From NCBI GenBank assembly GCA_019828565.1, contig JAHDYR010000004.1, positions 372,001-436,000 of the forward strand: a DNA stretch of 64,000 nt. The letters are read 5' to 3'. Each line of letters begins with the position of its first letter. The first letter of the stretch is position 1. The translations under genes were made by a program, and so were the position numbers. The DNA comes from Carpediemonas membranifera BICM (lineage: Eukaryota; Protista; Fornicata). The notes below the pieces were generated by a model. It was not told where the DNA came from. It saw only the letters and a program-made list of their open reading frames with translations, and made no database searches. This document shows positions 1 through 64,000 of this stretch, piece after piece.

Positions 1-1
1 A

Positions 2-1004
2 CCCCTCCGAAAGGAGCTGATACAGATCGCCCACAGAGGACACCACGGCGCCAAGGCTACCATCGAACGCCTGAGAGCAGACGGCTATACCTGGACAGGC
101 TGCACAGCAGATGTCGAGGAGTTCATCGCCTCATGTGACGAGTGCCAGAAAGCTCGCCTACGCAACTTCGCCGAGGCAGAGCTCCGCACAACAGCAGTGT
201 ACAAACCGTTCCACACTGTCGCAGTGGATACTATTGGTCCAATCCCGGCAGACGCAGTCGGCTCCAGATACATCACAGTTATGGTCGATATGTTTACTCG
301 CTACACTGAGTTGGCCGCGACGGACGAGAACACAGCTGATGCAGCGTCAGAGGCCCTCTGGCGCCAGGTGATTACCCGTCATGGGACTCCCCTGTTCATC
401 AAGTCCGACAACGGGCCTGAGTTCACCGGCAACGTCGTCAAGGCCCTGCTCGAAAGCGCGGACATCACCCAGCAATTCACCCTCCCCTACCACCCTCAGT
501 CGAATGGGCTGGTAGAGCGTCGTAACGCGGAGGTCATGAAGCATCTTCGCTGTTTGATCCTCCAATTCGACAAGTTCTCCCGTTGGAGCGACCTCCTTCC
601 GGTAGTTCAGCTGCTGCTGAACACAACCACCTGCAGCGCCACTGGGGTCACACCCCACGCCATGCTGTATGGAGACCAACTCGACCCCAGCTCCACAGTC
701 GCTAGAATCCTCCGACCGAGCGACAATGACTCGCCCCTTGCCTCAGCCTCAGCCTACATCACTTTACTTCGAGCCCACCTCTCCAAGTTGACCTCTAGGG
801 CGGCCGAGAAGCAGCGCGAGACTGTAGACAAGCGCCTCGCCAAGGCCAACGCCGACCGCCAGCCGACTAGCTTCAAGGAAGGCGACCTCGTCCTGCTCAA
901 CCGGACGAAGACCCCAAAGCTGCATGGCTTCGCCGGCCCGTTCAAGATTCTCGCCATCAAGGACAACAACACCCTTCAGCTGGTCGACCTTTTCGAGAGC
1001 GCCC
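2..1004 (+). mobile_element. Ty3/Gypsy LTR retrotransposon integrase, 5' part (HHCC zinc finger, rve core, GPF region); interrupted by a LINE insertion
   Basis: Frame from nt 2 reads AHRGHHG...CDEC, VAVDTIGP, SDNGPEF, PYHPQSNGLVERRN and FAGPFKI. The reading frame resumes at 12322 after the duplicated target site. Confidence 0.95.
989..1004 (+). repeat. Left target-site duplication CTTTTCGAGAGCGCCC (16 bp)
   Basis: Identical 16-mer at 12306-12321. Removing 1005-12321 restores the integrase sequence VDLFESAPFMAHVDQ. Confidence 0.95.
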
Positions 1005-1805
1005 AGTTAAAATGTCCGGTATGGAAAGTTGGAATCACCAACCGGAACAAAGCCAAGCGCCGAGGAATGATAGCCATTGGCGATTCTTTCGAGGTTTATA
1101 GAGCTCAAAACAGAGCGGCGGTGACCTATAGCGCGGAATGCCACATTTTGGTCAATTCAGCATCGGGAGTTCTCCTGCTCGGGGAATACCAGCAGGAACA
1201 GCATAACTCTTTACCACTTCTACCCATAGGGCGCACGAGGCCTCTCTCTAGCCTCCTCGATGAGATCGCCTGAGACCAAGTCAAACGGAAGCGAAACGGG
1301 CCGGTGGCAGAAAACTGGAAGATGCGAGCGCCGGAGGCACGAGCCGTCGCCCTGAAACCACCCTGCCTGCCTTGTATAACCCGCTAGCGGACGGGCGCTG
1401 TGCTTGGGTTGGTTCTCTGTGCTCCCTAAAGTGCACCCTCTGGGGCAACGAAACCCGTATGGGCATGGAGCCCCCGGTGAGCGGTCTGATGGGATATTAC
1501 CATCCAAAAGACCAAGGGAAGCTTACCGCCCGGACGTTCCTCAACCCACAGGGCAAAGAACGTCCAGAGGAGCCCCCAGCAACATGCCAAGGGCCCTCAC
1601 CACTGCAACCAAGCCGAAACCAAGGTATGAACTCATGAATTTAGTAGGAATGACGCGCAACTGGAGGGAAACCCAAATGGCGCCCTGTGGCCGCGCTCCC
1701 CGCTGGGAGAAGGGGAGAATGCCGGGGCCCAGCAACCCGAGTGGTAGGCAGATACCGCAAGGAACAGCAGCAACATGGTCTCAACCCCCATTCAACCCTG
1801 GGTGT

Positions 1806-2584
1806 TTACTGAGGAGTCCCGGCGCCCAGGAACTCCACTGAGGGGCTTCCGTCGGCAAGGAAATGGGAAACCGAAGGGACATACTGCCTAAGGGCCCGCT
1901 CAAGAGCGCCCCTGCTGCTGCGATACATAACCATCTGGGACTGAGAAGTGCGCTGGAATGCCAAAATGGCCTGTAGGTTCTCGACAGGCTGATCCTCGTC
2001 GGTCCCCTCATGGAGCATGTCCACGAAGGCATAGGCACACGAGTGCCAGTCCATGGCGATGCGATCCAAAGTGCTGAGAGCGTCGAGGGCTGACGCAAGT
2101 GGAGCCACAGGCTGACGAACGGTGCGAGCCCCAGCTGGGGAGGAAGCCAATGGCGTGACAAACGGGGCAGCGCCCTCGCCGTTGTGAGGACCGGGGGAAG
2201 CAGGGGACCGGGCCAGCTGGAGGCGGCGGGGGACGGCTTTCCCCTGGAAGGAGCGGAAGAGTCGGCGTTGAGGACTCCTGAGGCCCCATCCCACCAGGTT
2301 GGGAGCAGAGGCGCGGGCGCTGCGGGAGGAAGGCAATGCCAATGACCCGGGGGCAGCTCCTCCACAGAGGACGATGTGGTGGAAGAATCCGACCCCCAGC
2401 CCTCTCTAGGGGTCTGGGGCTCCGCCGCGGCAATGCCTGGGCCTTGGAGGTGATCGGCATGAGGGCCAAGAGGGGAATCAGGTACCTTAGAAGGCTGAAC
2501 CTTAGCTGCGGCAATGCCTGGGCCTTGGTGGTAGTCGCCAGGCGGGCTAATGGGTGTAACAGGAACCAAATGTGGTGAACTCAT
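1806..2584 (-). CDS. Antisense ORF inside the LINE 5' region (Pro/Ser-rich N-terminus, helical C-terminus), probably with one frameshift; function unknown
   Basis: ATG at 2584 in the 1781..2677 frame with an in-frame peptide repeat (DYHQGPGIAAA / DHLQGPGIAAA). The 1806..2342 frame ends in protein-like sequence (LASALDALSTLDRIAMDW...VENLQAILAFQ). Confidence 0.45.
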
Positions 2585-2712
2585 ATTATGGCTACAAGGT
2601 TCGCAACCGACCCCGCATCTCAGGCAATAGGCCACACCTCCCCGCCCCTGCTCGGAAAGGCCAACGTGCAACGCCACAAGGCTATGGTGTGATCAGGTGA
2701 TGGAGCACTAAA

Positions 2713-5700
2713 ATGCACACTCCTCATCCGAGCCACCGGCCGGCAATGGACGCGTTTCCCAGGAACCCACAGGGCGGGTACGTTGCCCGAGCAGAAGATC
2801 TCCTCCCCGAGCATCCCATAGGGCCTCCTCTACGCAAGGAGCGCACGAGAACCGAGAAAATCGCCGACTTGATCCGGATGTACGGCGACCTAAAAGGGTA
2901 TAGCAAGATAAAGGATCCCTTCCCCCCAGGAGTGGATCACCAGCTACAGTGGTGGCAGAATCCCAGCCGAGAAAGGGAAATAACGGCTACCCAAATGCTA
3001 GAAAATGACATCCTGCTATACCACTACGCCCTGATAACCGGAAGGCCATGGTGGGTAAGCCAGGCGGCCTGGAAAATCCACCGCGAGGACCAACAGCGCC
3101 GGCCACTGCCCCGATGCGGGCCGGCCTTCGTGATGTTCACCTCCAAGGCCGATTACTCCCTGACCCCGGGTTTCCCAGCCTACGAGCGCCGGCAACGGCG
3201 CCTACAGGCGAGGCGGGCAGGGAGGGCTCTTCCCCGGGGGATTCATGCCGACTTTCCCCCTCCGACTTTTCGAGACCAATTTCGGCCACAAACACAAAGT
3301 TCCCCCAACAAGCCATGGGCCGGGGGAATGATGTAGACGAAGCTGGAACAGAGCTCACCAAGCTTGGAAAACGCTTAGCTACGACCGAAGAGTGGCAAAA
3401 AGTCCGAAGAGCAGCCGATTCCATCCTCGCCAAGTGCAACAACACCACAGTGATCTTCTCGAGGGATAACGCCGCCAACTTCAAGGTATCAAGCCCGCCA
3501 CCGGCTAGATCCTTGCTGTTCGAGCTAGTTGCCAGCACTCTCAAGGCCGCAGGTCACCAAAGCCTCACAGGGCCTGGGATCAGGACAAGGTTCGGCCAGC
3601 AGAGCGCCGCCTGGCTCCTCAAGGCAGGCGGCCAAGCCACAGCCGGCTCAGCGAAAGCGCCAGGTGCGGACAGAGCCCACAACAACGTCAACAACAAGTG
3701 GGCGGCCCTAGGTCGGGCCTGGGAGGATGCCCCCGTCCCCCTTAGCCCCAGACCCCCAGCAGGAGGCTTCCCCCCCCTTGACGGACAGGCCGTCAAGCCC
3801 TGGGAAGGTGGCATGTTCTCCGCGATAGCTGTCTACAGCAGGACCGATGGGGTGACCAGACCTGTGTTGGTTAGCAGGACACCCACGGATTCAGCCCTCA
3901 ACATTGCCGGCGACGAGCTAGCGCGCAGTGAGGCCGAAGACTTAGTGCTTCGCTGGACGGTTCCGGGCTTCAAAGAGCTGTGGGCCGCATGGGATACTAC
4001 TACCCGGCCAATGCCGGCCCCTGAGTTCATCCACCCGGACCTCTGCGACGCTTCCACCCTCGTTAGCAGGATCGCAAACATCTGGATGGCGGACCAGGGT
4101 ACCAAGCTGCTCGCCACCGAATCCACAGGGGACGGCCCGCCCAAGGGCAACGAGCAAACCGACAACCCACCCCACGAGGGCAACCCGGTCACCCCCCACC
4201 GAATAATGGCAGAGCAAGTGCAGGTGATAGCCCGCCCAACGGCGGCCCAAGGACGGACCCACCCACCAGGGGCAACCTGGGCGTTGCCCCGCACAACGGC
4301 GGCGACCCGACCACTGGCCAACCCAACATGGGCGATCCAGTCGCCCCCTCGTTCATTGGGGGCGAAGCAGGTTGGAACCCAACTAGCGGGGGGAACCCCG
4401 CCACCATGCCCAGCGGCGAAAGTGCGGGCTCGGAGACCGGGGGTACCCAAGATGGCCCCCGGCCCAACGCCGACGACTCGGCCAGAAGAGTCCCTGGCAG
4501 TGATAGTGACGTCAACCCGCCAAGGGGTAGAGAACTGTCAGCCAACAGCAGACTCCCCCCGTCCTGCCCGCTCACCAACCCGCAGGGCAAGAGGATGCTG
4601 ATCGGGTGCATTGACTTCGAAGCGTCCAAACCCGCATCCAAGGCGGGGGATGAGGCCGTCATATGCGAAGGGGCGGTCATAGTCTTTGACCCCGCCAACG
4701 GGAATATCGTCGCCAGTCTGCACGGGATGTTAGGCGAAGATATTCGGGTGGCCGACCTCGACCAGGCTCTGATGAGCTCAAGAATTCTCCACGGTTGCCC
4801 CCCAGCCACCTTCGTCGACATCACCACTGGGCAGGCCCCCCAGGGATTCGAAAGCACATTCCCAAACAGCACCACATGGTGCGCGGAAATGATCGATGCC
4901 CTCCGGCGTCTCGAAGGACACCATAACGCGTTCATCCACCTGACTGCCAAAGGGGTGGAAGCTGAACGAAGTGTCCTCACGAGCGCCAAATACGTACCGG
5001 ATTCCACGGCCAGGGCATGGGTAGCCACCCACCTAATCGATGAAGCCGGCCTAGATGCGGTGTACCCCCGTCTCAATAGCACCCTCACCCTCTTCTACCC
5101 CCCCTCCCAGGAGGACCGCCCGGTCCGAGAGACCCTCCCACAGGAGGACCAGAAGGCAGCCGAGCAGGCCAAGGTCTGGACCCGCGACCAGCAAAGGAGA
5201 AGGGAACCCAAGGGGCTGTGCCCCTATCACAGAAACGCACCAGCCTACTGTCACTGTGCGCTTGCGGATGTATCGCTCTTCTACACAAGACTCTCCCTGG
5301 CCATCCACATGCTGTATAACCCGTGGACCTGGGCTGATGTGGGAGCGGAACTAATCGCACGAGGAGGGGAAAGTGACGGGGGCACAAAGCCCCATCATTA
5401 GAGTAGGACACGGGGTCCCAGACCTGGCTGTAGAGATCAACCGCCATAGAGGGCGAGAGGTCATCACACCCCTGGGGCAACTACAGCACGTGATCTTTAC
5501 CACCAAGCCGCGTCCGAAGGAAATCCACATGGCCAACACGACCGCGCAAGAGTTCAGCACAGGAAAAGGAATCCTAAGGGTCCTTGAAAGGAGGGGCGTA
5601 GCCGTTCTCAGCCCGGACTCCTGCCCAAGCACGAGACCCCTGGTCGTGGAGCTCCTATCCGAGTGGAACGGTAGGCGCCGCGTAGCAAGGGAGAAGGGCT

Positions 5701-7049
5701 ACTGGCCAGACTTCTATGGCAACCGTACCACCCTGGACCCCAGGGTCATGGAGCAACTCCCGGTCAAACTCCACCCCGAGCTCCTGACCCTATCCCAGGC
5801 AGCCTCGCTGGTCCCGCTCCATAAGCATGACATGATGCATGGGGGCTCAGCCCAGCAGCTGAGACACCGGCTCACCCACTGCCTGGTGAACATCGGCGAT
5901 AGAGCACCAGCGGGCGTCCCGAAACTCATCGTAAGCGCGGAACTCCGGCGCCAAGATAGAGGGCCCAGGCATTATGTCAACTTCTTCCCCTCGGTTCTTC
6001 CCCTAGACTGGGGCATCCGCACAGTAGAACAAGGAGGGGAGCCTGGAAGACGCCGCCCGAGCGCCTTGGGCGAACCCCAATACGACGGCACCCTGGCCCT
6101 GGGATGCAGTCCCATGATGAGACTACCCCCATCCGCCTGTGGGACTTCCCGTACACCCAGAACAACGACGGGCACAGGTCGCAGCGAGAGCAAAAGAGGC
6201 TGTGACCGCGGCAAGGGCCGCGCTTAGAGCCTGCCTCGAAGAGCACCGGGAGAGGCTCACCAACGAGATTCACCAAGGCATGGAGTGGCCGGCCCTAGGG
6301 CTGCTTGAGGGCCCGCTCACCGAGAACCGACAGGTCCCCACCCCGAACCCATCTCAAAGGAAGGTGAACGCCACCCCCTCCCCCAGCAGGCTCCAAGGGG
6401 AAACAAACCCCACCCCCAACCCGCGCCAGGTAACCCCCGCCCACCCCACCCCAAGGGCAATCATCACCCCTAATGCGCACCAGGTAAGCCCTGCTTACCC
6501 CACTCCCAGAGGAATGAACCCCCCACCCGGCCCCGGGACAGGCGATCCTCACGCCTCACAAAGAGGCCAACCCCCGGCGATGCCTCTGAGCCAGGCTTTC
6601 GAGCACCGGCCCCCGCCGGGCGGCCCCGAAGGGAAGAGGCCCCCAAACCCAAGACTGGGCACGGTCGATCAGATGGGTGCCTACATCCAAGCCCTCTTCC
6701 AAGCGGAGGTGGAGCGAAGAGCTGAAGAAGAGCGGCAGCGGATCATGAGCCATTACGAAGAGGAAGTCTCCCGGCTGAACAACGAGGTTGCCCACCTCCA
6801 AGGCCAGCTGGCCAAGGAAAGGGAAGCCCTAGCAAGAGGAGCGAGCGAGCGCCAGCGCCTCCAGCGCATCGCCGAGAAATCGGAGGCCTTCAAAGAGCCA
6901 GCCTCAGGCTCCGTGAAACAAACAGAGTCCTCGAGGCCAGGCTTGAGGAGGCGCTTGCCGCCGCCAACGGAAGCGACGAGGAAGAAGAGCTCCTACGCAT
7001 CGGAATGGAGCACGAGAGCGACGAACCAGATCAAGAGATGCATGAGTAA
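2713..7049 (+). CDS. LINE ORF1 region: overlapping frames (2713-3336, 3048-4601, 4328-5401, 5373-6227, 6139-7049), probably one ~1400-aa frameshifted protein or several ORFs, ending in a Pro-rich repeat and a coiled coil
   Basis: Successive + frames overlap with no gaps. The C-terminal coiled coil (EVERRAEEERQRIMSHYEEEVSRLNNEVAHLQGQL) continues in another frame as LRETNRVLEARLEEALAAANGSDEEE...MHE*. Confidence 0.6.
4595..5290 (+). CDS. DEDDh-type 3'-5' exonuclease-like domain with ECHC zinc motif (Maelstrom / arenavirus NP C-terminal domain-like) within the LINE ORF1 region
   Basis: Motifs in order: CIDFEA...ICEGAVIVFDP...SRILHG...TAKGVEAERSVL...CPYH-x7-HCALAD. Recognised by eye; no HMM was run. 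Confidence 0.7.
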
Positions 7050-7775
7050 CGAGCCATACCAAAGCAGTGGAGGGAAGAGTGCAGAGTCTAAAGGGATGTG
7101 TATATATAGCACGTTAGTGTAGGACTAGGTGAAGTGAAGGCGCCGGAATAGGTGCAGCGTTGGAGCCCGCCAGAAGGGCTGTACTGGCGCCAATGCCCGG
7201 GTGACTTTTCTTTTCTTAAAACCCCTGTTCCCCGCAGGGACCGGGGGCGGGTAAGAGGCAGTTGGAACGCCATCGAGGACCCGCCTGTCCGGCAGGCTGG
7301 AACTCCAGCCTTGGGAGGGGCGCCGAAAGGAGTCGCTCCCACCTATGCGTAGTTAGGTAACGATGCTGCCAATGTGCGAGGCCAGAAGCGCTATAGAGAC
7401 TGGCACGAAAGTCCCGACAAGCACCGCGAGGGCGCGGCCAGTGAAAGGGGTGGTACACCCTAGGTCAGCTCCAAGAGGGAACCTGGGCCACGTCTGGGGA
7501 CTCTGGAGGAAGCAGCCGTTCTGGCCAAGCACCCCATGTGAATGGCGCATGCTTCTGGGTCCTGGAGAAATATCAAGGGCAAAGAAGACGCCTACCCGGG
7601 CCGCCCACCAACAACCCACAGGGCGGGAAGCGGCCCACCCAACGTGCTAAACAACGACGACATAGGCGCTCACCCATTGGGAAGGCAACTATGCAGATGC
7701 TAAACCCCAACAACAAGATGAAAGTGTGCAGGTAGTGCAGAATAAGGAGTGCAGGTTAAGGCAGTAACAACCTGA

Positions 7776-10700
7776 ATGCGAATAGTCTCCCTTAACAGCC
7801 AAGGACACTTAACGGGCAATGAAGACTACAGCGGATCTATAGCGGTAGCGCTTCGCAAGCACACGAGCCCGGACGCCCTCCTCTTGCAGGAAACATTCAG
7901 GTACGGTAACTCCGTAGTCCCCTGTTGGGCGGACCTACAATACGCATGTGCAGGGCACGCCAAACCCATCAAGGCTCGAAAGGGCAAGATTAACCTAGGC
8001 GTAGCCACGGTGATCAGCCCACATTCACAGGCAACCTGGGATGTAGGAGTATCTGACGGCACGAACCCCCGAGTTCAAGTTAGCATCCTCGAAACCTCAA
8101 GGGCTATCGCAGTCATCAACATATACGCCCCTCCAAGTGACCGCAGCGCAGCGGAGCTAGACCGCTTCGACCAACAGCTGGAAAACATCGTCAGAGAGTA
8201 CCACGGCTTCGAGATAATCATCATGGGGGACTGGAACCGTGACCCGCGGAGCCTGCGCCATGCCACCAGCGCCACACTACAGCGAAACAATCTAGACCTA
8301 GTTTTCCCTCGTCTCACACATACATGAGTGGGAATACCACCTCGACGCTGGATTATGCAGCTGTATCTGGGGGGGATCACGAGGGCCAAAGCTAGAGTCA
8401 TTGACAAAGCTGAGATGGGGCATTGGGGCTCCCCCCATAGGGCAGTGGAGCTAACCTGGGACGAACCGCATTGGAAGAAACAACCGGCCAAACCCAAGCT
8501 GGAAATCCCAGGAACAACCACCTGGAATGTCCTCCCAGAGCGCAACGGGGAAAGGGCAAGGGAATGGCCGCAACCCGATGTGGAGCTCCATGTAGATACA
8601 ATCGAGTACCAAATACGGGAACTCTTATCGGTGGGATTTCAAACTTCCGCTAGGAACGTCAGACCAGGGAGATCGCAAAAAGGATCCCGGAGAACGTATG
8701 GAAGCAACTCATCCTAGCCCGATGGAACAAAGCGGGGGCCGCGGAAATCAAGCGGACCCTGAACAACGAGCTCCAGAAGTCATGGAAAAGCTTCAAGGAG
8801 GAGTGGACGCAGCAGGTGGAAAACAGCGCAAGGGCAGGGTATAAGACCACCAAGAAGGTCATAGCAAACCAGGTCCACAGGTTCTGGAACGAGAAACAAC
8901 ACGCAGGGCTACCGGCGATGCTCAGAGGAAAGAGGTCGATCTTAACAAGGGAAAACGAGATAGCTAGGGAGCTGCAGAGGCAATACGCCCAAGTCAGTAG
9001 TGGCATAGCACCTAGTTGGGACCAGATCCCGGCGGCCCAAACAACTGATCAACCCCCCACGGAGGAGGAGGTCACGGCCGCCATCAAGTCCCTGAAGAAA
9101 TCATCGGCAGGAGGCCCGGATGGTATCACGGGCGAATGTCTGAGAGACCTCCCCCAGGCGGCCTACAGGGCAATCACATGCCTCTTCCAGAAAGTATACG
9201 AGTCTGGGGAACTACCCACCACGTGGAAGTACGCCTCCATCTCCCCGATACACAAAGTAGGGAAAGATAAGCTACTGCCAGGATCCTACCGACCCATCTC
9301 ACTCACCCCCCTCCTCTACCGAGCATATGGGAAGGTACTCAAATGGAGGCTCAAACCAACAGTTGAGAGGCACACCCCCAGAGAGCAGATCGGCTTCATG
9401 AAGGGAAAGACAGTCATAGACCACATCGCCCTCCTAACCCAACTGCACCAAGAAGGAGACCGGACCAGCGTGCTGCTCGACATTGCAAAGGCGTACGACA
9501 CGGTTCCCAGGGACATCCTAGTCAGCAAGCTGATCAATATGGGTGTACACCCCCACCTAGTCAGAGCAGTACAAAGCACAATGGAGAGGACCTACATTGC
9601 GGTAAGGGGATCCGACCTATGGTCCGAAACGAACCTAGGAGTCAAGCAAGGTTGCGTGGTCGCCCCCACCCTATTCATACTATTTACGGCCAACTGGATT
9701 AGCCAGGCGTCACTCAGAATACAGTACGGCGAGATACCAGACCCGAAGCTTCCCCCCACCCACCACAGACCCGGGAATGGCATCATAGCAATGTTCGTAG
9801 ACGATACGAGCATCTCGGCAAAGAAAGAAAATGATGCGGAGTCCCTCACCGCCGCAATGGTGGAAGTGATAGTGGCACACAAGCTGTGTATCAGCCCAGG
9901 AAAGAACATCGTCATAAGTACCAATCCAAATGCGGAAGTGCGAATTCAAGGGGAGGCCACCCGAGCAGCGGAGTCAGGCCGATACTTGGGACTCTGGATA
10001 GCAAGTGGCCCTCATCCGCTCAGCGCATGCATCGCAAAGAAAAGAGAACAGTCGAACAAGTACATCGCCCTCGCCCGGAGAGTGGGATGGACTAAAGGCT
10101 CCACGCCCGCGGCTGTCTCCGAGTCCATCCTCCGCACCTTCCTATGGCCAAAGATCGAATTCGGAATCGAAATCTGGGGCCAAGTCCCAGGAGGCAGAAG
10201 GCTTTGGAACGACTGGCGAGGACTCATGGCGGGAACCGGACCCGGTGGAGGGGGTGTCGCCCGCCTGATGATGGGATGGATGTGCTGGGAAGCGGACATG
10301 GGTGTAAGAGCGGTTAGAATCCGCGAATCGGCCCGGGACCCTGACCGCCCATCGCCCCTAGCGGACTTCGACTGGGGAAGAGCGAACCCCAAGTCCGTTA
10401 TCGGAAAGCTGAACAAGTGGGCAGACAACGTACTAGATCTGGCCCCTAGCGACCTTCACGGACCCAGACCCAGAGCAATAGCCGGGGGATGGAAGATGAC
10501 AGCACGAGACATCGCCACCAAAGGTAGCCGAACAGCCAAGGCGGCCGCCGAAGTGCTAGCTGCGGAGGCAATGCAAACAATGGCAGGCGGGAGAGCACCC
10601 AAGAAACCAAAGATTATCAGAGGGGAGATGATGCTCAGGAGGGAGCTGAAGAGGGTAGTTGCAACAGCCTCCAACACGCTCCCCTCCGCTAGCAACAGCC

Positions 10701-11146
10701 ACACAACTCGAGGAGCCGCGCTCATCATAAGCAGGAGGTACCCTGGGCAGGAAATGCTCTGCGACCGTATCCAAAGAATATGCCCGATATGCACACTCGC
10801 AGCCGAACGCGAATTGATCAACTACCTCCAACTATACCCCCCCCAGGCGCAGGCGCTAGTGGCAGTAGCCGGGTGGCTGGAAGACCAACCGCTAGGAACA
10901 CAAAGCCACATCATAGCGGAGTGCCAGGGCGTCGGCCGCCCAAGTGGGTGGGAGCAGTGCTGGGAAGCTGCGGCAACACACACCATGGCAAGTAGGCTGC
11001 GGCACGGCCCAGATGGGGAGTGGTATAACTCCAGGGCCATATTGGAGCTCCACTGGCTACTGCAACAGGAGGATGAAACAGTGAAGGAGGGTCTATTATG
11101 CGGGAAAAAGGCCCTCATGAACCTCAGAACAGGCCCAGACCCCTAG
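7776..11146 (+). CDS. LINE ORF2: APE endonuclease, reverse transcriptase and C-terminal CCHC knuckle (frameshifts near 8315, 8370 and 8650)
   Basis: APE motifs: RIVSLN, LLLQET, INIYAP, IMGDWN, TLDY, GSPH. RT motifs: AGGPDGI, YRPISL, QIGF, LDIAKAYD, GVKQG, FVDD, RYLG. C-terminal CPIC...HIIAEC. Confidence 0.93.
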
Positions 11147-12305
11147 GAGGAAAGCCCTGGGTGAAGACAAGGCACAGGGCGGAACACTCCTGGAACCGGC
11201 GGGAGGTGTTTTCCCCCCACATGTTCCGGTAGCGCCCGGCCGCACACCCAACCCAACCCACGCAGCAAGGGGAGCACTCTGATGCCTGCATCACACTTGA
11301 AACAACTCCCCCACCACCAAGAGGGGACAGGCCCAACCCACAGGGCGGCCTGGAAAGGTGGCCCGAGCACCGACCCCAAGCGCAGCGGGCCCGGAACCAA
11401 TGAGGACAACACCACATGTTCCGGTAGCGCCAGGCGGAGGGAAGGCTGCAAAGGACCACTAAGGGACAATCGCATACAACAAGCACGAAATAGGGAAGGC
11501 CTGGCAAAACAGCTGGGCCAGTAGGGCGCAAGCGTCCGGACAAGCAGTCCGGCGCATCCCTCCGGCGCGCAAGGGGTACCCCCTCCCCACACAGTGGGGG
11601 CGCACCAGGAGGATGATGCATGGCAGACTGGCGGAGGTACTGGATGACGCAAGAAGCTACCCACTCCGTCGGTAACCTGCCGGGAAGGCAGGGCCATCCT
11701 GATGTGGCCCGGCGCCTAGCCAGGAACACTGGAAGACGTGGCAACCGCCCCTGGGAGCTCCCCCCCGATAATGGGAACCTGGAGTGAAATCGGACAGCGC
11801 TAGATGAGCCCGAACGCAGCCGGCAAGTCCGTGGAAGTCTACCTACGCGGCGTCGGTGGGTTCCTAACCCGGCCCAGCTGGTACGGCGAACTCTAGACCC
11901 GACCCCGCCCTGGCGGGTGCCTGAAACATGGCGAGCGGGTCGAGGAAACTCCAGGACCTCCCTAGGGGACCCGGGGGAGAGGGGAAACGTACGGAAGGTC
12001 CCTGACAGCAGCGTGCAGGGCAAGGCTTTGTAGGTGCCAGGCAGACCTGGGACCCAAAGGGCCCCTAAGAGTAAGACCTGGGTTAGCCTAACTTTGGGGG
12101 TATTAATGTGGCCATGTATAGGATCCCTCTAGCGTACCAGCTAGGCCTTGACGGCCGTTGTTCACGCCCTCTTAGGAAGTGTTAGGTGTGCTCTGTAGAG
12201 GTACCAACACGCTTAGGCGTTCCTCGAAGGGGTGACACAAACTGTGACATTCAGCTTACACAGCAGGACGAGTAGCAGGACACATTAAATTCTTTCTTCT
12301 TCTTT

Positions 12306-12321
12306 CTTTTCGAGAGCGCCC
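12306..12321 (+). repeat. Right target-site duplication CTTTTCGAGAGCGCCC
   Basis: Identical to 989-1004; immediately follows the TTC-rich tail. Confidence 0.95.
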
Positions 12322-12593
12322 CCTTCATGGCTCACGTAGACCAGGTCCTTCCTTTCAACACCAAGTCGGGGCTCAGCCGCCTGAAGAACCTCGCCGCCTC
12401 CGACGAGCAGACGTACGTCGTGCAAGGCATCGAGAAGCACCGTCGCCGCAACGGCACACTGCAGCTCCTCGTCTGCTGGGAGGGCGACTACGATCCCACA
12501 TGGGAACCCGCTGACGGGCTCCGCCACGTCACTGCGGCACGTGACTACCTCAAGTCCCACAAGCTCAAGCTTAAGGGGGGTAGGATGTCATAA
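12322..12593 (+). mobile_element. Gypsy integrase C-terminus with chromodomain (chromovirus-type), then polypurine tract and start of the 3' LTR
   Basis: YVVQGIEKHR...LLVCWEGDYDPTWEP is a chromodomain. AAGGGGGGTAGGA (12573-12585) is followed by TGTCA at 12586. Confidence 0.88.
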
Positions 12594-12599
12594 GGCATC

Positions 12600-15500
12600 C
12601 ACGTCCGCAGTTTATGTAAATGTTCCAATCTCTTCGCCCCGGCACACTTTCAGCGCTTTCGTGACGTTTACTACATCATTGCGCGATTTCAAGGCCAGAG
12701 GTGGCAAAGCGAAGCTCCGGAAGCTTATCAGCCCGGAGATACAATCCTACGTATGCCAGGTGTTAGGCTTAGAGGCCCTCGAGGATGTCCCGCTTCCTCA
12801 GGGTGATCAACAGGACGACCAACCTTCCACAACATCACGCAAGGTCAAAGAGAGGACCATTATGCAGCGGCTTGCTGCTGCCTTGCGTCCCACCAGGAAG
12901 GAGCAATGTCTGAACCTCATCAGGCTCCGCATCGCGGCATTCACGCCACTCGAGGTTTCGAGACTGAACTCGCAGTTCAACACCTTGTTCGAGTGCCTTG
13001 ACCTGGTCGAGGACGACGCCGTTCGCGAAGCATACTTGCGGGCTTTCACCGTGAAGGGCCAGTCCCTTTATTTCAGACTGAAGGAGCAGACTGAAGGGCG
13101 CTCACTTGCTGAGACCCAGCAGTATGCCATGAAGACGGCACGCGACGTAGTAGAGTCCGCGGAGTACCTCGCTCCGTTCGCTGAGGCCATCCGTCCCGAC
13201 CAGCCGCGCCGTCCGGCAGCTCCTGCGCCAGGCGCCCAACCCCAACGTGCGGACAGCCGTGACCGGCGCGACCGTCGTGACCGCCCATACGACCGCCACC
13301 GCCAAGATCGCCCGGGCTCGCCCTGCCAGCACGACCCCGACCTGCTACAATTGCGGCGGCAAGGGCCATTTTAGCCCCGAGTGCCGGAAGCCCAAGGTCA
13401 AGTGCGAGAAGTGCGGGCGCGAGGGCCACAAGAGAGAGTTCTGTGACCGTATAAAGGTCCAGAACTATTCTTATTTGTCTTGTTTCGCGGCGTCTAGCAA
13501 ACGCAGAGCGCAGGCCCTACCGATCGTATCGGGATCTATATACAGGACCAATACAGAGTCGATGTTGTTCGACTGTGGCGCGTCAGCAACCTTCATATCG
13601 CCGCAAGTGGCTGAGAAGTCCGGCGAAAAGATCCTGCATTGTGACCCGGTCGAGGTGACGACACCGGCTGGAGTCATCACAGTCGACCAGACCGTTTCTA
13701 TCGAAGTGACCTTTGCCAAGTCAGCTCTTGTCCCCCGTGGGTGCACCTTCACTACCCGTGCGTATCTTCTACCCTCAGAGTATGATTTAATCATTGGATA
13801 CCCTGATATGGTCACCCTAGGGATTCTCCCACAGATTGACGACTGCGAGGAGTCTGACACCCAAGACGCCGGGCAGGCCGAGGACGTTTCGACTGTCATT
13901 ACTCCCCAGAAACTGAGCCTATTTACCTTGTTTGACAAGTCATCTTCCCTTCAGGACCGACTACTCGCGCGGTTTGACGGACTGTTCGAGGACAGAGTAG
14001 GGCGTCCGAGCAAGCTCATCCCCTACGATTTAGTCTTATCTGATGATGAGCCCGTCTTTAGCCGCGAGTTCTTCATGCCGCCGGAGAAGAAGACACTTCT
14101 CCAGGAACACCTTGACGACCTATCCCGGCATGGCTTCATCCAGCCATCAACGTCGGCTTACTCCTCACCGGCATTCTTAGTCCCAAAGGGGAAGGACCGT
14201 ACCCGGTTCGTTATCGACTTCCGTTTGGTCAACGCGAAGACTCCCCCATTCAACTACCCTATCCCGATCATAGAGGATTGCCTTGCTAAGCTTAGGGGTA
14301 ATACCATCTTTGCTACGCTCGACTGTAAGGCAGGCTACCATCAGGTGGCACTGACGGACCGTTCCTGTCCCCTGACCGCTTTCGGGGCCCCCCTCACGGT
14401 TTGAGTACACGACTATGCCCTTCGGTCTGCGTAACGCTGGTTCTCATTTCCAGTGGGCCATGGAGCAGGCTTTTTCCGACCTGATCTCGGCAGGCAAGTG
14501 CCTGATTTACATCGATGACATTATTGTCATGGGTCGGGATGAGCCTTCGTATATAAGGAACCTATGGGACGTCCTGAAACGCTGCCAAGAGTATGACCTA
14601 CACTTAGGCCACGACAAGTGTGTCTTCGCCGCGGCTGAGGTCGAGTTCCTGGGTCGACTCGTGTCCGGAGACACCGTGAGGATTGCCGAAGACCGCATCG
14701 ACGACATTAAGAAGCTGAAACTACCGACCAGCAAGCGGTCCGCACCGGCACTCGTCGGTTTCCTCAATTATTTCCGTGACTTCGTGCCCAACTTCGCGTC
14801 CCGAGCTCATCCTATGTTGCAGGTGTCGGCTGGCAAGGCCGAACCCGGTGGGCCTGGTCAGCAAGCGGCCCTGGACGACGTTATCGCCGAGCTCCTTAAG
14901 CGGGTCTCCCTCGTTCACTTCAAGACGGACGCGACACATGTCCTCATGACCGATGCCTCAGACGTGGGGTGTGGCGCCGTATTACTACAGAACGGGCAGC
15001 CGATCGCTTTCATGTCCCACGCATTCTCCGCGGTCCAGACTAGGTGGAGTACCACAGAGCAGGAAGCCTACGCAATCATCCTGGCAGTCCAGCGTTGGCG
15101 GAAATTCCTCTCGTGGACTCACTTTACCATCCGTACTGATCATCGCAACCTGCTGTTCATGGCCAAGTCCATCAACCCCAAGGTCCGTCGATGGTACGAC
15201 CAACTGGGTGACCTCGATTTTACCATACGTCACGTTCCGGGTGTTGACAACGGGGCAGCAGACGGCCTCTCTCGCGTGTTCGCTAACACCCTCGATACCC
15301 AAGTCGCGGACAAGCTGCAGAAGGCGCATCACTTTGCCGGGGCTCACTTGTCCGCCTGGGCGACCAAGAACCTTCTGCGAGACTGGGGCGTGCGCGTCCG
15401 CCAGAAGGACGTGGACGACTACATCGCCAAGTGCCCAATATGCCAGTTAAGGCGTAAGCCCCCAGCCTCATCCGACGCGGGTTTGCACACCGCCGTCGAG

Positions 15501-15630
15501 CACCCCTTTGACCGAGTGGCCATGGTCACTATGTCCGCCACCCCGTGCACGGTCGACGGTACGACCTATAAGTATGTCCTCGTCGTCATAGACATGTGCT
15601 CACGTTGGACTGAGCTGAGCCGAAGTCCAC
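12600..15630 (+). mobile_element. Ty3/Gypsy element fragment: gag (2 CCHC), protease, RT, RNase H and start of integrase; frameshifted and truncated at both ends
   Basis: CYNCGGKGHFSPEC, CEKCGREGHKREFC, LFDCGAS, RFVIDFRLVN, MPFGLRNA, YIDDII, TDASDVGCGAVL, and H...H...CPIC of the integrase. Confidence 0.95.
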
Positions 15631-15634
15631 AAGA

Positions 15635-17244
15635 GGGTTCTTGGGGACAACGATCGTCGGGCTAGAATACTTAGACTGAAAGGCCTCTATGAAGCCTTTT
15701 GCAAGCAAGGTGTCAACGTGCTCCTTAACGATGGGGACCTTAGGAGGAGGCACGAAGTATGGACGGACGTTCACGACCTTGTTTCCCTTGATCACCAGGT
15801 CGTAGGGGTCTAGTAGGCTAGGCGCATCACGCTCTTTGAAGTTGGAGGCGTATCGTCGAAGTATGGACGACTGTCGGTCGCGTGCCTCTTGGGAAAGCTC
15901 GGACATGGCTTGTGCGATGTATTTCGTGGCCGGTGGGGTCTCACCAGAGTCCTCAGTCGGGTCGGAGGAGCTGGGAATGGCGCTTGGCAAGAGTCCGAGA
16001 CTTACCATCTGAGGAAATCCGATGATGATGTCGAACGCAGTGTCTATCACGTAGGCGCGGAGAGTGAGTGTACAACCATGAGGAGTGAACGGAGATGGAT
16101 CCAGCTTGAGGGTTACTTCTACCTCGCCTTCTGCTTGACGGGTATCTCCGACGGTGTGGATTTGCGTGGGTTCTCTCGAGATCCATTTGCAGCGTTTCTC
16201 GTCGACTAGTCTGGGGCTTATGGTGGAACAGTTGGCACCAGAGTCGAGTAAAGAATTGGCTTTGCGCTTGCCGAGACGGGCGTTCACTACAGGGAGGTCA
16301 CCCGGGGAAATCTCCTTCGGGGCATTCAGGGCCGCGACGAATTTTGAATCCGAAACAGAATGAACACACCGACGCTGATTTACTCCCTTCTTGGTAGGGC
16401 AGTAATCGGCCAGGTGTCCTGACTTGTGGCACTTAGGGCAGAATGCCTTCGGCTCAGCGCACTTGAAAGACGGATGCCCGGGCTTACCGCAGTTGTAGCA
16501 CACGTACTGCTTCTTGGGCTTGTTCTGACGGTTGGGCTTCACTATGGGCTTCGAACCTTGGCGGTCGTGGCGCTCCGAGGGATCTTGGTGGTCACTGCGT
16601 GGCTCGCGCTCGTGAACATGTGGAGCTCTGGGACGGGCAGCAGCGGGGGAGAAGGAGTTCACCATCTCTTGCGACTCCTGTAGGTCGCGTGACATTGCCA
16701 TGACTTTCGGCATGATCGAGGGGATGTCGAGGCCTTCTGCGAGCTCCTTGACCTTGTACATGATCGTGTTGAATCCTTGCACGCGGAAGCATCTGCAGTA
16801 CGTCTCTTTGAGCACATCCTCAGGTACATCTGGATTGAATAACAGCTGGAGCGCCTTGAACTTCCGATTGACGTTATTGACCTCGACGGGGTCGAAGGTC
16901 TTGGCGCGTAGACGGAAAATATCGAGCTGAGCGGTGGATCTGCTGGGACGCAGTGCGCTGCCTAGGCGCTTGAGGATTCGTAGATCGCTGAAGTTGCGCT
17001 TTTGACGGCGGCGCTCGGTAGATGCCATCAGTAACGGTACGTAATCATCGTCTTCGGAGTTACCGGCCTCGTCGATGCATTGCGAGACATAGTCAGCGAT
17101 AGATGGATCGACGAGTTCGGAGATATCGGCCTTACCGCCGAGGGAACGGTACGTTTGGAGGTGAAGGTAAAAATCAAGCAACGCCTTCATTGAAGGGTCG
17201 CGGAATAGCGGGGGAACCGCTTTTTCTTTGTTCTTAAATGTCAT
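15635..17244 (-). mobile_element. Ty3/Gypsy gag-protease-start of RT in a single reading frame; truncated
   Basis: CYNCGKPGHPSFKC, CPKCHKSGHLADYC, LLDSGANCS, SKYSSPTIVVPK. Gag is homologous to the gags at 12600 and 21333. Confidence 0.93.
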
Positions 17245-17357
17245 GATGAAAGGGGAATACTAGTATTGTGGTCTGTCAAGACTTAGAAGAACTTTTAGTA
17301 AAAGCAAAGAAGAGGGGGTTTGACCCTGTTGTGGTAAATATGGCAATAATAAATATA

Positions 17358-18408
17358 TCAACTATGTAAACAATGGGTAGGACCCTGACAGCCCTTTTGG
17401 GCGATAAAGTAGTCCTTGATGCGAGTCTTCAGACAAATGGGGCACGTCTTGATGTGCTTTTTGACGTCCAAGAGCATCCCCGGCCAAAATGCAGACGCGG
17501 CGAGTGCTTGGAACGTTGAATTTGCTCCCGTATGAAATTGGTGAGCGGTCCGTAGGGCCTTGTCGCGTGTCTCTCCCTTGGGGATAATCGGCACTCCGTC
17601 CTTGAAGTAGATCGAGTTTTCGATGGATACTCCCTCTAGTTTCTCCCAGCCGACTCGAGTTGACTCAGGTGCCATGGCCTGGGCAGCCTGGATCAACTCA
17701 AGGGTCAGCCCTGGGCCGGCGTCCTCCGCCTCTAGCAGGTTCAGCTGCGGCCCGAGGTCCCCTCGGGGAAGGATACGCGACAGCATGTCTGCCATCTTGT
17801 TTGTCTCTCCAGCAATATGCTCGATCGTAATGTTGTAGTCCGACAAGACAGACGTCTACCGGAGGAGTTTCTTGGAAAGCTCCTTCCTCTGCATGAGATA
17901 TACCAGATTCTGGTGGTCGGTGCGGATCTGTATGTTGTCCTTGAGGCGGAAAAGTTGAGCCATGCCAGGTCTCGTGAGACAAAAGATGATAGCATGAAGC
18001 TCTTGTTCGTAGGTCGGCCACCTAGTCTGGGTTGGCGTATGACACTTTGCGAAGAGCGAGACGATCTCTCGGTTGCCGGAGTCGTCTTCTTGGAACAGAA
18101 TGCCCCCTAGTCCGTCGTTCGACGCGTCCGTCTCGAGGGTCCACTTCTTTGAGAAGTCGGGGAAATGGAGGACTGTCCGAGCTGAGTCTCTCCTTGAACG
18201 TTGTAAACGCCTCTTCTTGTTTGGGGTTCCAAGTTATGTTCTTTGAGTTCTCCTGTGCCGTTAGCATCTCGTTGAGAGGTTTGAGGATTCGTGATGAGTC
18301 CGGGACGAACTGGGCGACATAGTTGAATGATCCCAGTGTCCTCTGAAGCTCCTTTGCGGTGGACGGGAGCGGTATGGCGTTTACCGCCTCTACCTTCTCT
18401 GGGGCAAG
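17358..18408 (-). mobile_element. Ty3/Gypsy pol fragment (RT thumb, RNase H, integrase zinc finger), frameshifted
   Basis: PEKVEAV...LGSFNYVAQFVP, ETDASNDGLGGILFQ, HIAGETNKMADMLSR, AHQFHTG...CPIC. Confidence 0.9.
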
Positions 18409-18409
18409 T

Positions 18410-20130
18410 TGTTTCCCCAAGATATGGACAGATTGGCAGGGCATCATGGCCGGAACAGGCCCAGGTGGGGGCTCGGTCATGCGCATCTTGAACGGATGGA
18501 TGGACCTGCAAGCCCACCTGGAGATGCTAGCAGTCAAGAGGATCGTGACAAGCAGGGGCCAGGATATACCAATCAGAGACAGGGTCTGGAAGGAGGGATC
18601 GATTATGTGGAAAGCCAGGGACTCAGTGAACGCACTCCTCAGAGGAACAAGAGAGGGAGCAACGAATGCAGGGAAGATAGCCTTTGGTAGGGAGATGGTA
18701 AGAATGAACTGGACCAGGAGGTGCAAGAGCAAGACAGCGGTGGGGCTCATGGAAGTCCTAGGACCCAAACGTATGGGAAAGTGCATGGCGGGGAAACCGG
18801 CCATAAGTAGGAAGACAGGGAAGTGGCAGTCAAGGGCAGAGTGGAAAAGGATAGTGTCGGTGGCAGCGAATGTCAGCCCGTCTCCATCATCAGCGGAAAG
18901 GGGAGAAGGCCCAGAGCGAGCGCTGGCGGACCTGGCGATGGGTGAGGAACTCAAACACAAGATACAAAGGAGGTGCCCCCTGTGCACAAAGGAGAGCGAG
19001 ATAGAGTTACTGTGGCAAATAGCGAGAGAGCAGCCAAACCAAGCCAGGAAGCAGGCACTAATCAGGGGAGTGGGTAAGGGGTCAGCCGCTGGGATCGGCG
19101 GCCCACATTATGTGTGAGTGCCCAGAGGTTGAAAGAGGAGATGACTGGGAAAAGATATGGAAGACAGCTAAGGAGAGGACCAGGGAATTGCAAGTCAGAA
19201 GAGGCCCGAATGGGAGGTGGTATGAGAAGAGGCCAATCTTAGAGGTGCAACAACTAGTGTTAACAGGGTCGGAAGAGATATGGGAAGGACTGCGAGCTGG
19301 GCTGAGAGCCCTGGCAAAGGTCTATGATAGCTATAGAATAGATGGATAGATAAGGAACACCAGATCCAGAAAGGGGGCAGGGAAGCATAGACTCTGGGAT
19401 CAAGGGGAGACCCCCCATGTTTCCCAGGGAGAGGGCAGGGCCAGGGACAGAGGAAATCCATCAATTGGATGGTTGCACCACTCGCGGTGAACCTAAGGAA
19501 ACTGCAGGGACTGAGCATGGGATACGGGGGGACATGACGTCCCCGCCGCCCTTGTGAACGATAGAGGGACGCTGGGAAGTGTAGCACAAGAGAACTATCA
19601 TAAGGGGTACTAGGCCTTGCAGATCTAGAGTCTGTGTTAGCCCTAGCCCACGCCGCCTAACAGGGGGTAGATGAGAGGGACTTAGTTGCTTTCCCCGCCC
19701 ACGGGTAGGCCACTTAACAGGGTCGTGGGGGCACTGAACAGGGAATCTGGAAAGATGAGAGGGTGCCATGCTTGAACGACCCCGTAGGGACTGCAGGGAA
19801 TCAGGGAGTGCTATAGAGAAGGTCTTGCAGGACAAACCTGCCTGTGGAAGCACCGAGGACAGACCCCCAGGCTCCCTGGAAGCTGCCGGGTTTACAGGGA
19901 GACAGGAAAGCGCTCAGCGCACGGAGATGGCGAAGGCCAATGGGGGGAAGTGAAATCGGGAGTGAGCGGAAGCAGTAGCACCGAATCGCTCGTTGGACGC
20001 AGCTGACAAGTTCAATCGCAGGGAGGAGGCAGCGCCCCGGGGAACTCGGCTCCAGTAATAAGGGAGATCAGCCTAAGTAACCGGGGCCCGATACCAGGCA
20101 CCATAAATTTTCATTTTCTTCTTTCTTCTT
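18410..20130 (+). mobile_element. 3' portion of a second, divergent copy of the TTC-tailed LINE family (ORF2 C-terminus, 3' UTR, tail)
   Basis: KIWTDWQGIMAGTGPGGGSVMRILNGW aligns with RLWNDWRGLMAGTGPGGGGVARLMMGW of copy 1. Also shares IQRRCPLCT and RRGPNGRWY. Ends in TAAATTTTCATTTTCTTCTTTCTTCTT. Confidence 0.9.
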
Positions 20131-20435
20131 GCTCTCCACAACGTCAAGACCTTCGAGGACACCGTAGCGGTGGCTCTTAGGGCTGCTAGAGCGTATGACC
20201 ATGATCAACCCCTCTCGCAAACCCCGGCCGGCGGACCCAAGGCCCCGGCCCAGGCCAGGAAGGCCCAGTACCGCCCGGACGCAGCCAAGCGCCCGCCGGC
20301 CGACGGACCCAAGAAGCCGTCGCGCCCCTGTCGTTTCTGTGGCGGTCCCCACATGGACTTCAGATGCGATAAGCACCCCCGCTACAGAAGAAGAAGAGCT
20401 AGCCTTGACGGAGGGGAGGACACTCTGACGGGAAC
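20131..20435 (+). mobile_element. Gag-like fragment with zinc knuckle; flanking target of LINE copy 2
   Basis: CRFCGGPHMDFRC knuckle after a Pro/Ala/Lys-rich linker. Confidence 0.6.
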
Positions 20436-21460
20436 CGAGAGAAAACACACAACGAGCTGAATTTACCTCAGAACGGCAGAATTCAGCTCGGTGGCCCGGC
20501 TTCTGGCACTTGGAACAGGTTGTCTTCGGAGCAGGGCATCGGCGAGCGGAGTGACCGACCTTACCGCAGTTGAAGCACACGAATGGCTTCTTCTCGTGCT
20601 TGGGCTTGTCGATCGGCTTGCCTTTTGAGGGGGCTACGTTCGTGCGGTCAGGCTCGCGTCGATGAGGGTTCTTCGGACCGCTCCCCGTGTGCCGTGTATG
20701 GGAGGGCGTGGTGTTGGTACGCTGTGAGTCGGAGACCCCCGCAGCGCCGAAGGAAGCGATCATCTCCTTGGACTCCTTGAGGTCGCGTGACATGACGAGG
20801 ACATCAGCCATTGCGTCCTTGAGATCCTTGCGCTCCGTTGATTCTCTGACTCGATACATGATACGACTGTTGTTGGGGAACTTGAAGCAGCGGCTGTACG
20901 TCTCCTTCAAGACGTCCTCGGGATCTTCGGGTTGAACGAGCTTCAAGAGCAGATTGAATCGGCGGTTCACTCGAGCAACCTCATCAGGCTCGAAGGACTT
21001 GGCGGGGACTCGGAAGAGCTGTAGACGCATGCTCGGGCGAGAAGGTCGAAGGGCAGCACCGAGGCGCTTGAGGACTCGTTCATCTTGGGCTGCGACACGA
21101 CGTTTCTTACGGAGCTTCGCGGAGAGCAGGAGAGGAGTGTCTTCAACCTCTTCGTCGTCGTTAAGGCCTGCTAGCTCTGCTATGCTAGGCTCGATGAGGT
21201 CAATAACATCATCGCGGCCGCCTAAGGCGCGATGATCGTGGAGGTTATCCGCAAAGTCCAAAAGAGCGTCCATGGAGGACTTCTTCAGGAGAGGCGGATT
21301 CTTCTTCAGGCTTCTGTAAGTTTCCGTACCCATATGTTTTGGTAGTACTAGTACTGTGGTTCAATGGGTGTTGAACTTTTACTGAGGAGAAGACTCGACA
21401 CAAGGGTGTCGAGGAGAAACTCCTTGACTATTAAATATAACGTAAATCTGTGTAACTTTG
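20436..21460 (-). mobile_element. Ty3/Gypsy gag (ATG 21333, 2 CCHC) with upstream leader and probable LTR remnant
   Basis: LLDFADNLHDHRALGG, LKRLGAALRPSR, CFNCGKVGHSARRC, CSKCQKPGHRAEFC. Confidence 0.88.
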
Positions 21461-21476
21461 GGTAGGACCCACAACA

Positions 21477-22027
21477 GGGTCTCGTCATCAACGCCGAGAA
21501 GTCTATCCTGACGCCAGTGCAACGCCTCGAGTTCTTGGGTGTCATTCTAGACACAACCCTGCAGCAGGTATCGATCTCCCAGGAGAGAGCGACCAAGTAC
21601 AGAGGCACTACTGGAGGCCTCATGCGTGTCGGGCAAACAGTATGTCAGTGTAGTTGGGAAGCTACAGTTCGCGGCCTCCGTCTCGCAGCAGGCCATGCTC
21701 TCCCTACGACCACTCCAGAAGGACATGCCAGACCCACTCGTACCCTCCTATGTCCTGCCGAAGGAGAAGATCGACGCGCTGAGACATTGGGTCTCCCTCC
21801 TTTCCCAGAAGCTACCACCTCGATCCTGGGAAGACCTAAGAGCACTATGGGGCATTGGAGAGGTGATAAGTGTGTCGGCGACCTCAGATGCCTCGGAGAA
21901 GGGATGGGGCGCAGTTGTCCTCCACAAGGGAGACCCCCCCGCGAAGAGTCAGGGCCGCTTCCCGCCCCACCTGATGGCGGAGTCCATCATGGTGAAGGAG
22001 CTGTATGCTCTCGAGCAGGCAGACTAA
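21477..22027 (+). mobile_element. DIRS/Ngaro-type (tyrosine-recombinase retrotransposon) RT-RNase H relic
   Basis: GLVINAEKSILTPVQRLEFLGVILDT, VGKLQFA, TSDASEKGWGAV, SIMVKELYAL. Confidence 0.8.
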
Positions 22028-22083
22028 TGTCTGGCTGAATCATAAGGGCTCATAGTGGGCTATATGCAAGCCAGACATTAGTC
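22022..22083. repeat. Inverted repeat / hairpin with a 15-bp perfect outer stem
   Basis: GACTAATGTCTGGCT (22022-22036) and AGCCAGACATTAGTC (22069-22083). Confidence 0.9.
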
Positions 22084-22089
22084 CGGAGA

Positions 22090-22340
22090 ATCCCAGCTCG
22101 TGTTTTCAAGGGGCGACCATCTTCGAAAAATGGACCCAACCCAGCGCCATGAGTCCCGGCTCATGATGGTGGGGTCCTCCAACAACATTTCGAGTGCTCT
22201 CATCGTCGCAAGGAACTCCTGCTCGGTGATGTGGGCTGACGACGTGACATGCGGGGACAGGCGTTGTGATAAGGAGTGTTCCTTGGCTCCAGGCTGGGAG
22301 GTAACTTACTTACAGAATGCCGCACCCAAGACCCGTCAGT
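22090..22340 (-). pseudogene. Second DIRS-type RNase H relic, opposite orientation
   Basis: Minus strand gives LTGLGCGIL...SAHITEQEFLATMRAL. Confidence 0.5.
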
Positions 22341-23070
22341 CGGCACGATTATTCACTCCCGCTCTATTCGGGTTTGTCATTCCAGGCGTTAGCTTGTCAG
22401 ACCATCATTTCAAATCGTCATTGCTGCATATAAAATGAGAGATCTAAACCTTTAACGACCATTTGGTCGACGATAATCGACTATTCCAAATTGATTAGAT
22501 CAAATTTATCTCCGTTTGGTGGCCTTGGCCCGTCATCCGCGTCGCCTTCAGCCATCCTCACGGTTTCTGCTGGAGGGATACGATCTGCTCGCGATCGGGA
22601 CGGATCAAGACCGTATCCACAATCATATCTTTCGAGATTTTCTAAATATTTTGACCATCTTTCTCGTGTCCCCGGAATCTTGTTCTGACACACCCTGACC
22701 CAGCAGTGTCAGGGTGTGCCACGCCCGAGGCGTGATAGCTTACATATCGATGACATAGTCAGACAGGCTGACGATCCGGTAGACTCCGTCCATTCCCACA
22801 GGGGGGGGTAGGTAATTTATTGTGTCGCGTTCTCGCATCGTCCCGGGTCTATCTCTGTGTAAGCCGGAGTAAATTACCTCGCTCGACCTTACGTAATGCC
22901 GAGCGTCACCCTCCGAAGGAGGGGATCGGGAGCAAGGCTGCCCCGCGGTTTCAGTTCGCTCTTGAACAACTGAACCGCCCTTATGAGACGCACGATCCCG
23001 TCTTTGAGATCGTATCGAATCATCCTCGACCTCTCGCGCCGAAGTTTTGGCTCCGCTGGCCTTGCCACAC

Positions 23071-23144
23071 GGGCGGTTGGCTCAATTGGATAGAGTACCT
23101 GACTACGGATCAGGTGGTTGCAGGTTCGAGTCCTGCATCGCTCG
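23071..23144 (+). tRNA. trnR-ACG: tRNA-Arg (anticodon ACG), intronless
   Basis: Full cloverleaf: GGGCGGT/ATCGCTC acceptor, GCTC/GAGT D stem, CCTGA-CTACGGA-TCAGG anticodon arm, GCAGG-TTCGAGT-CCTGC T arm; followed by TTTT. Confidence 0.97.
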
Positions 23145-23234
23145 AATTTTATATCACTCTTTGCGGTCGTTGACTCCGACTCGGTCGTCGATGGCGCTCT
23201 CGCGGCTTACTGCGTTAAACGGCGTAAAGGAACA

Positions 23235-23281
23235 CGGTTTGCGTTCACTTTCAGCAGCAGCGCGCATCTGAGCACCAAGGC
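23235..23281. repeat. 47-bp imperfect direct repeat, copy A (3' flank of the CRE-like element)
   Basis: 41/47 identical to 26513-26559. Confidence 0.85.
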
Positions 23282-23417
23282 TCGATTTTGCGCAATTTCA
23301 CGCATCCACTCGCACAAAACGTACCAAAACTCCTTGAAAGGAGCTACTTCTCCGCAAAAGACAACGAAAGTAACCAAAGTGAGATCAAAACAGCGAAATG
23401 TTGTGGTATTCCCGTTC

Positions 23418-26383
23418 TTACTCACTCACAATGTCCTGCCCAGCAGCAGCCGCGCGTTCGCGAGCAGCTTGGGCTTGTGTCAGCCAATCCACGATGGCTC
23501 TGCACTGCCACTTCCAATTGGCAACGAAAACCCGGTCCACGAGACGATCCTTGGCCGCGTTGTCCAGCAGCTTCATCTCGACCAGCCTCTCTGGCCAGGG
23601 CACACCGCCAGCCTTCCAGGGCGCGCAACGGCCGCTCGAACTGACAACAGCAGGCACCATATCAACGTTGAAGTGCTGATACTGCTTCACCTTATCAGCC
23701 CGCGCGTCGGAGACGTAGTCCGAGCAGACGATGTCAATGACGGGTTTCACACCGCCCTCGTCGGGCCTGACTTCGACGTCCATGCGCACTCTGTACGGCC
23801 GCAAAGGATGCTTCGCCTCTGCAGACTTCGGCGTCAGCCACCTCTCAGGCCTGGCTGCCACGCCCTCCTCCTTGAGGGTCCTGATCACTTCGTCCCGGAT
23901 GGCGTCATGCCGCTGCACCTTTGCGTCACCGCGTAGGCACGGGCACACCACCGCGTGCGACCAGCCCTTCATAGCCACAGTACGACTGTGCTTCTCAGAG
24001 CAGATCGGGCACACTCCAGCCGCGTCGCTAAAGGCGGGCCGGCCCAGGTGGTCGGCGATCATGGCCCGGTCGACCTCGTGGCGGTTCGACTGCCTCGTGA
24101 CAGAGACTGGGTCGGACTTGAGCATAGCGCTGATGATGTTGGGCGCGACGACGCTGTCCTTCACCGCAGGGTTGGTGTTGAAATTATGTTCCTTCAACAG
24201 GCACACCAACTCGTGCTGCGGCTTGTCCTTGCCGACCGCCTTCAGCGCTGCCTCATCCTTGGGCCAATCCTTCACGTTGGCGCCCAGCGCGAGGACCTTA
24301 TCCAGGTCGGGCCGGCTGAGGCCAAACTCCAGCAGATGCCGGGAGGCCCCCAGGTAGGCGGGAGCCCAGACATCGAGCGGCATCGGCAAGCCGAGACCGC
24401 CCGCATGCACCGGCAGCCCTAGCCGCCGGCAGAACTTCTTCATCTCTTCCGCATCGGTGATCTTGTCTTGCAGGATGTCCAAGACGGCTGGGGCAATACA
24501 CTGCCGTTCAAAGACGGCCGTCTTGCCCAGCAAATTGCCCTGGCCTGTGGTAGACTTGATCGTGGGGAGAACGTTGCGGTAGAAATGTATGGGGATGGTG
24601 AGCGCAGACACCCTGACAATCGTCAGAGCCACCGCCGTGGCCTTCGACCCGATCTCCCGGCAGAACTCCTTGGCGGCGTCGAGCACGGCCTTCACCTTCT
24701 TCAGGATCTTGGTACAGCACTCAACGTGGAAGGCTGAGGAGACGGAGATGGGGATACCCACCAGCTTGAAAGACTGCGCCCGCGTCACCTGGTCCGAAGC
24801 GTTGTTGTCGTCCCGCGACTCGCGATGAGCGACCGCACACTTGGACCGGTTCAACGGCATCCCAACACTCGCAAAGAGCTGCTCCGACCGAGAGACGAAT
24901 GAATTCGCCTTCCGGCCCGTCTCGTAGTCTTGCAGGGGGCTCGGGATGGACGCCGAAACGTCATCCTGGTATCCGCGAACAGTGAAGTCCGGGAATTCCC
25001 CGCGCAACTGCGTCAGCAGAGGAACATGCCCAGCGAGAAGAGGAGTGGGGAGAGAGGATCACCCTGGTGGATGCCCTCCTCCGAGGCCCACACCTCGCCA
25101 GTCGTCGTCAGCAGCAAGCCGCTGGCGTACATTCGGCGGAGGTAGGGGCCGAGTACGGGAATATATGCCTCGACCACCTTCACGAGATAATCTCGGGACA
25201 TCGTGCCATACGCGTTGGACATGTCCAACGTCACGATGGTGCTCCCGTTCATGTACTCGTTCAGCGTGGCCGTCGCCAGCCGCTCCAGGCCGGCTGATTC
25301 GCCAAGCCCGAATTGGTCCCCCATCAACTCATCCTCGACGACAAGCCTTGGGAAGACGACTGTTGCGGCGACCTTAGCCGCCAGCCGGCGCAGCACCTCG
25401 CCTATTGCGACAGGGCGGACCCCACCGCAATCCTTCGGCACCGGCACCAGGATCGCGTGTGCGAAGATCGACGTGTACTCCTCACCGTCCAGGATGTCCT
25501 GCAAGACAGGCTCCAAGGCGGCTACGAGGTCTCCACGCCTCACGCTCGCGGCAATGCGCAGGTGTAGCGCTGACAGGCCCGACGGTCCAGGGGCGGATTC
25601 CGGCGAAAGGCTCATGAGTGCGGCCTTGATCTGCTTGCGCGAGACCGTGATGGCACTGAGCGGGTTCGCCGGCACGTCGGGGAGGGATATGTTCGGCACA
25701 AGCCCTGTCGGAGAAGACAGCTTCTCCTTCAGAGACTGATTGATCTCGTCAGGCGTGAGGGTCGTCTCCGACCCCGTGATCGTTGTCACTGCCTTGGAGA
25801 TGAAGCCACGTATGGCCAAGTTCCACGCGCGCCTTGTGCGGTTGGCTCTCGGCCTGCGAGCCGAGACCTTCGGGGGTGCGTACAAGCTTATGGGTGTCGA
25901 CATGACTAAACGAGACCCAATATATAATGTATACGCGACACTACAGATGCGGTCCCTCGACGGGTGGGGCTCGGCCCGAACCGATGCTGCGAAACGCTCA
26001 GCGGTGCCGTCCTCGTAGTTATCCTTGATAAGCAGGTACTGAATCCGGGTGAAGAGCTGCTGCTCGATGTCGTCGATGTCAAGTCTCGGTAGGTCGTCGA
26101 TGAGTTGGTACAAGAACTTAGCCTTGTTGGAGAGACCCTTGGATGTCGGCATGTCGAGGAAGAGGCCGCGGTGCGCTGGAGTGTTGTTAGAGGGAGCATC
26201 GGCCATCTCCACGATGGCAGAGCGTTGCATGGCAAGCTCTTGGGATAGTTCTTCGATTCGCTTGAGGAGAGTGGCGGCCAACGTGTTCTCGTCCTGCTGT
26301 TGGGGGTTCTCATCCTGTTGTTGATCATCTGGTGTTGTTCCTGGTTGCGTCGGGCGCCCCGCGTCCGAAGTCTCGTCGGCCAT
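23418..26383 (-). mobile_element. CRE-clade-like non-LTR retrotransposon: RT, CCHC and restriction-like endonuclease (one frameshift near 25015)
   Basis: SAPGPSG, GVRPVAIGEVLRRLAAK, QFGLG, LDMSNAY, GIHQGDPLSPLLF, GYQDDV, LPVHAGGLGL. RLE region: CPIC...H...C, QRHDAIRD, RMD, VID, KVKQY. Confidence 0.88.
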
Positions 26384-26512
26384 TCGAACTGGCCATCCTG
26401 ATTTGATTACACGACCTGCCGGGACCGGATCAGGATCGTATCATATATTTTGAGCTGTGTAAATATTACGGCCGTCACGCCGAGGTGACACGAGCTGCCT
26501 GTAGTCAGCGCT

Positions 26513-26559
26513 CGGTTGGCGTTCACCTAGAGCAGTAGCGCGCATCTGAGCGCCAAGGC
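26513..26559. repeat. 47-bp imperfect direct repeat, copy B (5' flank of the CRE-like element)
   Basis: 41/47 identical to 23235-23281. Confidence 0.85.
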
Positions 26560-26600
26560 GGATCGTGGGTCCTTTATGTATAAGAATGACAGCCGTTCTC

Positions 26601-27458
26601 TCAGAGGCGAAGACCCCATATTGTCCTCGCGGCCCGAACTGCCGCGTCCAAAGACACCGTATGCTCCCGAAGCTCCTCGCAGACTTGGACGACCCAGGCA
26701 AGAACCAGCGTCGCGAGCACGGAAGCAAGAAATGTTAACAACCCCACCACAGCAAGTAGGAAGTACCCAACCTCACCAACGGACCACTGGTCGTCGAAGA
26801 AAGACATGGCGGTTACGACAACAACTGCGAGGATGACGACCTTGATGAATGCCGCGAGCAACACGACAACAAAGGACACCGCGACCTCCACCGCAACCTG
26901 CCGGGCCAGGGGCCACGTGAGCTCGAGGTTGTCAGGGCCGTTGGCGTCACTAGGTCCTGGGATCTCAGTGAAGGGCCGTGCCAGAGATGATCTCTTCACG
27001 GCCCCACGGGCGATGTCGATGACAGTGTAGATGGCCTCGTCGATCAGCTCGTGGACAACACCGATCAGTGACACCGCGGCTGCTGCGGCCAGAGGTGAGT
27101 GTTCGTCGTTGAACACGAAAAGAACGACCAGGATGTTGATGGTGGCCGCGTCAAGGAGGAAGACAAAGAGCGACCCAAACCGGATGCCGTGAAACTTGGC
27201 GTTGATGTTCTTGCCCATCGGGGTCTGCAGACGGATGATGGTGGCGAGCATAGTTGGGAGCAGTTGCAGGACGCGGAAGGCGCCCGTCTCGATTGAGGAG
27301 ATTGCGGGACTGTCAAATTGGTAGTGGGAGAACTGGATAGCAGAGTACGCACAAAGGGTTCCAGTAAACATGATGACGTACAGGATCATTCGAATGAGAA
27401 GCCAGCTGATGCGGTGGATGTTGATGAGGATCTCCTTTCGTTTGGAATACTGCAACAT
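26601..27458 (-). CDS. Hypothetical multi-pass membrane protein
   Basis: 285-aa ORF with about 7 hydrophobic segments; no family recognised. Confidence 0.6.
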   Translation of the reverse strand: MLQYSKRKEILINIHRISWLLIRMILYVIMFTGTLCAYSAIQFSHYQFDSPAISSIETGAFRVLQLLPTMLATIIRLQTPMGKNINAKFHGIRFGSLFVFLLDAATINILVVLFVFNDEHSPLAAAAAVSLIGVVHELIDEAIYTVIDIARGAVKRSSLARPFTEIPGPSDANGPDNLELTWPLARQVAVEVAVSFVVVLLAAFIKVVILAVVVVTAMSFFDDQWSVGEVGYFLLAVVGLLTFLASVLATLVLAWVVQVCEELREHTVSLDAAVRAARTIWGLRL

Positions 27459-27599
27459 ATTGGCAAGTACGGTCTGATGCCCGATGACGATGGAGTTAGT
27501 ATCACTGTGTCATCATCTCCATCATCTTGTCGTAGAGGCCGAGCTTTACAGTGAGAACGTTCTGACAGCGAAGAATGCGACTTAACAAAGTCTGATTGT

Positions 27600-28487
27600 T
27601 CACCTGACGCGTTCAGCCCAGTACCTCTGGTGGATCCCGAGCATCATCGGGGCGAGGAGCTCAATGTACGGCACCCCCGCGAGAGGGAGCGGCAGGACGA
27701 GGCACCCGAGCAGCTCAGAGATCAGTACAGCGAGACATGCCTTGGGCCCGTCGTGAAGGTGGACTGAGCGGCGGGCTCTGGCGGAGCTGTGCCAGGAGGG
27801 GTAGGTCGTGAGCAGGTAGAGGGCTGCGACGACGAGCTGGACGCCCTGGATGGCCACGGCGCCGCGGACCGGGATCTTGACACTCACACCAAACACAGCA
27901 GCGGCGACGCATGCGAGGTTAGCGATGTAACAGACGAACGTGACGACACGGCGGCCGGGTCTGAGGGACTCGAGAACACCCACGAGCAGGGCAAAGTGAA
28001 GCATGTTAATGAGAGTCGCAATGAGCAACCAGAAGGATTCCAGCAAGGCTAAGGCGGTGGGATGCGCTGCAGTCGGTACAATGTTGTTGGCGACGACGAA
28101 GCGGCCAATGGCGACAACATGGAGCACTTGCAACAGGTGAACTGTCCACAGGAAGTTTTTGACGGTGGACTTCGCGCCAGGTTTGAAATGCTTGAGGCGT
28201 GCGAGCAGGATGATGAGCGGAAACCGAGGCTCCGACGTTGTCTCGCGCTCAGCAGCTACTAAACGGCTGTGAAGACGGGCTATGGATATGAATGTGCCAA
28301 TTAATGAGAGGCAGAGGATTGGTAAAGCGAATGAGGACAGGACGATCATTCTCGCTCGTTCTTCTTCAAGTGCCAGGAATTTGCTTGCGAATTCCGAAAA
28401 TACCCCATACCACGGTGGTTGGGTAAGCCCGGGGCAGATCGACAGAGCCGGTCGACCTGTTACTTTGAGTTCGAGGCAGATTATCAT
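27600..28487 (-). CDS. Hypothetical multi-pass membrane protein (start uncertain)
   Basis: About 6 hydrophobic segments; no family recognised. Confidence 0.55.
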   Translation of the reverse strand: MIICLELKVTGRPALSICPGLTQPPWYGVFSEFASKFLALEEERARMIVLSSFALPILCLSLIGTFISIARLHSRLVAAERETTSEPRFPLIILLARLKHFKPGAKSTVKNFLWTVHLLQVLHVVAIGRFVVANNIVPTAAHPTALALLESFWLLIATLINMLHFALLVGVLESLRPGRRVVTFVCYIANLACVAAAVFGVSVKIPVRGAVAIQGVQLVVAALYLLTTYPSWHSSARARRSVHLHDGPKACLAVLISELLGCLVLPLPLAGVPYIELLAPMMLGIHQRYWAERVR

Positions 28488-28573
28488 TTCCTGTAGAGCC
28501 CACTGACAACGAGGGGCAAAATATGAATCGAGGCTACTTCTCCCAGCTAAACCAGGGCGAATGTGCTCTATCG

Positions 28574-29752
28574 ATGACCTCATATAACCACACAGTGCTT
28601 AAGCGCGAAGTTCGACGGGAATGGGCAGGAACGAAGGTGTCACCAATGCCACCGGCGCCTGAGAACAGAGCGATGGGAAGAAACCCGATAGATGCGTTCA
28701 CATACATCACTGAAACAACACGGTCCAGTGACGTAGGCGTAGCAACCACGGATATCCCGTTTCCAACCGACATCTTTGTCGGCTACTTCGAGATGGCCTG
28801 CACTTGCGGCGGCCGGGAGAACGCCATCGCCATCGGCCTCATATGCCGCGACTCGCCGAGGAACAAGCAACCAGGTTGGACGTCCGACACCTTTGGGTAC
28901 CACGGCGATGACGGCCGCATCTTCAACTACAGCGGCTCAGGGACGCCGTGGGGCCCGAAATACACGAAGGGCGACGTCGTGGGATGTGGGTACATACCAT
29001 CAAGTGGCGATGTTTTCTTCACAGTGAATGGCGAGCACATTGGGGATGCATTCAAGGGCAAGGCGACCGGCCGGTACTGCCCGGCTATAGGGCTTCACTC
29101 AAATGGGGAGGCTGTCGAGGTCAACCTCGGCGTGCGGCCCTTCGTGTTTGACATCGACACATTCTTACTGGACCTCATGCAGAAGCATAGCCTGGCGGTG
29201 CGGCAGACGCAACTACCGCAGTTGACGCCCTTGGTCAAGCAGTACATGTTTCACACTGGCGCAGTTCGGTCACTGCGAGCATGGGGTGATCAATGCGATG
29301 AGAAAACGTCCCAGCGCGCGGCTGTCATTGACCAGATCAAGGCTGGAGACGCGGCCGTGGCGATGGCGGCCTTGAGCGGACGAGCAAGGTCACTAGCAGC
29401 CTCGCAGACATTCGCCGAGCTCGTGGGCCAGGGTGCTGTGGGGCAAGCCATTTCTCTGGGTGTCACGAGTCTGGGTGCCCTGACTGACGCCGAGCTGGAA
29501 GCCCACGGGGCATGCCTCCTCGGGATAGCCCCAGAAGAGGAGGGGGCCTCCGTGCTCGAGAGGGTGGAGACCGGGGAGGCCAGGCGGAAGGCCGTGAGCC
29601 GGGCAGTGAACGCCGAGCTGCTCGAGGGCGAGCCATCAGTGCTAGAGACGCTCATCCGCCAGTGCCAGCAGGTACACAGCGGGCGGACAGCGGCTGAGCA
29701 TGGCCGTCTGCCACGTTTCTCGTGGTCTGACTGCCTCGCCGAGGAGGGATGA
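28574..29752 (+). CDS. SPRY-domain protein, RanBP9/10 (Gid1/Vid30)-like
   Basis: YFEM, IAIGL, PGWTSDTFGYHGDDG, GDVVGCG, FFTVNG, VNLG..PFVFDI; LisH/CTLH-like helical C-terminus. Confidence 0.85.
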   Translation: MTSYNHTVLKREVRREWAGTKVSPMPPAPENRAMGRNPIDAFTYITETTRSSDVGVATTDIPFPTDIFVGYFEMACTCGGRENAIAIGLICRDSPRNKQPGWTSDTFGYHGDDGRIFNYSGSGTPWGPKYTKGDVVGCGYIPSSGDVFFTVNGEHIGDAFKGKATGRYCPAIGLHSNGEAVEVNLGVRPFVFDIDTFLLDLMQKHSLAVRQTQLPQLTPLVKQYMFHTGAVRSLRAWGDQCDEKTSQRAAVIDQIKAGDAAVAMAALSGRARSLAASQTFAELVGQGAVGQAISLGVTSLGALTDAELEAHGACLLGIAPEEEGASVLERVETGEARRKAVSRAVNAELLEGEPSVLETLIRQCQQVHSGRTAAEHGRLPRFSWSDCLAEEG

Positions 29753-29808
29753 CCCCGCTTGCATCTGTATCATTATTATCGATCGCCTTTATGTGTGTGC
29801 AGTAAATC

Positions 29809-31256
29809 TCATCCTACCTCGATTTCGTCCAAATCCGTCAGGGGGTGTGCCGCCTCCAGCAGATCCCCAGTGGAGTGGGGGAACGCCGCAGGCATGTCAG
29901 CCTCGACCACAGCTACGGTGTTGGCCCCCGTGAGGGTGGGGCTGGGGCAGTCCGGCCACCGCAGCAGTACCACGAGCACCGTGATGTTGTCTGTCGACCC
30001 GAACGTGTAACCGGCCTGCGCCAGCTGCTGCGCGACCGACGTGGCCGCGGCCTGCTCGATCTGGGCCATCTCCACGGGCGTCAGGTCATCGTCCGCAAAC
30101 CGCTCGGGATCGCTTCCCACAGTGCTGACGCGGTCGACAGGTGCGGACGACGACAGCAGGTTGTTCGTGGACATGGCGGGGGCGACAGGGCGAGTGGGGA
30201 TGCCGAAGAGCGCCTTGAGCACGCGGACGACGGACGCCGTGAACGACGGCTGGCCGGGCTCGGGCGAGTCCATCGTGTAGGGCGTGGAGTGGCGCTGCGA
30301 GAGGACGGTCCGGCGGGCCTCCCGGATGGCGGCAGGCAGCTTCTCCTCGACGAAGCTGACCGCCGACTGGGACGAGAGCACGTCCCACAGGCCATCACAC
30401 GCGACAATAACGAAGCGGTCACGACCGGGGACGAGCTTGACTCGTGTGATCTCGGGAACGGACGATACCAGTGGCTCTGTGACCTTGTTGGGCAGCAGGA
30501 GGTCAGGGTCCTTGAACATCAGATCGCCCAAGCCGCGGGACAGCGCCAGGCCGCCGGGCCACACTCTGGCGGGGCCTATGGCGAGGACGGGGCCCTGACC
30601 CGAGATCTTGACGTACGTGGGGTGGACAACGCCGCCGCACGCCTCGATACGGGCCCGCTCGCAGTCGCGGTCGGGCTTGTGGTCGTAGCTGAGGTCCACA
30701 GCCTCGCCTGCACGGCCGAGCACTGCGCGGGAGTCGCCTGCGTTTGCGGCGAACAGCGTATCATTGCGGAGGAGCACACAGCAGGCGGTGGTGCCGTCCA
30801 TGGTCTTGGTGCGCTTAGCGCGGGCCAGGAACTCTGCGTCGTTGCGTGTGAAGCTGTCGTGGAAAGCCCGGGGGACGTCCTCGTTGAAATAGGGCGACAG
30901 GACGAGGTCGCGGTGAAGGGTGGCCGCCGCGTGCGTGGATGCCTGCGTGCCGCAATGCCCATCGTATACTCCGAAGAAAGCGAGCGGGGATACGTCTGGA
31001 GGGCCGGACTCCTCGGAGCGGATGCCCTGCAAGAGGTCGAGCTTGACTGTGTGCGCGTCCTCCATCGTGGGACGGCGGCCTTGAAGGCTGCTCATACCAC
31101 AAGCTATTGATATTGGCACTATGAAGTCCCTCCCATCGTTATGTCTGATGAAAGCGTAACTGCCAGCCTCATTTCGCTTGCCTGTCGGGTTTTTGCGCTG
31201 AGTAAGATGGAATATCAAAAATTACGAACTATGCGGAAGAAGAAGTCAAAGAACAT
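29809..31256 (-). CDS. Protein phosphatase 2C (PPM family); 32-nt intron at 31198-31229
   Basis: QGRRPTMEDAH, GVYDGHCG, DGTTA, ANAGDSRAV, DHKP, LALSRGLGD, ACDGLWDV, GSTDNIT. A GTTCGT...TTACTCAG intron links ATG 31256 in frame. Confidence 0.93.
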
Positions 31257-31612
31257 GTGGTAGCGTTGGTTAAAGTAGCGCTAGCCCGGTTGTGGTAAAG
31301 TGCAAGCAGCTTCTCGTCGCCTTAAGCTTAGACTGCGGCGACTCCAGCCCTGGCTCAAACCAGCCATCGGCAGAAGCTGCACAAGTATGGACTGAGATGG
31401 AGTTTGTATCCCAGCGTGCTCTTATGGGTTCCGTTCGCCGCTACTGCGGAGATCGGCTTGGACTCAGGCTGACTTTGGGACAGGAACAAAAAGGGGGCAG
31501 GGGGCAGAAGACCGCTATACGCGGGCTTCAGTGCTGATGAGGACGCTGTTTTTGGTCCGAAACAGGCGATTCATAAACTGCACATTAAAACGACGAACTC
31601 CATTTAGGCATC

Positions 31613-34600
31613 ATGGGGCAAGGAGCGTCGTCGGCCAACATATCCCGTGACCTTAAGCCTGAAGAGCTACAGCAATTGAAGCTCAAATTGTCCCATTCAC
31701 TGGGCTACAGTCGTTTTATGCGTACTCTTGTCTGTGATTCGACTGTGGACAACTCCAAGGTGCTAGTGAAGGCCTATTTCAAGCCTCCAGACTCTAGATT
31801 AGAAGAAACACACCAGAAAGTGGTAGAAATCGGCGATCTACTCCGCGACGTGCCAAACTGCCTCCCCTGGTCCGACGCCAACAACGACCCAAACTCCCCC
31901 GCCGCCTTCCTCATCCGCCCCTTCATCCACACCAACCTCACCGACCTTCTGGCGACGCCCCCGTTCCTGACGTACTGGCAGCGGCTGTGGGTGACGTACC
32001 AGTTGCTCGTGGCCGTCCGGGACGCCCATGCCGCGGGGGTCGTCCACGGCCAGGTCAAGACGGAGAACGTGCTGGTGACGTCGTACGGCTGGGTGTATTT
32101 GTCTGACTTTGCCCCGTTCAAGCCCTGCTACCTCCCTGGCAACAACCCCACACAGTTCTCCTTCTTCTGCGACACCATGGAGCGTCGTTCGTGCTACCTG
32201 TCCCCCGAGCGGTTCTACATGGACAAGATGACGTCAGACCCGACCCGCCCCGCCCCGGTCTCTCTCCCCGTCGGCCGGCCCAGCGAGTCCATGGATTCGT
32301 TCAGTGTCGCGTGCGTGCTGGTGGAGGTATGGACGGGCAGGCCGCTGTTCACCCTCACCCACGCGCTGCAGTACATTGACGGCGAGTACAGCATCGACGC
32401 CGACCTCGACGAGGTGGCCTGCGACGCCCTCCGCCCTGCCCTGAGGGCCATGTTGTCGCCCGAGCCCTCTGACAGACCAGCGTGCGGGGACGTTCTGATT
32501 CAGCTGACGGGCACCGTCTTCCCGCACGTCTTCTCGTCGCTGTGGGACATGCTCAGCGGGCTCCCGACGCTCCCCCCGGACCACGCCATCGCGGGCATGA
32601 CGATCAGACGGATCGAGCTCGTCAACATGATCCGACTCACCCCCGAGGAGCTTGCCGTCCACACGATTCACCCGCCTCTCCGCCGCACGGCACGGCCCCC
32701 CGCCCCTGGTCAGCTGGCCGCCGCAGTCGAGAGCGACATCTCTGCCCTGCTCGTGGACTCGACGGACCAGACCCAGGAGCCCGCCCCGGCCCCTGCGTCG
32801 CCCGGGCCCGAGCCTTCCGAGGGAGGGGCGGTGATCCCCGGCACAGTGACCCGCCCGGTCGACCCGGCCACCCACAGCGGACTGCACGCCCTGGTCGCCG
32901 CGGACATGGCGGCCAGACTCCCGTTCGCCCGGCTGCCGGTGACCAAGACGCAGGCGATCGACATGCTCGCGACGATCGCCCAGTACGGCACGGACGAGGA
33001 CCTCGTCACCCGCTTCCTCCCCGTCGTCTTGGGACTCAGGCGGGACAGCGAGGCTGCCGTCGCGGCCCGGTCGGTAAGGTCGGTCGGGGACATCGTGCGC
33101 GTGGTGACCTTCGCCCCGCCCCGCTTTGCCCCGCGGCACACCCTCCCCAAGCTCGTCGTGACGCCCCTCATCGCCATGCTAGATGCTGACCGGTCGCCGC
33201 TGGTGAGGATTGCTGTCGGGCAGCACCTGCCGCACATCATCGCCGACCTCAAGCGGATCACCATCAACACTGCTCACCGCGACGACGAGGCCACCCCTGA
33301 GGATCTTGAGGAGATCGACTCGATATTCGCTGAGTCCGCGGCAGCCCTTGTCGAGGCCATCAGCGTCGCCCCCCACCCCTCTGCTGTCCGCGCCATTCTG
33401 GGCAGGGAGCAGGCCTCAACACTGGGCGCCCTGCTGGGCCACAGAGCCAAGTCCATGGTCCGGCTGCTCTCGTTCTCCACGAACTTCGCCGACTACAGAG
33501 TGCGGGCCGCCTTCTGGCACGCCCTGGCAGCCCTAGCCCCGTCCCTCGGGCCCGTGGCGGCCGAGCTCTCGCTGGGCGATCTTTCTTCCCTGGGCGTGTG
33601 TGACCCCACCCCCGCTGTGTCAGCCGCCACCCTCGAGTGGATCGCCACAGCGGTCTCGTGTCGCGTGTTCGGGACAGCAGACTGCCCTGCCCTCGTCAAG
33701 GCGTCGATCCCCCTGGTACTCTTCCCCTGCCCGTGGCGGCGGGCCGGTGTCGTTAAACTGCTCGGGGCAGTGCTCGAGGCGATGGACCTGGCGGACTTCC
33801 ACATCTCAGTGCTCCCCATCGTGCGGCCGTACCTGATGGAGGACGTCATAGCGCCCACGATCGACCAGATTGTAGCAAATCTATTGGATCCGATCTCTGT
33901 GGATACGATATCGGTCATGTCCAACCGGGAGGCGCTGACGCCCATGTCATCCGGTGCAGACACCCCAGACATCCCGCCCCAGTACGAAGGGGTGTGGCCG
34001 GCCCTGACGAGCTTCATCAGACGCCAGAGTGCGGCGGACAACCACCAGCGGGAGTCGCGCGACCATGCCAGCGCCGAGCTGCCGTTCCGGATTCTCTCCC
34101 AGCAGGTGCCGGTGCACTTGTCGAAGGGCACGCCGCTCAGCCCGGCCGTCGCGCTCTCGTCGTTTACCGGCGACTCACCCGCGGCCTCGTTCCTTCTCCG
34201 GCACAAGTCGACCGCCCCCTCCAGCGTGGGTAGCCGGGATGGCCTCCACCTCCGGTCGACCCCGCACACGTCCGTCCGGGTGAAGCAGGTCATCGCCTCG
34301 CTGGTCGGGCTCCCCCCCGGGTTCCGCCCCAAGGGCGTGGAGACGGATACTCTGTCGACCCACTCCTTCGCCCAGACGGCGATGCAGGTCCACCCCTCGG
34401 GCCTGTACTTCGTCACGGCGGGCATGTCCTTCGTACCGACCCCGGACTCATCCGTCCCCGTCGGCCAGGTCTGCGTCTGGGCGATTCAGCCCATGTCGGT
34501 CTCCATGCCTGCCCCCCTATCCGCTGACCTGCCACACGCCGAGGACGCCGTCACTGAGCCCAGCTGTCTGGCCTTGTCGGGATCCCAGGTGCTCGTAGGC

Positions 34601-35485
34601 ACAACAGGCGGTGACATCGCGATATTCGATCTCGAGATCGGATCCGGGCCTAGTTACGACGGGATCTCGCTCTCGTCGATGACGGCGGTCTTCAAGGACG
34701 CCCTGGTGGGCCTGGCGGTCACCACGCACGACGAGAAGAGGACCATCCTCGCCCTGTCGGCGGAGGGCAGACTCAGATGCATCCTGGCCGACACACGCGA
34801 GATCCTGTGGGAGGTGGGGCTGTCCCCTGACTTCGGCTACCCTACCTGCATGACCCTCGACTCTACACGACCCATCTGGGTCGCGGTGGGCACGTCGGGC
34901 GGTTGTGTCAACATCATTGACTGCAGATTCAGGGCTATCGCGTGTACTTTACACATTGGAAGCTTTATCACTGATATGGCCTCGACCGCGACGGGAGATA
35001 GTCCCGAGATCTTTGCGGCTGCCGGGGATTCTGTTTGGGCGATCCGGTTCCAAGACGGCGGCAACTGGGCGCCCTTTGGCCACTTTACGGTGACACCCGG
35101 AGACCCCCACACTGCCCCTGCCCCGACACTCCCGACCCCCTTCATCACACGCGGGACCATGCCCCTGCTGCGGCCAGCCCCGGGGACGAGCACGGCGAGG
35201 GTCACCTCTGTCGACGTGGTTCAGTCTGACGTCGGCGGGGAGGCGCTCGTGCTCGTCGGGACCGCGGCCCGGGTCTTCGCCCTCACATTTACTGCCCCAC
35301 TCGACCCGACCCCAATCCCAGCGGGCGAGATCACCTGCAAGAGCACCGAGGATGACGGCGTCGTGACCATAATCTGCCACGACGACGGCGGGTCTGGCTG
35401 GCCCAACGACGTCGCGGTCATCGGGTCCCAGGTGCCCATGGTGCTTGTCGGGATGCGGACTGGGTGGGTCCACCTCTTTACTTGA
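31613..35485 (+). CDS. VPS15: Vps15 / PIK3R4 (kinase-like domain, HEAT repeats, WD40)
   Basis: MGQ myristoylation start; [38 protein letters not shown]; domain order matches Vps15. Confidence 0.93.
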   Translation: [1290 protein letters not shown]

Positions 35486-35514
35486 GCTGCTTGCTCTGTT
35501 TACTTGTCTAAACT

Positions 35515-36474
35515 CTAGTCCAGCGCGCTGTGCCGTTTTAGGGAGAAGGCGGAGGCGGTCTTCGTGTACAGCCCGTCCCGCATGATGAAGGCAGTCTGGT
35601 CGAAGCACACCGCCTCGAACGCCTCTTGGATGCCGACGTCGACGATCCTTGGGCTCGCGACGACCTTCCTGTTGCCCGAGCTGTCGATGAAGCGGCCGCC
35701 CTCGTCGATGATGACGTATGAGTCTCGCATCACCTCGTTTGTCTCGGGAATCAGCACCGGACTGCCCTGGCGGGAAATAAAGTCTTCAAAGTCCGCCCTG
35801 GTTGGGACGAGGGTGGTCGCCTCGGCAGCCCGCTCGCCCTCAAGTGGGAGCATCTCAAAGGCCTTCCAGCGAGAGGCGCCGAGCTCCTCAACTAGTGCGG
35901 CCATCTGCTCGCCTTGGTTGGCCGACGTGATCACGGTGTTAACCTTGACCGCGATGCCCATGGCCTTGCATGCAGCAGCCAGCTCCCTTGCATGGGCCGC
36001 CACGTCGTATGCAGCGCCCTTCCCATGCTTGGGTCTGAAGCCCATGGTCTCGCACGTGCTAGCATCTGCAGAGTGCAGGGAGAGCCCGAGGATGTCGAGG
36101 GCTGGGGCGGCCTCCCTCAGCCAGGCCGGGGTGAGCTTGGACCCGTTGCTGATGACAGAGACGATTGGGATGCCCTGCTGCTTAGCGTGGCGGATGAGGG
36201 TGAGCAGCTCGGCCAAGAAGAGCGACGGCTCGCCTCCTGAGAAGTTGAGTTTGCGGCAACCGGCCGCAGCGAGGATGTTGATGGTTTTCTTGAGAAGAGG
36301 CACATCAGGGCGCTTAGCAACGCCCATCGATGCCCCATGGAAGCAGAATTTGCAACCGAAGTTGCATACTCGCGTCAAATGGATGTTGACGGAGATGAAG
36401 GGGTTAGGTTTGGCAGCAGATGTTCTGCAGCCGGTCATAATAGCTTGTTTCTTGTTCGTTGATTCAATAGTCAT
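35515..36474 (-). CDS. RSAD2: Viperin (RSAD2)-family radical SAM ddhNTP synthase; start at 36474 or 36438
   Basis: SVNIHLTRVCNFGCKFCFH, KLNFSGGEP, SVISNGS, KVNTVI, RWKAFE, ETNEVMRDSYVIIDEGGRFID, F..RDGLY. Confidence 0.92.
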   Translation of the reverse strand: MTIESTNKKQAIMTGCRTSAAKPNPFISVNIHLTRVCNFGCKFCFHGASMGVAKRPDVPLLKKTINILAAAGCRKLNFSGGEPSLFLAELLTLIRHAKQQGIPIVSVISNGSKLTPAWLREAAPALDILGLSLHSADASTCETMGFRPKHGKGAAYDVAAHARELAAACKAMGIAVKVNTVITSANQGEQMAALVEELGASRWKAFEMLPLEGERAAEATTLVPTRADFEDFISRQGSPVLIPETNEVMRDSYVIIDEGGRFIDSSGNRKVVASPRIVDVGIQEAFEAVCFDQTAFIMRDGLYTKTASAFSLKRHSALD

Positions 36475-36799
36475 CTTTCTTAGTTGTATTGTTTCGCGTG
36501 TGGCCTGGTCACGCGTCGTCGTCACGCGTGGTCAAATCCAGAGATACAAAAGTAGATACACAATTATAAAGCAGCTTATCGCAGCCACTGAAGTCCCTGC
36601 ACCCTTGCCAGCGATTGATCCACGAGCGCTGTCCCAGCAAGCATTCCCCAGTCGGGAGAGGGGTCGCGCATGGACTTAATATGCCCACTCACAGACCTCA
36701 GTCAACCTGCATGCCAACCAGATACACTGTCTCAGGCCGTCGGGATGATTCAATCAGTGGATTACCCTTAGCAGTCTCAGTTGGGAAGAATCACAAGTC

Positions 36800-38980
36800 A
36801 TGTCATCCGACAATGATGAGGCTACGTCCACATCCCACAGCATTCCGTTCGAACGAGCAGATATAGAGGTAACTGTGCATGATTTGGACATCGTGGATGC
36901 CGATGCGATCCCAATAGCAGATGAGGACGGGATTACGATCGAGAACACGCCCGCATCGCCGTCACTCAGTGGATTCGATGAAGAGAGGCCAACTAAGCGG
37001 CGCTGGGAGTTTGTTATCGTCTTCACGCCCAAGAAGAGGGCCAAGACGCTTTTCCAGAGCCTCGAGACTCTCATCCCCGGCGATCTTGCCGCGATCAAGG
37101 ACGCAAATGGCATTATGGCACGTCTCAACTCCCATGCAGGCTTGCGCCGTGGTTTTGTGGAGATCCTCACGGAGCAGGGGTTAGATGTGAAGCAGTCGGC
37201 ATACACAGATGGTTCGTCCGTCATCGTGCGACTGGGGGCCTCGAAGGCCACGCTGATGAATCTGGCAGAGAAGGAGGGTCTTGTGAAGGTGGGGACGGAC
37301 GGCTGGACACGCCGCTTCACCGTTGCCTCGGCCCGTCTGTTCCGGCATACGGAGCACGGCGACCTGTTCACCGCGAGGGAGCGGCAGGAGCTCATCCTCA
37401 ACGCCGTCTACACCTCTCCTCTGTTCAAGCACAGCCAGGGCTTCCGGCTCGAGCGAGTGGTGGCCGCCGCCGTACCCCTCCACAACCCCGAGGAGCTCGC
37501 GGGATTCTACCGACCGTGGCTGAAGTGCCTGACGCTGTCCCAGCACGCCAAGCTTCTGGACCGCGTGGACGCGTACATGGGGGAGGAGGTGGCCTTCTAC
37601 TTCGCCTTCATGGTCCACTACACGCGCTGGCTCATCCCACTCACTGTAATCGGGGGCGCCATGGCTGTGCTGAAGATCTCGAGCACGCTGGACTCATCAT
37701 TGCTCATCCCGACCTTCGATCTCCTCGTGATGGTCTGGATGATGGCCTTCCTGGAAGTCTGGCGCCGCCATGAGAAGAAGTACGCATACCGCTGGGGCAC
37801 GCTGGACAAGTCCTTCAACACGGGCAGGGTAAGACCCCAGTTCGACGGGAGGGTGCAGTTTAACGAGAACACGGGCCGGTACGAGCGGGTCTTTCCCCCG
37901 TGGAAGCGACGGGCGCGGCAGCTCTTCGTCTCTCTCCCCGCCCAGGGCGTCTGTCTTGGTCTTATCCTGCTGATGCTGTACATAGCGATCAATACGGGCG
38001 CCGTGGTGGCCCTGGTGCCGTATCTACGGGTCGTCAACTGGGTCATCAGCCCTCTGCTGTACGGCATCTTCATCCCGCTGTTCAGGGCCATCTACCGCCG
38101 CATGGCGATATTCTTCAACGGCTACGAGAACCACGAGACGGTGGAGCTCTTCGAGATGTCCCTTGCATGGAAGCTCTTCATCGTCCACTTCATCACCATC
38201 AACGTCCCCATCGCCTACGCCGCCTTCGTGGTGAAGTCCGCCGACCAGGTCCGCTCCCTGATCATCGGGTCGTTCGTCGTCTCGCAGTTTACCGGCTTAT
38301 TTGCCGAACTATTCATGCCTCTGCTCAAGAAGTTCCAGGCCCACGTCCAGTCCAAGTTCGTTCTCAAGAACAAGGGCTCTGAGCCCAACCGGCCCAGCGC
38401 GGTCCGGCAGTATTACAGCTGGGTGTACTACCGCTCGGACGATATGGTTGACATGACGAACCAGATCTGCGCCATAGTCCTGCTCAGCCACCCATTCCCT
38501 CTTGTAGCCGGGCTGGCACTGATTAATAACATGTTTGAGATCAAGACGGACATGTTCAAGCTCGTCCGGCTGTGCCAGCGCCCCGTTGCGGCCCCCAGCC
38601 AGAGCCTCTACCCCTGGAGCGGCATACTGCTCGTCATCTCATTCCTGGCCGTCATCACTAACGCACTGTACATATCCGGATCACAGATGTCCTGGTTCGT
38701 CAAGCTGCCAGCATCACAGCGATTTATCGTTGGTGTCGTCATCGAGCATATCGTCATCGTCGCCAAGGTCGCATTTATTTTTATTACACCAGCGACACCC
38801 CGCAAGATCGCCAAGAAGATCAAGGAGAACCGGGTTCGCCAGCAGCGGGAGATGCTGAGCCCCGCCCCGACGGCCCCGGCCCTGTCCATCCTGCTCGACG
38901 GGGAGGGCACCGGGTATACGACGTCGCATGCATCCGATATTCTCGATGAGGAGGAGGATGATACCGAGATCAGCCTGTAA
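36800..38980 (+). CDS. Anoctamin / TMEM16 family channel or scramblase
   Basis: YMGEEVAFYFAF, FLEVWRR...WG, ENHET, LALINNMFEIKTDMFKL, EHIV. Confidence 0.93.
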   Translation: MSSDNDEATSTSHSIPFERADIEVTVHDLDIVDADAIPIADEDGITIENTPASPSLSGFDEERPTKRRWEFVIVFTPKKRAKTLFQSLETLIPGDLAAIKDANGIMARLNSHAGLRRGFVEILTEQGLDVKQSAYTDGSSVIVRLGASKATLMNLAEKEGLVKVGTDGWTRRFTVASARLFRHTEHGDLFTARERQELILNAVYTSPLFKHSQGFRLERVVAAAVPLHNPEELAGFYRPWLKCLTLSQHAKLLDRVDAYMGEEVAFYFAFMVHYTRWLIPLTVIGGAMAVLKISSTLDSSLLIPTFDLLVMVWMMAFLEVWRRHEKKYAYRWGTLDKSFNTGRVRPQFDGRVQFNENTGRYERVFPPWKRRARQLFVSLPAQGVCLGLILLMLYIAINTGAVVALVPYLRVVNWVISPLLYGIFIPLFRAIYRRMAIFFNGYENHETVELFEMSLAWKLFIVHFITINVPIAYAAFVVKSADQVRSLIIGSFVVSQFTGLFAELFMPLLKKFQAHVQSKFVLKNKGSEPNRPSAVRQYYSWVYYRSDDMVDMTNQICAIVLLSHPFPLVAGLALINNMFEIKTDMFKLVRLCQRPVAAPSQSLYPWSGILLVISFLAVITNALYISGSQMSWFVKLPASQRFIVGVVIEHIVIVAKVAFIFITPATPRKIAKKIKENRVRQQREMLSPAPTAPALSILLDGEGTGYTTSHASDILDEEEDDTEISL

Positions 38981-39206
38981 ATTATTCATTCATGGGGAGA
39001 GGACGGCGTGTCTGAGGTTGACTGGAAAATCATGCGGGGACTGGAAATGAAGCTCTGCCTGCAGCGTTCTATACCCCAGACTAGAGAGCAACCACGTTAT
39101 TTCGTCCCAATGCGTCGTGCTACGCCTCGCTTGGAAGGAGCTGCATTTTTTCCTACAATTTTTTCTTGCACTTTTTTTTTCATGCTCGCAACAGTCCTCG
39201 TCCCGA

Positions 39207-39628
39207 ATGGTCCGTTCTAGCGTACTTTTAGACTTATTCAGGCTTTCAAGCGTTTCGTTCAGGTTGGTCGCCTCTGTGTCGTCAACTACGGCGCCGAAGT
39301 TGGCAAGCTCTGTGTCATTGTCGACATTGTTGACGCTTCCCGCGTTATCGTTGACGGCCCCACCACTGGCTTCGAGCGTAAGGTCATGTCCCTTAAGGCT
39401 CTGTCCCTGACCAAGGTTACTGCCGATGTTTCCCGTGGCATCCGCCAGAAGAAGCTCGCCGCCGCCCTTGAGGAGCAGAAGGTGATTGAGAAGTTCAACG
39501 AGTCCACCTGGGGCCAGAAGAAGCTCGCTGCCGCCAAGCGCGCCTCTCTTAACGATTTTGACCGCTTCAAGGTTATGCTTCTCAAGAAGGAGCGCTCCGT
39601 CGCCATCAAGAAGGCCATGAAGCAGTAA
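39207..39628 (+). CDS. RPL14: 60S ribosomal protein L14 (eL14); 32-nt intron at 39210-39241
   Basis: Spliced product M/AFKRFVQVGRLCVVNYG...IVDIVD...VDGP; LNDFDRFKVM. Confidence 0.95.
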
Positions 39629-39887
39629 ATCTACCCTACGGTGTAAAGGTACGCGTTATTAATGTTCTAGCTCTGTTCCGAGGGATACTGGTGTCTTGGG
39701 GAGACTGGAGGACGGGTTGAGTGTCTCCCCTCAAAGAGCCAAGCCGCGAATGCGCGATTTTGACCCGTAAAAACCACAGCCGTGCTTCCGAGGCTGTCTT
39801 AGGGACAGTGCCGCCCACACAAGCACCGGATATCCCGATATTCAGCTACTTTTTTTTCTGCATGAAGAAAAGTTGTCGAGACAGCTG

Positions 39888-40601
39888 ATGGCTAACCTTG
39901 CCAAGAACCCCGTCGTTAAGCTTTACCTTACCCTTTACAACATTGCCTCCTTCATTGGCTGGGGCTGCGGCCTCGTGTTCACCATCCAGGCGCTCGCCTG
40001 CAAGCAGGACTTCTCTCAGTCCTTCGCTCTTGCCTTCCCCTACATCCAGATCTTCCAGACCACCATGCTCCTTGAGGTCGTCCACTCCCTGATCGGTTTC
40101 GTCCGCTCTCCCTTCATGACGACGCTCATGCAGGTCCTCTCCCGCATCTTCCTCGTGTGGGTCATCCTCTTCCCCACCAACGCCGTCACCGAGGCCGTCC
40201 GCGTCTTCCCCTCTGTCAGCACCATGTTCATCGCCTGGAGCATCACCGAATGTGTCCGCTACTCCTTCTACGCCATCAACCTCTGGACCACCGTCCCCTG
40301 GCCTCTCCAGTGGGTCCGCTACTCCGCCTTCTTCATCCTCTACCCTCTCGGCGCCGGATCCGAGATGGTCTGCGCTCTGTACGCCGCCTACCTCTACCTC
40401 AAGAACCCCGAGCTCGAGATGTTCGCCGTCCCCATCGGCAGCACCGGCTACACTCTCAAGGCCTCTTACCTCATCCTGGCCGGGTGCTCCACCTACATCC
40501 CTGGCTTCCCCAAGCTTTACTTCTACATGGTCAGCCAGCGCAAGAAGATCATGCGCAAGCACCGCGAGGAGAAGAAGCAGGTCTCTAAGAAGTCCGAGTA
40601 A
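39888..40601 (+). CDS. PHS1: Very-long-chain 3-hydroxyacyl-CoA dehydratase (HACD/PHS1/PTPLA)
   Basis: YLTLYN, LEVVHSLIGFVRS, QVLSR, AWSITECVRYSFY, WVRYSAFFILYPLG..E, LYFYMVSQRKK. Confidence 0.93.
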   Translation: MANLAKNPVVKLYLTLYNIASFIGWGCGLVFTIQALACKQDFSQSFALAFPYIQIFQTTMLLEVVHSLIGFVRSPFMTTLMQVLSRIFLVWVILFPTNAVTEAVRVFPSVSTMFIAWSITECVRYSFYAINLWTTVPWPLQWVRYSAFFILYPLGAGSEMVCALYAAYLYLKNPELEMFAVPIGSTGYTLKASYLILAGCSTYIPGFPKLYFYMVSQRKKIMRKHREEKKQVSKKSE

Positions 40602-40851
40602 GCTCTGTTGATGATAATAAAGTTAAGAAAGATGCTGGGGGCGAGTTAGTAGTGGTTTGGCCGACCATTCTTAGCAGCTGCCCGGTCGTGCGAAGTCCAC
40701 GGTGGGTTTGAGTCGGCACACCCCCAGAATTTAACCAGTGGCAGTGCAGCATCAGCGGGCCCTGCATTACGCCATCGGGGCTGTGTCTCATGGGGTTAAC
40801 TGGGTGTGCCGCGCTAAGTAGGGATACAGCCAACAGTAAATGAGTTTCTAA

Positions 40852-41127
40852 ACAAGTACAACCGCGTCAAACCAACGGTGATCAACCTGCGGCCAGAAGG
40901 CTCTAACATCCCGATGTGCGCGTCCAAGGCCGTCACATTCCTGGCGTCCGCTGGTGCGAGCCTCTGGCTGTGCCGCGCAGGATTAGAATAAATGAGTCTA
41001 AAGTCAAGTTCAAGGAGGAACAGTACAAGCACTATCGCGTCAAACCAACTGTGATCAATCCGCGGCCGGATGGCTCCAACATCCCAATGTGCGCGTCCAA
41101 AGCTGCAGCATTCCTAGTTTCTGCTGG
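40852..41127 (+). repeat. Tandem ~100-bp diverged duplication encoding RVKPTVINxRPxGSNIPMCASKA; coding relic
   Basis: Copies at about 40852-40953 and 41025-41127 with many third-position differences. Confidence 0.75.
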
Positions 41128-41372
41128 AGAGAGAACCAAGATCCCACCCAGAACCGTCGCTCTTACCATCGCCGACGCCCTCATGTCCGCTACCCTTCTG
41201 GTGTACGACAGGTGGGCCGTCAGACTGAACCTGTTCAGTCCTCTGGAGTTCATCCCAGGGGGGTCGACAGCCTAAGTCACCTTTGCATGAATCCTCCACA
41301 TAAACCCTCTAAATACCACTCTGGCTGTGCCATAATCTGCACATCAGCTTTTGCCGTCCACCGTTCCAAGTG

Positions 41373-42585
41373 ATGAACAAGAACACGGTACGGAACGCAG
41401 TTTGCATAATTCCGAACCGTCTATACTTCGTGAGCCTTACGACAGTTCCACCTGACACGGATGACGCGCATTACTTCTCAACTGACCAAACACTCATCTA
41501 TGAACCTTTTGAACTCGATTTCGGCCCATTGAATGCGGGCCGGTTATACAAGTATTGCTGCATGGTTACAGCCAAGCTCAGAAGTCCACAATACAAAGAC
41601 AAACGCATCTTTGTTGTAACATCGCTCGACGGCCAAAAACGGGCAAATGCTGCGGTGCTCATCGTTGCATACGCCGTCCTGATACTCAAGAGGACCCCAG
41701 AGGAGGCATACCGCCCGTTCCTGGGCTGTTATCCCCCCTTTGTCCCATTCCGCGACGCCAGCACCGCCGTCTCCACATTCAACCTCACCGTCCTCGACTG
41801 CGTCCGGGGCCTCGGCAGGGCTGTCTCAGCGGGTCTGTTCGACATCCAGACCTTCGACGTGGACTCCTACCAGTTCTACGAGCGGGTGGAGAATGGCGAC
41901 ATGAACTGGATAGTCCCCTCCCGATTCCTGGCATTCGCCGGCCCCAGTGCCAAGCCAGGCCCCCACGACCACCCGTTCACGCCCGAGGACTACGTGCCGT
42001 ACTTCAAGAAGCACGGACTCAAGGGCGTCGTGAGGCTGAACAAGAAGCTCTACAGTCGGACCTCGTTTACCCGGCACGGCATCGACCACCTTGACATCTA
42101 CTTCCCGGACGGCGCAGTGCCTCCCGAGGACCTCGTGCGCCGCTTCCTGGAGTACTGCGAGTCGACTGACGGCCCGATCGCCGTCCACTGTTGGTACCAC
42201 ACCACCCTCTCACACAGGCAAGGCCGGGCTTGGCCGCACAGGCACCCTCATCGCGTGCTACCTGATGAAACACCACCGCTTCACTGCCGCCGAGGTGATT
42301 GGCTTCATCCGTATCATGCGGCCCGGGTCCATCATCGGGCCGCAGCAGCACTTCCTCCAGCACATCCAGCAGCGGCTGTGGCACGAGGGCGAGCGGTATC
42401 TGAAGAAGAAGAATGCAGGAGCGGCGGCACTGCTGTCCCCGGAGGCGCCCTTGGTCAAGGAGGACCTCATCGCCGGCATCGAGCGGATGACTGTTCGGGA
42501 CCACCCCCATAGCCCCCACAAGGCCGGGGCAGCCCACAAGGACCCGGCGGTGGTGCCGACGACACCCGGTATGTACAAGAGATAG
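41373..42585 (+). CDS. CDC14: Cdc14 dual-specificity phosphatase; 28-nt intron at 42190-42217
   Basis: [36 protein letters not shown]. Splicing restores [21 protein letters not shown]. Confidence 0.95.
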
Positions 42586-42732
42586 ATCAAAGACGGTGGA
42601 TGATGGACACGAAGTAAAGGAATGATATGACGCAGTGGGAGAGGCAACGTGGGGATGCTGGGGGTCACACCGTTTGAATTACTCATTGTTTGCGCAAACC
42701 TGTCAAAACATCATTTCTTCCTATTCGCCTGA

Positions 42733-43476
42733 ATGCCGCGTCCTCCGCGCCAGCCAAAAGAGAAATTGGCATTTGACTCTCTATCGGAGCTTCGCAACTA
42801 TGTATTTTCCGAGGACACCGAGTGGAACACGAGCTGGAACAAAACAGGCGGTGGCGTCCGTCTCAATGGCGGAAAGAACGGGATAATGTCGGAAATGTGG
42901 AAGTGCAAGTGTGAGGCATGTAATGCCATCTACTGGATTGGTTCACAGCCCGATTCGACGGGGAAATGGCCCCTCTGGAAGATGGAGACACACTGCGACG
43001 TGGCACACAAGCATAACCCACCAAAACTGGCGTATAAGACGACCGAGGACGGCCGTAGGTGCCGTGGGCCTGGGTTGGACCCTTTTGCGCCACCTCCAGT
43101 GCCCAGTGAGGTTGCAGAGAGTGCGCCGCAGCCCGTGGTGAGTGAGAACAACGTATACCAGTACGTCCGCATGTCTCAGAAGCGCAGCATGTCCCGTAAG
43201 CGGCAACCCAAGCGGCTCCAGCGCAGTGCGCCACCACTGATCCAACAGCCCGAAGCGATGCAGCTGCCCCAGGCCCCCGCCGTGCCAGTGCCCCTGCCCC
43301 CGGGATGCGAGGTCAACAGTGAGGAGAGCGACATCGACCCACAGAACCTGCCGCTGCTGCCCGCGTCCAAGGACAGTGAGGGCGGGGTTCCGGACAGGGT
43401 GGTGTTCCCCATGGACGAGCCGGACGACAGGCCCCTAAACGTGCCGCCCTTCGTCCCCGTCGCCAAGAGCACTTGA
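42733..43476 (+). CDS. Hypothetical protein with a possible FAR1/WRKY-like C2H2 zinc-binding domain and Pro-rich tail
   Basis: FDSLSELRNY...CKCEACNAIYWI...W...HKH. Confidence 0.55.
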   Translation: MPRPPRQPKEKLAFDSLSELRNYVFSEDTEWNTSWNKTGGGVRLNGGKNGIMSEMWKCKCEACNAIYWIGSQPDSTGKWPLWKMETHCDVAHKHNPPKLAYKTTEDGRRCRGPGLDPFAPPPVPSEVAESAPQPVVSENNVYQYVRMSQKRSMSRKRQPKRLQRSAPPLIQQPEAMQLPQAPAVPVPLPPGCEVNSEESDIDPQNLPLLPASKDSEGGVPDRVVFPMDEPDDRPLNVPPFVPVAKST

Positions 43477-43594
43477 TCATATGATACATAAACACCAAGC
43501 ATCCGCGTCATCTTCGCAGATGAGGCAGTTGGCTGAATCGTTTAAGCAGAGTCAAAAGACAAAAAAGTTTATCCATCCATCATTTTCACCTCAC

Positions 43595-44326
43595 TTAAGC
43601 CACGCGCGGGGGGACGAACTCGCGAGTCCACTCTTGCTTGTCCTGAGTGCAGTCGGTGCTCCGGTGGCCCCAGCCGCCGCAGTTGTAGCAACGGGTGCCC
43701 TTATCAGAGTCGGGGCACTCGTCAGCGGTGTGGCCGTAGTTGCCGCACGTGAAGCAGGTGATGTCGCTGCGGTCACGGCGCCCGCGGTAGGGGGCATCGC
43801 GGCCACCACGGCGTCCACCGCTGGGGGCGTTGGGGCACTCAGCGGCACGGTGGCCAGACTGGCCACAGTTGAAGCAAGCACGGTCGTTGTTGCCGTGAGC
43901 GGGCTCAGAGCAGTCGGCAGAAAGGTGGCCGGTCTTGCCACAGTTGAAGCAACGGCGCTCGTCGTAGGACTCGGGGCACTCAGCAGCGCGGTGGCCAGGC
44001 TTACCGCACTTGAAGCAGCGGGGGCCGCCACGGCGGTCGCCACGGGATTCGTCGCGGGGCTCAGGGCACTCGAAGGCGCGGTGGCCGGGCTTGCCACAGT
44101 TGAAGCAAGTCTGCTCTCTACGGCCGCTGAAACGTCTCTCATCGTCTCTGTCACCAGGCTCGGGGCACTCAAAGGCACGGTGGCCGGGCTTGCCGCACTT
44201 GAAGCAAACATTGCTGCGGCCGCCGCCACGAGGGCCGTTGTCGCGCTCTCTCTTGGGCTCAGGGCACTCAAAAGCCCGGTGGCCAGGCTGTCCACAGTTA
44301 AAACACGTCCGCGTATCCCGCTCCAT
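43595..44326 (-). CDS. CNBP/Gis2-like nucleic-acid-binding protein with 8 CCHC zinc knuckles
   Basis: Eight CxxCGxxGHxxxxC repeats with RGG-rich linkers. Confidence 0.92.
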   Translation of the reverse strand: MERDTRTCFNCGQPGHRAFECPEPKRERDNGPRGGGRSNVCFKCGKPGHRAFECPEPGDRDDERRFSGRREQTCFNCGKPGHRAFECPEPRDESRGDRRGGPRCFKCGKPGHRAAECPESYDERRCFNCGKTGHLSADCSEPAHGNNDRACFNCGQSGHRAAECPNAPSGGRRGGRDAPYRGRRDRSDITCFTCGNYGHTADECPDSDKGTRCYNCGGWGHRSTDCTQDKQEWTREFVPPRVA

Positions 44327-44689
44327 CACTATCGCAATGAGACTAGCTGTCTGTTGCAGAGAGAAAACCCTCGTCATTTCGAAAAAGGTGGAAACTATTT
44401 GGGCAGTTGGTGTGCCAGTTTCTGTTGACGTGCGATGGTCAGGAGCGTGTTTTGAATGCCCTGTGTTTCTTTGAAATATTTCTTCGCCCTTCTGATTCTG
44501 CTGGTTATCACGAGACGATACTCCTCCCTTACAATCGTCAACGTAATTTTTCGCACGACCGCGACTGAAGCAGAGTCATCGTAGAGCAATCAACAATGAC
44601 GGGTAAAGCATGCGGCATTTACAGTTCCCCAGGACGACCCTGGTGATAAACTAAGAGACGGGTCAAGTAGCTGCTGGGATGATGGGGGC

Positions 44690-45094
44690 TCACTTCGGTG
44701 TCATTCTCTTCTTCATCAGGTCGATGCTGTCGCCCGGCCTGTCAAACTGGGGCGACTGACGTGGGATGGCGCGAGGCTCGGGGGGCATTGGATGTGCTCG
44801 CTTGAACAACGTAATCGCCCTTTCAATCATACTGTCACGATCATCCTTGTCTAGCTCCATGGAATTGGCAGGAATATAGCGCAGACCATCTTCGTCCTCC
44901 GAGCTAAACACGGCACTCATTAGATCACGCGGACTACTTCGTATCTGCGTTATTACAACAAGGAATCTGCCATGTTGTAGTGTAAAGATTATGTTCCCCG
45001 CTAGATCTACCGCTTTTCGCGGCGTCTCGCTGCTCATGACCGCGGTCAAATTCTCAGCCCGCAGAATATCTCTGCCGACAGAAGGGTCAGTCAT
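44690..45094 (-). CDS. Hypothetical protein (134 aa)
   Basis: ATG-started ORF of protein-like composition; no family recognised. Confidence 0.5.
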   Translation of the reverse strand: MTDPSVGRDILRAENLTAVMSSETPRKAVDLAGNIIFTLQHGRFLVVITQIRSSPRDLMSAVFSSEDEDGLRYIPANSMELDKDDRDSMIERAITLFKRAHPMPPEPRAIPRQSPQFDRPGDSIDLMKKRMTPK

Positions 45095-45195
45095 GCGCTA
45101 AAATACCGTGTCTGGCGGACCCCATCGGTGTGTCGGCCCGGTGATATAGCCTATAGTGCCAAGCCGGAGTGTGCAGTTTATGTCACTTCACGACG

Positions 45196-46483
45196 ATGGA
45201 TTACCGCTCAGCCGCAAGGAAGCTGCCCGAGGCCACGGGTGGCGAGAAACGGAAGTACTATGCGATGAAAAGCGCAGACAAGCTTGATGCTCCCGATGAA
45301 AGCGTCTCAATGGGCACCAAGCGCATGGTTGCTGTCATGATTGGCTATGTAGGTTTGTACGACACCGTACGATGACACAGGAACAGGTTACTACGGTCTT
45401 CAGATCCAGGAGGGCCCCGACGGTCTTCCTACTATCGAGGGCGAGGTCTTCAAGGCCCTTGTCGCAGCCGGTGCCGTATCCGAGGAGAACGCCGTCTCCG
45501 TCCACAAGATCAAGTGGTCCCGCACTGCACGGACGGATAAGGGCGTGCATGCGCTGAGAAATATCCTGGCGTGCAAGCTTGTTCTCTCCGAGGACCTTGT
45601 GGCCGCCGTCAACGCGCATCTCCCGCCCGCGGTCAGGATGTTTGGATACGCGCGGACAACCAAGTCATTCAACGCCAAGAACGCGTGCTGTGCGCGGACG
45701 TACAACTATGTCATCCCCGTCTCGGCGTTCAGACCCCTCGGCTCCGCTGAGGAGGTCAAGGCACGGTGGTCTGCAGCCGAGCAGGGCGAGCTTCCCGCAG
45801 CACTGCAGTGGGAGGGCGAGTGGGAGTTCAGCGACAGCACGCTGGCCCTGATCAACGACACGCTCGCCGGGTTTGTCGGCTTCCACAAGTTCCACAACTA
45901 CTCGAGCGGGATCAAGTTCGGGCAGCACCAGAGCACCCGTAACATCATCAGCTTCACCGCTGCTGCCCCCACTGTGGTGAACGGCGTCCCTGTCGTCGTA
46001 GCGACCGTTCACGGCGAGTCCTTTGTGTATAATCAAATCAGGAAAATGATCGGCGCCATGCTTGCGGTGGTGACAGCCCGCGGCCCGCCATCCCTGCTCG
46101 CGCTCTCCTTCAAGGACCACTCGATAAGAGTTCCCCTGGCCCCGGGTGAGTTCCTCCACCTCGAGCGGTGCCACTTCGACCACTACCACGAGACTCTCGT
46201 CGGGCACCCCAGACTCGACTTCGACGACTGTGACTCGGCCGTCGAGGAGTTCCGAGCGAACTTCATTCACCCTGCGATGGTCCAGAGCGCGCCAGTCATG
46301 GAGCAGTTTATGACCGAGATGGAGGACATGTTCGACGAGGTCGCCGCACTCGCACGGCAAGAGGAGGCCAAGGACGTCAAGCGGGCGACGATGGCGCGCT
46401 CAGTCCGACTTGAGCCGTTTGAGTATCTCCCGTCTGGGGATAAGGCGAGGCTGCGGGCGGAGATCGAGTTGTGGTCCGAGTAG
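45196..46483 (+). CDS. PUS1: tRNA pseudouridine synthase, TruA/Pus1 family; 28-nt intron at 45353-45380
   Basis: Spliced IGYVG/TGYYGLQ; ARTDKGVHA; ARTYNY; GFHKFHNY; GESFVYNQIRKMIG. Confidence 0.93.
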
Positions 46484-47093
46484 GTCCCACAGTGTAAATA
46501 ACTAGCGGTTTATGGGTTTATGCGGTCGGAGGGTCACGCCATCGGGGACCAGCCAGGGGAACTCGCCGTCCAACTCAGTGTCACTGGATACGAACGATGC
46601 CTCTGCGGTCTGTCTCGCCGACTGACAGCCTGAGCGTCGCCCGCTCAGGCGACACTGGGTCGGGTGTGCTTTTTCATCCATGCTCATTCATGATCGAACC
46701 AGGAACAGAATTTGTGTGAACAACATACAATTAGGCGCACCACTCCCTTACAATCCACATCCATTACTTTCTCTCACGGATTACTCTCCATTTCCGCCGT
46801 TTACAGTGTTTTAGAGCCCAGGGCTGTACATGCTGCTGCCGCAGGTATCAGTCCCCGCCAGATAGTACGTACGGCTAGGACCCTCCCTGCACAGCGGGGC
46901 AGCGCTTCCATCAGCGGCCTTCGCTGCGTTTTGACCCATAGTGCTTATCTTGTGCCATGACTGTACATAGACTCATGTATCATCATAAATGGCCTTTATA
47001 CCGTTCCCAACGACAAACTCCCGAGAAGCATCAACCTAGGTGGACGCGGATAACACCTTTATGACGTATTAAGCTATGCTACTGTACACCGCA

Positions 47094-50000
47094 CTACCGC
47101 TTGTACTTGGCTTCGCCAGTCCATAGCGGCCTGTCCCGCGCCTCGAGCACCACGTGCACCCGCTTGCCAGAGATCCGCCAGCGACACGCCATCGTCCGGA
47201 TGTCGCTGTTGGTCAGGTCCACGCTGGTGTCCTGGAGGAGGATGATGGCGTTTGAATTAATCATAACGACAATGGCGACCTGGGTGTTGTTGGCGGCGAG
47301 GATGAACGGCTTGTCCTTGTCGCAGACGGACACGAAGAGCGGAGGCCCGTCGTTCTCGCCCCAGCACTTCACCAGCATCGTCCGGAAGTTACCCCGGAGC
47401 TGGAAGACCCTCAGACTACTAGGGCACTCCCCCACGGCAAGCATGGCGGTGTTGCCGTCAATGAGGGGCAGCGCGGCCATGCGATCAGTGAGCTGCAGCC
47501 CGTTTCTGACGAGGACGTCGACTGCTAGTGCAGTGTGGAGGGTCGGGTCCCGCTGGCAGATCATGTCCAGCAGCATCATGCCCCGCTTGCGGTCGTCCGG
47601 CTCGTTGCTCGCCCTCAGGAGAGACTGGGCGGCGCTGACAAGGGCGTGCGAGTCGTGACGTCCGTCCCTGCCAAGCAACGCGGTCGTCACGGCGAAGGCG
47701 CTCTGCGTCTGGCACACGGCCCGCCGCAGCATCGCCGTGAGCACAGTCGTCATCGCCGGGACGCCCTGCATCACCGAGGCCACCAGTATGGCTGTATCCA
47801 GCCCGGGGTCCTCTCGTGTGCTCGAGTGCAGCGTCGTCAGCGGGGCAACGTCGGGGTCGCCCTCGATGAGCATGTTCCCCAGCAGGTTGGCCACAGCCAG
47901 CGTCGGGTGCTGCTCGCTGGGCGGGTGCACCGGCAGCGGCACCCTGCGTCGGCCCCGGGCGACCGCCAGGACATATGTCGCGGCCGCAGTGAGAAGGGGC
48001 ACATGGCCGGCGATGAGGTCGACCAGGAGGGAGCAGTCGGGCGCCTCCATGGGCCCTGGGATGGGGTACTCGTCGGGCCGGGTGAAAGGGCTCTTGAAGG
48101 AGAGGAACGCCAACGCTGTGCGGATGACTGTCGCGATCGTGTCGTACTGGGCCCGACGGTCGGCATAGGAGCACGCGATACAGCCTGTGTCGGCGGGTAT
48201 GCGGGGGCTTTTGTGGATTCGAACAACGGTCAGCCAGTCAGATTCGAGGATCTTGAGGAAATCTCGGGGCAATCTCAAAAGATCAGGCGAATCTTCCTCG
48301 GGCGGGAGCCACACGCCGAGGATGCTCGAGATGGCGGCCAATCGTGACTCCGTCGAGTCGTCCAGACGGGGCATGCCGGTCACCGCCTGCGACGGCTGCC
48401 CCAGTTGACTCAGCATCCCCTGCAGCCGGAGCCGGAGCATGCCAGACCCGCTGGGCACGACACATGACAGCATCGCGCCCTGGTCGACCTCAGCTCCGGT
48501 CCCCCTGGGGGTCCCCGGCCCCCTGATTGACGCCGACCGGGGCCGAGTGTGAGCAGTTACAGTGCTCGCCCGCTGCCTGCCGACCATCTTACTGTCGGAC
48601 CCGGTGGGGGTGGAGGCCGAGGGTGACTGCAGGACCCCGCTGCGAGCCCGGTGCCAGCCAGGATAGACCCCATCCGCCGCGGCCCTGGTCTCCAGATCCG
48701 CCCGGGTCGCCTCGAGCATGGCCCTGCGTGTGTGCGGTATGGGTACGTCGTCGAGCCACGACACGCTTGTGTAGAGCGAGTCGGAGCAGTCTAGCGGGCG
48801 GGAGAGCCCGATGATGGTGTCGGCGATGCTGTGGACGACAAGGTGTGCGGTGGGGTGCCGCACTGGGTCCCATGGGATGGCGCACGCGGCGGTGAAGACG
48901 ACGTCGCTGAGTGATGCGGGTCTGACTGCGGTGTTGGCGTGGTACAGGGTGACGGTGCCCTGCGTCAGCACGGCCAGATGCTCGGGGACGATCACACCGG
49001 ACACGACCGTGGCAGAGGTGCCGGTGGCGACCAGCTGCGGGGCCCCGCCGACCGGGATGGACATGACGGGGGTCAATGCACCGTCTGTCAGGACTGCCAG
49101 CGTCACGCGGCCCTCGTGGGCAAGGACGAGCACGGGGGCCAGCGAACTGTCGCCCCTGCCACCCCTCCGCGCCTGGAAGCCTGTGAGCGGGTTCCTTGTG
49201 GCCGGGGTGGGGTGGGGCGACATGGAGGTCATCGCCGTGACCGGGGCGGGGGCGGTGAGGTCGAGGCCCTCCTCCAGCACTGTGAGCCGAGTGCCCCGGG
49301 CCACGACGTGCCTCACTCTGCGTCTCATGACGATCTTAGTGAGCATGCCGGCGCTCGGATCCTCCTGGGCGAGCTGGCCGACCTGCTCGAGCGTCTCGGC
49401 CGAATAAACGGCCCCGGCCACGTCCACCACGACCCCGGCGGCCGGGACGACCGTGGTGGGCATACTAAGGGTGCTAAGGGGCGAGGTGCCGATCGTGGGC
49501 GGGTCCGTCGAGTAGGACCAGGCGGCCGTCTGCCCCTCAGAGGAGAGCACGAAGGTCGAGCCGCACACGCCCCAGCATCGGGCAGTGGGGAAGGGCAGGG
49601 CGATGGGGATGTCGGCAACAGGCACCATTGGCTCGGCGAGGTCGCCCGTCGGCCGGTATACGAAGAGGATGGCCATGTCCTCGCTGTAAAGGCCCAGCGT
49701 GAACACCAGTCCGCCCTCCACCTGCAGCCCGCGGCACGGTAGCTTCTGGGCGACGATGCCGTGGCTCTCGTTCTCCAGGTGGTATGTGCGGAGCTCGGCC
49801 ACGTCGTCCCCGGCCTCGGACTCGGCGTCAGACGGGGCGCGGGGGTTCGAGAGCAGCACGGCCAGCATGTCGACGATGGCCACCTGCTCGCACGGATATG
49901 GGCACGTCACCAGCTCGTCTGGCTCGGGGACGTCCCGGTCAAGGCGGTAGAGCGTCGTTGTCGTCTCGTGGATGGCCACGGCGAGCACTGCTCCAGGGCC

Positions 50001-50345
50001 GGTGTGGATGGAATAGCGAAGGGCCGGTGGGAGGTTCCATTTCGTGTCGACGACGCCTGTGGCGATGTCGATGCCGCGGCATTCGTTCCTGTCTGAGAGG
50101 ATCACGAGCTGGCCCTCGTGGACGCAGTAGTCGACAATCTCGGATGTCTGGGCGTACACTGTGCGCTCTAGTTCATATCTATGGCTCCCCTTCTCCGCCG
50201 CCCGCCATATGACGACTGTCAAGTATTTGGCAGCGACGAAAGTGTGTATAAGACGCGGAACGCCATCAAAATCAGTATAAATCACTTGCCGATCTACATC
50301 TACATTGCGGTGATCGGCAAGGCGCGATGAGAGCTCAATCTGCAT
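47094..50345 (-). CDS. Large hypothetical protein with probable beta-propeller regions (possibly WDR7/WDR72-like)
   Basis: 1083-aa ORF with beta-strand-rich N- and C-terminal parts and a helical middle; family is a guess. Confidence 0.6.
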   Translation of the reverse strand: MQIELSSRLADHRNVDVDRQVIYTDFDGVPRLIHTFVAAKYLTVVIWRAAEKGSHRYELERTVYAQTSEIVDYCVHEGQLVILSDRNECRGIDIATGVVDTKWNLPPALRYSIHTGPGAVLAVAIHETTTTLYRLDRDVPEPDELVTCPYPCEQVAIVDMLAVLLSNPRAPSDAESEAGDDVAELRTYHLENESHGIVAQKLPCRGLQVEGGLVFTLGLYSEDMAILFVYRPTGDLAEPMVPVADIPIALPFPTARCWGVCGSTFVLSSEGQTAAWSYSTDPPTIGTSPLSTLSMPTTVVPAAGVVVDVAGAVYSAETLEQVGQLAQEDPSAGMLTKIVMRRRVRHVVARGTRLTVLEEGLDLTAPAPVTAMTSMSPHPTPATRNPLTGFQARRGGRGDSSLAPVLVLAHEGRVTLAVLTDGALTPVMSIPVGGAPQLVATGTSATVVSGVIVPEHLAVLTQGTVTLYHANTAVRPASLSDVVFTAACAIPWDPVRHPTAHLVVHSIADTIIGLSRPLDCSDSLYTSVSWLDDVPIPHTRRAMLEATRADLETRAAADGVYPGWHRARSGVLQSPSASTPTGSDSKMVGRQRASTVTAHTRPRSASIRGPGTPRGTGAEVDQGAMLSCVVPSGSGMLRLRLQGMLSQLGQPSQAVTGMPRLDDSTESRLAAISSILGVWLPPEEDSPDLLRLPRDFLKILESDWLTVVRIHKSPRIPADTGCIACSYADRRAQYDTIATVIRTALAFLSFKSPFTRPDEYPIPGPMEAPDCSLLVDLIAGHVPLLTAAATYVLAVARGRRRVPLPVHPPSEQHPTLAVANLLGNMLIEGDPDVAPLTTLHSSTREDPGLDTAILVASVMQGVPAMTTVLTAMLRRAVCQTQSAFAVTTALLGRDGRHDSHALVSAAQSLLRASNEPDDRKRGMMLLDMICQRDPTLHTALAVDVLVRNGLQLTDRMAALPLIDGNTAMLAVGECPSSLRVFQLRGNFRTMLVKCWGENDGPPLFVSVCDKDKPFILAANNTQVAIVVMINSNAIILLQDTSVDLTNSDIRTMACRWRISGKRVHVVLEARDRPLWTGEAKYKR

Positions 50346-50659
50346 CCGACCAAGCGTACTCTCGAGCTGAGCATTTTAGCGTCGACTCGCCTCGACTCAG
50401 GCCAAGACACACGATGACACTGCCCAGTCATCCCCTCCGTGCTATCATCGCTCTCGCTTTCTTTTCGTGTTCGTCGGCTGAACCCATCACTTATCATTGA
50501 CCACCTGAGACAGGATCACCGGGGTTGACACGACTGGCTGTAATCGACCGGGAAACTGACCATGCGCCGCAGTAACCGTGACGGTCTGTCGAATCAGATC
50601 CAAATTTTTTTGTGCGACGGTCAGCAAATAAAGGCGATACATGATCGCAAACCTAAATT

Positions 50660-51143
50660 TTAAAGGTTCTTGATGTGGCCCTTAAGAGCGGCGAGGGCAG
50701 CGGTGTCCTCACCCCAGTTAGTGAGGCAGGCGGAGGAGCAAGCGACGACCTTGCAGGCCTCGCCCTCCTCGTTGAAGCGGCAGAGGCCGGCCCACTCGCC
50801 GAGGGTCTTCTTGGACTCAACCTGCATGAGGGGAACCTCGCGGTCCTTGCAGAGAGCGGTAACCTGTGTGATGCGGCGGGTGGAAAGAACAAACGAGCTT
50901 GGTGTACTGCTGGTTATCGCAATCGGCGGCAAGGAGGCAGATGACGGCGCGCTTGCTGTCAACAGCCTTGGCAACCTCGCGGAGGCCGCGGAGAAGGCCG
51001 TCGGTGAAACGAGCGGACTTCATCACCTCACGGAGAGCCTCCATGGGCTCGTAGGTGACGGGGGAAACCTCGGTGGTCTCAACAGCCTGAACTGGGTAAG
51101 ATGGACACCCGAACGATCACAAACCGGGAGTCTCAGCGTCCAT
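50660..51143 (-). CDS. RPS12: 40S ribosomal protein S12 (eS12); introns at 51092-51124 (33 nt) and 50864-50894 (31 nt)
   Basis: DGLLRGLREVAKA, YTKL/VTALC, LGEWAGLC, KVVACS after splicing. Confidence 0.95.
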
Positions 51144-51271
51144 AGAAGATAATCGCTTCCTGACATTTTTTCATGTAAAAAAGTGCATGAAAAAAGATGG
51201 GAACGAGGCAAAGGAAGAATCGCAGACCATGGCATAGCATACCTTTATCCCAATCCGTTGACTGATGATCC

Positions 51272-54200
51272 TCAGTCGATCTCGATCACCTCCGCGGGCT
51301 CCCCCGTCGTTGTGCTCTGTACAATGCTCCCGGTCACCCGCTGTTGCCCCGGCTGGGCCTGCACCTGCTGGACAGGCTGTGTCTGGGGCTGGGGCTGGGC
51401 GGGTCTCACGCGAGCCTGGTAGCCGTGGCCCGCAGTGATGTTGTTCTGGATGGCGTTGACGCGGCTCTGATAGATCCTGTTGTGCTGGGCCCACAGATCA
51501 GGGTCGAGGATGTTCAGCAGCAGCTTCCGCAGCAGCCTCATCCTGTTCTGGATGACCGAGCGCAGGTCCTTGTGGCCCGACGTCCTGTGCTCGGGCAGGG
51601 CCGCTAGCGTCTCCATAATGCCCAACGTGCGGTCGAACAGCAGTGCCCCGTTATCGATGCCGTGCCGCGCCATTCCTACGACGATCCTGTTGTCGAGTCC
51701 GACTGGCCATGTGGGGCTGGGCGACGTCTGGTCCTGGACTAGTCTGCACAGATCGAGGTCCATGCCCATCAGGGGGAAGCAGTTGACGTAGTCGTCCCGC
51801 ACGAGCCGGGTGAGCCAGGAACTGGGGTCAAAACGCATGTTCGGGTCGTCGCATGCGGCGCTCCACTCAGTCACACCCTCGTCCTTGCTGGCGGCGTTCC
51901 CTGCGGTCGGCAGGGGCACCGTGAAGGCCGCATACGTGTGCGTACCCACGATCTTGCGGGCTACGGGCTTGATGAGTCGGGTGAGGTGCCAGTGGGCGGC
52001 GATCATCTCGATATTAGGGACGCCCCTCATGAAGGGCTCGATCTCGTCCCCATTGGCCAGGGTCCCACGGTCGGCCCGCACCATGGGCTCCATCTCAGCG
52101 ATCTCACGGACCTGGAGGGCCATGTCGGCAGACGCCTTGACGAGGTCCTCCGAGGGGTGGCTGAGAGCGCCCTTGAGTGTGATCGACGCGAGGCCCTGGT
52201 TCTGCTTGATGTAATCCCACTCCGCGGCAAGGTCGATGTCCCCCCGGTTGCGGAGGAACGAGAACAGCGCCCGCCGCTCAGGCTCAGTGAAACCGTGGAC
52301 AACAAGCGGCACGTGCTTGCGGCGAGCCATGCGCTGCATCGCAACAGCCCGCATGGACCTGGCGGCGAGTTCACCCGGCTCGAGGGGGGCGTCCACGGGA
52401 GTCGGCTCGGGCGTCTGGGAGTGGTACTCGTACTCGTCGCCCTCGTCGTCGTCTCCGCTGTCGAACGCTCGCTTGTACAGGCGCGTCTTGCGGGCGCTGC
52501 GCTTGATGGCGCGCTGCTTCTCCTCCTTCTCGGCGTAGCTCTTGAGGATTCCCTGCCAGAAGGCGTTGTCGTCGCCGACATCCGCGGTCTCCTTATAATC
52601 CGCCAGTTCGAAAGCCTTGAAGAGGTCGACGTCCTCGGCCTCGCCCTCGCTGACGTCCTGGTCGAACCGGGCAAGGTTGATCCCGTCGACGCCCTCCCAC
52701 TCGCCGATGACGCTGCCGATGCGGGCGAGCTGGGCCTCGCGCTGCTTGGCGTGGAAGGCCTTGCTGAGTGCGTTCCTCTCCTGGGCGGACTGGGTCTCGA
52801 GGTCGTCCACGGTGGACACCATGCTGAGTATGTCCGCCTCCTTGTACACGATGGTGCTCTCCCCGTCGGGTTGGGCGTCGTCCTCGAACAGCTTGCGGGC
52901 CCCGAACTTGACGAGCTCCTGGATCTCCGTCTCCGTCAGGGTGGCGCGGTCCATGCGTTTGACGACCACATGGTCCGCTACGAGCTTGCTCTTGGCCTTG
53001 GCGAGGATCTTTTCTTCGACTGTGCCCCTGGTGACGAGCTTGAACACGTGGACGGGTCTTTGCTGGCCGACCCGGTGTGTGCGACACAGCGCCTGTATGT
53101 CTCGGTGGGGGTTCCAGTCGGAGTCGAAGATGATGACGGTGTTCGCCTGCACCAGGTTGAGCCCCTCCCCGCCGGCCCGGGTCGACAACAGGAACACGGG
53201 GATGTTCTCGTTGTTGAAGCGGAGGATGCTCTCCTCTCTGTCAGACCGGCTGACACGACCGTCGAGGATGACAAACTCGATCCCCTCGAGCTCGAGAACT
53301 TGGGCGATCAGATCCAGGGTCGACGTGAACTGGGAGTAGACCAGGAAACGGTCCCCCCGCTTGATCAGGGCATGCAGGATCGTCACGAGGGTGCTCATCT
53401 TGCCGCTCATGGACAGGATGCGCTTGAGGGTGTCCTCGGGCGTGCCGTTGTCGAGCATATCCATCAGAGTCTCCTTGAACCGGTTGTCCGTGAGCAGCCC
53501 GTTGTTGCAGCACTTCCGCAGCTGCATGAGCAGGTTGCTGCACGCCATCTTCAGCTTGCGGGTGGTGGGGTCGATGCCGGCCTCCAGGATGTGCCGGTAC
53601 ATGATCCGCTGCTCGGGCAGCATGTCCACGGGCACCAGCAGCTCCTTCTTGGGCGGCAGGTGGGGCAGCACGTCCTGCTTCCGTCTCCGCAGCATGACGG
53701 ACCTCAGCTTCTTGTGAATGTCCTCAAGCTGGCCTATGGCGGCGTCCAGCATCATACTCGGGTCAGCGTCCTCGGTGCCGACGAAGTCCTCCATGGACGG
53801 GAACTTCTTGGGGTCAATGAACTTCAGCAGAGTGTGAAGCTCCCCAATGGTGTTCTGCATCGGAGTTCCCGTCAGCAAAAGCACCATGCCCTGCTTGCGG
53901 GACGTCGTCACTGTAGAGGGCACTGCGAGTGTGTACTGCTGGAGCTGCTTCCTCAGCTGGCTCGACTCTGACTTGAGTCGATGGGCCTCGTCGACGATCA
54001 TGACGGGGTAGATAAGCTTGGCGAGCTTGGCCCCGGATAGGATGACTTGGTTGTACGTCGTCAGGACAATGTCGATGCGGCGCTTGCCCTTGATAGCGGG
54101 GGTGAGCTCGAGCTCCATGAGGGCCTCGCGGTCGGCCTTGTCGCCATAGAATGGGACGACATGCATGTCGGGACACCACTTCCTCGCCTCGGCCGCCCAG

Positions 54201-55393
54201 TTGTCGAGCACGGACAGCCCGACGACGACGAGGAAGGGGCCGTATATGCCGTAGTCGGCGAGACTGGCAAGGAAGGCCAGCGTCTGTATCGTCTTGCCGC
54301 ACCCCATGTCGTCAGCGAGAATCACACCGGGCTGGCCCACAACAAACGCAGCCCGCAGCCAGTTGACGCCGTCGAGCTGGAAGGGCAGCAGCTCGCCGTG
54401 CACATGGGGCGGGGTTCGCGTCAAGTTCTTAAAGTGCCCCAGGGCCGTCTCGTGGTAGTAGTCGCGCGCCTTCGGGGCCACGGTCTTGCGGTGGCGGGGC
54501 GGGGCCCGGGAGTGCGGGTCCGTCTTGAGCAGCGCGGCGCGGTGGAGGAGCACAGGAAGCTCGGGGCAGGCGTACGCCGGAGACGCCTCGATGGCCTTGC
54601 TGGGCGGCATGCCGATGTACTTGATACGGACGTCGGACGAGCCCTCGATCGGGTAGACGACCTCGGGGATCATCAGCCGTATGGGCAGCCCGAAGCTGTG
54701 CAGCACGGCCCTGCGGTGGACCAGGAGCGCCCCAATGCGGGCCGCCTCGCTGACGTCCTCGGCGCCCTCGTCCTTGGGCAGGGGCGAGGCGGGCACCTCG
54801 TCGTCGTCTGCGGCCTCACCGTGGACGACCATGGTGCCCTGTTCGGATTCGCGGTCCAGCCAGGCGAGGAAGTCGTCCTCGTCGTCCTCGGGGGGCTTGC
54901 AGTTGCGGTGGCGTTCAAACCCGCCCAGTTTCATCGGTGCGATGATCTTGAGCCGGTACCGGGAGATGAATATGCTCGTGACGTAGGGCTCGTCGACCAT
55001 GCGGCACAAGTACTGCACACGCTCGTCGGGGTCCATCTCCGCAGCCTCCAGGTTCATGCGCACATCGTCCCGGACGCGCTGTTTCTCGATCATCTCGGTC
55101 ATCTCGGACAACGTGAGCACGCGCCGGCCGTAGATCTCGGCAATGTTGTCGCCGTTGCCTGTATCATGCACGCAACGGTGGCAAGAAGGCTCATCGTCCA
55201 AAATGGGTTCGATATCCAGCCCACAGATGGGGCACTCCCCCTCGTTCTCGTAGTCGCTGTCGGATGCGGTGGAGGAGCCGCTGTCGGTTTCGGCATCATG
55301 CCCTTCCCTTGGAAGATTCATCAATGGCTCCCAACGGCCATTAATATGCTCGCGTTCAAGCTTCTTGCGCCTTTTTGCGAGGAGGACCTCCAT
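51272..55393 (-). CDS. SNF2-family chromatin-remodelling ATPase, CHD-like
   Basis: FQLDGVNWL, ILADDMGCGKTIQ, VDEAHRLK, LLTGTPMQN, LLMQLRKCC, FLLSTRAGGEGLNL, DSDWNPHRDIQALCRTHRVGQ, KFGA..LF. Confidence 0.92.
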   Translation of the reverse strand: MEVLLAKRRKKLEREHINGRWEPLMNLPREGHDAETDSGSSTASDSDYENEGECPICGLDIEPILDDEPSCHRCVHDTGNGDNIAEIYGRRVLTLSEMTEMIEKQRVRDDVRMNLEAAEMDPDERVQYLCRMVDEPYVTSIFISRYRLKIIAPMKLGGFERHRNCKPPEDDEDDFLAWLDRESEQGTMVVHGEAADDDEVPASPLPKDEGAEDVSEAARIGALLVHRRAVLHSFGLPIRLMIPEVVYPIEGSSDVRIKYIGMPPSKAIEASPAYACPELPVLLHRAALLKTDPHSRAPPRHRKTVAPKARDYYHETALGHFKNLTRTPPHVHGELLPFQLDGVNWLRAAFVVGQPGVILADDMGCGKTIQTLAFLASLADYGIYGPFLVVVGLSVLDNWAAEARKWCPDMHVVPFYGDKADREALMELELTPAIKGKRRIDIVLTTYNQVILSGAKLAKLIYPVMIVDEAHRLKSESSQLRKQLQQYTLAVPSTVTTSRKQGMVLLLTGTPMQNTIGELHTLLKFIDPKKFPSMEDFVGTEDADPSMMLDAAIGQLEDIHKKLRSVMLRRRKQDVLPHLPPKKELLVPVDMLPEQRIMYRHILEAGIDPTTRKLKMACSNLLMQLRKCCNNGLLTDNRFKETLMDMLDNGTPEDTLKRILSMSGKMSTLVTILHALIKRGDRFLVYSQFTSTLDLIAQVLELEGIEFVILDGRVSRSDREESILRFNNENIPVFLLSTRAGGEGLNLVQANTVIIFDSDWNPHRDIQALCRTHRVGQQRPVHVFKLVTRGTVEEKILAKAKSKLVADHVVVKRMDRATLTETEIQELVKFGARKLFEDDAQPDGESTIVYKEADILSMVSTVDDLETQSAQERNALSKAFHAKQREAQLARIGSVIGEWEGVDGINLARFDQDVSEGEAEDVDLFKAFELADYKETADVGDDNAFWQGILKSYAEKEEKQRAIKRSARKTRLYKRAFDSGDDDEGDEYEYHSQTPEPTPVDAPLEPGELAARSMRAVAMQRMARRKHVPLVVHGFTEPERRALFSFLRNRGDIDLAAEWDYIKQNQGLASITLKGALSHPSEDLVKASADMALQVREIAEMEPMVRADRGTLANGDEIEPFMRGVPNIEMIAAHWHLTRLIKPVARKIVGTHTYAAFTVPLPTAGNAASKDEGVTEWSAACDDPNMRFDPSSWLTRLVRDDYVNCFPLMGMDLDLCRLVQDQTSPSPTWPVGLDNRIVVGMARHGIDNGALLFDRTLGIMETLAALPEHRTSGHKDLRSVIQNRMRLLRKLLLNILDPDLWAQHNRIYQSRVNAIQNNITAGHGYQARVRPAQPQPQTQPVQQVQAQPGQQRVTGSIVQSTTTGEPAEVIEID

Positions 55394-55779
55394 TGTGCGC
55401 GCGGGTTATCGATTTAAGGGCATCGCTTAAATTCATCACTTGATCCTGACCAGACTGACTCGCCATTCAGTCCAAACTATGTGTCACAGCTCAAAATGCG
55501 GCCAGTGACCCATAATGGCTTTGGCGGGCTCGCGCGCCTTTCCCGGCTGACACCAGCGATGGCACTGTCGACCCCGCCACGCACCCCAAGGAGGGCTGCA
55601 GCATGGCGAATGATAAATAAACAGTGCCATAGATCACGGCTGAGCATCACTCGGCACTCCACGAGCGGCCACGTCACCCCGATCCGGATGAGGTCCGATC
55701 TCGGAGATCCGCGCTTGACCCGGCCTGAGTCACCAGACCGCAGGAACCCAAACCCGTGCTATTTACAGCAGCGTGACTC

Positions 55780-57328
55780 CTAGAAGTCGAACCCGCCCGC
55801 ATCGTCGCTGAGGTCGCCGACGTCGTCGCTAAAGTGCTCCTGGAGGAGTGTCTGGGCCGTATTGCTCACGGACGCGTACTGGTTATACATGAGCGACGAG
55901 AGCAGCTGGACACCGCCCACGGACTCGACGATGGACGTGGCGTCCGGCCTCTTGGTGAGGATCCGGGAGACGGCCTCGAGGAGGAGGGACTTGGTCTTGT
56001 AGTTGGTGATCGACTTCAGGACTCGGAACAGAGTCTCGAGGGCGCCGCAGTCGAGGAGATGCTGCATCTGCTCGTCGTTGCAGGCGACGGTGTAGTTCAT
56101 GACGATCCAAGAGCACTCGGTGGCGACCTCGGGGACGTCGTGCTCCATGGTCCGCAGCACGATGGGGACGGCGTTATGGTCCACAAACACCTTCAAGTGG
56201 TCCTGGCTTCCCGCCACGATGTTGGACATCGCCCAGGCCACTTCCCTGCGGACAGAGGGCAGGGCCGACTGGAACAGCCGGAGCATACCGGGGACGACGC
56301 CGCAGGAGACCAGGTAGTCTGCGACGGTCTTGTCGTTGGTGGACATGAGGTTCCCGAGGCATCTGAGGGAGGCAGAGTTGAGCTTGGCGTATGGGATGGC
56401 CATGTAGTTGACGATCATGGGGGTCAGGTTCTCCTTGACGATGACAGCGATGTCCTCGTCATCACCGTCTGCAATAAAGGAGAAGAAGAAGATGATGTCC
56501 ACCAGGATGTCCAGCTCGACCGTGTCCCGCTGCTTGGTGGGGTCGACCTGCACGGATCTGAAGACGTTCGCGCAGAGGGGCACCAGCTTGGTCAGCTCCT
56601 TGATGTCCTTGGAATCCTGCAGTGGCGTCCGTGCGATGTTCGATACGGCCCAGGTGATGTTACGGAGGTGTTTTCGGTCCATCTGCCGCCCGAGGACCGT
56701 CACCATCGAGTCGACGATGCCCATGCGGATGATGTTCGAGCGGTACTGCACGCCCTCGCCGGCTATATTTGCCAGAGCCCAGATGGCCTGCTCCGCGAGC
56801 TGAATGTTCTTGGTCTTGTGGATGGTCTGGATCAAGCGGGGCACGGCGCCGGCCTTCACCACAGTCAGCGCGACGGCGCTCTCCCTGCTGGCGATGTTTG
56901 TGAGGATCCAGCAGGCCTCGTGGGCGTGTGAGTCGGAGTCGCAGTTGGCGAACGACGCCACCCGTTTGATGACGTCGCGGCGCACGAGAACCTCGTAAAC
57001 GTTCACAGATCGGCTCTTGCGTCTGGAGATGAGCTTCCGGATGGCTACGAGGCCCACGAGCGTGTCGTCCGGGCTCGGCTGGAGGAGCATGTCCGCAAAC
57101 GACATGATGACGTCCTCGTCGACAACATCGGGGAGCTCAACGTCAATGGTCTGGATCGGAGGCTCCTCAGACATGTCAGCACGGGACGATTCGAGCATCT
57201 CCTCGCGTTTCTTCTTCCGAAGGTCAGTCACGCTCTGCTTGATGCTCTTACGCTGAAAACTGTTCTGAAATCCTCTTCTGTGTTACAAAAGGCAGTGGTA
57301 CTACGAACCTCACGTTCCTATCGTCCAT
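55780..57328 (-). CDS. Importin subunit alpha; 31-nt intron at 57278-57308
   Basis: IBB-like LRKKKREE; ARM repeats EACWILTNIAS, EQAIWALANIAG, EVAWAMSNIVAG. Confidence 0.93.
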
Positions 57329-57621
57329 GTCCAACAAACACGACGGATGCCAGAAGTGTCCAATTTTTCACGCATCTTTCCGACCACGACTGAGCAAAGG
57401 CGGAGAGACTCAGCTGATGTGGCCTGACCGTGTATCTTGCTCGGTTGAGGTCATCTTCAGAATACCGAGAACACTGCCGACGTTCTGCCGCACCACACAA
57501 CCGGGAGCAAGGAATGCAGCGTCAGGCCATATACCTACCTACCCCCATCCCGTTGCTCAGCCAGGCGCCAGTACTCTAGATTATGCCCAGGATCTTTATC
57601 TCGCGCAAGCAAAGGAGCGAA

Positions 57622-60516
57622 ATGCCCACCTTCCCTGTTCTCAAGATCGGTGAGCTCACTGACCTTGCCTATGGCAAGGATGAGCTTGCTTTGAGCTCAA
57701 ATGACGCCGATGAGGGGTCACAGACCACGTCCGTTGATTGCAAGCCTCAATTCGAGCATGTGACTAATCCTGCCTCTGTTGAGGACTGTTTGGCGCCTGA
57801 GGTTGCACGTGCTATCCTCGTCTCTCGTTTCTCCAAGATGGAGGCGTCCTACGAGGTCCAGCTCCGTGTACAGTCCGTCATCAACAATGCCGATGCTGCC
57901 CCGGCCCTTCCTTCCTCCAGCCCTGCCGACTGCCTCACCGCCCTTGTTAAGTGTATCGGCGGCAATGGCATGCTGATCGTCGGCCATGAACTGGTGTCGT
58001 CCGAGTCGTTTGGGTTCAAGACCCCATGCTTCTCCGAGGAGACGGCCGCAGCCACCGTTGCCGCCACCATCGCCCCCGCATCGGCTATTGCTGCCCTCGT
58101 AGCCGCCAACCTCCGCGCCATCGGCCCCGTGTGCGACTTTGCCGCTGCCCTTGAGTGTGAGCTGCAGCCCGTCGCCCCCAGTCACACCGGGCCCTCGGCC
58201 GTCGACTTCCTGACCTCGGGCTTCGTCGCTGACTGCATGACTGCGGACAAGGGCGCATTCACCAGCGCCCAGCGGATCTCAGAGGCCATCCGTGGCTCCA
58301 AGATCGCGTTCAACCCCGAGATCGCGACACACCCCGCTCTGGAGCCCGTCCCTCAGGCCCACGGCGCCCTGATCAACGCCGCTGCCGCGTTGTACTCGGC
58401 GACCCGCACGGAGCTCGCCCTCAAGGACGACCGCGTGATGCCCGCCGTCTCGATGACGACCGCGTGGCTCAGAGCCACAGCAGAGGCCTGCAACGGCGTC
58501 ACTGCCCTTTCTAACGAGCGTATAGAAACCATGCACGGCGAGGAGCCCCTCACCATGCCGCCCGTGACCATCGGGGACGCCATGGCCGAGGCCCTGGTCG
58601 CGTACACCGCCTCCGAGCTGATGCGGAGGGCCATCGGCCGCGAGATGACCGCTGCTGTCCGCGCGCTGAACGGCGTCTGCACTGAGAAGCGCGAGGAGCG
58701 CATGGCTAAGCAGGCCGACAACGACATGAAGGCCAAGGCGCTGCTCAAGGACCGCATCGCTAAGGCCGGCCAGGAGGCTGCCGACAAGGCCGCCGCCAAG
58801 GGTCAGGACGAGGCAGCTGTCGCCAAGGCCCGCGCCGACGCTGAGGCGAAGAAGCGTAAGAAGGAAGAGGAGACGCTGGCCAAGCGGATGAAGAAGGCCA
58901 AGCCCAGCCCCCTCGTCGCCATCGGGGACAAGGCATACCGTCTCTTCACGGCCCTCTGCCCCCAGTCCGAGACGGAGCCGACGGACATCGACGTCGTCCA
59001 GGTCGCCGGTGCCAAGGCGGTCGACCTGACCGGGCCGATGCCCGCGGCCATCGAGCTCGAGCTGAGAACCACGGCCACCGTGTTCAAGCCGGCCAAGGGC
59101 ACGCAGGACTACGGACCGCGTCAGATGAGGGTGCGGGAGCAGGTGTTCCAGACGATCAGACGCGTGTTCAAGCAGCACGGCGCCTGCGAGATCGACACGC
59201 CCGTCTTCGAGCTCAGGGACACGCTGATGGGCAAGTACGGCGAGGACAGCAAGCTCATCTACGACCTCGAGAACCAGGGCGGCGAGCTGCTCTCCATGCG
59301 GTACGACCTCACCGTCCCCTTCGCCCGGTACGTCGCCAACCACGCCGTGCCCGAGATCCGCCGCTTCCACATCGGCAAGGTCTACCGCCGGGAGAACCCC
59401 AACATGGCACGGGGCCGCTTCCGCGAGTTCTACCAGTGCGACTTCGACATCGCGGGCCAGTTCGGGCCGATGGTGGCTGACTCGGAAGTCATCACGACCC
59501 TGGTCGACTGCCTGCGGGCGCTAAAGGTCGGGCCGTTTGACTTCAAGCTGTCCCACCGCGGTCTGCTCGACGCCATGCTCACCGTCTGCGGCGTCCCCGA
59601 CGACAACATCAGACCGATCTGCTCGGCCATTGACAAGCTCGACAAGGCGCCCTGGTCCGAGGTCAAGGAGGAGATGCTCGCCAAGGGCCTCGCCGAGGAC
59701 TCAGCCGACCGCATTGGCTACATCGTTGCCGACTCCGCAGAGGAGGGCAACCCCTTCATCGGCACCCTGCCCGCGGTCATGAAGACATTCGCCGCCCTCG
59801 CCAAGGCCGATGAGGCCAAGATCTGCGAGGTGATTGGGCTTGAGCTCAACGACACCACGCGCCCCAAGGCGACCGTCATCAAGGCCCTCCTCGCCAACAA
59901 GCGGGGCCAGGCCGCACTCGCTGACATGCGTATGCTGGCCTCCTACCTTGAGGCGTCCGGCGCGGCGTCTAACGTTGAGTTCAACATCAGCCTGGCTCGG
60001 GGGCTCGATTACTACACCGGCGTCATCTACGAGGCCGTTGTCAAGGCCGTGGACGCGGACGGCGAGGAGGTCCGCGTCGGCTCCATCTCTGCCGGTGGCC
60101 GCTACGACAACCTCGTCGGCATGTTCGGCAAGAAGCCCATTCCCGCCGTCGGCGGCAGCATCGGCGTCGAGCGCGTCTTCCGCATCAAGGAGGCGATGGT
60201 CGAGAAGAAGTCCCGCGCCCCCAAGGTCGACGTCAGCCGCGTGGTCGACGTCTTCATCCACACCGATGACACCCTCGCTGACATGCGCATCGCCAAGGCC
60301 CTCAGGGCACAGGGCATCTCATGCGAGTTCCCATACAAGAAGATGGGCAAGAGCGACCTCGACAAGATGGTCAAGAACGAGCTGACGTTCCAGACGGAGG
60401 TCACGGCCGGGCAGTGGAAGGGCGTCGAGGGCGACCTGCCCCTCAAGACTAAGGGCGACCTCGACATCGCTGCCGCACTCGTCGGCTCTGGCTTTGTGGT
60501 CGAAAAGAACGAGTAA
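57622..60516 (+). CDS. HARS: Cytosolic histidyl-tRNA synthetase with a ~480-aa N-terminal extension
   Basis: KPAKGTQDY, IDTPVFE, GKYGEDSKLIYDL, RYDLTVPFAR, GRFREFYQCDFDIAG, LARGLDYYTGVIYE, AGGRYDNL, SIGVERV. Confidence 0.96.
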   Translation: MPTFPVLKIGELTDLAYGKDELALSSNDADEGSQTTSVDCKPQFEHVTNPASVEDCLAPEVARAILVSRFSKMEASYEVQLRVQSVINNADAAPALPSSSPADCLTALVKCIGGNGMLIVGHELVSSESFGFKTPCFSEETAAATVAATIAPASAIAALVAANLRAIGPVCDFAAALECELQPVAPSHTGPSAVDFLTSGFVADCMTADKGAFTSAQRISEAIRGSKIAFNPEIATHPALEPVPQAHGALINAAAALYSATRTELALKDDRVMPAVSMTTAWLRATAEACNGVTALSNERIETMHGEEPLTMPPVTIGDAMAEALVAYTASELMRRAIGREMTAAVRALNGVCTEKREERMAKQADNDMKAKALLKDRIAKAGQEAADKAAAKGQDEAAVAKARADAEAKKRKKEEETLAKRMKKAKPSPLVAIGDKAYRLFTALCPQSETEPTDIDVVQVAGAKAVDLTGPMPAAIELELRTTATVFKPAKGTQDYGPRQMRVREQVFQTIRRVFKQHGACEIDTPVFELRDTLMGKYGEDSKLIYDLENQGGELLSMRYDLTVPFARYVANHAVPEIRRFHIGKVYRRENPNMARGRFREFYQCDFDIAGQFGPMVADSEVITTLVDCLRALKVGPFDFKLSHRGLLDAMLTVCGVPDDNIRPICSAIDKLDKAPWSEVKEEMLAKGLAEDSADRIGYIVADSAEEGNPFIGTLPAVMKTFAALAKADEAKICEVIGLELNDTTRPKATVIKALLANKRGQAALADMRMLASYLEASGAASNVEFNISLARGLDYYTGVIYEAVVKAVDADGEEVRVGSISAGGRYDNLVGMFGKKPIPAVGGSIGVERVFRIKEAMVEKKSRAPKVDVSRVVDVFIHTDDTLADMRIAKALRAQGISCEFPYKKMGKSDLDKMVKNELTFQTEVTAGQWKGVEGDLPLKTKGDLDIAAALVGSGFVVEKNE

Positions 60517-60731
60517 ATCAACGGATTGGCGGCATTTGTCTGATTTTATCGTTGCCGATAGATCCAATTTGATTCAATTAGATGCGGCTCAGGTCGTGAC
60601 CAAACCAGACCAGGCAGATGCAGCCAGGGTCAGCTATGGGCGCCGCGGCAGGAGGGGATCTGATTTGGGGAATCTCTAGATCTTGGTCCACAACCGTTTC
60701 GAGACGGAAGACCAATAGTCACAGGCAGCAA

Positions 60732-61533
60732 ATGGGTGCAAACGTAACAATGCCAAGCAAGAACGATCTGAACGCTACAGCATACAATGGCCATGCCAAT
60801 AGGACCACGCATGTTCAAACTCCGCGTGAGAAGCTTGTTCCTGTTCAATTGACGTGGAATCATGGTGGACAGTCCGTTTTCGTCACCGGATCGTTCAGTA
60901 GATGGCGTGAACGTGTTCCACTAACCAGGAGCGAGCATGACGAGAGATCGTGGAGCGCACAGGTTCCCATGCCCGGCGGGCCAACACAACTACAAGTACA
61001 TCGTGGACGGCGAGTGGCGCGCTGATACCTCACAGCCCACCCGCTGCGACGCCATCGGGAACGTTAACAACATCGTCACGGTCGAGGAGATCGAGGAGGA
61101 CACCGCCGACCAGGAGTACTCACAAACCATCCCCACCATCGGCCTGGGTCTGTTCGCGGAACCCAACAAGCAGCCTGGCATGCTGCCGAGGCCGCTGGAC
61201 CACACGCCGCTCAACCGGCAGCAGCAGGACACCGGCAAGATCTACCTGGACCCTGCCCTGGGCGGGGCATCGCCCAAGGCAAAAGGCCAGCGGGACCCCA
61301 GCCTGCTCCCCCTACCAGAGCATGTGGTGCTGACACATTTATACCGGGCAAACACGCCAACGCTGACCCACTATGGGTTGACCGTCAGGCTGCAGCGGAA
61401 GTTCGTCACCACCATCGTCTACTACCACTCTGCTGGCGTGTTGATTGAGCGGCAGCGACTCAGCGAAGAGGCGATGCTGAGCGGGCTCCCGCTGCGTGTC
61501 GACGAGACACTGAGCCAGTGTTGCGCAGTATAA
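60732..61533 (+). CDS. AMPK/SNF1 beta subunit; one extra base near 60970-60982 shifts the frame
   Basis: MGA start; CBM48 motifs WNHGGQSVFVTGSFSRW and YKYIVDGEW; C-terminal LPLPEHVVLTHLY and KFVTTIVY. Confidence 0.9.
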
Positions 61534-61592
61534 ACACATTGTTTGACCCTTCAATAGCACAAAGCGCGAATCCTTAACCTGCTGCAAGAGCA

Positions 61593-63011
61593 ATGAGTAG
61601 CAACGTCAACACCGATGCACTGGCAGCGGGAAACAAGGAGAAGCTATATGCAGCATGGCATGTGGTGGCGAATTCGGTGTTTGCTGCCTCCGTTTCGCTC
61701 TCAGCCATCCTCGTTGTGACGTATCCCGCCATTCGCCTCGGGGTGTTCGCCTTCGGGCACGACGGGGACCTATTGGACAAGTCCACGGGCTACATAGCCA
61801 TGAACAGCGCCGTGATGACCTTCATGACGGCTCTCACGCTCTTACTTATTCTTACACCCGTCATCGTTGCCTTCGGAGCTCTCTTCCGCATCATGACGTA
61901 CGGCCTCATCCTGATGGTGTCCGCCATGATCCAGTTCATCGCCATGCTCGTCCTTGGTCTGGCTGACGTCGCCTTCGCCGCGGACCTGACGAGCACGTTC
62001 TTCGTCCATTCACCGGCCCACATCCTCGCTCTGCCCTGCATCCTGCTGCTCGCATTCGCCGCAATGCGCTCGGGACGTGTGCGAGGCCTGACGATCATCC
62101 TCCTGCTGGGCACACCGCTGCTCGTCTACACCCTCGTCGACACCCTTGCCCTGCCAGTTGCCCTCCACCCAGACACGCCTGTGGCCGTCAAGGCGGTGCT
62201 CAGGATTGTTGTTGTGGCGGCCATCGATGCCCTGACGGTGGTGCCGACCCACGTGGCCCAGCTGACACACACCCGGGCGCCGCCCCTGACTAGGCCCGCC
62301 CTCATCATGCCCATGTCGATGCTTCGGCAGCTGTTCGGCCAGATGATGCTTATAGACGACGACCTCAGATCCCAGCTGATCCTGGTGTGCGTGGGCGTCG
62401 TCCAGGACGCGGTGACGCTGCTGGCATACCCACCGTATGCCCACTTCGCCCACACCTTGTTCCACCGTGTGTTCCACGACAAGAGATCCGGCGCATTTCC
62501 CGCGCTAGCCCACATTAGGGTGCACGACGTCCTTCTCGAGATCCTCCTCCGGCCGTCGGGGCCCGTTGAGTTGAAGGGCCACACGCCTGACACGGCATTC
62601 GACGAGAGACGCCACTGGCTCGAGCTCTTCGCCCAGACCATGTCCGTCTTTGCCGTGGGGGCGGCCCGGCTGGCGTGTCTCGACCTCATGGACGGCACCG
62701 TGGACGCCGTCACGGCCCTGGCCCCCGCGTTCATAGCCATGGTGACCATGGCTGTCTCGTACGTGCTGCTCAGTGTCATCAGGCTCATCGTGCTGGACTT
62801 CGTCTTTGCCCAGCAGTCCCGCCGCTTCATGGGCAACGAGCGCGTCCTCGCCCAGTTCGCCCTCAGGGCCAGCGTCGCGACGGAAGGGGACGCCGGACTG
62901 GAGAACCCGCTGGTGATGCTGACGAGGCTCGTAGTGGCCCTCTGGATGGGCGTGTTCGTCAGCTACCGCGTCATCTGGCGGATTAGGCGGGCGGCCTTCA
63001 TGGTCATGTAG
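61593..63011 (+). CDS. Hypothetical polytopic membrane protein
   Basis: 472 aa with about 10 hydrophobic segments. Confidence 0.7.
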   Translation: MSSNVNTDALAAGNKEKLYAAWHVVANSVFAASVSLSAILVVTYPAIRLGVFAFGHDGDLLDKSTGYIAMNSAVMTFMTALTLLLILTPVIVAFGALFRIMTYGLILMVSAMIQFIAMLVLGLADVAFAADLTSTFFVHSPAHILALPCILLLAFAAMRSGRVRGLTIILLLGTPLLVYTLVDTLALPVALHPDTPVAVKAVLRIVVVAAIDALTVVPTHVAQLTHTRAPPLTRPALIMPMSMLRQLFGQMMLIDDDLRSQLILVCVGVVQDAVTLLAYPPYAHFAHTLFHRVFHDKRSGAFPALAHIRVHDVLLEILLRPSGPVELKGHTPDTAFDERRHWLELFAQTMSVFAVGAARLACLDLMDGTVDAVTALAPAFIAMVTMAVSYVLLSVIRLIVLDFVFAQQSRRFMGNERVLAQFALRASVATEGDAGLENPLVMLTRLVVALWMGVFVSYRVIWRIRRAAFMVM

Positions 63012-63166
63012 CATGCCCTGGCCCGGATGGATTTGACTGGAGGGAAAGGGCCCCGTGCATGGTGGGCCGGCAGGGCTGCTGGCGGTGGAGTCGGGCTAGC
63101 CTTAGTTCCCCGTAAATTTGCGATTCAGTTTTTGGAAGAACCGAGCATCCTCACCCATACAAAACA

Positions 63167-64000
63167 ATGCGGAGCCCTAATGGCATCAAAACGGGCTCAT
63201 TTTCTGTAATATACTTTCTCGCATTGCTTTCGCTCTCGTTTGCCCTCACCAGCATCACATTTGGCCAGTCCTGCGCCCTGTCTGGTGCTTCCGCCTCCCT
63301 CGGCACCGACATGGAAGCTGGGATCACAATTGCCTTCAACAAGTTTAATGCAGAGCAGACGAACTTCGAGCTGTCCCTTATCAGCAAAGATGACGGCTAC
63401 ACGCCGTTGAACACGACCACTAACACCCTTCAGTTCATCGCCGACGGCGTGTTCGGACTCATCGGCTACACAGGCACACCGACGACCAAGACCATCTACG
63501 ACACAGCCATCAACGCCGGGCTCCCGCTCATTGGCTCCTTTACGGGCGGCCGCTTTCTGCGGGACCCGTTCGAGCCGCTCGCAGTCAACATCCGCGCTGG
63601 GTACGACGACGAGGTGCTCGCTGTAGTGGAGTACCTCGTCGGCCATGGCCGGACGACCATCGCCACGTTCGTGCAGGCCGACGCCTTTGGCCAAGCCGGT
63701 CTGGACGCGCTGGTGCTGGCGCTTGAGCCGTACAAGCTCCCGGTCATGGCCAGTGGGATGTACGAGAGGAACACCGTGGATGTCGAGCCGGGGGTCGCCG
63801 CCATGCTGGACGAACTCGACGGACTGCAGCCGGACGCAGTGATCATGATCGGTACGGCCTACGCGCTGGCCAAGACGGTGAGCATACTACAGCCAGACAT
63901 GCCGCACACAATATTCTACACGGTCTCCTTCGTGGGCTCGGAGATCTTTGCCGACGAGCTGATCAACAACTACGACGTCGACCTCACCAACGTTGTCGTC
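63167..64000 (+). CDS. Signal-peptide protein with a type I periplasmic-binding (LivJ-like) domain; runs off the window end
   Basis: Open frame from ATG 63167 (absent from the ORF track because it has no stop in the window): IYFLALLSLSFA, FGQSCALSG, DDGYTP, GVFGLIGYTGTP, FTGGRFLR, NIRAGYDDE, QADAFG. Confidence 0.88.
   Translation, partial: MRSPNGIKTGSFSVIYFLALLSLSFALTSITFGQSCALSGASASLGTDMEAGITIAFNKFNAEQTNFELSLISKDDGYTPLNTTTNTLQFIADGVFGLIGYTGTPTTKTIYDTAINAGLPLIGSFTGGRFLRDPFEPLAVNIRAGYDDEVLAVVEYLVGHGRTTIATFVQADAFGQAGLDALVLALEPYKLPVMASGMYERNTVDVEPGVAAMLDELDGLQPDAVIMIGTAYALAKTVSILQPDMPHTIFYTVSFVGSEIFADELINNYDVDLTNVVV

Follow-up and report, generated by a model that had tools for sequence, protein, structure and literature searches.

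Maelstrom (MAEL) proteins are known as host silencers of transposons, and the locus described here raises the question of what an apparently catalytically complete form of their nuclease domain is doing on the opposite side of this conflict, in a structural protein of a transposon. The locus lies in a stretch of 64,000 nucleotides from a contig of Carpediemonas membranifera (hereafter the window, in whose coordinates all features are given; all of them are on the + strand). A first reading of this stretch (hereafter the original prediction) had described a LINE retrotransposon carrying a nuclease domain that resembles those of Maelstrom and of the arenavirus nucleoprotein (NP).

A full-length LINE inserted in a Ty3/Gypsy element

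A full-length APE-type non-LTR retrotransposon of 11.3 kb (1005..12305) is found inside an ORF for a Ty3/Gypsy integrase-chromodomain, between the two copies of a 16-bp target-site duplication (direct repeats at 989..1004 and 12306..12321, the first bases of the 3' copy being alternatively readable as tail). The integrase-chromodomain frame interrupted by the LINE resumes in the same frame past the repeat, that is, the host frame is continuous across the insertion site. This repeat, the continuity of the host frame and the Pfam matches to APE and RT in ORF2 bear out the original prediction in that the domain lies upstream of ORF2 within a LINE bounded by a target-site duplication. The LINE characteristics found are thus an ORF2 with APE and RT, a target-site duplication, a 3' repeat tail and dispersed copies; target-site duplications of two related elements (L003 and L004, see below) and of a second LINE piece were looked for and not found.

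ORF2 (7776..11146) encodes an APE endonuclease (7776-8324; PF03372, E 5.5e-6), a reverse transcriptase (within 8654-11143; PF00078, E 2.9e-29) and a C-terminal C-x2-C...H-x4-C motif, and is broken in the window copy by a stop (8325-8327) and by a frame change between ~8690 and ~8777. It is followed by a 3' UTR (11147..12305) that ends with TAAAT and a (TTC)-repeat tail; the tail is of this same type in L003 and L004, and consists of (TTCA)n in the related loci L005 and L009. The 5' region (1005..3314; 2.3 kb) contains an 80-nt tandem duplication (2407-2567), and its ORFs have no homologs in the loci L001-L011. A single tRNA was retrieved by an Rfam scan, outside the LINE.

The predicted nuclease is an internal domain of ORF1

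The original prediction had presented the nuclease domain as a frame of its own upstream of ORF2, which had to be revised, as the domain is actually an internal part of a long, frameshifted ORF1. A profile built solely from the ORF1s of other elements was searched against the window and gave matches in order along it (3375-4568, iE 1.7e-4; 4496-5311, iE 2e-68; 5508-6491, iE 8.6e-5; and a weak one at 6421-6993, iE 0.11). Based on these ordered matches, we place ORF1 of the window copy at ~3315-7122, a length of ~1,270 codons that is interrupted by three changes of frame.

Five parts follow one another in this ORF1. Its N-terminal domain (3315..4110), covered by the first profile match and likely starting at the ATG at 3315 as inferred from aligned relatives, shows 9-24% identity to the window among these relatives. 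A low-complexity linker (4110..4594) comes next; near 4270, a run of G in it holds a frameshift that the sister protein P0002 lacks. The nuclease (4595..5317), a candidate MAEL-type DEDDh (here DEEDh) domain recognized by its motifs, its structure model and the conservation of its residues, precedes a second conserved domain (5358..6059), which lies in another frame after a frameshift between ~5320 and ~5400 and was delineated by alignment and by the profile match at 5508-6491; the structure model of this second domain is unreliable (pLDDT 44), and it and the N-terminal domain might each be a diverged RRM. The C-terminal part (6121..7122), reached through a frame change near 6060-6220, is rich in Pro and Gln and predicted to form a coiled coil, based on sub-threshold matches to coiled-coil families of Pfam.

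In P0002, the window frames 3009-4601 and 4067-5401 are fused in one protein. It is 97% identical to the window across the first 75 residues of the nuclease domain, and differs from it at several residues, so that it probably represents another copy of the element rather than an allele. Programmed frameshifting of ORF1 was considered and rejected, as relatives carry single long frames; the frame changes of ORF1 and ORF2 in the window may instead stem from decay or from misassembly of base runs.

Residues, fold and family of the nuclease domain

The translation of 4595-5401 carries the motifs IDFE (4610-4621), ICEG (4661-4672), LHG (4718-4726), ILHG (4784-4795), AKGVEAE (4946-4966), CPYH (5219-5230) and HCALAD (5252-5269); translation and motif mapping thereby confirm IDFE, ICE, LHG, AKGVEAE and CPYH-x7-HCALAD where the original prediction had read them. 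A relaxed version of the last motif, C-x2-H-x5..20-H-C-x-L-x-D, has a single match in the six-frame translation of the window, and none in 100 two-base-block shuffles of it. Numbered from the ATG at 4595, the predicted catalytic residues are D7, E9, E124, H220 and D225, with a Glu (E124) in place of Asp as third catalytic acid, and the predicted zinc site consists of E25, C209, H212 and C221 (the ECHC tetrad). The catalytic positions are therefore all occupied in the window copy (D, E, E, H, D), as had been claimed, and they are conserved beyond it: in a residue table of 21 rows with 13 complete domains (L009, identical to L005, was omitted, and the rows P0015, P0019 and P0057 are near-identical), all nine key residues, five catalytic and four zinc-binding, are present in 12 of the 13 complete domains. 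The exception is P0003, with a Tyr at the first Asp (D7), while the zinc tetrad is found in 13/13. The full EHHCHC set is more restricted (4/13, namely the window copy, L005, L006 and L008), its first His occurring in 11 and its second His in five of the 13 domains.

A structure model of the domain (AF2 with 12 sequences; pLDDT 72, pTM 0.69) places the catalytic residues in beta1, in the helix after beta4 and in the last helix. The top Foldseek matches of this model were TREX1, ERI1, Orn (oligoribonuclease) and RNase T (E ~1e-4), with neither arenavirus NP nor Maelstrom among the matches listed. When aligned to 48,161 chains with VIA-align, the model matched DEDDh families at Z 11-12 (up to 11.8), Bombyx Maelstrom at Z 11.0 and 10.8 (rmsd 3.7, 175-179 residues aligned), Drosophila Maelstrom at Z 10.8 (rmsd 4.1; with 186 residues the longest alignment), Lassa NP at Z 8.0, LCMV NP at Z 7.4 and the ExoN of nsp14 at Z 6.7; in a second run RNase T came first (Z 12.6) and Bombyx MAEL reached 11.6. 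RNase T, Orn, DnaQ and ERI1 thus equal MAEL or exceed it by up to 1 Z, and a viral fold library returned generic DEDDh proteins only. The predicted fold agrees with the DEDD/RNase H-fold of the original prediction across AF2, Foldseek and VIA-align; it places the domain in the DEDDh superfamily only, and it is the sequence motifs that decide the family.

Sequence searches did not assign this family directly. The Pfam check suggested with the original prediction came out negative, as an hmmscan run with 11 sequences of the domain and an E cutoff of 10 gave no match to Maelstrom (PF13017), arenavirus NP or an exonuclease; Pfam likewise gave no exonuclease or Maelstrom match for the ORF1 pieces of the window and their homologs, and PDB sequence and profile searches returned nothing significant (best relevant match: Junin NP, E 0.85). 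In a language-model search of the Atlas with the domain of L005, which lies at 8725-9375 on the minus strand of that locus, PF13017 Maelstrom was the top match among Pfam-bearing clusters (0.89, 173/256 features), followed by Rv2179c-like (0.81) and arenavirus NP (0.78) and preceded by two unnamed arthropod clusters (0.94, 0.90); with a score <0.9 and a recognition of 2236 versus the mark of 2300, this match is a lead only. The 30 matches listed for the protein of the window itself were unnamed prokaryotic or Rv2179c-like clusters.

We assigned the domain to the MAEL type because of its ECHC tetrad. Its zinc-motif spacing (C-x2-H-x7-H-C-x-L-x-D) is the same as in the published Entamoeba MAEL rows when compared by eye (PMC2628886 supplement 1), and fits that of Bombyx MAEL (C290, H293, C302, R306; PMC4408791). 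Between C-x2-H and H-C-A-L-x-D there are 7 residues here versus 23 in Junin NP (4k7e), the residue after the second catalytic acid (the position of Lassa G392) is Ala in the window copy and Gly in only three of the 13 domains, and the basic arm described for Lassa NP is part of a long insert that is absent here (PMC3429428). Of the two resemblances originally proposed, the motifs favor the one to MAEL over the one to arenavirus NP: judged by motifs and model, the domain is very probably a MAEL-type DEDDh domain, and the features that set arenavirus NP apart are mostly missing from it.

Relatives, selection and descent

A phmmer search against 1.84 billion representatives gave 13 matches, of which 11 are family members; the two others, P0009 (WD40 repeats) and P0013 (PKD repeats), were dropped as spurious. 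The domain is found, whole or partial, in 11 gene models named Carpediemonas membranifera, apparently from nine contigs, and one of them (P0021) unites the domain and an APE endonuclease in one gene model (hhalign probability 99.5). A motif scan of a metagenome collection yielded 10 further loci, all in one other assembly. The match lies within a long ORF1-like frame in all 10, and in nine of them an APE(+RT) ORF2 follows directly in the same orientation, the remaining locus (L008) ending before that point. Beyond these, a word-based search for homologs of P0001 of similar length found none, tblastn against phages and plasmids gave nothing significant, an exact-peptide search of metagenomes gave no locus and the motif scan of viral contigs had 0 matches. 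A single motif match in prokaryote genomes (L011) was discarded as chance, since tblastn detected no resemblance to the domain and a stop interrupts the match.

The original prediction had proposed a check for other full-length copies and their dN/dS, and such copies do exist: ORF1 and ORF2 are both whole in L003 and L004, while in L005 and L009 ORF2 is unbroken, as is ORF1 up to the contig end that cuts it. L005 and L009 are identical over 7,499 nt and have different 3' flanks, and this identity at different sites suggests recent activity, with the reservation that repeats can also be homogenised during assembly. L001, L003 and L004 form three pairs, in which the dN/dS of the nuclease domain (0.11-0.15) is similar to that of ORF2 (0.14-0.19); the domain that follows the nuclease has 0.21-0.28 and the linker 0.37-0.43, and five more distant pairs gave 0.22-0.36; the pairs are non-independent and their dS of 0.7-2.7 is partly near saturation. 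The nuclease domain is under purifying selection, and no part of ORF1 is better conserved (25-37% identity to the window).

Trees of the nuclease domain and of APE (10 rows) share their main splits, with {L001, L003, L004} separated from the rest and {L002, L007, L010} grouped. In a quick tree of 39 RTs, built without curated reference clades, the five domain-bearing RTs and P0022 form one group (SH-aLRT 99), and the domain-bearing RTs are only 21-36% identical to other RT matches. The shared splits and the RT group fit one old capture of the domain followed by vertical inheritance. Judged from sequence, this LINE clade with a catalytically complete MAEL-type nuclease domain in ORF1 is a real conserved feature.

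A possible role in counter-silencing

ORF1 proteins form a multimeric coat on their own RNA. We propose, with a probability of about 0.5, that the MAEL-type domain in this coat acts as a 3'-5' exoribonuclease that destroys siRNA duplexes or dsRNA and thereby lets the element evade silencing. A nuclease of a host RNAi pathway would have been captured once, long ago, by an ancestor of these LINEs; many copies of ORF1 would then coat the element RNA via the coiled coil, and the nuclease, being local, would eliminate small-RNA or antisense duplexes before Argonaute is loaded with them.

The invariant catalytic residues argue for catalysis, and as the studied relatives of the domain act in small-RNA or dsRNA conflicts, counter-silencing is the function that we favor. 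Entamoeba MAEL is reported to be an active exoribonuclease that degrades ssRNA (PMC4408791). In Trypanosoma brucei, RIF4, described as occurring only in RNAi-positive trypanosomatids, is needed to convert siRNA duplexes to single strands, and its paper credits the DEDDh residues to the MAEL screen (PMC3359990). C. elegans RDE-10 has been described as acting in RNAi, and arenavirus NP, which has the same fold, destroys dsRNA and so evades sensing (PMC3675627). Some observations count against this role: newly sequenced diplomonads are reported to be without Dicer and Argonaute (PMC11437800), the degradation of ssRNA seen for the Entamoeba enzyme would endanger the element's own RNA, and the dsRNA determinants of Lassa NP (the glycine after the second acid and the basic arm) are mostly absent here.

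The main alternative, which we consider less likely, is that the nuclease processes the element's own RNA during retrotransposition, either as a substitute for RNase H that trails the RT and degrades the RNA template 3' to 5', or by trimming the transcript to the (UUC)n priming end. No RNase H match was obtained with Pfam for the ORF2s of the window copy, L003, L004 and L005, versus PF00075 in seven of 34 ORF2 relatives outside the domain-bearing clade, and a short-repeat tail without poly(A) terminates all six 3' ends examined. Yet the domain sits in ORF1 and is not fused to the RT; moreover, RNase H is missing from many LINE clades, and repeat-tailed elements function without such an enzyme. 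Lassa NP has been reported to digest the RNA strand of RNA:DNA hybrids (PMC3429428) and the same idea was raised for the DEDDy cargo of rotifer elements (PMC5408684), whereas C. membranifera is described as having two prokaryote-type RNase H1 genes of its own (PMC8516963).

It seems improbable that the domain is mainly a zinc-stabilised module for binding RNA or Argonaute, standing in for an RRM or zinc knuckle or serving as a decoy for the host Maelstrom. Bombyx MAEL, which is reported to bind ssRNA without cutting it (PMC4408791), offers a precedent. Eight ORF1s examined with Pfam gave no RRM or CCHC match, and the fold matches include a SIWI-piRNA-target-GTSF1-Maelstrom complex. However, the five catalytic residues, which metazoan MAEL has lost, are kept in 12 of 13 domains at an identity to the window of 25-37%. 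Proofreading of cDNA or RNA that would permit a long element (10-11 kb), as by the ExoN of nidoviruses, is very unlikely. Coronavirus nsp14 is a DEEDh form with Glu at the third acid, as here, and the element measures 11.3 kb, but nsp14 ExoN scores only Z 6.7, the zinc site is of MAEL type and the domain lies outside the polymerase protein. Finally, the window copy might have received a host gene or an endogenous arenavirus-like fragment in a single insertion event, as the lack of any Pfam or PDB sequence match for P0001 on its own and the separate frames of that copy could suggest. This reading is refuted by linkage: the domain recurs in the ORF1s of many diverged families from two assemblies, is linked to ORF2 at 9/10 loci, shares its main tree splits with APE and has no motif match in viral contigs, and it belongs to the element as originally predicted.

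Coming back to counter-silencing, we tentatively picture a LINE clade of metamonad-like protists that turned a host RNAi nuclease on the host. Its ORF1 would be an RNA coat whose MAEL exoribonuclease erases siRNA or dsRNA signals, a retrotransposon counterpart of arenavirus NP, and such elements may have been a route of the ECHC-DEDDh domain between host silencing and RNA parasites. With L003, L004 and L005/L009, relatives that are unbroken and seem to be young, the idea of a LINE that counters silencing by means of an enzyme can be tested directly.

Comparison with known systems

None of the papers listed by our literature searches describes a retrotransposon with a MAEL-type domain; earlier notice, for example in Repbase, in subscription journals or in supplements of bioRxiv preprints, is possible. 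The domain would add a type of ORF1 to those of non-LTR retrotransposons. LINEs with an esterase (ORF1 of CR1/L2/RTEX) or a viral SF1 helicase (insect R1/Jockey) have in common with the present element two ORFs, an APE-RT ORF2, a repeat tail, a target-site duplication and a captured enzyme, but the enzyme is a different one here and the RTs form their own clade. For the viral SF1 helicase of insect LINEs, weak silencing suppression has been reported (PMC6338049), and VANC proteins are described as anti-silencing proteins. The bdelloid LTR retrotransposons and Athena/Terminon elements likewise carry a retroelement-borne nuclease of the DEDD superfamily, for which a DEED variant is known; as described, it is RNase D-like (DEDDy) and encoded by a separate ORF3 in LTR or Penelope-like hosts, in contrast to the DEDDh/MAEL domain in a LINE ORF1 found here. 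The 2017 paper on these elements states that no DEDDy exonuclease had previously been described from a retrotransposon, and brings in Maelstrom only for comparison (PMC5408684).

The protist MAEL proteins (Entamoeba EHI_192630; trypanosomatid MAEL, including T. brucei RIF4) share the DEDDh residues and ECHC tetrad with the domain, the Entamoeba protein also its C-x2-H-x7-H-C-x-L-x-D spacing and the trypanosomatid ones the K-G before the third acid. The present domain differs in being encoded by a retrotransposon within ORF1, in its Glu instead of Asp as third acid, in having the second His of EHHCHC in 5/13 domains only and in its lack of a PF13017 match. Metazoan Maelstrom (Bombyx 5af0/9nhc, Drosophila 4ybg; PF13017) resembles it in the modelled fold (Z 10.8-11.6, rmsd 3.6-4.1 A over 173-186 residues) and in the spacing of the zinc ligands; it has lost the catalytic acids, often bears an HMG box, and silences transposons instead of being carried by one. 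Arenavirus NP (Lassa 3r3l, LCMV 4o6h, Junin 4k7e; PF17290) likewise has the DEDDh residues, the ECHC tetrad and H-C-A-L-x-D, and the arenavirus domain is likewise part of a protein with which a genetic parasite coats its RNA, but its fold scores are lower (Z 8.0 and 7.4), 23 rather than 7 residues lie between the two His in Junin NP, and its basic arm and specificity glycine are, respectively, absent here and present in only 3/13 domains. The LINE ORF1 would thus represent a third setting for the ECHC-DEDDh domain, beside host RNAi and the arenaviruses, and bears on the origins of both Maelstrom and the arenavirus exonuclease.

Genomic surroundings of the LINE group

Other mobile DNA often flanks the insertions of the LINE group whose ORF1 carries the MAEL-type DEDDh nuclease domain. 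The window copy (1005..12305, plus strand) is bordered on both sides by a Gypsy integrase-chromodomain region (1-1004 and 12306-12590), and among the metagenome loci with LINEs of this group, such a region is also found in L003 (9887-10657), while an aspartyl protease lies next to the LINE of L009 (200-1084), and a protein-primed PolB together with an LTR-type RT next to that of L004 (1-2199). The flank of a further metagenome locus, L005, had no assignment. These surroundings could reflect either targeting or a survival bias in a gene-dense genome.

A second related, 5'-truncated LINE piece (18347-20130, plus strand; ∼24% to the protein relatives P0022 and P0023) is found with Gypsy gag frames on both sides, and shares with the window LINE the 3' end TAAAT followed by a (TTC) tail; no target-site duplication was recovered for this piece. 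A third tail-like sequence, TAAAT followed by (TTCA), lies at a gene end (38978) and may be a short truncated LINE copy or a chance occurrence.

The 2.3-kb 5' region of the window LINE contains an 80-nt tandem duplication (2407-2567) and three ORFs of 199-303 codons (2701-3336, plus strand; 1781-2692 and 1806-2405, minus strand), for which a Pfam scan gave nothing above cut-off and no homolog was found in the fetched loci (L001-L011).

Other elements and protein families

Another RT element, in two frames (23418-26440, minus strand; RVT_1, E 2.2e-6), forms a distant, long branch in the quick RT tree and adjoins a tRNA gene (23071-23144, plus strand; Rfam RF00005, 60.6 bits). Its C-terminal Cys/His motif suggests a restriction-like-endonuclease non-LTR element.

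An ORF with a C-x3-C-x2-C radical-SAM motif (35515-36531, minus strand) looks, we presume, like viperin/RSAD2. P0014 (KAG9395705.1) aligns with the C-terminal half of the nuclease-bearing LINE ORF1 family, and its annotation, splicing factor U2AF, is therefore likely wrong. Among the clusters closest to the nuclease domain in the Atlas language-model search are unnamed archaeal (455 members, 0.95), bacterial (136 members, 0.94) and arthropod (110 members, 0.94) ones, which may represent undescribed MAEL-like families.
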